Source: Thermoleophilia bacterium (GTDB lineage Bacteria; Actinomycetota; Thermoleophilia; Gaiellales; Gaiellaceae). Taken from it: DNA of 29,984 nt. The stretch spans positions 1 through 29,984 of the forward strand of contig JACVRU010000001.1 of assembly GCA_014534295.1 (NCBI GenBank). The letters are read 5' to 3'. Positions 1 to 29,984 of the stretch are shown one piece after another. Every line of letters begins with the position of its first letter. The stretch's first letter is position 1. Position numbers and translations under genes: made by a program. The notes beneath the pieces were generated by a model. It saw only the letters and a program-made list of their open reading frames with translations, had not been told where the DNA came from and did no database searches.

Positions 1-1
1 C

Positions 2-178
2 CCGCGGCTCGCTCCCGGGGCGGACCCGGACGACGTGCGGAGCGCCGTGGCCGGGCGCGGCGAGGCGGTGGTCGTCGTCGGGCACCAGCCGGACTGCGGC
101 CGCGTCGCCGCGGCGCTCGCTGGCGGGCCGGAGCCGGCCTTCCCGCCCGCGGGGCTGGTCGAGGTCGACGTCACTTGA
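2..178 (+). CDS. C-terminal part of a SixA-like histidine phosphatase (5' end outside window)
   Basis: Open frame from base 2 reads PRLAPGADPDDVRSAVAGRGEAVVVVGHQPDCGRVAAALAGG...VEVDVT*. The hydrophobic-VGHQP motif fits the SixA/histidine phosphatase C-terminal region. The TGA at 176-178 overlaps the TTG start of the next gene. Confidence 0.6.
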   Translation, partial: PRLAPGADPDDVRSAVAGRGEAVVVVGHQPDCGRVAAALAGGPEPAFPPAGLVEVDVT

Positions 179-1029
179 CGGCGATCAGGGTCCGCGACCT
201 ACGCAAGCGCTACGGCCAGGTCGAGGCGTTGCGCGGGATCAGCTTCGAGATCGAGGAAGGCGAGGTCTTCGGGCTGCTCGGCCCCAACGGCGCGGGGAAG
301 ACGACCACGGTCGAGATCCTGGAGGGCTACCGGCGGAGAGACGGCGGCTCCGTCGACGTGCTCGGCCACGACCCGCAGCGCGCGGAGCGTGCCTTCCGCG
401 AGCGCATCGGCGTCGTCCTGCAGCACTCGGAGATGTGGCCGAACCTGACGGTCGCCGAGACGCTCCGCGTGTTCGCCGGCTACTACCGCCGGTCGCGCGA
501 CGTCGGCGAGACGATCGCGCTCGTCGGCCTCGGCCACAAGCGGGACGACCGCATCAAGACGCTCTCCGGGGGGCAGAAGCGCCGCCTCGACCTGGCGCTG
601 GCGCTCGTCGGCGACCCCGAGCTCGTCTTCCTCGACGAGCCGACCACCGGCTTCGATCCTCAGGCCCGCCGTGCGGCCTGGGAGATGGTCCGGGGGCTCC
701 GATCGCTGGGCAAGACGATCCTCCTGACGACGCACTACCTCGACGAGGCGCAGCAGCTCGCCGACCGGCTCGCGGTGCTCCGGGACGGCGAGATCGTCAC
801 GATCGGGACGCCCGGCGAGCTCGTCGACGCCTCGGGGCCCACCGAGATCCGCTACCGCCTGGACGGCGAGCTCACCCTGCTCCGCACGGACGAGCCGACC
901 CGGGCGCTCCACGAGCTGACGGGCCGAGCGCTCACAGAGGGCCGCGAGCTCCGCGATCTCGAGGTGCGGCGGGCGTCCCTGGAGGACGTGTACCTCGAGC
1001 TGCTCCGCGAGGAGGAGGCGCCCGAGTGA
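175..1029 (+). CDS. ABC-2/DrrA-type exporter ATP-binding subunit
   Basis: Walker A GPNGAGKT, signature LSGGQ, Walker B LVFLDEPT, H-loop TTHY, C-terminal SLEDVYL. Confidence 0.95.
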   Translation: MTAIRVRDLRKRYGQVEALRGISFEIEEGEVFGLLGPNGAGKTTTVEILEGYRRRDGGSVDVLGHDPQRAERAFRERIGVVLQHSEMWPNLTVAETLRVFAGYYRRSRDVGETIALVGLGHKRDDRIKTLSGGQKRRLDLALALVGDPELVFLDEPTTGFDPQARRAAWEMVRGLRSLGKTILLTTHYLDEAQQLADRLAVLRDGEIVTIGTPGELVDASGPTEIRYRLDGELTLLRTDEPTRALHELTGRALTEGRELRDLEVRRASLEDVYLELLREEEAPE

Positions 1030-1772
1030 GGCTCTTCCTGCACCAGCTCCGGGCCGACCAGCTCGTCTTCTGGCGGAACCGCGAGAGCGCGATCTTCGTC
1101 TACCTCTTCCCCGTGCTCCTGTTCCTCCTGCTGGGGACGGTGTACGGCGGCACGTACGAGGGTCGTCCCGTCGTCGACTACCTCGTGGCGAGCCTGATCG
1201 CCTACGGGGTCGCGAACACCGCCTTCGGCGGCCTGGCGATCATGCTCGTCGTGCGCCGCGAGCTCGGGATCCTGAAGCGGATCCGCTCGACCCCCCTGCC
1301 GGCGGCGACGTACGTGGCCGCCGCCCTCGCCTCGATCGTCGTCGTGTTCCTGCTCCAGACCGCGACCATCCTGCTGCTCGGCAAACTCGTCTACGACGCC
1401 GCCTGGCCCGACGACTGGCTCTCGGTGGCGCTCGCGGTGGGGGTCGGCGCGGCCGCGTTCTGCGCGCTCGGCCTCGCCGCAGCGGCGCTGATCCGGTCGT
1501 CCGAGGGCGCGGCCGCGGTCGTGAACGTGATCATCCTGCCGATGACGTTCCTCTCCGGCGGCTTCGGCCCCACGCGCGACTTCCCCGACTTCCTCCAGAG
1601 GATCGCGGACGTCCTCCCGCTGACGTACTTCGTCGAGCTGATCGTGGGGATCTTCGTCCACGGCGAGGCCCTCTGGGCGAAGCCGGGGACGATCGCCGTG
1701 CTCGTGCTTTGGGGGCTGATCGGCGCCGCGATCGCGGTCCGCCGCTTTCGCTGGGAGCCGCGGTTGGGTTGA
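1026..1772 (+). CDS. ABC-2 type exporter permease
   Basis: GTG at 1026 overlaps the upstream TGA (GTGA). About 6 hydrophobic segments, RRELGILKRIRSTPL motif and P-L-T-Y motif near the C-terminus. The ORF-track start at 435 is an over-extension. Confidence 0.9.
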   Translation: MRLFLHQLRADQLVFWRNRESAIFVYLFPVLLFLLLGTVYGGTYEGRPVVDYLVASLIAYGVANTAFGGLAIMLVVRRELGILKRIRSTPLPAATYVAAALASIVVVFLLQTATILLLGKLVYDAAWPDDWLSVALAVGVGAAAFCALGLAAAALIRSSEGAAAVVNVIILPMTFLSGGFGPTRDFPDFLQRIADVLPLTYFVELIVGIFVHGEALWAKPGTIAVLVLWGLIGAAIAVRRFRWEPRLG

Positions 1773-1796
1773 GGCGCCTCGGGGAAGGAGGCCGAC

Positions 1797-2117
1797 GTGC
1801 TCGACTCCTCGACGGTCTTCGTGTCCCCCGGCACGGCCTCCGACTACGAGGTCCGCGTCAACTTCGGGATGCTCGCCGGCCGGGAGGCGACGCGGGCCGA
1901 GCTCGACGACCTGATCCGGGAGCTGGTGCCGCTGCTCGGCTCGGTCGCGGTCGTCGCCGAGCGCCGCCAGGAGGCCGACGACCACGCGGAGGTCGAGCTG
2001 CACCAGGTGCGGATCGACCTGGCCGCGGACGACCCGCTCGAGGACGTCGTCGTGATCGCCGAGCGCTGGGCGCAGGCGTGCTTCGAGTCGAGGCACGCCG
2101 AGGTCAGCGAGCCGTAG
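1797..2117 (+). CDS. Hypothetical protein (106 aa)
   Basis: SD GGAAGGAGG 5 nt before the GTG, GC-rich third positions, globular acidic sequence. No family I can name. Confidence 0.75.
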   Translation: MLDSSTVFVSPGTASDYEVRVNFGMLAGREATRAELDDLIRELVPLLGSVAVVAERRQEADDHAEVELHQVRIDLAADDPLEDVVVIAERWAQACFESRHAEVSEP

Positions 2118-2782
2118 GGCGCACCCGGGTTCTCGGAGCGGGCCCCGCGCTGGTCCTCGTCCACGGGCTCGGCGTCTCCGGGCGTTACCTGCTGCCGACC
2201 GCACGGGCGCTCGTGGCAGACCGGACCTCGTACGTCCCCGACCTCGACGAGCTCACGGTCCGGCAGCGGGCGGACGAGCTCGAGCGACTGCTCGGCCGGC
2301 TCGGGCTCGAGCGGCCGCCGCTGCTCGGGAACTCGATGGGCTGCCAGGTGCTCGTCGACCTGGCCGCCCGCCGGCCGCACCGCGTCGGGCCCCTGATCCT
2401 CGTCGGCCCGACCACCGACCCCGGCCGGCGCACCTTCGCGCAGCAGGCGCTAGCGCTCCTCCGAGACTGGCTGAGCGAGCTCGCCCTCACGCCGGTGGCG
2501 GTGCGCGACTACGCCGCCTTCGGGCCCCTCCGGTTCCTGCGCGCCGCCCGGCTGCTCCTCGAGGACCGCCCTGAGGACAAGCTGCCGCACGTCCAGGCGC
2601 CGGTGCTGGTCGTGCGCGGCGAGCGGGACGGCCTCGTCGGCCGGGCGTGGGCCCAGGAGGCGGCGCGGCTCGCGCCGCACGGGCGCTTCGTGGAAGTGCC
2701 GCGCTGCGCGCACGCGGTGAACTACACCGCGCCCGAGGCGCTAGCGCGCCTGACCCTCGACTTCCTCCAGGAAGTCGAGTAG
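2078..2782 (+). CDS. Alpha/beta-fold hydrolase (start uncertain)
   Basis: LVLVHGLG oxyanion motif, nucleophile elbow GNSMG, acid region VVRGERD, catalytic His in HAVN. The nearest in-frame start upstream of the domain is GTG 2078. Confidence 0.8.
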   Translation: MLRVEARRGQRAVGRTRVLGAGPALVLVHGLGVSGRYLLPTARALVADRTSYVPDLDELTVRQRADELERLLGRLGLERPPLLGNSMGCQVLVDLAARRPHRVGPLILVGPTTDPGRRTFAQQALALLRDWLSELALTPVAVRDYAAFGPLRFLRAARLLLEDRPEDKLPHVQAPVLVVRGERDGLVGRAWAQEAARLAPHGRFVEVPRCAHAVNYTAPEALARLTLDFLQEVE

Positions 2783-3343
2783 CAGCTTCGCCAGCGCCTC
2801 CGGCCGCTCCCACATCGGCACGTGTCCGGCGCCGCGAACGGTCACGCTGCGCGCGTCCACGGGGCGGGCCGGGCAGACGCGGTCGCGCTCGCCCCACACC
2901 ACGAGCACGGGGGCCTGGACCTCCGACAGGTCCAGGCCGCCGCCGAGGGCGAGCCGCGCCCCGGCGACGAACGAGCGCGGCCGGTACCGGAGCAGGTTGC
3001 GGCCGACCGAGGGCAGGAACGCGGGCCCTGCGAGGCGCAAGGCGGAAACGAGCGGGGGTCCGAGCCGCAGGACGCCGCGCGCGGGGGGCAGTCCGGCCGG
3101 GGCGACGAGGACGAGCGCGCCGACCGGCGAGCGCGAGGCCACCCGGGCTGCATAGAGGGCGCCGAGCGAGTGGCCCACCAGCGCGGGTCGGTCGAGGTCG
3201 ACGACGAGCTGCTCGAGCCACTTCTCGGGCTCCCGCCGCGGCAGGTCGACCGCCCTGACGGCGTGCCGCGCGGCGAGCGTCGGAACGACCCGGTCCCACC
3301 AGCCGGCCGAGCCGATGAGGCCGTGGACGAGGACGACGTCCAT
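2741..3343 (-). CDS. Alpha/beta-fold hydrolase
   Basis: VVLVHGLIG, GHSLG elbow, VVWGERD, GHVPM. ATG at 3343 overlaps the tag stop (TGATG). Confidence 0.88.
   Translation of the reverse strand: MDVVLVHGLIGSAGWWDRVVPTLAARHAVRAVDLPRREPEKWLEQLVVDLDRPALVGHSLGALYAARVASRSPVGALVLVAPAGLPPARGVLRLGPPLVSALRLAGPAFLPSVGRNLLRYRPRSFVAGARLALGGGLDLSEVQAPVLVVWGERDRVCPARPVDARSVTVRGAGHVPMWERPEALAKLLLDFLEEVEGQAR
2756..2779. repeat. Palindrome in the overlap of the two convergent hydrolase genes
   Basis: CTCGACTTCC-TCCA-GGAAGTCGAG is a perfect 10-bp stem, with imperfect outer arms around 2733-2746 and 2789-2803. Confidence 0.9.
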
Positions 3344-3885
3344 CAGCGCGCGCGGAAGCAGGCGGCGACGTGGTCGTCGACGAGGCCCGCCGCCTGCATG
3401 AGCGCGTAGCAGGTCGTGGGGCCGACGAAGCGGAAGCCGCGCCGTTTCAGCTCCTTGCTCAGCGCCCGCGACTCGCCCGTCTCGGCCGGGAGCTCCGCGA
3501 GCGAGCGCGGCCGGTTCACCCTCGGCTCGCCGCCGACCGCGCTCCAGAGCAGGTCCTCGAGCGGCACGTCGAGGGCGAGGATCGCGCGGGCGTTCGAGAT
3601 CGTCGACTCGATCTTCGCGCGGTTGCGGACGATGCCCGCGTCCGCGAGCAGACGCTCCACGTCGCGGTCGCCGAACCGGGCGACGCGCTCCGCGTCGAAG
3701 CCCTCGAATGCGCGTCGGTAGCCCTCCCGCTTCCGCAGGATCGTCGCCCAGGAGAGGCCGGCCTGCGCGCCCTCGAGCGTCAGGAGCTCGAACAGGTGGC
3801 GCGGGTCGCGCGACGGCGTGCCCCCCTCCTCGTCGTGGTACGCGACCATCAGCGGGTCGCTGCCCGCCCACTCGCACCGGCTCAC
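3343..3885 (-). CDS. tag: DNA-3-methyladenine glycosylase I
   Basis: CxW...YHD, LEGAQAGLSW, IVRNRAKI, FRFVGPTTCYALMQAAG, and a terminal DH...C zinc ligand pair. GTG start overlaps the upstream TGA. Confidence 0.95.
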   Translation of the reverse strand: MSRCEWAGSDPLMVAYHDEEGGTPSRDPRHLFELLTLEGAQAGLSWATILRKREGYRRAFEGFDAERVARFGDRDVERLLADAGIVRNRAKIESTISNARAILALDVPLEDLLWSAVGGEPRVNRPRSLAELPAETGESRALSKELKRRGFRFVGPTTCYALMQAAGLVDDHVAACFRAR

Positions 3886-5729
3886 CTCGCGAGGGCTCGT
3901 GCCAGGATCTCCTCGACGACCTCCGACTTGGCGTCAGCGTAATGCTGGACGTAGCGCCACGTCCGCGCGGCGAGGTCGCGCTTCGTCCGCAGGTACAGCT
4001 CGCGGTCGGCGACGTCGGCGCGTAGGTGGTCGCGGAAGGCGAGCATTCGCTCGATCTCGGCCGAGCCGGCGGTGAAGACGTGCAGGTTCACGTCGGTGTC
4101 GGGCCCCTTGAAGGCGCGGTGCTCGAACCAGTCGGGCTCGCGGATGCGAAGCACGTAGCCCGCGGCCTCGAGCTGCGGCGCGTAGGACGGCTCGTCCGCG
4201 GAGTCCTCGACCGCGAGCACGATGTCGACGATCGGCTTCGCCGGCAGTCCGGGCACCGAGGTCGAGCCGACGTGCTCGACGAGCAACGCCCGCCCGCCGA
4301 GCGCCGCGCGGATCCGCTCCTCCTCGCACGCGTAGAGCTCGGGCCAGCGCGGGTCGTACTCGGCGAGGACGACCTCTCCGTCCAGCGGCTTCGGGTCGCC
4401 GATCCAGGCTCCGGCCAGGTTCGCCTCCCGCAGACGCTCCACCGCGGCGAGGAGGTTGACGCGGCCGGCGCCGAACGTGGCGACGTAGGCGGAGACCGTC
4501 GGCGGCCGCCACGCCGGTACGCCCGTCTCGACGACGACAGCGTCGGGATGCGCCTCGGCGAGAGCCCGCTGCTCCGGATGCCGGTGGGCGTCGCGGAGCA
4601 CGACCACGTGACGGCCCTGGGCGCCGACTCGGGGGATCAGCGCGCCGAGCGACGAGGGCACGTCGCCGGCCACGATCGTCGGCTCCGCCGACGCCTCCAC
4701 GACGACCGGCGGCCAGGAGACGTAGGGCTCGCCCTCGACGAGGAGCGCCCGGCGCGCGGCCTCGAGCCCGACCGTGCGGTCCTCGGTCGCCGTTCCCGCG
4801 ACGCGGACGCCCGCCACCCGCGCCGCCGCCTCGGCGAGCCGCTCCTCCGGCACCCGCTCCTCGAGGGCCCGCATCACCTCCTCGATCACGTCATCGCCGA
4901 GGTCGTGGCCCAGGCAGACTGCGTCCGCGCCGGCCGTGACCGCTCTGACCGCGGCCTCGCCCACGCCGGTCGTGGCGCTGATCGCCGCCATCTCGAGCGC
5001 GTCGGTGACGACGAGCCCGCCGAAGCCGAGCTCTTCCCTGAGGAGGTCGTGGAGCACGTGGCTGCTGAGGGTCGCCGGCGCGTCGTCGAGTGACCGGACG
5101 ACGAGGTGGGCGCTCATGATCGCGCGGACGCCCGCGTCGATCGCGGCCCGGAAGGGCAGCAGCGCCTCCGGGCGGAGGTCCTCGACGACCGGTAGCGCCA
5201 CGTGCGAGTCCTCGGCTGCTTCCCCGTGGCCGGGGAAGTGCTTCGCGCAGGCGGCCACCCCGGCGGCCTGGAGCCCCGTCACGAACGCGGCCACGTGCCG
5301 CGCGACGAGCTCCGGCTCGGAGCCGAACGAGCGCACGCCGACGATCGGGCTCGCCGGGTTCGCGAGCAGGTCGGCGACCGGCGCGAGGTCGAGGTCGATG
5401 CCGGCCGTCCGCAGGTCGGAGCCGAGGGCAGTCGCGACGCGGCGGGTGAGCTCGACGTCGTCGAACGTGCCGAGAGCCAGGTTGCCGGGATACGAGCTTC
5501 CCGTCGCCGCCTCGAGCCGCGTGACGTCCCCGCCCTCCTCGTGGACCGCCACGACCACCGCCGGGTTCTCGCCCCGCAGCGCAGCCGTCAGCCCGGCGAC
5601 CTGCTCCGCGTCGGCCACGTTCCAAGCGAAGAGGACTACTCCGCCCAGCCCCTCCTGGAGCCGCCGCCGCAGCCAGTCGGGCGGCTCGGGCCCCGGGAAG
5701 CCGGCGAAGACGCAGGCAGCGGCGTTCAC
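3882..5729 (-). CDS. GH3 beta-N-acetylhexosaminidase-like (NagZ-type) domain fused in frame to a C-terminal GrpB/UPF0157 domain
   Basis: GH3 motifs RSFG, KHFPGHG, DSH and TDALEM. Then, with no stop, YDPRWP...EHVGSTSVPGLPAKPIVDI...NLHVF...FRDHLR, typical of GrpB. Start taken at GTG 5729; 5756 is possible. Confidence 0.85.
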   Translation of the reverse strand: MNAAACVFAGFPGPEPPDWLRRRLQEGLGGVVLFAWNVADAEQVAGLTAALRGENPAVVVAVHEEGGDVTRLEAATGSSYPGNLALGTFDDVELTRRVATALGSDLRTAGIDLDLAPVADLLANPASPIVGVRSFGSEPELVARHVAAFVTGLQAAGVAACAKHFPGHGEAAEDSHVALPVVEDLRPEALLPFRAAIDAGVRAIMSAHLVVRSLDDAPATLSSHVLHDLLREELGFGGLVVTDALEMAAISATTGVGEAAVRAVTAGADAVCLGHDLGDDVIEEVMRALEERVPEERLAEAAARVAGVRVAGTATEDRTVGLEAARRALLVEGEPYVSWPPVVVEASAEPTIVAGDVPSSLGALIPRVGAQGRHVVVLRDAHRHPEQRALAEAHPDAVVVETGVPAWRPPTVSAYVATFGAGRVNLLAAVERLREANLAGAWIGDPKPLDGEVVLAEYDPRWPELYACEEERIRAALGGRALLVEHVGSTSVPGLPAKPIVDIVLAVEDSADEPSYAPQLEAAGYVLRIREPDWFEHRAFKGPDTDVNLHVFTAGSAEIERMLAFRDHLRADVADRELYLRTKRDLAARTWRYVQHYADAKSEVVEEILARALAR

Positions 5730-5769
5730 TGGGCGGCTCGGCGAAATGCGGGGCACTTCGCGGGGTCGA

Positions 5770-6001
5770 TCACGCCTTGACGGCCCCGGCGGTGAGCCCG
5801 AACGCGATCTTCCGCTGCACGAGCACGAAGAAGATCACAACGGGGCATCGCGATCATCGTCGAGCCGGCCATCAGCCCTCCCCACCCGAGGTTCCGGCTC
5901 GTCCCGAGCAAGCACGACAGCCAGACGGTGGCCGTCTGCTGCGACTGGTCGTTCATGAGCACCTAGGCGAAGATGAACTCGTTCCAGGCCGTGATGGCGA
6001 C
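5770..6001 (-). pseudogene. 3' remnant of a carbohydrate ABC permease (MalG-like)
   Basis: Reads VAITAWNEFIFA*VLMNDQSQQTATVWLS...WGGLMAGSTMIAMP [frameshift near 5843] VVIFFVLVQRKIAFGLTAGAVKA*. In-frame TAG at 5965-5963; 5' portion missing. Confidence 0.85.
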
Positions 6002-6443
6002 CAAGACCTACCTGAACCAGCTCGCCGCCCTGGGGCTCCGCGCGGCTCACGCGGCCGGCCGCGGCGCCGGGTTCTGCGACCAGCTCCGCGCCGTGGCGGC
6101 CCCGATCGGGCCGCTCGTCGAGCGGCTGGAGGGCGGCTGCCGGAGCTCGCGCTTCCGTTCGGGTTCGTCGGACGGAGTTCGTGATCGGCCGCGGGCCCCC
6201 AGTTCGCCACCGCGCGGGAGATCGCGCTCAAGCTCCTCGAGACCGGCTGGATCGCGGCCGAGCGGCTGACGGCGACGGACCTCGCCCACGGGCCTGTCCC
6301 CGTCCCGACGGCACCGTCCCCCCTCGTCTCGCCCCTGCTCTCGGTCGTCCCGGGCCAGCTCTTCGCCTGGGCGGTCGCCCGCGCGAAGGGCCTCGACCCG
6401 GACCGGCCCAACAGGGCTCGAGAAGGTCACGCTCGCCCTTTAG
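5997..6443 (+). pseudogene. Degraded SIS-domain (GlmS-isomerase-like) amino-sugar phosphate enzyme fragment
   Basis: Across several frames: ATKTYLNQLAAL...ELALPFGFVGR / FVIGRGP / QFATAREIALKLLE...TDLAHGP [internal deletion] SPLLSVVPGQLFAWAVARAKGLDPDRP / GLEKVTLAL*. N-terminus absent, at least 3 frameshifts. Confidence 0.8.
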
Positions 6444-7396
6444 CCCCTCCGCCAGGAGGGCTCGCTTCCTGGCCCCACGCGGCGCGCTCCCCTGCCGTCG
6501 GCGCGGACCACCCAGATCTCCACGCGACCGTCCGCAGACAGGCGGGTGAACGCGATGAGGCGGCCGTCGGGGGAGTAGCGCGGGTGGAACTCGTCGCTGC
6601 GCGGAAGGTCGAGGAGGACGCGCTGACCCCGGCCGTCGGCTCGCATCGTCCACAGCGCCCCGCCGCCGCTGCGGTTGCTCGTGAACACGATCGTCCTCCC
6701 GTCGGGCGACCAGTCGGGCATGCCGTCGTCCCCGAGGACCTCAACGCCGCCGGCCGTCCGCGTGAGCCTACGCAGGCCGGTGCCGTCCGGCCGGATCGAG
6801 TAGAGCTCCGGATTCTCCGGCGTCGGGCCCGCGCTCGAGAAGACGATGCGGTCGCCGGCGGGCGACCAGGCGGGGCCGAAGCTCCCCTGGTTCGGCCGCC
6901 CGAGTCGGGTGACGCGGAGGACGCCGCTGCCGTCGGCGTTCGCGACGTAGATGTCGAACGCACCCGAGCGGTCGCTGGTGAATGCAATCCGCCGGCCGTC
7001 CGGCGACCACGAGGGCGTCAGCTCCTCGGCCCGGTGGCGGGTCAGCCGCCTGAGGCCGGTGCCGTCGGCGCGCATGGCGTAGAGCTCAGCATTGCCGTGC
7101 CGGTAGCCGACGAACATCAGCTGCGCGCCGTCGGGCGACCAGGCGGGGGCGTACTCGTGGGCGGGCGACCGGGTCAGGTTGCGCAGCCCGGTGCCGTCAC
7201 TGCGGGCGACGTAGATCTCCCGGCCGCGCTCGAAGGCGAGCTCGGCCGGCGTGGGCACTGCGGCGCCGGCCAGGACGGGAAGGCGCCATAGGACGCCCGC
7301 CGCGAGCACGAGGGCCGCGGCGGCCAAGCCGAGCGCAGCCAGGAAGAGCCCGCGGCTGGCTCGGCGGAGGCGAGCGATCTCGAGGTCAGTGGGCAC
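6440..7396 (-). CDS. PD40/TolB-like six-bladed beta-propeller protein with N-terminal hydrophobic anchor or signal
   Basis: SD AAGGAGG before the GTG. Six repeats: PAWSPDG, PSWSPDG, PAWSPAG, PDWSPDG, PRYSPDG, PSWRRG. Confidence 0.9.
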   Translation of the reverse strand: MPTDLEIARLRRASRGLFLAALGLAAAALVLAAGVLWRLPVLAGAAVPTPAELAFERGREIYVARSDGTGLRNLTRSPAHEYAPAWSPDGAQLMFVGYRHGNAELYAMRADGTGLRRLTRHRAEELTPSWSPDGRRIAFTSDRSGAFDIYVANADGSGVLRVTRLGRPNQGSFGPAWSPAGDRIVFSSAGPTPENPELYSIRPDGTGLRRLTRTAGGVEVLGDDGMPDWSPDGRTIVFTSNRSGGGALWTMRADGRGQRVLLDLPRSDEFHPRYSPDGRLIAFTRLSADGRVEIWVVRADGRGARRVGPGSEPSWRRG

Positions 7397-7420
7397 GGTG
7401 GGTCCTCCTTGGGACGGGGG

Positions 7421-7788
7421 TCAGCGGACGAGGAGCTCGGAGACAGTGACGGCGCGCAGGTTCCTCCGAGCGAGTTCCCGCAGGAGCCAGTCGAGCGCCT
7501 CGAGGGTCGCGCGGCCGTGGTCGTGGAAAAGGACGATCCCGCCGGGGCCAGCTGGCTGCGGATCCGGGCGATCAGCCGGTCCGCGGTCGGGTGGCGCCAA
7601 TCCTCCCGTGTCGACGCTCCAGAGGATCTGGCGCAGCCCGAGCTGGCGATCGCGTCGCCAGGCCCGTCGCGGAGCCCGCACGGGGGGCTGGAAGAGTATG
7701 GGCCGGGTGCCGGTGGTGCGCTGGATGCGGTCGACCTCGGCTCGGCGGCGAGGAGGGCGGCGGCGAGCGCTCTCGTTCGCTTCGGCAT
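7421..7788 (-). pseudogene. Internally deleted, frameshifted NodB-type polysaccharide deacetylase
   Basis: Signal-like MPKRTRALAAALLAA joins directly to AEVDRIQRTTGTRPILFQPP...ILWSVDT / EDWRHPTADRLIARIRSQLAP / GGIVLFHDHG...TVSELLVR*. The catalytic TFDDG and HxxxH region is missing. Confidence 0.8.
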
Positions 7789-7841
7789 GCCCGTAGCCTC
7801 GCGCCGCGCGGACGCGATCGAATCGGGCGGGTGCCTAGGAC
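7789..7841 (-). promoter_or_regulatory. Putative activator box plus -10 element of a leaderless promoter (copy 1)
   Basis: On the minus strand: GTCCTAGGCACCCGCCCGATTCGA, then 29 nt ending GAGGCT-ACGGGC, then ATG. Matches copy 2 in sequence and spacing. Confidence 0.5.
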
Positions 7842-7847
7842 CGGTGG

Positions 7848-10598
7848 CTAGTAGTCGTCAGCAACCTCGGCGGCGACGGCCGCGCCCGCCACCCTGCCCT
7901 CCGCCACGAGACGCGTCAGCTCGGTGCGGGAGGAGACGCCGAGCTTCGCGAACACCTTGCGCAGGTGGTACTGGACCGTCTTCGGGCTCAGGAAGAGCTG
8001 CGCGCCGACCTCCGGGTTCGTCCTGCCGAGCGCGACGAGCCGCACGATCTGGAGCTCCTGAGGCGTAAGGTCGCTGCGCGTGCTGTCGTCCCGCTTCCGG
8101 GCGGTCGCGCCGGTCGCGCGCAGCTCGGCGAGCGCGCGCTCGGCCCAGAGGCGCGCTCCGAGGCTCTCGAAGGCCTCGAGCGCCTGGCGGAGCTCGTCGC
8201 GGGCCTCGGTCTTGCGACGGGCGCGCCTCAGGAACTCGCCGTAGAGGAGCCTGGTTCGCGCCGTCTCGAACGGCGAGCCGTCCCGCCCGTGCAGCTCGAG
8301 CGCCTGCTGGAACCGGCGCTCGGCCTCGGCCTCGTCCTCGGCGACGAGCGCGCCGCCGCGCGCGACAAGCGGCTCCGCCCAGCTCAGACCGCCGGACCGG
8401 CTCCAGTCGGCGAGCGTCTCGAGCGACCGGCGCGCAGCCTCGACCTTCCCCGCGCGGGCGGCGGCCTCGACGAGCAGCGGCGCCGAGAAGAGGGCGTACG
8501 GATGGTTCCGCCGCCGGTCGTCCGGGCCGCCGACGCTCGACTCGAGGATCGCCAGCGCCTCCGCCGCGCGCCCCTGGACGAGCTCGAGCTCCGCCAGCGC
8601 CCGTGCGACGCCGCCGAGGGCCACCGGCAGGCCGCGCGGCTGCGCGAGCGCGCGCGTCTCGGCCGCGAGCTTCTGCGCTCGCTCCCGGTCGCCGCGGAAG
8701 GCGGCGAGCGCGGTCAGCGTCGACAGCGCGCCCGCGGCGACGACCCGCTGGCCGGTCTCGACCGCGAGCCGGTGGCTCTCCTCGGCGTCCGCCTCCGCGC
8801 CGGCGAAGTCCCCCAACCGGCGCTCGACGCCCGCTAGGAGGTGCAGGAGGAACGCGAGCCCCCCGAACGCGCCCCGGGTCCGGGCGGCATCCACCGCGCG
8901 GCGCATGAGCTCGAACACGAGGCCCTCCTCGCCGAGGAACATCGCCGACGTCGCGGCCCAGCGAAGGATCCTGGGGTCGTCGGCAGCCCTGCCGGCGTGA
9001 GCCGAGCGTGCGAGGAGAGGCGCAGCGCCGGCGCGGTCGCCGCCAGCGATCGCGGTGAAGCCGCGCACGAGGCCGAGGACGATCTCCTCCTCGGTCGTCT
9101 CGGGAGCGCCGAACCGGTCGGCCCAGGACTCGAACTCAAGGATCGCGTCGTGGTTGCCTGCGAGGCCCGCCGCCTCCTGGGCGAGCGCCACGAGGTCGAG
9201 GGTCAAGCGGCGGTCGACGTCGAGCGCGTCCGAGGCCGCGTCGAGGAAGATGCGCATCGACTCGTCGAGCCTCCCTTCGCGCGCCGCGAGCATGCCGCGC
9301 ACGCGGGCGGCCGCGAGCGCGACGACCGGATCCTCGATCGGCTCCTCGATCTGCTCGAGCAGCACGCGGATGTGCTCCTGCCCCCCAGCCATGTGCGCCG
9401 CGTCGGCTGCCTGGACCAGCCGGCGCGTGCGGCCGGCCCGGTCCGCGGAGAGCTGAGCGGCGCGCTCGAGCGCGGCCGCCGCAGCGGCGTACCCGCTGCG
9501 GGCCGTCGCCCGGCCGGCGGACGTCTCGAGCAGCCGCGCCACCGCCTCGTCGGGCCCGATCGTCGCGGCGGCGCGGTGCCAGGCCCGCCGGTCGAGCTCG
9601 TGCTCTCCAGAGAGCACGGCGGCGAGCGCCGCATGGGCCGCGCGGCGGCGCGCGAAGGTCGCCGACCGGTACGCGACGCTGCGGACGAGGGGATGCCGGA
9701 ACGCCACGGTGTCCGCCTCGACGCGGACGAGCCCGGCGAGCTCCGCCGGCTCGAGCGCGGCCAGGCCGGCGCCGAGCGACTCGGCCGCCGCGACGACCCG
9801 CCCGAGCTCGACCGACTGGTCGGCCGCAGCGACAAGGAGGAACGTCCGCGTCAGCTCGGGGAGCCGCTCGATCGCCTCGAGGTACGCCTGCTCGACCGTC
9901 GTCGTGCCGTCCGCCCCGCGCGCGGCGGCGTCCGCGAGCTCGACGAGCGCGAGCGGGTTGCCCGCGGCGGCCTCGACGATCTCCCCCCGCCGGGCCCTGA
10001 GACCCTCGCCGTGGCGCGCCGCGACGAGCTGCTCGGCTTCCGCCCTCGCCAGGGGCGTCAGGCGAAGCTCACAGGCCCCGGGCAGTCTGGTAGCGCCCGC
10101 GTCGGAGTCGCGGGCGGCCAGGACGACGCCGACGCGCTCGGCCTGGAGCCGGCGGACCGCGAACGTGAGCGCGTCCGCAGACTCGGGATCGACCCAGTGC
10201 ACGTCGTCGACGAGCACGAGCAGCGGCCGCTCCTCGGCCGCGTCGGCGAGGAGCGTCAGCACGGCGAGCCCGACGAGGAGGCGGTCGGGCTCCGCCCGCG
10301 CGGCGAGGCCGAAGGCCGCCCTCAACGCGTCCGCCTGCGGCGCCGGGAGGTCGTCGACGCGGGCGAGCAGCGGCTGGAGGAGCTGGTGCAGCGTCGCGTA
10401 GGGCAACCTCGCCTCCGACTCGAAGCCCGCGGCCCGGAGCACCCGGAAGCGCTCGGCGCGCCGATCCGCCTCGTCGAGCAGCGCGGTCTTTCCGAGACCC
10501 GGGCCGCCGCGGACGGCTATAACGCCGCTGGCGCCGCCGGCCGCGCGCTCGAGCAGCTCGACGATCGCGGCCACCTCGGATTGCCGCCCAACCAGCAT
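7848..10598 (-). CDS. Large ATP-binding LuxR-family (LAL; AAA/STAND plus C-terminal LuxR HTH) transcriptional regulator
   Basis: LVGRQSE start, Walker A GGPGLGKT, Walker B LVLVDDVHW, AAGNPLALVEL, FRHPLVR, helical repeat region, C-terminal LTPQELQIVRLVALGRTNPEVGAQLFLSPKTVQYHLRKVFAKLGV. Confidence 0.95.
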   Translation of the reverse strand: MLVGRQSEVAAIVELLERAAGGASGVIAVRGGPGLGKTALLDEADRRAERFRVLRAAGFESEARLPYATLHQLLQPLLARVDDLPAPQADALRAAFGLAARAEPDRLLVGLAVLTLLADAAEERPLLVLVDDVHWVDPESADALTFAVRRLQAERVGVVLAARDSDAGATRLPGACELRLTPLARAEAEQLVAARHGEGLRARRGEIVEAAAGNPLALVELADAAARGADGTTTVEQAYLEAIERLPELTRTFLLVAAADQSVELGRVVAAAESLGAGLAALEPAELAGLVRVEADTVAFRHPLVRSVAYRSATFARRRAAHAALAAVLSGEHELDRRAWHRAAATIGPDEAVARLLETSAGRATARSGYAAAAAALERAAQLSADRAGRTRRLVQAADAAHMAGGQEHIRVLLEQIEEPIEDPVVALAAARVRGMLAAREGRLDESMRIFLDAASDALDVDRRLTLDLVALAQEAAGLAGNHDAILEFESWADRFGAPETTEEEIVLGLVRGFTAIAGGDRAGAAPLLARSAHAGRAADDPRILRWAATSAMFLGEEGLVFELMRRAVDAARTRGAFGGLAFLLHLLAGVERRLGDFAGAEADAEESHRLAVETGQRVVAAGALSTLTALAAFRGDRERAQKLAAETRALAQPRGLPVALGGVARALAELELVQGRAAEALAILESSVGGPDDRRRNHPYALFSAPLLVEAAARAGKVEAARRSLETLADWSRSGGLSWAEPLVARGGALVAEDEAEAERRFQQALELHGRDGSPFETARTRLLYGEFLRRARRKTEARDELRQALEAFESLGARLWAERALAELRATGATARKRDDSTRSDLTPQELQIVRLVALGRTNPEVGAQLFLSPKTVQYHLRKVFAKLGVSSRTELTRLVAEGRVAGAAVAAEVADDY

Positions 10599-10640
10599 GT
10601 GCGAATCCTCGCTCGCGCAGCGCGGCACGACAAGCCGGGA

Positions 10641-10694
10641 GGACCAGCCAGCCGGCTGATTCGAAGCCCCGCCGCGGCGGCCTAGGTTAAGCGC
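10641..10694 (+). promoter_or_regulatory. Putative activator box plus -10 element (TAGGTT) of a leaderless promoter (copy 2)
   Basis: GGACCAGCCAGCCGGCTGATTCGA, then 30 nt ending TAGGTT-AAGCGC, then ATG 10695. No SD. The TANNNT element lies 6 nt before the ATG. Confidence 0.55.
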
Positions 10695-11561
10695 ATGCAG
10701 ACGACCACGAAGCTCACTCAGGCGGCCCTCGCGGCAGCGGCGGCGGCTGCCTTGCTCGTCGGAGCAGCCCCGGCGTCCGAAGGCGCGGCCCGCGAAGGGC
10801 TGATCGCGTTCGAGCGGCGGACCGGCACCGGCGTGGCCGACATCTACGCCGTGCGCCCTGACGGGACCGGCCTCCGCCGGCTCACCCGCGACCGGCGCAG
10901 CTTCGACCCCGCGTGGTCGCCGGACGGCAGGCGGATCGCCTTTGCGAGCGACCGGGACGGCCCCTCAGGCGCCCCCGAGCTCTACATCATGAACGCGGAC
11001 GGCTCGAACGTCCGCCGGCTGACGACGAGCCCGCACGCCCCGGACGATTGGCGCGCGAGCTCGGCTCCGGCGTGGAGCCCCGACGGGAAGCGGCTCGTCT
11101 TCGTACGCCTGACGGTCCGCGGCAGCTCATCGAGCACGGACCTGTGGGAGGCGCGGGTCGACGGCTCGGGCCTCAGGCGCCTGACCGCGACGCGGGCCGC
11201 CGAAGGGTCGCCGGCGTACTCCTCGGCAGGAACGCTGTTCTTCGACCGCCGCGGAGTCGTCTACACGCTCGAGGGCTCCCCGCCCGTCGCGCGGAAGGTG
11301 GAACTCGGCACGAGCCCCGCCCTCGCCGTGGGCGGCGGGCCGCTCGCGTACGTGCGCGACGGCTTCGTCCGCGTGACGTACGGCGGTCCGGGACCCCGGG
11401 TCGCCCGTGGCAGCGACCCGGCCTGGGCGGCGGACGCCCGCCGACTCGCCTACGCAGGCTCCGACGGCCTCTTCACGATCGCCGCGGACGGCAGCCGGCG
11501 CCGTCGGGTGACGAGGACCGCGCCGCTCGTCCACGACCTCGCCCCGAGCTGGCGGCCATGA
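10695..11561 (+). CDS. Secreted PD40/TolB-like beta-propeller protein
   Basis: Ala-rich signal peptide, then repeats DPAWSPDG, APAWSPDG, SPAYSSAG, SPALAVGG, DPAWAADA, APSWRP. Confidence 0.9.
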   Translation: MQTTTKLTQAALAAAAAAALLVGAAPASEGAAREGLIAFERRTGTGVADIYAVRPDGTGLRRLTRDRRSFDPAWSPDGRRIAFASDRDGPSGAPELYIMNADGSNVRRLTTSPHAPDDWRASSAPAWSPDGKRLVFVRLTVRGSSSSTDLWEARVDGSGLRRLTATRAAEGSPAYSSAGTLFFDRRGVVYTLEGSPPVARKVELGTSPALAVGGGPLAYVRDGFVRVTYGGPGPRVARGSDPAWAADARRLAYAGSDGLFTIAADGSRRRRVTRTAPLVHDLAPSWRP

Positions 11562-11941
11562 GCGAGCTCGCGGTCCCCTACGTGCTCGACGACGGCGAAG
11601 GAGAGGTGATGCGCTGGCTCGGCGCCACTGTCACCGTCAAGGCCTCCGGGCCGAGCTTCGACCTGGCGCTCGCGATCGCTGTCGCGGGCGGAGAGCCTGC
11701 GCTCCGCTCGCACCCCGACCACGACAAGGGCCTGCTCGTGCTCGAGGGCGAGCTCACGATCGTCGCCGGCGACGAGGTGCTCGCGGCGCCTGCCGGCTCG
11801 TTCGCCTTCCTTCCGCGCGGCGTCCCGCACACGATCGCCGTCGAGTCCGGCCGCGCCCGGGTGGCCCTGATCCTCTCCCCTGCCGGCGCGATCTCGACCG
11901 ACGACGACCACCAATTCCCCCGAAAGGAGAACGCCTCATGA
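11558..11941 (+). CDS. Cupin-domain protein (metal motif looks degenerate)
   Basis: ATGA coupling at both ends. VLEGELTIVAGDE...GSFAFLPRGVPHT fits the cupin motifs. Confidence 0.75.
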   Translation: MSELAVPYVLDDGEGEVMRWLGATVTVKASGPSFDLALAIAVAGGEPALRSHPDHDKGLLVLEGELTIVAGDEVLAAPAGSFAFLPRGVPHTIAVESGRARVALILSPAGAISTDDDHQFPRKENAS

Positions 11942-12489
11942 ACGACACACGCATTCGGCTGCTCCGCCCCTCGCCCGCGCTGGTCGTCGCCTCCCTGGCG
12001 CTGCTGATCGCGCTCAGCGGGACGAGCTGGGCCGCCGTCGCGCTGCCGAGGGGGAGCGTCGGCACCCCGCAGCTGAAAGCCGGCGCCGTGACCTCCCCGA
12101 AGGTCAGGAACGGCTCCCTCCAGGCGATCGACCTCGCGCCCGCCGCACGGCAGCTCCTCAAGGGCCAGACCGGCCCGCAGGGCCCGGCCGGCCCTCGCGG
12201 CGAGCAGGGGCCGTCCGGCCTCAGGGGCCTGGAGCTCGTCACCGCGAGCTCTGCGTTCGACTCCGCCCGCGAGAAGACGGTCGTCGTCAGCTGCCCGCCC
12301 GGGAAGCGGCTCCTCGGCGGCGGCGGCGGAGCGTGGGGCCGCGCCATGATCTGGGTCACCGAGCGCGTGATACTGACCGCCAGCCAGCCACTCGACGACC
12401 ACACGTGGCTGGCGGCCGCACGCGAGCTCGATCCGACCGACGAGGACTGGTTCGTCCGCGTGACCGCCATCTGCGGATCCGTGAACTGA
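11938..12489 (+). CDS. Secreted protein with a short collagen-like (G-X-Y)8 segment
   Basis: Hydrophobic N-terminus PALVVASLALLIALSGTSWA, GQTGPQGPAGPRGEQGPSGLRGLE, C-terminal SCPPGKRLLGGG...AIC domain. Confidence 0.85.
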   Translation: MNDTRIRLLRPSPALVVASLALLIALSGTSWAAVALPRGSVGTPQLKAGAVTSPKVRNGSLQAIDLAPAARQLLKGQTGPQGPAGPRGEQGPSGLRGLELVTASSAFDSAREKTVVVSCPPGKRLLGGGGGAWGRAMIWVTERVILTASQPLDDHTWLAAARELDPTDEDWFVRVTAICGSVN

Positions 12490-12500
12490 AGGAGGGAGCG

Positions 12501-13351
12501 ATGAGGAAGCCGATCGCATCCGTCGCGGCGGTCGCGACCTCGGCGCTCCTGCTCCTCGGGCCCGCGGCCGGCTCGGCCGCGGGCACCGCGGGCCGCCCCG
12601 GCGACGTCGTCTTCGCGCGCACCGACGCCCGTACCGGCGCGAGCGACGTCTATCGGGTCGATCTCGACGGTCGCCGACCAGTCCACCAGACCGCGACTGG
12701 AGTCGACTTCAACCCCGCCTACGCGCCGGACGGGCGCCGGATCGCCTTCGCCAGCCGGCGGCGCGGCGACGCGCCCGAGATCTGGGTGATGGACGCCGCC
12801 GGCCGCAGCGTCGCCAGGGTCACGGGCAGCGCCCGCGCCGACGCGCGCGACCGGGACCGGCAGCCCGTGTGGGCGCCCGACGGGAGGTCGATCCTCTTCG
12901 TGCACGCGGACGACGGCGAGCGGTTCCGCCACGGACATCTGGCGGGTCGGCTCGCGCGACCGGCCGGGCGACGAACGTCACTCGCTCGCCCGGCGCCGAG
13001 ACCTGGCCGCCTTCGGGCCCGACGGCTCGCTGCTGTTCGTCCGGTCGCGCGCCATCACCGGGGCTTCGCCGCCGACCGGAAGCATTCGTCCGTCGCGGCA
13101 CGCAGCCGCACCTCGGTCCTGACACGGCTAGCTCGCCTTCGTCGAGGCGCGGCAGATATTCCTGACGCTCGGCCAGCGGGCCACGAAGGTCGCCGACGGC
13201 GCGTCCCCACGCTTGGACCGGCGACGGACCCCGCCTCGTGTACACGGCACCCGACGGCCTGCGCGTCGTCTCGGTCCCTGGTGGCGAGAGCCTCCGTGTC
13301 CCGCGGGCGGCCGGTTCGATCCGGGACGGCGCGCCAACCGTCCGGCCGCAG
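12501..13351 (+). pseudogene. Decayed paralog of the 10695..11561 PD40 protein
   Basis: SD GAAGGAGG and ATG, signal peptide, intact NPAYAPDG and QPVWAPDG repeats, then collinear fragments in shifting frames (SATDIWRV / VTRSPGAETWP / AFGPDGSLLFVR / GTQPHLGPD / *LAFVEAR / AWTGDGPRLVYTAPDGL...PTVRP). TAG at 13129-13131. Confidence 0.8.
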
Positions 13352-13397
13352 GCGGCGAGCCGCCGACCGCGGCCGAGACGCGGCACAATGTCAGGGA

Positions 13398-13469
13398 GCC
13401 CCCGTAGCTCAGTGGATAGAGCAGCGGTTTCCTAAACCGCGTGCGCTGGTTCGATTCCGGCCGGGGGCA
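13398..13469 (+). tRNA. tRNA-Arg (anticodon CCT)
   Basis: Acceptor GCCCCCG/CGGGGGC, D-arm GCTC-AGTGGATA-GAGC, anticodon arm GCGGT-TTCCTAA-ACCGC, T-arm GCTGG-TTCGATT-CCGGC. CCA not fully encoded (A-CCT). Possible -10 CACAAT at 13384-13389. Confidence 0.97.
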
Positions 13470-13485
13470 CCTCTCGCGGACGCGG

Positions 13486-13845
13486 TTACCGTGACGGGGC
13501 GCCGCGCGGGTCGTCCTCGACGAACTCCTCGACCTCCGGCAGCTTGTCGACGACGACGTAGCGCTCGTGCCGCTCCACGACTCGCTCGACGTCCGGGTGC
13601 TCGTGGCCCGCAAGGACGGCGAAGCGGTCGTCCTGCCGGCGGATCACGTCGTACTCCCCGAGTGTCATCTCGATGCGGCCCGTGCACGCACCTGCCACCC
13701 CGCACTCGCACACGAACTCGAAGACCTCGCTCTGCGGCGCGTCAGCCTGTCGGTTGAGCGCCGCACGGCGCTCGTTCACCTCCCGGAAGACCGCCTCGTT
13801 CGCGGCCTGACGCTCGTTCCTGCTCTGGCGGCGGGGTTCTCCCAT
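13486..13845 (-). CDS. Hypothetical protein with ANEAVFREVNE and FVCEC...C...GHE motifs
   Basis: GC-rich third positions. Motif pattern N-E-x-x-F-R-E-V-N-E / C-E-C-x5-C / PGH-like. ATG 13845 chosen; upstream starts exist. Confidence 0.8.
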   Translation of the reverse strand: MGEPRRQSRNERQAANEAVFREVNERRAALNRQADAPQSEVFEFVCECGVAGACTGRIEMTLGEYDVIRRQDDRFAVLAGHEHPDVERVVERHERYVVVDKLPEVEEFVEDDPRGAPSR

Positions 13846-14054
13846 TGGCTCAGGCTTCAACTCGGGCCGTAGCCCGTGGGTGCCGCGAGCGCTGAGTTCC
13901 TTCGCTCCAGGTCGTGACACTCAGCTCGGAGAGCGTCGCTACTTCGGCACCTTCTCCCGACGAATGCTCGAGGAACCAATTGTGACGGACGACCCGGGCG
14001 TCTGCGAGGGCCGGTCGGGCGGCCGACGCCCTCGCGCGCTCCCGAGAAGTTCAG

Positions 14055-14084
14055 TCGAGACGTGTGCGCGCGCCGTGCTACGCT
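14055..14084 (+). promoter_or_regulatory. Putative housekeeping-sigma promoter (extended -10)
   Basis: TCGAGA-18 nt-TACGCT with TG at 14076-14077, about 35 nt upstream of ATG 14120. Confidence 0.4.
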
Positions 14085-14119
14085 CGGGCTCCTCAGTTCG
14101 AGGGGTGTCGGGGAGTCTG

Positions 14120-14833
14120 ATGGGGGTCGGGGTCTCGAGTAGGGACGTGGCAAGGGGACGGCGCCGACGGGCGGCGGCGGCGGCGGCGATCGCCGGGGTC
14201 GTGTGGCTCGGTGCGCCCGTCGCCGGGGCCGAAGAGGGCGTCCCAGCGCCGGAGCCCCCGCCAGCTCCAGCTCCCGCTCCTCCGCCGCCGCCCGCGCCCG
14301 ATCCGGCGCCGCCGTCTCCGGCTCCGCCGCCGCCCCCGCCGCCTCCGCCCGCCTCGCCGCCGTCCGGGCCGACCGTGGCGCCGCCCGCAGCCTCACCCGC
14401 ACCCCGGCCGGTCGCGACGCCGACGGTTGCAACCCCGACTGCGACGAGCGTCCCTCGGCCAGCTGCCGGCCGGCAACGCTCGACGCTCGCCCGGCGTCCC
14501 GCGAAGGCGAAGGGACAGCGGCCCGCGACGCGCCCGCCGGCTGTGCCGGTCCGCCGGCTCTGGCACCGGCCGCGCGACGACTCCCCCGCCTTCCGCCAGG
14601 CGGGCACCGTCGTGCTCGGCGCCGCCCCTCGCGAGGGGGGCACCTCCGAGTCGCTCTGGGCCACAGGCGTGATCCTCCTCGCCGCCTGCGGCCTCCTGCT
14701 TCTCGCTGCGGTCGCCAGCCCGCGAGTCCTGCGTGGCGCCGTGCTCGGCCTCACCGACCGCCGCGCCGAGCTTTTCGCGGCGGCCATCAGCTTGCTGCTC
14801 GGCCTCCTCATCGCACATGCCGTCCCAGGTTAG
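14120..14833 (+). CDS. Proline-rich surface protein with N-terminal signal and two C-terminal hydrophobic segments
   Basis: SD-like GGGGAG before the ATG, RRRRAAAAAAIAGVVWLG signal, PAPEPPPAPAPAPPPPP stalk, C-terminal TM-linker-RR-TM. Confidence 0.7.
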   Translation: MGVGVSSRDVARGRRRRAAAAAAIAGVVWLGAPVAGAEEGVPAPEPPPAPAPAPPPPPAPDPAPPSPAPPPPPPPPPASPPSGPTVAPPAASPAPRPVATPTVATPTATSVPRPAAGRQRSTLARRPAKAKGQRPATRPPAVPVRRLWHRPRDDSPAFRQAGTVVLGAAPREGGTSESLWATGVILLAACGLLLLAAVASPRVLRGAVLGLTDRRAELFAAAISLLLGLLIAHAVPG

Positions 14834-14843
14834 GAGCTCTCTC

Positions 14844-16064
14844 GTGCGCCTCTCGCCCATTCTCGCCGCCGTAGCCGTTCTCGCCGCCGCCGGGGGCGCG
14901 GCCGCCGCACCCCCTGAGCTGACCCTGCCGCCGGACATGACCGTGGAGGCCGACGGGCCGGGCGGCACGATCGTCACGTTCAGCGCGACGGCGACGAACA
15001 GCGGGCGGGCCGTTTTTCCGGTTACGTGTACACCGCCTTCGGGATCGACGTTCCCGCTCGGCACGACGGAGGTCGAGTGCGCCGCGGTCTTGAGCGAGGA
15101 GGAGACGCTGACCGGGTCGTTCCACATCAGCGTTCGAGACTCGACTCCGCCGACCCTGACAGTGCCGGCCGATCTTAGCCTGACCGCGGAGACCTCACTC
15201 GGGCTCGACGGGACCGACGAGCGCATCGCAGCCTTCCTCGCCGGCGCCATTGCGACCGACGTCGTCACGATCGAGCCGCCCGTCGTACACGATGCTCCCG
15301 CGACCTTCCCTGTGGGGACCACGGCGGTCACGTTCACGGCCACCGACGCGGCGGGCAACTCGACCTCCAAGAGCGCGACGGTCGCCGTGATCGGCCCCCC
15401 GCCCCCGGGGTCGCCCCCCTCAGACCCACCCCCGCCGGGACAACCGGGCCCGCCTTCAGCGACGACGCCGCCGGATCGTGTTCCCCCTGGGAACCCGGTC
15501 GGCCTCGCCGCCCGGACGACGTCGCGCACCGCCTTCCTCAGCTGGCGCGCGCCCGCCGACCAGGATCTCGACCGATACGAGGTGCTGCGCTCGCTCGCGT
15601 CGGAGCCGCCGGCCTCGGCCTCTCGCGTCTACGCGGGTCCGGTTGCCGGCTTCACCGACCGGCGGCTCCAGAACGGCGTCCTCTATCGCTACGTCGTCGT
15701 CAGCGTCGACCGGGCCGAGAACCGCTCCGCCGGCGCGGCCATCACCGTCATGCCGAGGCGCGCGCTGCTGGTGGCTCCGCGAGACGGGGCGCGCCTCTCG
15801 GCGCCGCCCCGCCTCTTCTGGGCCAGGATCCGCGGTGCGACCTACTACAACGTGCAGCTCTTCCGGGGCCGGACGAAAGTGCTCTCGGCCTGGCCGTCGG
15901 CGAACGCGCTGCGCCTTTCGTCTCGCTGGCGATTCGAGGGGCGGCAGCTGGCGCTCGCGCCCGGGACCTACCACTGGTACGTCTGGCCGGGCTACGGACG
16001 GCGGGCCGCAGCCCGGTACGGCGAGTTGCTCGGTCCGAGCAGCTTCGTGGTCGTGAAGAGGTGA
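14844..16064 (+). CDS. Secreted HYR-domain (x2) / FN3-like protein with basic C-terminal domain
   Basis: AGGAG SD, signal peptide, two HYR-like units (PPELTLPPDMTVEA...FPLGTT; TPPTLTVPAD...FPVGTTAVTFTATDAAGN), Pro linker, FN3-like LSW...YEV...YRYVVVSVDRAEN, then YYNVQLFRG...SAWP...YHWYVWPG. Confidence 0.85.
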   Translation: MRLSPILAAVAVLAAAGGAAAAPPELTLPPDMTVEADGPGGTIVTFSATATNSGRAVFPVTCTPPSGSTFPLGTTEVECAAVLSEEETLTGSFHISVRDSTPPTLTVPADLSLTAETSLGLDGTDERIAAFLAGAIATDVVTIEPPVVHDAPATFPVGTTAVTFTATDAAGNSTSKSATVAVIGPPPPGSPPSDPPPPGQPGPPSATTPPDRVPPGNPVGLAARTTSRTAFLSWRAPADQDLDRYEVLRSLASEPPASASRVYAGPVAGFTDRRLQNGVLYRYVVVSVDRAENRSAGAAITVMPRRALLVAPRDGARLSAPPRLFWARIRGATYYNVQLFRGRTKVLSAWPSANALRLSSRWRFEGRQLALAPGTYHWYVWPGYGRRAAARYGELLGPSSFVVVKR

Positions 16065-16072
16065 CGGCCCGG

Positions 16073-16097
16073 AGGGGGCGGCTGTTCGCCGCCCCCT
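16073..16097. terminator. Probable bidirectional terminator hairpin between convergent genes
   Basis: AGGGGGCGGC-TGTTC-GCCGCCCCCT is a perfect 10-bp stem between the stops at 16064 and 16107. Confidence 0.75.
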
Positions 16098-16106
16098 GCG
16101 GCCAAG

Positions 16107-16919
16107 CTAGGACGTCGGTGCGCGCACGAGCCCGAAGCGCGACAGGAACTCCTGAGCCGTGTGCGTGTCCAGCCTGTACGTCCTGTCGGTCGCCCGGCAC
16201 ATCGCGTCGCCCGTCACCGTCAGTGACACCACTAGGTTGCTGGTCATCCCGCCCAGGAAGTGCGGGCCACCCGAGTCGCCGTAGCACGTGCCCCCGTTGC
16301 CCGTCGACGGGTTCATGCTCAGCGTGAGCCAGGTCGGCTGGAGCGACAGGGCTGTCTGCTGGGCGACGAGGCGGTTCGTCTCGTCGATGAATCCGTGCGG
16401 TCCACCCTTCTTCGACGTCCTTACGATCCCGTAGCCGACGGTCGTGAACGTGAGTTGCCTCAGCTCCTTCTGGCCATACGTGCTCAGCAGCCCGAGGCTC
16501 GGCAGCTGCGCCGGCGTCATCGATTGCGGCGTGGCCAAGGTGACCATCGCGATGTCGGCCGCGTCCGAGCCGCCGCCCGGCTGCCCGAACGCCTCGTGGT
16601 TCACGAAGCTCGCGACGGCGACGAGATCTGAAGGCGACTCGGCGTCCTCGTCGTACGACGGGCTGAACGAGACCCAGAACTCGGTCTCCTCCGGCCAGTC
16701 GACCATACAGTGGGCCGCCGTCAGGAAGAGCGTCGGGCTGACGAGTGTGCCGGTGCAGAACTCGTCGGGACCCGGGCTCTCCTCGTTCCAGTCGGCGACG
16801 AGCGCGCCGACATTCGGATGCCGCAATCCGTCTGGCTCGCCGAACGTGATCGCCCCGGCGGACGCCACGCCGAGCACGAGAGCGAGAAGAACGAGCGCAA
16901 TAAAGGCCGTACTCCGCAT
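16107..16919 (-). CDS. Secreted S1 (trypsin-fold) serine protease
   Basis: Signal peptide, CTGTLVSP, TAAHC (His), DIAMV (Asp), GDSGGP (Ser). ATG 16919 follows GGAGGGAGG. Confidence 0.93.
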   Translation of the reverse strand: MRSTAFIALVLLALVLGVASAGAITFGEPDGLRHPNVGALVADWNEESPGPDEFCTGTLVSPTLFLTAAHCMVDWPEETEFWVSFSPSYDEDAESPSDLVAVASFVNHEAFGQPGGGSDAADIAMVTLATPQSMTPAQLPSLGLLSTYGQKELRQLTFTTVGYGIVRTSKKGGPHGFIDETNRLVAQQTALSLQPTWLTLSMNPSTGNGGTCYGDSGGPHFLGGMTSNLVVSLTVTGDAMCRATDRTYRLDTHTAQEFLSRFGLVRAPTS

Positions 16920-17094
16920 ATACCCACCCCTCCCTCCAAGCGTTGGAACCGGAGTATGCAGCCATGCTGCCTCGTTCGCGCGCCGCAAGCAAGGTTCCGG
17001 GCTAGGAGCCGTACGCGATCGGCGTCCGCGCGGGAGGGTCGCGCACGACGCCCGAGGAGGAAGGGCACGCAACGTCCGCGAACCAGCACGGACG

Positions 17095-17541
17095 ATGAAA
17101 CATCGGCCCGTCGTGTCGGTCGCGGGCGTCGCGCTCGCTCTCGGAATCGCCCTCGCTCCCTCGGCATCGGCCGAGAACGCCAACCCCCACGTCCCCACGG
17201 TGGCGCTGAACCGGATGCAAGTCCAGTACGGACGGCCGATGGCGTTGCCGACCTGGCTGCCGGCCGGCTACGTGTACAAGGGGCACGTCGGCTTGCGCGA
17301 CCACTCATTGACGGTCGGCTACGTGAGGGCGGGCCGCCTGATCTGGTTCATGCTCCTGAACGACTTCAGGCGCTGTACGACGAGCCGGTGGGTGCGCGCG
17401 ATGACCGTCCCGGACTCGAAGGCACGGCGAGGCTGTCATCCAGGGGCTGGTTTGTTCTACGTCTGGTCGCATGACGCACCGCTACGGCAGGTCGACCGAG
17501 TCGCGCGGAGCGTTCGCAGGACCTGGACCGAGCAGGGATAA
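17095..17541 (+). CDS. Secreted hypothetical protein
   Basis: Signal peptide MKHRPVVSVAGVALALGIALAPSASA, LPTWLPAGY motif, two Cys. Confidence 0.7.
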   Translation: MKHRPVVSVAGVALALGIALAPSASAENANPHVPTVALNRMQVQYGRPMALPTWLPAGYVYKGHVGLRDHSLTVGYVRAGRLIWFMLLNDFRRCTTSRWVRAMTVPDSKARRGCHPGAGLFYVWSHDAPLRQVDRVARSVRRTWTEQG

Positions 17542-17728
17542 GCGATCGGGCCGCGCCTCGTGATGCGGCCTGGGCCTCGGTACGGGACGATCCACTAATA
17601 GGAGTCTCGCGAGCGTCCCCTTAGTGGCGCAGCCTCAGCCCCACGACGACTTGCGGGGCCGTATCCGCGCCTCAGGACCCATCGTTGTGCGATGGAGACC
17701 ACTTTCAACGAACGAGGGGGTCCCAAAT

Positions 17729-18538
17729 ATGCGATTGCTCCGATTTCTGAGGTACGTCGTGCCGGCGACCGTCATCGCGGCAGCTGCCGCGTCGCTTCTT
17801 GCAGCCGGGGCTGCTGCGGACTCGATCGCAGCGTGCCCGAACCCGACGGCGACCGGCACGGCAGGCAACAACACGATCGTCGGGGGGCCCGGCGCCGATC
17901 GGATCAACGGGCTCGCCGGGGACGACTCGCTCTACGGACTGGACGGGGTCGACTGCCTCGCCGGGGGCGACGGCATGGACGACCTCTACGGCGGATCAGG
18001 CACGGACTCGCTCTACGGGGGAGCGAACGACGATGACCTGAACGGGGGCATCGGCAACGACACGGTCTATGGCGACGCCGGAGTCGACTTCATCAGCGGA
18101 GGCCTCGGCAATGACTCGCTGTACGGAGGCGATGACATCGACGAGATCTACGGCGGCACCGGCGACGACCAGATCTTCGGCGAGGCCGGCCCCGACCTGC
18201 TCAACGGCGGCACCGGCCGCGACCGGATCAACGGCGGCGCGGAGAACGACGTGATCAACGGCGACTCCGACGACGACATTCTCTTCGGTGCCGCGGGCAA
18301 CGACCTGATGTCGGGCGGCCCCGGCCGAGATCGCGTGAACGGCGGCGCCGGCGCAGACACCCTGATCGGCGGCCCCGACGTCGACATCATCGTCGGCGGC
18401 GGCGGCAACGACCTGATCATTGCCGTGGACAATGAGCGCGGCGACCGGGTCGGCTGCGGCGCGGGCCGGGACAAGGCGGTCGTGGACTTCGGCGACTTCG
18501 TCTCGTTCTGCGAGGTCGTTCACCGCGTCCGGCGCTGA
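17729..18538 (+). CDS. Secreted hemolysin-type Ca-binding repeat (beta-roll) protein
   Basis: Sec-type signal, 21 contiguous GGxGxDxLx-type nonapeptides, C-terminal DRVGCGAGRD...CE cap. Confidence 0.92.
   Translation: MRLLRFLRYVVPATVIAAAAASLLAAGAAADSIAACPNPTATGTAGNNTIVGGPGADRINGLAGDDSLYGLDGVDCLAGGDGMDDLYGGSGTDSLYGGANDDDLNGGIGNDTVYGDAGVDFISGGLGNDSLYGGDDIDEIYGGTGDDQIFGEAGPDLLNGGTGRDRINGGAENDVINGDSDDDILFGAAGNDLMSGGPGRDRVNGGAGADTLIGGPDVDIIVGGGGNDLIIAVDNERGDRVGCGAGRDKAVVDFGDFVSFCEVVHRVRR
17855..18421 (+). repeat. 21 x 27-bp degenerate coding tandem repeat
   Basis: Counted from GTAGNNTIV to GGGGNDLII (21 x 27 = 567 bp). Confidence 0.9.
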
Positions 18539-18550
18539 ACGGACTGCTTC

Positions 18551-18581
18551 GGCGGGGGGAGGTACTTTGCCTCTCCCCGCC
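18551..18581. terminator. Hairpin downstream of the Ca-binding repeat gene
   Basis: GGCGGGGGGAGG-TACTTTG-CCTCTCCCCGCC (12-bp stem, one G-T pair), 13 nt after the stop, no U-tract. Confidence 0.55.
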
Positions 18582-18772
18582 CCGCAGCCAGCTGGACACT
18601 CAACCTGCTCGCAGCGCGGAGCGACGCTGCTTCGACCATCTGGAGTTCGAGGCGGTATCGGCGCGCGAGCTCGGTCTGGGGGCATCGGCAAGGCCGGCCG
18701 AGGATCGGCTGCCCGTGACCGAAAAGCGGGCTCCCCCGTTGTGTAGCTGTCAGCAACGGAAAGGGGCGTCAC

Positions 18773-18838
18773 ATGTACATCGGCGTGGGCCTGCTCGGCC
18801 TGATTCTGCTGATCGTGCTGCTCGTGATCCTGCTCTAG
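18773..18838 (+). CDS. 21-aa single-TM small protein MYIGVGLLGLILLIVLLVILL
   Basis: GGAAAGGGG SD before the ATG, clean TAG, entirely hydrophobic. Below the ORF-track cutoff. Confidence 0.7.
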   Translation: MYIGVGLLGLILLIVLLVILL

Positions 18839-18872
18839 GCGAAGCGATCCACAACCGAGGAGGTTGCTCGAG

Positions 18873-19238
18873 ATGGAACACCGCACCATGACCGACGTCT
18901 GGGCGTATCGAAACCCGGGCTGGTTGGACGATGATCTCACGGGCTACGAGATCGAGGCCGCGGACGGCGACATCGGGAAAGTGGACGAGTGCAATCGCGA
19001 GGTCGGAGCCAGCTACCTCGTGGTGGACACAGGACCATGGATCTTCGGCAAGAAGGTCATGCTCCCCGCCGGCGTGATCCAGGACATCGATCACGACAGC
19101 CAAAGAGTCTTCGTCGACCGCACGAAGGACGAGATCAAGAACGCGCCCGAGTTCGACGAGGCCCGCTACCGCGAGCCCCTGTACCGCGACGAACTCGGCG
19201 ACTACTACGCAACCCGCGCAGCAGACCGAGGGTTCTAG
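18873..19238 (+). CDS. PRC-barrel domain protein
   Basis: GAGGAGG SD. DLTGYEIEAADGDIGKVDE...YLVVDTGPWIFGKKVMLPAGVI...VFVDRTKDEIKNAPEFD is the actinobacterial PRC-barrel pattern. Confidence 0.9.
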   Translation: MEHRTMTDVWAYRNPGWLDDDLTGYEIEAADGDIGKVDECNREVGASYLVVDTGPWIFGKKVMLPAGVIQDIDHDSQRVFVDRTKDEIKNAPEFDEARYREPLYRDELGDYYATRAADRGF

Positions 19239-19243
19239 GAGTG

Positions 19244-19501
19244 TCAGGCGGGGCCGCCGCTGCGGCCCCGCCTAATTCCTTCGAGAGGTCTTGACGCCCG
19301 CCAATGACCGAGGCTCTCGGACGGACGGCTCCGGCCCGAGGAGACCTCAGTGGCGCACCGGCTGGGCTCGACCGCACCGGACGCAGCTCCGGACACTGAA
19401 GCCGAGCACGTGGAGGGCCGGGCCGGCGAACCGGTGACCCACGAGGAGGCAAAGCAACAGTCGCACACGTTCACTCTCGGCACCTCGAACCGCTTCACCA
19501 T
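19244..19501 (-). CDS. Possible small Cys-containing protein (doubtful)
   Basis: MVKRFEVPRVNVCDCCFASSWVTGSPARPSTCSA has a CxxC and a CxxS. The C-terminal half looks non-coding and runs into the terminator. Confidence 0.25.
   Translation of the reverse strand: MVKRFEVPRVNVCDCCFASSWVTGSPARPSTCSASVSGAASGAVEPSRCATEVSSGRSRPSESLGHWRASRPLEGIRRGRSGGPA
19247..19272 (+). terminator. Intrinsic terminator
   Basis: GGCGGGGCCGC-CGCT-GCGGCCCCGCC (11-bp stem) followed by TAATTCCTT, 8 nt after the stop. Confidence 0.8.
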
Positions 19502-19605
19502 GTCCCTCGCACGCGGTTGACCGTCGCGGTTGACTGCCGGCTCGGTGCTCGCGTCGCGGAGCCTCCGTGCAGTCAGGAAGTCGTAAGGCTTCCGTCAAGA
19601 ACTGC

Positions 19606-19624
19606 GCGAGTACAGTGTACTCGC
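19606..19624. repeat. Perfect intergenic palindrome
   Basis: GCGAGTAC-AGT-GTACTCGC. Confidence 0.85.
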
Positions 19625-19729
19625 CCCCTCGGTCGAGCAGAAGGGCTGGGAGCCGGGCGACACGCGCGCCAGCGAGGGAGAGGGCTGCAGTCGGCCGCCC
19701 GGCTCACTCCGAACCGGACGTGGGTTACC

Positions 19730-19756
19730 GGCTTCGCGGAGAGAGGCATAGGGTAT
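19730..19756 (+). promoter_or_regulatory. SigB/SigF-type promoter candidate
   Basis: GGCTT-N16-GGGTAT, compared with the known actinobacterial SigF consensus GTTT-N15-17-GGGTA. Confidence 0.4.
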
Positions 19757-19902
19757 TGAGGCGGGCCGGGCGCTCCGGCCGAAGAATCCTCTCCCCATCG
19801 GCCGGCTCCGCGGCCCGGCTCGCCTGGCTCCAGAATGTCGACTGATTCCGCAGCGTGCGACCCCAGAAAGGGGTAGAGACCCCCGGGCCACCCCACGCTC
19901 CT

Positions 19903-19930
19903 GGTTTGAACATGCCCCAGCGATGGAAAT
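19903..19930 (+). promoter_or_regulatory. SigB/SigF-type promoter candidate
   Basis: GGTTT-N17-GGAAAT, 38 nt upstream of ATG 19969. Confidence 0.35.
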
Positions 19931-19968
19931 GAAGCGCTTTTCTCCCACTACGCCTAGGAGGCAAGAAG

Positions 19969-20274
19969 ATGGCGCAAGCTGAGCGCTCCCGAGACCCAGC
20001 CTGGCGGGCCCGGTGGACGGTAGCCCCGGGCGCGGGGTACACGAGCGAGACCAAGCCATTCTTCCTCACCAGCGAGTTCCTGGCCTTCATCCTTCTCGTG
20101 ATGGGCCTGGGCATCGGCACCGCCGTCTCCGACGACGTCGACCCGCGCCTGTTCTGGATCCTCACGACTGCCGCCACCGGGCTGTACATGCTCAGCCGCG
20201 GCATCGCGAAATCCGGCAGCCGCAGCCGAGCATACGACCCACGGGAGGACGTCGAAGTCGGTCGTCGCGACTGA
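19969..20274 (+). CDS. Two-TM small membrane protein (ETKPFFLTSEF...YMLSRGIAK)
   Basis: AGGAGG SD, two hydrophobic helices, charged termini. Confidence 0.85.
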   Translation: MAQAERSRDPAWRARWTVAPGAGYTSETKPFFLTSEFLAFILLVMGLGIGTAVSDDVDPRLFWILTTAATGLYMLSRGIAKSGSRSRAYDPREDVEVGRRD

Positions 20275-20356
20275 TGACGCTCGACAGCCCACCCGCCCGC
20301 CCGCTCCGGCGGGAGAGGACGAGACCGCCGCGGTGAGACGAAAGGAGGTGAGTTGA

Positions 20357-20485
20357 ATGCCCTTGCTCTGGTTCCTGGTGTTGCTGCTGATCATCTTCGC
20401 GATTGTCGGGGGCGTCACAGTCAACAACTGGCTCTTCGTAATCCTGGTCGTCGCATTGATCCTGGCGCTCGTCGGCGCCTTCTGA
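20357..20485 (+). CDS. 42-aa two-helix hydrophobic small protein
   Basis: Perfect SD AAAGGAGGTG before the ATG. MPLLWFLVLLLIIFAIVGGVTVNNWLFVILVVALILALVGAF*. Not in the ORF track. Confidence 0.8.
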   Translation: MPLLWFLVLLLIIFAIVGGVTVNNWLFVILVVALILALVGAF

Positions 20486-20500
20486 CGCAATCTCGACCCG

Positions 20501-20683
20501 CTACGGCTCCGAGTCGAGTCTCGCGAGTGCGGTTTCCCAGTAGTCGATCGCGAGGCCGATCGCCTCCGCGGCCTGGACTTCGCCTGCTTTCAGCAGCGCG
20601 CTCCGCTCGAGGAGCAGCGTGGCGATGATCTCTCGGATCTCGGGCGAAGACGGGGACTCCGGGCGCCTTTGCGGTGCTGCCAC
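20501..20683 (-). CDS. Possible small helical protein (start uncertain)
   Basis: EIREIIATLLLERSALLKAGEVQAAEAIGLAIDYWETALARLDSEP* has coding-like third positions. No good SD at GTG 20683. Confidence 0.4.
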   Translation of the reverse strand: MAAPQRRPESPSSPEIREIIATLLLERSALLKAGEVQAAEAIGLAIDYWETALARLDSEP

Positions 20684-20824
20684 GCTCCCAGCGTTGGTCG
20701 AGCGCCGTCGCCATGCGCTCCCAGTAGGTCTAGTCCCAACCTGTACGGGCGGCTCGCGGCAACATCTGCAGCGGTGCTCGTCCCCCCACGCGCGCGCCAA
20801 CGCGGTCGCGGCCGGGGCGCTCGC

Positions 20825-21249
20825 ATGCGCGGAAGCGTCGTGAGGTTCGCCGCGTGGGCGCGAGACCGGCTCGCCGCCGCTGCGTCCACTGACCGAGCGC
20901 CTGCTCGCCGCCCTGCCCGCGGCGGCCTGGATCGCGCTCTGGGCGCTCGTGCCCCCGGCGAACGCCGCGGCGAAGCTGCGGCCACCTGCAGCAGCTCAAG
21001 GCCGCCGAGCTGGAGCTCGCGCGCGACCTGTACGCGCAGAGGTACGAGCCGGTGCGGACCCCCGAACGCTGGGCGCCCTCCGAGCGGCAGCGCGGCCTCC
21101 TCGGCGCGACCGACTCGCTCCCGAAGCGTGCGCGCGGGCTGCACGACTGGCCGATCGACGAAGGCACCTTCGCGCGCGTACTGATGATCGTCACCAGCGT
21201 CGTCGCGACGGCCATCGGCCGGCTGATCCTCGACCCGCTCGGCCTCTAG
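20825..21249 (+). pseudogene. Internally deleted, frameshifted membrane-protein gene
   Basis: Fragments LTERLLAALPAAAWIALWALVPPANAA / HLQQLKAAELELARDLYAQRYEPVR...HDWPIDEGTFARVLMIVTSVVATAIGRLILDPLGL* lie in different frames. The stop overlaps the convergent gene stop (CTAG). Confidence 0.6.
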
Positions 21250-22424
21250 CGCGGCGCCGACCGAAGCAGGAGCTCCCGGAGGGCGTCCGGGTCGCCGACC
21301 AGACGGGCGACCTCGTCGAGCGACTCGTCGACGGCGCGCGCGAGCGCTTCCGCGCCGCCGAAGCGGTCGAGCGTCTCAGGCGGCACGAACTTGAGCAGCA
21401 GCGCGGCGGTTCCCGGAGGCACCGCGGCGAAGTGGACGGTGAGGACGCCGTGGTCTCGGAGGAGCACCATCGCGAGGGCCGCCGTGGCCTCGATCGGGAC
21501 GAGCGCCGCCTCGCCCAGCCCGGCGCGGCGCAGCGCCTCTGCCAGGATCCGCTCGCCCTCGAGCCGCACCGCGACGGGCGTCCGCGTCACCCAGCCGCCG
21601 AGCCGCGCTTCGAGCGCCTCGCCGACGGCGGCCGTCGCCGCGACCAGCTCGCGCACGCGCTCGGGCCGGTATTGCTCCAGCGAGCGGACGACGGCCGGGT
21701 AGAGCATCGGCCTCGCCTCGAGGCCGAGCTCGATCGCCCGGGCCCTGATCTCGGCCACAAGCTCGGCGCGGCCCGCGAGCAGGCCGAGCCGCGGCCCGGT
21801 CGTCCCGTACTTGTCAAGGGCCGTCACCGCGGCCTCGACGGCGAGTTCGAGCGCCCGCGGCTGGCCGAAGACGACCGGCCCGACCCGGGCGCCGCCCGCG
21901 TCGTCGAGGAAGACCGGCGCGCCGAAGTCGCGCGTAAGCTCGTCCTCGGGCAACAGCTCGTAGGTGACCGCGAGCCGCGTCAGCAGCACGAGGTCGGCTC
22001 CGGCGGGATCGCCGCCGTCCTCGAGCTCGCCGCCAGCGCGCCGCACGGCTCGTACTCCGGCCGGGTGCGTGTAGCTCGGCGAGACGCCGACGACGCGCGA
22101 CCCCGGCGAGACGAGGACCTGCATGGCGGCGACGAGCGCGGCCGTCGTCCGGTTCGCGACGAAGACGTCGTCGCGCCCCGCGGAGCCGCCGAGGTGGTCG
22201 AGCGCCAGCTCGGTCAGCCGCTCGCCGTACAGCGCGGGCGACAGCTCGTCGTCGAGGACGTCCTCTGCGCCCACCCGGAGCGAGCGGACGAGCCCGGTGA
22301 AGTCGAAAACGCCGCCGTCCCGCGAGCGCCGACCGAGGATCCCCCAGGCCGCCCGCAGCTTCGCGAAGTCGGCGCCGGTGCCGGTCAGCACGGCGCCGCG
22401 CTCGTAGGGCAGCCACTCAGACAA
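21246..22424 (-). CDS. Fold-type I PLP-dependent enzyme, SelA-like, resembling the MJ0158/UPF0425 family
   Basis: NRTTAAL, YTHPAG, FLDDAGGAR (PLP Asp), ALDKYGTTGPRLGLLAGR (Schiff-base Lys at 21812-21810), LGLEARP. The TTG start overlaps the permease stop. Confidence 0.75.
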   Translation of the reverse strand: MSEWLPYERGAVLTGTGADFAKLRAAWGILGRRSRDGGVFDFTGLVRSLRVGAEDVLDDELSPALYGERLTELALDHLGGSAGRDDVFVANRTTAALVAAMQVLVSPGSRVVGVSPSYTHPAGVRAVRRAGGELEDGGDPAGADLVLLTRLAVTYELLPEDELTRDFGAPVFLDDAGGARVGPVVFGQPRALELAVEAAVTALDKYGTTGPRLGLLAGRAELVAEIRARAIELGLEARPMLYPAVVRSLEQYRPERVRELVAATAAVGEALEARLGGWVTRTPVAVRLEGERILAEALRRAGLGEAALVPIEATAALAMVLLRDHGVLTVHFAAVPPGTAALLLKFVPPETLDRFGGAEALARAVDESLDEVARLVGDPDALRELLLRSAPR

Positions 22425-23094
22425 GGCGTCTCTCGAGGTACGCGGCCAGCCGGGTGAGCGGGAAGCAGATCAGGAAGAACACGAGCATGACGCCCGCGTA
22501 GATGGGGAACTCGCCGCGGTCGCCGAAGCCGGCGGGCTCGGGAGCGTTGACGACCTCGACCATCCGCTCGGCCGCCTCGAGCAGCTCGGCGCCGCCGATG
22601 ATGCCGATGAGCGTCGTATTGAGCACGATCCCGATCAGCAGGCTCACGAGCGGCGGCAGCAGGCGGCGGGCGGCCTGCGGGAGGATCACCGAGACGTGCC
22701 GGCCGACCCAGCCGAAGCCGAGCGCCGAGGCTGCCTCGTGCTGCGCGCGGGAGATCGACTGCACGGCGCCGCGGGTCGCCTCGGCGATCTGCGCGCTGCC
22801 CCAGAGGGTCAGCGTGACCGTCCCTGCCGTGAAGGGGTCCATCTCGAAGCGGAGCGAGATCGCCGGGGCGCCGAAGTAGACGATGAAGAGCGTGACGATG
22901 ATCGGCAGCCCGCGCCAGACCTCGATGTAGAGCCGGATCAGCGCACGCGACGGCGCGAAGCGGATCGTCAGCAGCGTGCCCAGCGTCACGCCGATCGCGG
23001 TGCTCAGGGCGAGCGACACCGCTGCGATCCGCAGCGTTCCGACAAGGCCTTGCTCCAGCAGGTAACGCGCAACCGGCTCCGCCCACTCGGGCAT
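22417..23094 (-). CDS. Polar amino-acid ABC permease (HisQ/GlnP family)
   Basis: YIEVWRGLP, AEATRGAVQSI, EAA loop EAASALG, ILPQA. Confidence 0.93.
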   Translation of the reverse strand: MPEWAEPVARYLLEQGLVGTLRIAAVSLALSTAIGVTLGTLLTIRFAPSRALIRLYIEVWRGLPIIVTLFIVYFGAPAISLRFEMDPFTAGTVTLTLWGSAQIAEATRGAVQSISRAQHEAASALGFGWVGRHVSVILPQAARRLLPPLVSLLIGIVLNTTLIGIIGGAELLEAAERMVEVVNAPEPAGFGDRGEFPIYAGVMLVFFLICFPLTRLAAYLERRLV

Positions 23095-23096
23095 CG

Positions 23097-23777
23097 CTAT
23101 GCCGCCTCCGGCAGCGCGAGGCGGGACTCGAGCAGGCGGATCAGGGCGGAGAGCGTCCAGACGAGCGTCAGGTAGACGAGTCCGAGCACCGTCCAGGCCT
23201 CGAGCGTCTCAAGTGTCAGCGCCTGGATCTGGAAGGCCGTCGTCGTCAGCTCTTCGTAGGCGATCACGTAGAGCAACGCCGTGTTCTTGAAGACGGCGAT
23301 GTAGGTGTTGATCGACGACGGCAGCGCGATGCGGCCGCCGATCGGCAGGGTCACGCTCAGGAAGGTTCGGAACCGGGTGAACCCGAGCGCCAGCCCAGCC
23401 TCCCGGAACCCGTACGGGACGGCCTCGAAGCCGGCTCGGAAGTTCTCGGTGTTGAACGCCCCGCCCCAGACCATCACAGAGAGCCACGCGATCGTGAACA
23501 CGTCCAACCGCGTCGACTCGAACTGCCCGAGCCCGAAGTAGAGGAAGAAGATCTGGACGAGGATCGGGGTGTTGCGGATCAGCTCGACGTAAGCCGCGGC
23601 CACCTGGCCCAGGATCGGGATCCGGTGGGCGCGGGCGGCGCCGAAGACAATCCCGATCACGAGCGCGCCGAAGATGGCGATCGCCGAGACCTTCACGGTG
23701 CGGCCGAGCCCGCGCAGAAGGGGCTCCCAGTTCTCGCTGACGAACCCGAAAAGGTCGTAGGTGGCGGCGACGATCAC
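23097..23777 (-). CDS. Polar amino-acid ABC permease (HisM/GlnP family)
   Basis: YVELIRNTPILVQ, TENFRAG, EAGLALG, KNTALL. Confidence 0.93.
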   Translation of the reverse strand: MIVAATYDLFGFVSENWEPLLRGLGRTVKVSAIAIFGALVIGIVFGAARAHRIPILGQVAAAYVELIRNTPILVQIFFLYFGLGQFESTRLDVFTIAWLSVMVWGGAFNTENFRAGFEAVPYGFREAGLALGFTRFRTFLSVTLPIGGRIALPSSINTYIAVFKNTALLYVIAYEELTTTAFQIQALTLETLEAWTVLGLVYLTLVWTLSALIRLLESRLALPEAA

Positions 23778-23787
23778 CGGTCAGGGG

Positions 23788-23817
23788 CGGGAGCGGCCGC
23801 GTCGGCGGCCGCTCCCG
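23788..23817 (-). other. Intra-operon hairpin directly downstream of the substrate-binding protein gene
   Basis: CGGGAGCGGCCGC-GTCG-GCGGCCGCTCCCG is a perfect 13-bp stem with no U-tract. Confidence 0.8.
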
Positions 23818-23838
23818 TGCTCCTCGGCTGCCCTCGGC

Positions 23839-24762
23839 CTACGGGCAGACCGTTTCCGCAGGAGGCTCGCTGGCCGGCGCGTACCCGAACGTGTTGTTCG
23901 GCCGAAGGATGTTCTTCGCAAACGCGGCCACGAAGCGCGGCGGGACGGTGTTCTGCAGGATCGGGTAGAACCGGTCGGCCTTCCGCATCAGCTCAAGCCT
24001 CGAGTTGACCCATCGCTGCATCGCTCTGTACCCCTGCCTCATCCCGATCCCGTACGGGAGGGGGAGGAAGAGGTCGTTCGTGAGCTTCAGGTCGCGGTTC
24101 GTGGCAGCGATCCCGACGAGGACGGTGTCGTCCCACATGAGCGTGTCCGCCCGGCCCTGCTCGAACGTGAGCCGCGCGTTCGTCAGGTTGTCCTGCACGA
24201 TCAGGTTCGTGCTCGTGAAGCACTTCCTGACCCACGTCTCGTAGATCGAGCCGCTCGTTGTAACGACCGTCTTGCCCGCGAGATCCCGGAGCGAGTTGAT
24301 TCCGGCGTTGTTGCGGACGAGCAGCCGCCCGGTCGCCTTGTAGTACGCGCGCGAGAAGTCGATCCGCGTGTCGCGGGCGCGGGTGTACGTGAAGGTCGAG
24401 ATGACTAGGTCGACTCGTCCGGTCGTAATCAGCGGTTCGCGGGCGGGCGTGGGCGCGCAGACGAAGCTGACGCGGCTTGCCCGGCCAAACGCGTAGCGCG
24501 CGAACCAGCGGGCGATCTCGACGTCGAAGCCCTGGTGCTTGCCGCGGACGTCGATGTAGCCGAACGGCGGCGCGTCGCACTTGACCCCGATGATCCAGCG
24601 CTTGCGGTTCTTGACCGCCGTCGGCAGCGGCGGCAGCGTGGCGGCCTCCGCCTGCGGGGCAGTCGCGTGCGCCGGTCCGACCGCAGGCGCCGAGAGCGCC
24701 CAGGCTGCGAACGTCGCCGAGACGGCCGCCGCGAGGGCGACCGCCAGTGTGAGTCGCTTCAT
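23839..24762 (-). CDS. Polar amino-acid ABC substrate-binding protein (SBP_bac_3, Glu/Asp-like)
   Basis: AGGAGGAG SD, ATGA overlap with the ATPase stop, signal peptide, [36 protein letters not shown]. Confidence 0.92.
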
Positions 24763-25574
24763 TCGTCTCCTCCTTGGTGTTGTTCCTCGGCCAACTCCTC
24801 GAGGGAGTGGGCGAGCTGCAGCGTCCGCCTGAGGAACGTCTTCGTCTCCTCGTGCTGCGGACGGTCGAGCACTTGCACCGGCACGCCCTCCTCGACGATC
24901 CGGCCCTGGTCCATGAACACGACGCGGTCGCCCACCTCGCGGGCGAACTGCATCTCGTGGGTGACGACGATCATCGTCATCCCGTCGCGGGCGAGATCGC
25001 GCATGACGACGAGCACCTCGCCGACGAGCTCCGGGTCGAGCGCCGACGTGACCTCGTCGAAGAGCATCACGTGCGGCTCCATCATCAGGGCCCGGGCGAT
25101 CGCGACGCGCTGCTGCTGGCCGCCCGAGAGCTGGTGGGGATGCTGGTCCGCCTTCTCCGCCAGCCCGACACGGTCGAGCAGCTCGCGTGCCCGGTGCTCG
25201 GCCTGGTCGCGGGAGAGCTTCTTGATCCGCCGCGCGGCGAGCGTCAGGTTGTCGATCGCCTTCAGGTGCGGGAAGAGGTTGAACTGCTGGAAGACGATCC
25301 CCACGCGCTGGCGGACGGCCGACACGTCGACGCCCTTGCGCGTGATCTCGTTCCCCTCCAGGAAGATCCGGCCGCTGTCGATCGGCTCGAGCAGGTTGAT
25401 GCAGCGCAGGAGCGTGCTCTTCCCGCTGCCGCTGCGCCCGATGACGACGAGGACCTCGCCCGCGGCCACGTCGAGGTCGATCCCGTCCAGGACCAGGTTC
25501 GAGCCAAAGCTCTTGCGGAGCTCCACGCAACGCACGATCGGCCCTCCGCTCGCCTGGACTGCTGCTGACGTCAC
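24759..25574 (-). CDS. Polar amino-acid ABC ATP-binding protein (GlnQ family)
   Basis: [44 protein letters not shown]. Confidence 0.96.
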
Positions 25575-25623
25575 TCCGCCCTCCGGCCCACGAATGAGCC
25601 TCGATCAAAGTGAGTCGACGGGC

Positions 25624-25639
25624 CCAAGTCAAGACCAGT
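25624..25639. promoter_or_regulatory. GntR/HutC-type (dre-like) operator candidate overlapping a minus-strand TTGACT
   Basis: CCAAGTCAAGACCAGT matches 12/16 of ACTGGTCTAGACCAGT with a perfect right half. TTGACT on the minus strand at 25632-25627. Confidence 0.35.
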
Positions 25640-25726
25640 TTTTCCGGGCCGCGCCCAGCGGTTCTCCCAGCAGGCAAGCCGTCGTAGTGCGATATTTCCC
25701 GGACGCGAGCGGCGAAAGGGGGCAAC

Positions 25727-26848
25727 ATGCGAAGCACGCTGATCCGGCAGCTCGCCATCGCCCTGATCGGAGTCGTGTTCGTCGCGTCCGGGTGCAACCT
25801 CGGCGGAGACGACGACGACGACGGGGGCGAGGCGGGCGGCGAGACGCAGACGCAGACGCAGCCCGGCCAGACTGGCGGAGACCTGCTCCAGACGGTCACG
25901 AGCCGCGGCAGGCTGATCTGCGGCGTCAACGACGCCGTGCCGGGCTTCGGGTTCGTCACCGAGGGCGGCGACTTCGAGGGGTTCGACATCGACTACTGCC
26001 GCGCCGTGGCGGCGGGGATCCTCGGCGATCCCGAAGCGGTCGACTTCAGGCCGCTGACGGCCGAGCAGCGGTTCACCGCGCTCCAGGCGGGCGAGGTGGA
26101 CGTCCTGATCCGCAACACGACCTGGACGTCGAGCCGCGACGGCTCGGAGGGGGCCCGCTTCCTGACAACGACGTTCTACGACGGTCAGGGGATGATGGTG
26201 CAGGCGGACTCGGAGTTCCAGGAGCTCGAGGATCTGGACGGCGCGACCATCTGCGTCCTCTCGGGCACGACCACCGAGCTCAACCTCGCAGCGCAGTTCG
26301 AGGCCCGGAACCTCGACTTCGAGCCCCTGTCCTTCGAGGACAACGATCCCCTGCAGCAGGCCTTCCAGCAGGGCCGCTGCGAGGCGTGGTCCTCCGACCT
26401 GTCGCAGCTCGCGGGCATCCGGTCGAACTGGCCTGACGGCGAGGGCGGCCCGGAGGCGCTACGGATCCTCGACGTGACGATGTCGAAGGAGCCCCTCGGG
26501 CCCGTCGTGGCGGACGGCCAGGAGGACTTCGCGGACGCGGTCAACTGGATCGTGATCGCGACGATCCAGGCCGAGGAGTTCGGGATCACGTCGGAGAACA
26601 TCGACGAGCAGCTGAACTCCGAGGACCCGGAGGTCCAGCGCTTCCTCGGCCAGCCGGTCGAGGGCGAGCCGTTCGATCCGGGTCTCAACCTCGACGCCGA
26701 GTTCGCCGCGAACGTCGTCCGGGCGGTGGGCAACTACGGCGAGATCTTCGAGCGGAACGTCGGCCCCGACACGGGGCTCGGCCTCGAGCGCGGACTCAAC
26801 GCGCTCTGGACCGAAGGCGGGCTCCATTACCCGCCGCCGTACCGCTAG
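25727..26848 (+). CDS. aapJ: General L-amino-acid ABC substrate-binding lipoprotein (AapJ/BztA family)
   Basis: Lipobox ASGC, RGRLICGVN, GFDIDYCRAVAAG, RNTTWTSSRD, FYDGQG, SKEPLGP, VGNYGEIFERN, GLNALW...PPYR. Confidence 0.93.
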   Translation: MRSTLIRQLAIALIGVVFVASGCNLGGDDDDDGGEAGGETQTQTQPGQTGGDLLQTVTSRGRLICGVNDAVPGFGFVTEGGDFEGFDIDYCRAVAAGILGDPEAVDFRPLTAEQRFTALQAGEVDVLIRNTTWTSSRDGSEGARFLTTTFYDGQGMMVQADSEFQELEDLDGATICVLSGTTTELNLAAQFEARNLDFEPLSFEDNDPLQQAFQQGRCEAWSSDLSQLAGIRSNWPDGEGGPEALRILDVTMSKEPLGPVVADGQEDFADAVNWIVIATIQAEEFGITSENIDEQLNSEDPEVQRFLGQPVEGEPFDPGLNLDAEFAANVVRAVGNYGEIFERNVGPDTGLGLERGLNALWTEGGLHYPPPYR

Positions 26849-26855
26849 CCGAGCC

Positions 26856-26884
26856 GACGGGGGCGCCTTCGCGGCGCCCCCGTC
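26856..26884 (+). other. Intra-operon hairpin directly downstream of the substrate-binding protein gene
   Basis: GACGGGGGCGCC-TTCGC-GGCGCCCCCGTC is a perfect 12-bp stem. Confidence 0.8.
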
Positions 26885-26893
26885 CTTCACCCG

Positions 26894-28036
26894 GTGAGCC
26901 GTCCGGCACCCTGGCGCGACGTCCGCGTCCTGCGGATCGCCTTCCAGGCGGCCTTCCTCGTCGCCGTCGTCGCATTCGTGCTCTGGATCGTGGACAACAC
27001 GGTCGGCAACCTGGAGCGCAGGGGCATACGCACGAGCTTCGACTTCCTCGACCAGCCGGCCGGCTTCCGCATCCCCGGCTCGGACTTCCGCACGTCGCAG
27101 AGCATCGGCGACGCGATCCTCGTCGGCGTCGAGACGACGATGAAGGTCTCGGCGATCGGCATCGTGCTCGCCTTCCTGCTCGGCGTCTTCGTGGGAGTCG
27201 CCCGGCTGAGCCCCAACTGGCTCGTGCGCCGGGCGGCCGCGCTCTACGTCGAGTCGCTGCGGAACGTCCCGGTGCTCGCGATCATCTTCTTCTGGTACCT
27301 GGCCGTGATTCTGAGGCTGCCCACCGTCGAGGTGGCCGGGCTCTTCGTCTTCTCGAACCGGGCCTTCGCCGTTCCGGACCTGACGCTCGAGGACGGGATC
27401 GAGCTGTTCGGGATCGCCGCCCTCGTCGGCCTGGTCGCGGCCGCGGTCGTCTGGCGCTGGCGCACGCGCCGGTTCGACGCGACCGGCGAGCCGCACCACC
27501 GTGTCCTCTGGGGCGCGGGGCTGCTCGCCGCCGTTCTCACCGTCGGCTTCTTCGCGGCCGGTCGTCCGATCGGGCTCGACACGCCGGAGCGCCTGCGGTT
27601 CGGCTTCGCCGGCGGGCTGCGGATGAGTCCCGAGTTCGCGGGCCTTCTGATCGCGCTCGTCCTCTATACGGCGAGCCACATCGCGGAGGTCGTGCGCGGC
27701 AGCATCCTAGCCGTCCAGAAGGGGCAGGGCGAAGCCGCGGACGCGCTCGGCCTCTCGCCGTTCCAGCGGCTGCGCTTCGTCGTCCTCCCGCAGGCGTTCC
27801 GAATCATGATCCCCCCGCTCGCCAACCACTTCCTCAATCTCGTGAAGAACTCGTCGCTCGGGGTCGCGATCGCCCTGCCCGAGGTGACGCGCGTCGTGCG
27901 GATCGCGATCTCGCAGCGCGCTCCGGCGCCCCAGTCGATCGTGATGCTGATGGGCATCTATCTCGTCTTCTCCCTGTCGATCGCGCTCGTCACGAACCTC
28001 GTCAACCGGCGGCTGCAGCTGAAGGGGCGGACGTGA
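26894..28036 (+). CDS. aapQ: General L-amino-acid ABC permease (AapQ/BztB family)
   Basis: SFDFLDQPAGF, RLSPNWL, YVESLRNVP, IAEVVRGSI, GQGEAADALGL, KNSSL. Confidence 0.92.
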   Translation: MSRPAPWRDVRVLRIAFQAAFLVAVVAFVLWIVDNTVGNLERRGIRTSFDFLDQPAGFRIPGSDFRTSQSIGDAILVGVETTMKVSAIGIVLAFLLGVFVGVARLSPNWLVRRAAALYVESLRNVPVLAIIFFWYLAVILRLPTVEVAGLFVFSNRAFAVPDLTLEDGIELFGIAALVGLVAAAVVWRWRTRRFDATGEPHHRVLWGAGLLAAVLTVGFFAAGRPIGLDTPERLRFGFAGGLRMSPEFAGLLIALVLYTASHIAEVVRGSILAVQKGQGEAADALGLSPFQRLRFVVLPQAFRIMIPPLANHFLNLVKNSSLGVAIALPEVTRVVRIAISQRAPAPQSIVMLMGIYLVFSLSIALVTNLVNRRLQLKGRT

Positions 28037-29289
28037 GCACCTCGCCTCTCCAGGAGCCGATCCCCGTCCCGGAGGAGGGGCAGCCGATCACGCAGCTCGG
28101 CCCCCGCGAGTGGGCCCGGCAGAACCTCTTCCGCACGTGGTTCGACACGGCCCTCACGGTCGTCTTCTCCCTCATCCTCGCCTGGGCGCTCTACCGCGCG
28201 GGCCGGTTCGTCTTCTTCACCGGCCGCTGGGAGATCATCGACCGGAACCTCACCAACCTGCTCGTCTTCCGCTTCCCCCGTGACGAACTCTGGCGAGTCT
28301 GGACCGGGCTGTTCGTGCTCGCCGGCACCTTCGGCGTGGCTGCGGGCTCGGCGGCGCGGACGCGCGACCAGGCCGTGGCGGAGGGGCGGGTCGCCCCGCC
28401 GGAGGAACGGCTGGTGCTGCGCCGGTTCGGACCCGTCCTGCTGCTCGTGGCGGTGCTCCTCTACTTCGCGGGCACGCTCTCGGCCTTCCTCCTGACGGCG
28501 GGCGTCGCGGTGGTCGCCGTCGCCGCCCGCTTCGCGGGCTACCGCGTGCCGCCGAACCGCGCCGGCTGGGGATTCGCAGTCGGCATCCTCGGACTCGTCG
28601 CCGCCTTCACCGTGATCCTCGGCTTCGGAGGCGTGGGCTGGGACCGCTGGGGCGGCCTGATGCTGACGATCTTCCTGGCGGTGGGCGGAATCACGATCTC
28701 GTTCCCGATCGGGGTCCTGCTCGCGCTCGGCCGACGCTCGACGTTCCCGGCGGTACGGGTGGTGTGCGTGGGCTACATCGAGCTCATCCGCGGCGTGCCC
28801 CTGATCACGGTGCTCTTCATGGGCGCGTTCATGCTGGGCTTCTTCCTGCCGCCGGGCACGGAGACGCCGAGCCTGGAGACTCGGGCGCTCGTCGCGCTCG
28901 TCGTCTTCACCTCCGCCTACGTTGCCGAGATCGTCCGCGGGGGGCTCCAGTCCGTCCCGCGCGGGCAGATCGAGGCCGCCTACGCGGTCGGCCTCTCCCC
29001 GCTCCGCACGACCGCTCTGATCGTGCTGCCGCAGGCCCTGCGCGCGGTGATCCCGGCCATGGTCGGCCAGTTCATCACGCTGTTCAAGGATACGTCCCTG
29101 GTCGCGATCATCGGGCTCACGGAGCTACTCGGCGTGTCGAGCATCGTCACGAGCCAGCCCGACTTCCTCGGACAGGGCCTCATCTTCGAGACGCTCGTCT
29201 TCGCCGCCTTCGTGTACTGGGTGGGGTCATACTCGATGTCCAGGGAGAGCCAGCGCCTCGAGCGCCGACTGGGGGTGGGGCAGCGATGA
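28033..29289 (+). CDS. aapM: General L-amino-acid ABC permease (AapM/BztC family)
   Basis: W...NLF..WF start, [52 protein letters not shown]. Confidence 0.92.
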
Positions 29290-29984
29290 GCACCGAGCAG
29301 TTGCGATCGGCAGCCACGGAGCCCGGAACGGGAGCGCCGATCATCGTCTGCGAGGGAGTGGAGAAGTGGTTCGACTCGTTCCAGGCCCTGAGCGGGGTCG
29401 ACCTCGTCGTCGGACGCCAGGAGGTGGTGGTCGTCTGCGGCCCGTCCGGGTCGGGGAAGTCCACGCTCATCCGGTGCATCAACCGGCTGGAGAAGCACGA
29501 CCGCGGCCGGATCGTCGTTGACGGGATCGAGCTCACCGACGACGTGCGGAACATCCAGGAGATCCGGCGGGAGGTCGGGATGGTGTTCCAGCAGTTCAAC
29601 CTCTTCCCGCACTTGACCGTCCTCGACAACATCACGCTCGCCCCGCGCCAGGTGCGCCGCTGGTCGAAGGCGCGCGCGCGGAAGACGGCGATCGAGCTGC
29701 TGGAACGCGTCCGGATCCCGGAGCAGGCGCACAAGTACCCCGGCCAGCTCTCGGGCGGGCAGCAGCAGCGGGCGGCAATCGCCCGCGCCCTCGCGATGGC
29801 GCCGAAGATCATGCTCTTCGACGAGCCCACGTCGGCGCTCGACCCGGAGATGATCAAGGAGGTGCTCGACGTCATGTTCGAGCTGGCCGCGCAGGGCATG
29901 ACCATGATCGTCGTCACCCACGAGATGGGCTTCGCCAGGGGCGTGGCCGACCTCATGGTGTTCATGGACCGCGGCGAGATCGTC
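29286..29984 (+). CDS. aapP: General L-amino-acid ABC ATP-binding protein (AapP/BztD family), truncated by the window end
   Basis: ATGA overlap, [48 protein letters not shown], open to base 29984. Confidence 0.95.

What the first reader, a model, noticed from the sequence alone, without database searches (positions are those of the whole stretch)
7789..10694. Same promoter motif on both sides of the LAL regulator: a visible mini-regulon with leaderless targets
Seen: GGACCAGCCAGCCGGCTGATTCGA upstream of ATG 10695 (+) and GTCCTAGGCACCCGCCCGATTCGA upstream of ATG 7788 (-) match at 17/24 positions. They end in an identical GATTCGA 30 and 29 nt before the ATG, followed by TAGGTT or GAGGCT exactly 6 nt before the ATG. 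Neither gene has an SD. The box is centred near -42 if transcription starts at the ATG. Established: LuxR-type activators bind near -42, and leaderless mRNAs are common in Actinomycetota. Inference: this is the binding site of the intervening AAA-LuxR protein, driving both flanking units.
Basis: partly seen in the sequence, partly recalled or inferred. Interest (0 to 1): 0.7.

Follow-up and report, generated by a model that had tools for sequence, protein, structure and literature searches.

The report
Conserved promoter box flanking LAL regulator
A 21-base DNA box sits at a fixed distance in front of the genes on both sides of a large LuxR-type regulator gene, and related soil bacteria keep it in the same places, so it is very probably that regulator's docking site on two outward-facing promoters: a tidy, testable local gene switch of an ordinary kind.

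Summary
Inside this window alone it is not beyond chance: a 17/24 match occurs in about 7% of random 70-nt pairs. Comparison with other genomes settles it. The closest relatives of this AAA-LuxR (LAL) protein (55-64% identity, metagenomic contigs and one MAG) carry the same box, CTAG[GC]CAC[CT]C[GA][GC][CT]N-GATTCGA. In all nine copies from five loci it is followed after 17 nt (18 in one) by a NANNNT hexamer. In seven copies an ATG/GTG lies 6-7 nt after the hexamer; in the other two a ~35-nt leader with a strong SD follows. A matrix built only from six foreign boxes ranks the two window sites first and second in the whole 1.44-Mb assembly (32.5 and 25.6 bits; next 15.3). Boxes occur only at the LAL locus in both genomes scanned, and all point away from the LAL gene. 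The best reading is LAL-dependent promoters with the box at -51 to -31, mostly leaderless. Binding and transcription start sites are not shown. One correction: the ORF opened by ATG 7788 is not a credible gene. It runs out of frame over the 3' remnant of a CE4 deacetylase; the real downstream target is probably the PD40 gene at 7396. The plus-strand unit is an operon: PD40, cupin, ORF183. This is a new member of a known kind, of moderate interest.

The parts
10644..10664 (+).
   Evidence: 25.6 bits with a PWM built from six foreign boxes only, second-best site in the whole assembly
10683..10688 (+). -10-like hexamer TAGGTT (TANNNT), 18 nt after the box and 6 nt before ATG 10695
   Evidence: all nine homologous sites have NANNNT at 17-18 nt
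10695..11561 (+). PD40/TolB-like beta-propeller gene with signal peptide (PD40p). It is the first gene of the plus-strand unit and a predicted leaderless start. An in-frame TAG at 10683 leaves ATG 10695 as the only start that keeps the signal peptide.
   Evidence: Pfam PD40 1e-21
11558..11941 (+). Cupin_2 gene, start ATG overlapping the PD40p stop (ATGA). It is the orthologue of the cupin that sits directly at the box in L048 and L081.
   Evidence: tblastn 54% identity, 1e-35; Pfam
11938..12489 (+). 183-aa ORF, start overlapping the cupin stop (ATGA), AGGAG SD upstream; third gene of the operon
7848..10598 (-). LAL regulator gene (916 aa from ATG 10598): Walker A GGPGLGKT, AAA_16, TPR-like middle, GerE/LuxR HTH; stop TAG 7848-7850
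   Evidence: N-terminal alignment with relatives; clade-specific HTH TNPE...SPKTVQYHLRKVF
7818..7838 (-). Box B, 21-nt core CTAGGCACCCGCCCGATTCGA, 20/21 identical to the box downstream of the LAL in L048
   Evidence: 32.5 bits, best site in the assembly
7843..7851 (-). Second, upstream copy of the left half of the box (CTAGCCACC), 13 nt upstream of box B, overlapping the LAL stop codon
   Evidence: a similar copy 11-13 nt upstream at L048dn, L049dn, L090dn and L081a
7795..7800 (-). -10-like hexamer GAGGCT (NANNNT), 17 nt after box B and 6 nt before ATG 7788
7786..7788 (-). ATG at the predicted +1 of promoter B. The 204-codon ORF it opens (to 7174) is judged spurious or a relic.
   Evidence: no Pfam hit; GC1 low and GC2 high in that frame; overlaps the PD40 gene by 220 nt
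7421..7729 (-). 3' remnant of a CE4/NodB polysaccharide deacetylase gene (C-terminal ~110 residues, then stop TGA 7421-7423); the N-terminal half with the catalytic motifs is absent
   Evidence: PDB 7y51 E 9e-9, query 37-136 aligned to chain 101-201; full-length relatives are 266-398 aa and align only to 7406-7729
6440..7410 (-). PD40 beta-propeller gene with N-terminal membrane anchor (PD40m; GTG 7396, SD AAGGAGGA 7403-7410); probable real target of promoter B
   Evidence: Pfam PD40 1e-49; GC3 0.9-0.97; L049 has a PD40/Tricorn_N gene in the same relative place

Best explanation
The two boxes are the upstream halves of two outward-facing promoters that depend on the LAL regulator encoded between them. 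Each promoter has this layout: box (CTAGSCACYCRSYN-GATTCGA, about -51 to -31), a 17-18-nt unconserved spacer, a weak sigma-A-type -10 (NANNNT), then a start 6-7 nt later. There is no -35 consensus; the box occupies that place. In the proposed mechanism the LAL senses a ligand through its TPR-like domain and ATP-dependent oligomerisation. Its GerE-type HTH domains then dock on the box (and on a second left-half copy 13 nt upstream at site B) and recruit RNA polymerase. On the plus side transcription would start at the A of ATG 10695, giving a leaderless PD40-cupin-ORF183 operon. On the minus side it would start at 7788 and run through a CE4 gene remnant into the PD40 gene at 7396. Shown: the conserved box, its fixed geometry, its exclusive linkage to this LAL clade, and the gene models. 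Inferred: the position of the TSS, the identity of the binding protein, and activation rather than repression.
For: (1) There are nine boxes in five loci of the LAL clade (55-64% protein identity). 13 of 21 columns are invariant. Mean pairwise identity is 0.84 in the box against 0.36-0.40 in the flanks and spacer. (2) The geometry is constant. The spacer is 17 nt in eight sites and 18 in one, and all nine hexamers have A at position 2 and T at position 6. An ATG/GTG lies 6-7 nt later in seven; five of these open homology-supported genes (PD40p, two cupins, two homologous small Cys proteins). The two sites without a start codon there have AAAGGA SDs about 35 nt downstream. (3) Cross-validation: a PWM from six foreign boxes ranks the two window sites 1st and 2nd in G000, at 32.5 and 25.6 bits against 15.3 for the next. 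(4) Specificity: 214 kb around 36 non-clade LAL genes score at most 15.4 bits. No 0-1-mismatch copy was found in 400 genomes of the family, and the three 2-mismatch hits for which DNA was fetched (L059, L060, L075) are not next to a LAL or a box-type promoter. In the 2.5-Mb MAG G417 the only three boxes all lie at the LAL locus. (5) The distance from box to the outward start is fixed at 29-30 nt, while the distance to the LAL start varies from 33 to 69 nt. The first gene differs between loci (PD40 here, cupin in L048 and L081), yet promoter and +1 ATG are kept. (6) The clade shares HTH residues that differ from other LALs (TNPE, TVQYH). (7) No sigma-factor gene lies on the 30-kb contig, and no sigma-70 consensus promoter is found in the region. 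(8) Precedent: Actinoplanes MalT, a LAL, activates 17 promoters through a motif overlapping the -35 region (PMC7567727). In M. tuberculosis TANNNT lies 7-12 nt upstream of the TSS, there is no -35 motif, and leaderless mRNAs are many (PMC3898074).
Against: There is no binding data and no mapped 5' ends. The loci are related by descent, so nine boxes are fewer than nine independent events; L092 and L093 are only strain variants of L048. The box is not a palindrome, unlike most characterised LuxR-type sites. Five of nine -10 hexamers start with G rather than T. Box A is the most degenerate copy (2 mismatches to the consensus). G000 is only 57% complete, so further boxes may exist elsewhere. The ORF behind ATG 7788 is not a real gene, so leaderless translation is moot on that side. 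GAGG before 7788 could act as an SD if transcripts read through from the LAL gene, since only 59 nt separate the two and no terminator was predicted.
Confidence: 0.6

Rival explanations
1. The box is a promoter element read by something other than the adjacent LAL, such as the -35 element of an alternative sigma factor or the site of an unlinked transcription factor. The LAL would merely share the neighbourhood.
For: GATTCGA lies exactly where a -35 element would, 17 nt from the -10. G000 encodes at least 20 sigma-70-family proteins. No binding evidence ties the box to the LAL.
Against: The -10 is not conserved beyond NANNNT, whereas ECF-type promoters keep both elements. No sigma gene lies on the contig and no sigma domain appears among the Pfam hits listed for the clade loci. 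In two genomes the box occurs only beside this LAL clade, on both sides of it, although the flanking genes differ. It is absent from 214 kb around other LALs and, at 0-1 mismatch, from 400 related genomes.
Confidence: 0.15
2. The LAL binds the box as a repressor or operator that occludes the -35 region, as SCO6993 does in Streptomyces, rather than as an activator.
For: The site overlaps the -35 position, which suits occlusion. SCO6993 is a LAL that represses and binds its own promoter (PMC9628970). Box A lies 45 nt from the LAL start, so autoregulation is plausible.
Against: The promoters lack any -35 consensus and have weak -10s (five of nine begin with G). That is the signature of activator-dependent promoters, not of strong promoters that need repression. 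The position matches that of MalT-type activator sites (PMC7567727).
Confidence: 0.12
3. The two boxes are terminal inverted repeats or recombination sites of a mobile cassette that carries the LAL gene, not promoter elements.
For: The copies are in inverted orientation with GATTCGA outermost, and the genes just outside differ between loci.
Against: There is no transposase or integrase in any locus. In G417 a third box lies 1.9 kb from the LAL in the same orientation as the cupin box. The conserved -10 positions and start codons lie outside the 'repeat' at fixed distance. Cupin and PD40 synteny beyond the boxes is retained.
Confidence: 0.03
4. Chance similarity in GC-rich intergenic DNA.
For: The within-window statistics are weak: P about 0.07 without a fixed register, and the pair is not among the top 25 inverted repeats.
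Against: Conservation in orthologous loci and the cross-validated PWM ranking.
Confidence: 0.01

Closest known systems
MalT (LAL) regulon of Actinoplanes sp. SE50/110 (PMC7567727)
   Same: An actinobacterial LAL-type activator. A conserved motif overlaps the -35 region of neighbouring promoters at a near-constant distance from the TSS (3' end 34.4 +/- 1 nt there; 30-31 nt to the predicted TSS here). The motif is conserved in relatives while gene order varies.
   Different: That motif is a palindrome, TCATCC-N5-GGATGA, related to E. coli MalT boxes; the box here is unrelated in sequence and not palindromic. That regulon has 17 mapped TSSs and mutant data across 51 genes; here there are 2-3 promoters per genome, with no TSS or mutant data.
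E. coli/Klebsiella MalT boxes (as summarised in PMC7567727; details otherwise from memory)
   Same: A STAND/LAL activator whose proximal site replaces the -35 hexamer, with additional upstream copies in direct repeat. This resembles the extra CTAGSCACC half-copy 13 nt upstream at site B.
   Different: Different sequence (GGGGA[T/G]GAGG); proteobacterial; leadered mRNAs; the protein here is only distantly related.
LuxR/TraR-type class II promoters with a lux box centred at -42.5 (from memory, not checked here)
   Different: Lux boxes are 20-bp inverted repeats bound by a dimer of small acyl-HSL receptors; here the box is asymmetric and the protein is a 916-aa ATPase.
Streptomyces LAL SCO6993 (PMC9628970)
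   Same: LAL architecture; binds its own and target promoters.
   Different: It is a repressor with short dissimilar palindromes and no derivable consensus. Here a sharp 21-nt consensus exists, but without any biochemistry.
Leaderless sigma-A promoters of Mycobacterium tuberculosis (PMC3898074)
   Same: TANNNT 7-12 nt upstream of the TSS, no -35 consensus, start codon at +1, no SD.
   Different: Those were mapped experimentally; here the geometry is inferred, and five of nine hexamers are GANNNT.

Membership tests
[quoted passage not shown] | N-terminal P-loop NTPase domain with Walker A | tested here: met
   AAA_16 3.7e-19, above the cut-off; GGPGLGKT and hhhhDD (LLVLVDDVH) read in the translation
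[quoted passage not shown] | C-terminal LuxR/GerE helix-turn-helix | tested here: met
   GerE 1.1e-15, residues 853-907
[quoted passage not shown] | Large size (~900 aa) with a TPR-like sensor or arm region between the two domains | tested here: inconclusive
   916 aa; TPR_12 at 26.3 bits is below the 30.1 cut-off
[quoted passage not shown] | ATP- and inducer-dependent oligomerisation and DNA binding | not testable with these tools
   needs biochemistry
Activator-dependent (class II-like) promoter | Regulator site overlapping the -35 position at a fixed distance from the TSS | tested here: inconclusive
   The distance to the -10-like hexamer and start codon is fixed in nine of nine sites, but the TSS itself is not mapped.
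Activator-dependent (class II-like) promoter | Poor or absent -35 consensus and a suboptimal -10 | tested here: met
   No sigma-70 consensus match in 7300-10900; hexamers are [T/G]ANNNT
Activator-dependent (class II-like) promoter | Transcription depends on the regulator | not testable with these tools
   needs a reporter or mutant
Leaderless genes of Actinomycetota | -10 (TANNNT) ending 6-7 nt before the start codon, and no SD | tested here: met
   10695: TAGGTT + 6 nt + ATG, only AGG upstream. The same holds at L048up, L050up and L081b. GANNNT is found at the LAL-downstream sites.
Leaderless genes of Actinomycetota | mRNA 5' end at the start codon | not testable with these tools
   Only Logan contigs of soil metatranscriptomes were available; they cannot show ends.
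Leaderless genes of Actinomycetota | The start codon opens a genuine protein-coding gene | tested here: met
   Met for 10695 (PD40). NOT met for 7788: no family, off-frame composition, a CE4 remnant in another frame.
Mobile element bounded by terminal inverted repeats | Transposase or integrase inside, repeats only at the two ends | tested here: not met
   The only gene between the boxes is the LAL. G417 has a third box 1.9 kb away in direct orientation to the cupin box.

The most novel reading that the evidence does not exclude
The LAL gene and its two outward-facing box promoters behave as a conserved regulatory cassette whose +1 start codon is a fixed docking point. Different first genes have been exchanged onto the same leaderless ATG: PD40 here, cupin in L048 and L081, a small Cys protein or a CE4 gene on the other side. 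The promoter is kept base-for-base up to the ATG; PD40p and the L081 cupin even share ATGCAGA. This would be gene replacement at a leaderless promoter without loss of regulation. It would also give the first sharply defined, non-palindromic operator for a LAL clade in uncultured soil Actinomycetota.
Probability: 0.15. Interest if true: 0.55.

Novelty: new member of a known kind. Interest (0 to 1): 0.4.

Why it matters
LAL regulators are very numerous in Actinomycetota; at least nine matches to this protein occur in this half-complete genome. Very few have a defined DNA site, and the best-studied Streptomyces cases give no consensus (PMC9628970). Here sequence comparison alone yields a sharp 21-nt box, its position in the promoter, and a two-to-three-promoter regulon of secreted PD40 propellers, cupin/ABM-type enzymes, DUF3152 and DUF4396 proteins. 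That makes the regulator-operator pair directly testable by EMSA, DAP-seq or reporters in a lineage with no cultured model. It also gives a clean case for studying how a class-II-type activator works at leaderless promoters. The corrected gene model (a CE4 remnant, not a gene at 7788) matters for annotation.

Tried and rejected
1. Within-window statistics alone are not significant without a fixed register.
2. A genome-wide count of GATTCGA shows no enrichment.
3. Orthologue searches found only paralogues of <=44% identity without PD40 or CE4 synteny and without the box: 40 relatives, genome contigs and metagenome contigs; checked.
4. No true orthologues of PD40p were found in relatives.
5. A pattern scan of 400 family genomes at <=3 mismatches was noisy. 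There was no 0-1-mismatch hit. The three 2-mismatch hits for which DNA was fetched (L059, L060, L075) are not beside a LAL or a box-type promoter; the remaining 2-mismatch hits were not inspected.
6. P0004 and P0006 contigs gave gene lists but no DNA.
7. P0123 (L082, tandem LALs), P0124 (L083, only about 40 nt upstream of the likely LAL start, estimated by eye) and P0130 (L091, after an MFS gene) added no boxes.
8. The small Cys protein has no other homologues.
9. Soil metagenome and metatranscriptome runs held only short Logan contigs. Zero-mismatch pieces of the LAL, PD40m and the CE4 remnant occur in RNA libraries, but these show neither transcription nor 5' ends.
10. The sigma-70 and terminator scanner found nothing in 7300-10900.
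11. Rfam found no match in 7000-11000.
12. The LAL's own promoter could not be identified. GAGGAT lies 6 nt before its start, here and in L081, and may be an SD or a -10.
13. No convincing dyad symmetry was seen in the box on reading it.
14. Complex prediction and structure prediction were not used; they would not bear on protein-DNA binding.
Full report
WHAT IS AT THE COORDINATES. The window is a whole 29,984-bp contig (72% GC) of a 1.44-Mb, 57%-complete MAG. The names of the nearest database hits suggest a soil member of Actinomycetota; this is inference only. Between 7848 and 10598 on the minus strand lies a 916-aa protein with an AAA_16 P-loop domain, a TPR-like middle and a C-terminal GerE/LuxR HTH, which is a LAL-type regulator. 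Its start is ATG 10598, because the N-termini of its relatives align from there. They match at 17/24, GATTCGA ends 30 and 29 nt before ATG 10695 (+) and ATG 7788 (-), and TAGGTT and GAGGCT each lie 6 nt before the ATG.

IS IT MORE THAN CHANCE? Not on the window's own evidence.
- A best ungapped 24-mer match of >=17 arises in about 7% of random pairs of 70-nt pieces of this window, and in 0.7% if the register to the 3' end is fixed within +/-2 nt.
- The pair is not among the 25 longest of 366 inverted repeats in 7700-10800.
- GATTCGA is not over-represented in the genome (54 seen, 48 expected), and there is no third copy of the 24-mer.

COMPARATIVE EVIDENCE. The 40 nearest genomes and the two contig collections gave only paralogues (<=44% identity) without shared neighbours or box. 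The large protein collection revealed a small clade of true relatives at 57-64% identity, with everything else at 49% or below. DNA was available for the following loci.
- L048 (64% identity).
- L049 (60%, N-truncated).
- L050 (57%).
- A MAG contig L081 (N-terminal 387 aa, 55%). The rest of that gene lies on another contig of the same MAG, L090, at 64.5% identity.

Every one of these carries the box in the same places.
- Upstream of the gene divergent from the LAL: L048, L050, L081.
- Just downstream of the LAL stop codon: L048, L049, L090.
- In L081, a third copy 1.9 kb away before a DUF3152 gene.

The nine copies align without gaps to CTAG[GC]CAC[CT]C[GA][GC][CT]N-GATTCGA, with 13 of 21 columns invariant. 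Mean pairwise identity is 0.84 in the box, against 0.37 in the spacer, 0.36 further upstream and 0.40 just before the start. About 0.30 is expected from base composition (my arithmetic).

A position matrix built only from the six foreign boxes then known was scanned over both strands of the whole assembly. It puts box B (32.5 bits) and box A (25.6 bits) first and second, with the next site at 15.3 bits. L092 and L093 are strain-level variants of L048 from other samples and also keep both boxes.

GEOMETRY. In all nine sites GATTCGA is followed after 17 nt (18 in box A) by a hexamer with A at position 2 and T at position 6. The hexamers are TAGGTT, TAGCTT, TACGGT, TACCGT, GAGGCT, GAGTCT, GATCGT, GAGGGT and GAGCCT.
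- In seven sites an ATG or GTG follows 6-7 nt later.
- Five of those start codons open genes supported by homology: PD40p here, the cupins of L048 and L081, and the two homologous small Cys-rich proteins of L048 and L049.
- At 10695 an in-frame TAG at 10683 leaves no alternative start that keeps the signal peptide.
- The two sites without a start codon at that place (L081a before DUF3152, L090 before DUF4396) instead have an AAAGGA SD and an ATG about 35 nt further on.

Strong SDs occur where a leader is predicted, and little or no SD where the start codon sits at the predicted +1. This is what one expects if transcription starts 6-7 nt after the hexamer. That is the spacing of TANNNT promoters in M. 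tuberculosis, which also lack a -35 consensus and very often give leaderless mRNAs (PMC3898074).

LINKAGE TO THE LAL.
- The boxes always point away from the LAL gene.
- The distance from the box to the outward start is fixed (29-30 nt), whereas the distance to the LAL start varies from 33 to 69 nt.
- The flanking genes differ between loci while box, hexamer positions and +1 codon stay.
- In G000, and in the 2.5-Mb MAG G417 that holds L081 and L090, the only boxes are at the LAL locus.
- 214 kb around 36 other LAL genes score no higher than 15.4 bits.
- 400 genomes of the same family have no copy with 0-1 mismatch. The three 2-mismatch hits for which DNA was fetched (L059, L060, L075) are not beside a LAL.
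- The clade shares HTH residues that set it apart from other LALs: TNPE instead of NRE/NKE, and TVQYH instead of TVEYH/TIDYH. From memory of the DosR-DNA structure, the Q aligns with a base-contacting lysine; this was not checked here.
- No sigma-factor gene lies on the contig, although at least 20 are elsewhere in the assembly.

Together this makes the adjacent LAL by far the best candidate for the protein that reads the box. The lack of a -35 consensus and the weak -10s favour activation. The nearest documented case is Actinoplanes MalT, a LAL whose motif overlaps the -35 region of 17 mapped promoters with its 3' end 34.4 +/- 1 nt from the TSS (PMC7567727).

CORRECTIONS TO THE GENE MODELS.
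(a) The plus-strand unit is an operon. PD40p (10695-11561) is followed by a Cupin_2 gene whose ATG overlaps the PD40p stop (ATGA, 11558). A 183-aa ORF then overlaps the cupin stop in the same way (ATGA, 11938). That cupin is 54% identical to the cupins that sit directly at the box in L048 and L081. Synteny is therefore conserved, and in this genome a PD40 gene sits between the promoter and the cupin.

(b) The ORF opened by ATG 7788 is not a credible gene.
- It has no family.
- Its frame has low GC at codon position 1 and high GC at position 2.
- It overlaps the next gene by 220 nt.
- Another frame (7421-7729) encodes the C-terminal ~110 residues of a CE4/NodB polysaccharide deacetylase (PDB 7y51, E 9e-9, aligned to residues 101-201 of 204).
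- Full-length relatives are 266-398 aa and align only to 7406-7729. The TFDDGP and HxxxH motifs have no counterpart.

The relatives L048 and L049 have a small Cys-rich gene at this position instead. The simplest reading is that a deletion or rearrangement fused the promoter and its +1 ATG to the 3' part of a deacetylase gene.

The first intact gene downstream is the membrane-anchored PD40 protein at GTG 7396, which has a perfect AAGGAGGA SD. Its counterpart in L049 is a Tricorn_N/PD40 protein. Promoter B therefore probably gives a transcript with a ~390-nt leader that holds a gene relic.

OTHER DETAILS. A second copy of the left half of the box is seen 11-13 nt upstream at five sites.
- Site B: CTAGCCACC, overlapping the LAL stop codon.
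- L048dn: CTAGGCACC.
- L049dn: CTAGGCGCC.
- L090dn: CCAGCCGCA.
- L081a: CCAGCCGTA.

This is reminiscent of the multiple direct MalT boxes. Only 59 nt separate the LAL stop from ATG 7788 and no terminator is predicted, so read-through from the LAL gene is possible. Rfam finds nothing in 7000-11000.

WHAT IS NOT SHOWN. No TSS is mapped. The only public runs that hold this organism are soil metagenomes and metatranscriptomes kept as short contigs, which cannot show ends or even prove transcription. No binding evidence exists. The nine boxes descend from a few ancestral promoters and are not independent. G000 is incomplete.

DATA CAVEAT. Three of the nine boxes (L081a, L081b, L090dn) and the whole-genome scan of G417 rest on a genome flagged as unpublished. 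The remaining six boxes and the PWM test stand without it only in part: the PWM used two G417 boxes among its six. The 400-genome negative scan included the unpublished genomes G354, G130, G046, G127 and G059.

VERDICT. It is unproven as to the binding protein and the TSS, and wrong about the identity of the minus-strand target gene. This is a new member of a known kind of system, LAL activators with a site at the -35 position, as in MalT. It is notable mainly for how cleanly the operator and promoter geometry can be read from sequence.

Noticed in passing
window 7421-7729 (-): 3' remnant of a CE4/NodB polysaccharide deacetylase gene. The frame is open for 137 codons but lacks the N-terminal catalytic half, and RPPYG has degraded to QPPVR. 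Probably a deletion product fused to promoter B.
   Followed up: yes
window 6440-7396 (-), 10695-11561 (+), 12333-13757 (+): Three PD40/TolB-like beta-propeller paralogues lie within 7 kb around the LAL. The first two are 48% identical over the best 146-residue segment.
   Followed up: partly
L048:3295-3603 and L049:2133-2396: A homologous 87-102-aa Cys-rich protein (CxC...C, AHLSP.D, ADH motifs) sits at the leaderless start downstream of the LAL in two relatives. No other homologue was found among 5.8 billion proteins, and it is absent from this window.
   Followed up: partly
window 10695-10701 versus L081 cupin start: PD40p here and the cupin of L081 both begin ATGCAGA although the proteins are unrelated. 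This may mark where the first gene was exchanged at the leaderless ATG, or it may be coincidence.
   Followed up: no
window 10605-10610 (-) and L081 upstream of GTG 2981: GAGGAT lies exactly 6 nt before the LAL start codon in both genomes. It could be an SD (GAGGA) or a NANNNT -10 of a leaderless LAL mRNA.
   Followed up: no
window 3882-5756 (-): A single ORF combines a glycoside hydrolase family 3 N-terminal domain with a C-terminal GrpB domain.
   Followed up: no
window 11558-11561 and 11938-11941 (+): Two successive ATGA stop/start overlaps link PD40p, the cupin and ORF183, indicating translational coupling in one operon.
   Followed up: yes
G000 whole assembly: At least 9 matches to the LAL protein and 20 sigma-70-family genes occur in a 1.44-Mb, 57%-complete assembly, which is a high density of regulators for a small genome.
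   Followed up: no

Follow-up and report, generated by a model that had tools for sequence, protein, structure and literature searches.

A gene for a fold-type-I PLP enzyme at the end of an amino-acid importer operon raises the question of whether the enzyme acts on what the importer brings in and, if so, by which chemistry. The locus lies in a window of 29,984 nucleotides (the whole stretch of DNA analysed) from a soil actinobacterium (Gaiellaceae), whose genome is a MAG that is 56.7% complete. The explanation of the whole that we favour, with a probability of roughly one half, is an importer and a coupled PLP enzyme that converts the imported compound or its immediate product.

The operon and its importer

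Five co-directional genes on the minus strand, spanning 21246-25574, encode an ATPase, a binding protein (SBP), two permeases and the PLP enzyme, in that order. The ATP-binding subunit (24759..25574; 271 aa; PF00005 (ABC_tran), E 6e-37) starts with GTG, has a Shine-Dalgarno-like GGAGGG site upstream, and overlaps by 4 nt, its stop codon sharing an ATGA with the ATG of the secreted SBP (23839..24762; 307 aa; SBP_bac_3, PF00497, E 7e-23), a start that is itself preceded by a strong Shine-Dalgarno site, AAGGAGGA. Permease 1 (23097..23777; 226 aa; PF00528, E 3e-16) begins 61 nt after the SBP stop, permease 2 (22417..23094; 225 aa; PF00528, E 2e-17) follows after a further 2 nt, and the gene for the 392-residue PLP enzyme (21246..22424) opens with a TTG, its overlap with the permease-2 stop amounting to 8 nt; the N-terminus of the enzyme is conserved from residue 1-5 among orthologues. 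The gene order, coordinates and tight junctions given in a preliminary description of this DNA are thereby confirmed, and the evidence supports a single transcription unit in which translation of the PLP gene is coupled to that of a polar-amino-acid ABC importer. The 152-nt divergent intergenic region (25575..25726) is by its position the presumed site of the operon promoter; a sigma-70 consensus scan of 20500-26000 gave no match, and no Rfam elements were found in the operon.

The type of importer is clear from its parts: an SBP_bac_3 protein, a GlnQ/HisP-type ATPase and two HEQRo-3TM permeases, both of which exceed the 42.2-bit cut-off of TIGR01726 (HEQRo_perm_3TM; 85.4 and 73.8 bits), together mark a polar amino acid importer (PAAT) of the His/Glu/Gln/Arg/opine type. 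The preliminary description had gone further and called it a Glu/Asp-type transporter, which is not supported, as the SBP scores are scattered over binders of Lys/Arg/Orn, Asp/Glu, cystine and Gln at about 30% identity. Its nearest solved structures are likewise binding proteins for Glu, cyst(e)ine, Arg and Asp/Glu (E between 1e-30 and 1e-19). The best NCBIfam model for the ATPase is GlnQ, at 314 bits and under the equivalog cut-off of 379, with about 297 on each of the TcyN and EhuA models, and no ligand-specific equivalog model reaches its cut-off for any transporter subunit in the NCBIfam scan. Alignment of the SBP with 5EYF shows that an Arg (in TYTRAR) and an Asp (in WDD) are kept at the columns that, we assume, anchor the alpha-carboxylate and alpha-ammonium groups in this class of SBP, in keeping with an alpha-amino acid as the imported compound.

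Family and active site of the terminal enzyme

The PLP enzyme has clear relatives only among the archaeal orphans of UPF0425/MJ0158, a group of PLP proteins from class I methanogens, and these are its best match in both sequence and fold by a wide margin. It matches TIGR03576 (pyridox_MJ0158) with E 1.7e-41 and PDB 2AEU with E 5e-23, the five UPF0425 entries are its top Swiss-Prot matches, and its AlphaFold model (pLDDT 95.6) finds 2AEU by Foldseek (E 1.4e-21) and 2AEV by VIA with Z 30, against about 24 for the next folds. There is no Pfam match at E<=0.01, and an NCBIfam scan at the same threshold gives, besides TIGR03576, a 22-bit match to GntC. The motifs reported earlier are all present (NRT at 91-93, DDAGGAR at 174-180, DKYGTTGPRLGLLAGR at 204-219 and GLEA at 234-237), and with the MJ0158 family the enzyme has in common NRT, (S/T)HP, DDA.GAR, DK..GPR.G and a GLEA-type helix. 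The proposal of a SelA-clan, MJ0158-like enzyme is supported by the TIGR03576, PDB, Swiss-Prot and structural matches. Strict membership of TIGR03576 is another matter: the score of 142.5 bits is under half the curated cut-off of 304.45, and two arginines conserved across the superfamily are missing. A bacterial relative (P0151) and a Nitrososphaeria paralogue, at 199 and 210 bits, are also under the cut-off. Judged by sequence, the enzyme is a member of a monophyletic bacterial orthogroup that is sister to UPF0425/MJ0158. Unlike the archaeal proteins, it is bacterial, about 20-50 residues longer, placed in a starred clade of its own and encoded in a transporter operon, a context that differs from theirs. 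Our literature search found no biochemical data for UPF0425-like proteins and no ligand for orthologous SBPs.

The conserved residues are those predicted for a live PLP enzyme, with K205, D174, H120, R92 and the GPR212 loop all retained. Lys205 (codon 21810..21812), predicted from conservation and alignment to form the PLP Schiff base, lies in DK..GPR.G as expected of a fold-type-I core, is kept by every orthogroup member (100%) and by 98% of the outgroup sequences, and has as its aligned counterparts the lysine in TSTDK of MJ0158 and that in SGDK of SelA. Asp174, the predicted pyridine-N aspartate at the end of the DDA strand (DDAGGAR, 21885..21905), is invariant (57 sequences). What sets the orthogroup apart is its arginines. 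Position 182 is Gly where 96% of the outgroup has Arg, and alignment blocks place Leu343 (codon 21396..21398) at the superfamily's conserved C-terminal Arg, so that LRLK becomes LLLKF; the archaeal UPF0425 proteins keep both (…RLR… and …IRID/LRLD). Arg150 (codon 21975..21977), beside the conserved Thr149, is found in 100% of the orthogroup as against 4% of the outgroup and might be a replacement carboxylate binder, and Y118, Y155, Y206 and H331 are further orthogroup-specific gains. The next structural neighbours of the model are alpha-oxoamine synthases, SHMT and threonine aldolase (VIA Z 22-25, identity 12-16%), with which it presumably shares, at the level of motifs, a His stacking on the cofactor in (S/T)HP and a DDA-x-G strand end; compared with these glycine-handling enzymes, the His of DDAHG is Gly and the arginine of PxGxxRLR is Leu. 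None of these neighbours is a lyase, which counts against reading the enzyme as one.

Public names (“L-seryl-tRNA(Ser) seleniumtransferase” and “selenocysteine synthase”) would make the enzyme a selenium- or tRNA-linked protein of SelA type, a reading that we consider very improbable. The JGI and NCBI names do state a selenium function, the enzyme lies in the SelA fold cluster of the AlphaFold DB clusters (E 1.8e-24), its lysine segment has the same shape as that of SelA within the shared fold clan (DK..GP..G), and the genome encodes a genuine SelD, on another contig. Nevertheless, a search of the whole genome with TIGR00474, the PLP gene included, gave no match, and the 56.7%-complete MAG yielded neither SelA nor SelB above cut-off. 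The PDB match to SelA has an E of 0.09 over about 100 residues (163-266), and the 392-residue protein has no N-terminal tRNA-binding extension, the aligned SelA chain being 463 aa. Of five other genomes that carry an orthologue, only three have a SelD above cut-off. Within the window, the earlier statement that selB, selD and tRNA-Sec are absent stands: the sole tRNA is tRNA-Arg(CCT), and nothing matches SelA or SelB. We rejected SelA identity (TIGR00474/PF03841) on the missing Pfam match at E<=0.01, the missing TIGR00474 match and the missing tRNA(Sec)-binding domain. MJ0158 itself is generally regarded as not being a Sec synthase, a point that PMC2275076 mentions.

Linkage of enzyme and transporter across genomes

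The preliminary description proposed a dedicated module of importer and enzyme, and the neighbourhoods of 80 orthologue loci show linkage that recurs, though not dedication. The order ATPase-SBP-permease-permease-PLP is kept in 17 Thermoleophilia loci, and these together make up a single starred clade in the enzyme tree. Seven Rokubacteria/Methylomirabilota loci have another order, accC-accB-PLP-ATPase-SBP-permeases, with a PLP-to-ATPase gap of 27-111 nt and SBPs 24-31% identical to that of the window, and in a Rhizobiaceae sister clade (Agrobacterium, Sinorhizobium, Rhizobium) the gene is within an operon that also encodes an SBP_bac_3 protein, an ATPase and two permeases. Of the 80 orthologue loci, 24 have this type of ABC importer adjacent; the other 56 orthologues are elsewhere, and at about 44 loci no transporter was identified. 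In Rhodospirillales, for instance, the orthologues sit among gshB, arfB and comM, with only a divergent LysR. Other relatives adjoin SBP_bac_5, SBP_bac_1, TRAP, NhaC-type or APC importers, lying directly 3' of SBP_bac_5 systems (including locus L046), SBP_bac_1 ABC systems and NhaC-type carriers.

A similar picture emerges from the transporter side. Among 40 Gaiellaceae genomes, one per genus, the orthologous ABC operon (by its SBP orthologue) is found in 11, and the PLP gene follows it in only two; the remaining nine operons are in genomes with no PLP orthologue at all, and two further genomes have the orthologue elsewhere, without this ABC importer. The nine operons without the enzyme, together with the 56 orthologues elsewhere, mean that the transporter is not dedicated to it, and since the importer usually occurs alone, the pairing hints at the enzyme's substrate but does not identify it. 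A class-III aminotransferase and a methylmalonate-semialdehyde dehydrogenase flank the ABC operon with or without the PLP gene and could be the transporter's real partners.

The same figures fit an enzyme whose job has nothing to do with the ligand of this transporter. On this view the gene is a mobile accessory one whose PLP enzyme has a fixed substrate of its own, perhaps from semialdehyde/glyoxylate, sulfur- or sulfonate-amino-acid or D-amino-acid metabolism, and it has come to rest time and again at the end of an operon that happened to be convenient and expressed. The enzyme tree tracks phylum boundaries while neighbourhoods vary, and the contexts are mixed, including a YbdK-type ligase, gshB, glyoxylate-reductase-like with CitE/malyl-CoA-lyase-like genes, PrpB-like lyase, HIBADH-like proteins, CoA-transferase III, hydantoinase/oxoprolinase, amidase and a CuyA-like D-cysteate sulfo-lyase cluster. 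We take this to be a serious but rather unlikely account, as a stop/start overlap and the retention of the same junction throughout a clade of class rank point to co-expression and to selection for the pairing, the Rokubacteria and the Rhizobiaceae sister clade provide two more independent fusions to the same transporter family, and importers of four further families lie on the same strand immediately beside relatives.

A possible role for the enzyme

The likeliest role for the protein is accessory and catabolic: a PLP enzyme that removes the amino group from an alpha-amino acid brought in by the importer. We infer this role and its chemistry from the anatomy of the operon, the placement of the enzyme in its family, the recurring linkage and the patchy distribution, all of which the data show directly. 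The HEQRo/PAAT importer would take up an alpha-amino acid or close derivative, and the cytoplasmic enzyme would form a carbonyl compound from what is imported or from its immediate product, with release or transfer of the amino group. The PLP gene would be an accessory 3' add-on, as most Gaiellaceae with the transporter operon do without it, and this status suggests that the enzyme widens the use of the imported compound and forms no obligate pair with the transporter.

Provided that the enzyme does act on the imported compound, the chances of four chemistries make up the whole. An alpha,beta-elimination or deaminating lyase reaction, by analogy with SelA and DgaE, would come somewhat short of even odds; transamination may be put rather lower, aldol-type C-C cleavage or racemisation is doubtful, and other chemistry would be a surprise. 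Beta-elimination is a reasonable guess, drawn from the characterised chemistry of SelA, with its aminoacrylate intermediate. RidA is encoded downstream of two convergent paralogues, at a distance of no more than 300 nt, and upstream of another relative, 13 nt away, which fits the release of an enamine or imine.

Two known systems offer parallels. In E. coli, tcyJ-dcyD-tcyL-tcyN combines a cystine ABC importer with an embedded D-cysteine desulfhydrase, a PLP deaminating lyase that degrades the importer's ligand. The architecture is the same, a PLP enzyme whose gene is co-transcribed with those of a polar-amino-acid ABC importer; DcyD, however, is a fold-type-II protein of the ACC-deaminase family and unrelated to the enzyme studied here, and cystine-transporter models are second- or third-best matches of the window's subunits, all far below cut-off. 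DgaE, as generally known and with PMC9529869 bearing on it, is a SelA-clan PLP enzyme that performs a deaminating beta-elimination and is encoded with its substrate's uptake system, the functional analogy on which the preliminary description drew. That system is a PTS (mannose-family, with a KDPG-aldolase neighbourhood), whereas the neighbours here are ABC subunits and no KDPG-aldolase-type partner is in the window. Membership of the DgaE family was rejected for want of both that neighbourhood and a sequence match: none is among the matches listed at E<=0.01 (NCBIfam) or E<=1 (PDB; no DGL chain).

The enzyme could instead be an aminotransferase, not a lyase, which would move the imported amino acid's amino group onto a 2-oxo acid in the manner of many transporter-linked fold-type-I enzymes. 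Both its fold and the annotations at source place it among the aminotransferase class I/II and V folds. Aldehyde dehydrogenases and HIBADH-like reductases turn up repeatedly in the vicinity of relatives, which would suit an enzyme whose product is a semialdehyde or oxo acid. Tyr is the commonest outgroup residue at position 177, giving DDAY at 174-177 in 43% of those sequences, which we take to resemble the D-x-A-Y of aspartate aminotransferase. The orthogroup, however, has Gly at that position in 99% of its members and lacks the canonical C-terminal carboxylate-binding Arg, and the RidA adjacency in two relatives is a better fit to elimination. Moreover, the characterised members of the clan, SelA and DgaE, are elimination or replacement enzymes (general knowledge, with PMC9529869 bearing on DgaE). 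We consider an aminotransferase improbable on balance.

A bolder and distinctly speculative proposal, which we regard as a long shot, is that a substrate or reaction specificity new to the SelA/UPF0425 clan has arisen in the bacterial orthogroup, in which the canonical carboxylate-binding arginines have been discarded and the pocket rebuilt (R150, Y118, Y155, Y206 and H331) for a non-standard imported amino acid, for instance one that is D-configured, beta-hydroxylated or sulfonated. If this were true and the specificity were solved, it would be the first biochemical entry point to the orphan superfamily as a whole, covering the methanogen MJ0158 proteins as well as the rhizobial proteins mis-annotated as “selenocysteine synthase”.

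The importer operon in the window

Five minus-strand genes run head to tail in the window, from 25574 down to 21246, in DNA of about 72% G+C that is most closely related to Thermoleophilia MAGs of the family Gaiellaceae. The first encodes an ATPase (24759-25574; ABC_tran, GlnQ-like by Pfam and NCBIfam) and the second a substrate-binding protein, or SBP (23839-24762; SBP_bac_3), the ATG of which overlaps the ATPase stop codon as ATGA. Two permease genes follow (23097-23777, after a gap of 61 nt, and 22417-23094, after 2 nt), both matching BPD_transp_1 and with the HEQRo 3-TM domain above cut-off, and the last gene, for a fold-type-I PLP protein (21246-22424; 392 codons), starts at a TTG that gives an 8-nt overlap with the stop of the second permease. 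On the strength of these domain assignments the four transporter genes are a polar-amino-acid ABC importer. The operon that the preliminary description had read from the sequence is thus borne out, with one gap of 61 nt among its tight junctions, and all the motifs it had quoted are present in the product of the last gene. Scans of 20500-26000 for promoter and terminator consensus gave no consensus promoter and no intrinsic terminator, and an Rfam scan of the operon gave no riboswitch or leader.

Upstream and divergent lies a second, larger polar-amino-acid ABC operon (25727-29984, plus strand) of Aap-like layout. It encodes an SBP of 373 aa and two long permeases (380 and 418 aa), and its gene for a GlnQ-like ATPase continues beyond the window. 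The product of 17564-18535 (plus strand), 324 aa long, matches serralysin/hemolysin repeat models (E 4e-32) and so has calcium-binding repeats of RTX type; no catalytic domain was detected in it.

A bacterial relative of the UPF0425 orphans

The enzyme gave no Pfam match at E<=0.01. Its sole significant solved relative by sequence is the archaeal protein MJ0158 (PDB ID: 2AEU; E 5e-23), and an AlphaFold model built on a 57-sequence alignment (pLDDT 95.6 and pTM 0.92, very confident) leads to the same protein. Foldseek places MJ0158 at the top (E 1.4e-21), nine orders of magnitude before generic fold-type-I enzymes, and an exhaustive VIA-align search gives the MJ0158 structure 2AEV a Z of 30, followed by alpha-oxoamine synthases, SHMT and threonine aldolase at about 22-25. 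The top five matches among the Swiss-Prot models are five UPF0425 proteins of methanogens, and the ESM Atlas neighbours belong to clusters that are UPF0425-like or YhfS-like and have no known function; the fold clusters of the AlphaFold DB place the enzyme in one labelled SelA. The proposed MJ0158-like identity therefore stands as nearest kinship in sequence and fold, and not as membership, as the score on TIGR03576 (pyridox_MJ0158) is 142.5 bits (E 1.7e-41) against an NCBIfam cut-off of 304.45. Membership of DgaE was rejected by the NCBIfam and PDB sequence searches. When 1.84 billion representatives were searched exhaustively with HMMER, no more than 375 clusters (50% identity) came up at E<=0.001, so the superfamily is small. 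A crystal structure of a UPF0425/MJ0158-like protein has been available since 2005; our literature search on MJ0158, UPF0425 and "SelA-like" found no paper assigning a function.

A word index of 5.8 billion sequences contains about 2,000 close homologues, for the most part of soil-metagenome origin, and "L-seryl-tRNA(Ser) seleniumtransferase" is the label that most of them carry. If the label were right, the enzyme would be a true SelA or otherwise linked to selenium, and the MAG does encode a genuine SelD (contig C42:20434-21351; 341 bits; PDB ID: 3U0O, E 3e-60). However, no SelA or SelB model was matched in this 56.7%-complete genome, SelD is above cut-off in just three of five other genomes carrying an orthologue, and the enzyme lacks both the N-terminal domain of SelA and significant similarity to it (E 0.09 in the PDB sequence search). 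We regard a selenium role as very improbable and reject it. The SelD gene adjoins a heme-A-synthase-like gene.

In a maximum-likelihood tree of 73 orthologues and 11 outgroup sequences the window's group forms a single clade (SH-aLRT 100), the orthogroup, with three sub-clades that match taxonomy: Rokubacteria/Methylomirabilota, Actinomycetota, and Pseudomonadota plus Nitrospirota. Hallmarks common to the whole superfamily are R92 (in NRT), H120 (in (S/T)HP), D174-D175-A176, K205 and G210-P211-R212. Other positions set the orthogroup apart: position 182 is Gly, where 96% of the remaining superfamily, archaeal proteins included, has Arg; the C-terminal arginine of "LRLK", conserved in that remainder, is Leu or Ile; and position 177 is Gly, compared to Tyr in 43% of outgroup sequences. 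Conversely, R150, Y118, Y155, Y206, H331, F332 and T264 are present in at least 94% of the orthogroup and are rare outside it. The usual alpha-carboxylate binder of fold-type-I enzymes is a C-terminal Arg, with which we equate, by analogy, the one lost here; by the same analogy R150 presumably sits beside the strand-end residue that faces O3' of the cofactor. The changes would thus amount to a change of specificity in an altered pocket, which is a reason against filing the enzyme under TIGR03576 proper. It is an uncharacterised, mis-annotated variant of the orphan family, with a pocket predicted to be altered.

Recurrent linkage to importers, and its limits

With the four transporter proteins of the window as queries we searched 80 orthologue loci, taken from contigs of one genome per species, and clustered and annotated the neighbours. 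A polar-amino-acid ABC system is present in 24 of these loci, and a different transporter lies nearby in another 12. The order ATPase-SBP-permease-permease-PLP is found at 17 Thermoleophilia loci, which make up one clade of the enzyme tree and whose SBPs are 43-88% identical to that of the window. At seven Rokubacteria/Methylomirabilota loci the order is instead biotin carboxylase-BCCP-PLP-ATPase-SBP-permeases, with 27-111 nt between PLP and ATPase genes and SBPs just 24-31% identical to the window's; this arrangement ties the enzyme to that transporter family separately from the first. At five Rokubacteria loci (L042, L045, L050, L060 and L077) the AccC-like biotin carboxylase (511 aa) and the biotin carboxyl carrier protein are encoded upstream of the PLP gene on the same strand.

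More distant relatives (32-45% identity) repeat the habit of adjoining importers. One follows an SBP_bac_5 gene at 14 nt, another an SBP_bac_1 gene and a fused permease, and a third ends a series of SBP_bac_1 ABC, AFOR, ALDH and RidA genes. In Agrobacterium, Sinorhizobium and Rhizobium (L093-L095, 2420-11351), a LysR gene precedes an operon for HIBADH-like, ALDH, GLUCM-like (PF14336), PLP, GLUCM-like, SBP_bac_3, permease, permease and ATPase proteins; the PLP gene, labelled "selenocysteine synthase", overlaps each GLUCM-like neighbour by 4 nt. Genes for an IS240-family transposase and an HGLS-family protein follow, and some copies are on plasmids. A literature search on DUF4392 and D-glutamate cyclase returned the mammalian enzyme only. 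Linkage to importers thus recurs, and to polar-amino-acid ABC systems three separate times (the 17 loci, the seven and the rhizobial clade); a lack of such recurrence, by which the preliminary description would have been refuted, is not what the loci show.

The remaining contexts are diverse. Within the orthogroup, genes for a TRAP transporter and a glyoxylate-reductase-like dehydrogenase point away from the PLP gene and a CitE/malyl-CoA-lyase-like gene at five loci; three loci have a convergent Liv-type ABC with a HIBADH-like gene, four a LysR, flavin monooxygenase, PLP and PrpB-like lyase series, three a YbdK-type carboxylate-amine ligase, and eleven, from Rhodospirillales, gshB, arfB, comM and a divergent LysR. 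CoA-transferases, a hydantoinase/oxoprolinase, a Cys/Met-family PLP enzyme, a ThrC-like enzyme and an APC permease also occur. In a Pseudonocardiaceae MAG (L059, 3142-9230), genes for a CuyA-like D-cysteate sulfo-lyase (477 bits, above cut-off), LysR, an NhaC-type carrier and a SolA-like amine oxidase share a strand with the PLP orthologue. Among the distant relatives, a tight operon (L089, 611-6452; gaps of 3-20 nt) joins an NhaC-type carrier, a UPF0425-like PLP enzyme, a gamma-glutamyltransferase and a CapA/PGA_cap-like protein, which suggests processing of a gamma-glutamyl compound. In a Nitrososphaeria MAG (L086, 4785-14800, and L087) a pair of UPF0425-like paralogues, P0141 and a protein of 427 aa that reaches 210 bits on TIGR03576, is encoded convergently beside genes for RidA, an Amdase/Asp-Glu-racemase-like protein, a DAO-family oxidase, a fold-type-II PLP enzyme and a class-V aminotransferase.

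No single metabolic theme was sustained over all contexts, each being confined to one or a few clades. This applies to a glutathione/gamma-glutamyl theme (gshB, YbdK-type ligase, GGT, oxoprolinase-like), to glyoxylate/malyl-CoA (glyoxylate-reductase-like, CitE-like, PrpB-like) and to malonate or methylmalonate semialdehyde (MMSDH, HIBADH-like), the rhizobial ALDH not being an MMSDH; a cysteate theme has its CuyA-like gene at the one locus.

The importer had also been proposed to be dedicated to the enzyme, and here the Gaiellaceae tell otherwise. In a sample of one genome per genus (n=40), an orthologous SBP (47-75% identity) is found in 11 genomes, and the whole four-gene ABC operon (46-83% identity) in five regions fetched; the enzyme follows it in just two genomes. 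One copy is intact (G179), an apparent internal TAG being that gene's stop codon, and in the other (G156:C23; L103, 4983-6147, also L079) two frameshifts break the gene into three reading frames, reflecting either its decay or an error of the hybrid assembly. Two more Gaiellaceae genomes hold a Rokubacteria-type copy, 50-54% identical, away from the ABC operon, and across the class Thermoleophilia the enzyme was detected in 2 of 150 genomes. A class-III aminotransferase gene (PRK06062 type, above cut-off) and one for a CoA-acylating methylmalonate-semialdehyde dehydrogenase (733 bits, above cut-off) converge on the ABC operon at its 3' end, at four loci with the enzyme and two without (L097, 338-4660; L098, 2801-5701; also L006, L010, L057 and L071). 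The enzyme is therefore an accessory, found patchily at the 3' end of an importer that is more widespread than the enzyme and may have other catabolic partners. The main rival explanation is that the PLP gene is a passenger and that what its enzyme acts on has nothing to do with this transporter; the patchiness favours it and the repeated linkage speaks against it, and we consider it rather unlikely.

Substrate, reaction and meaning

The best solved relatives of the SBP, at roughly 30% identity, bind glutamate (PDB ID: 5EYF), cysteine or cystine, arginine, and Asp/Glu. In NCBIfam it scores on models for Lys/Arg/Orn, Asp/Glu, cystine and Gln, falling far short of the cut-off on each, and the "Glu/Asp-type" label once given to the importer is not established. 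Arg and Asp columns are retained in the alignment with 5EYF; we take them to be the alpha-carboxylate and alpha-ammonium anchors of this SBP class, which makes an alpha-amino acid the likely ligand. If anything, the enzyme's loss of two arginines speaks for a substrate less acidic than those of the sister clades, whose neighbouring genes (GGT, CapA-like, D-glutamate-cyclase-like, Asp/Glu-racemase-like) give a hint of acidic or D-amino acids.

In the reading that we consider most likely, at a probability of about one half, the operon would import an alpha-amino acid or close derivative, from which the co-translated PLP enzyme would remove or transfer the amino group to leave a carbonyl product. 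Within this import-and-deamination reading we tentatively favour alpha,beta-elimination: SelA and DgaE, to our knowledge the only characterised members of the clan, work via aminoacrylate-type intermediates, and RidA abuts two relatives. Transamination would come second, with somewhat poorer prospects, and aldol-type cleavage or racemisation, less probable again, is kept in play by the structural nearness to glycine-handling enzymes and the DAO and racemase neighbours. As a system, an importer operon closed by a catabolic PLP enzyme would be an ordinary design, the textbook analogue being the E. coli cystine importer with its embedded dcyD.

Since the transporter is not dedicated, the ligand of the SBP cannot alone settle the substrate of the enzyme, and the lead offered to an orphan family, while useful, is weaker than first thought. 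Tractable cultured carriers exist in the orthogroup (Nonomuraea wenchangensis CGMCC 4.5598, Bailinhaonella thermotolerans YIM 75507) and in the sister clade (Agrobacterium, Sinorhizobium fredii). Public databases widely mislabel the bacterial relatives of UPF0425/MJ0158 as selenocysteine synthase. Solute importers are encoded beside this branch time and again, and its neighbours often include aldehyde dehydrogenases, HIBADH-like reductases, RidA and D-amino-acid-related genes. Such contexts point to a role in breaking down nitrogen compounds that the cell imports, and away from tRNA or selenium chemistry.
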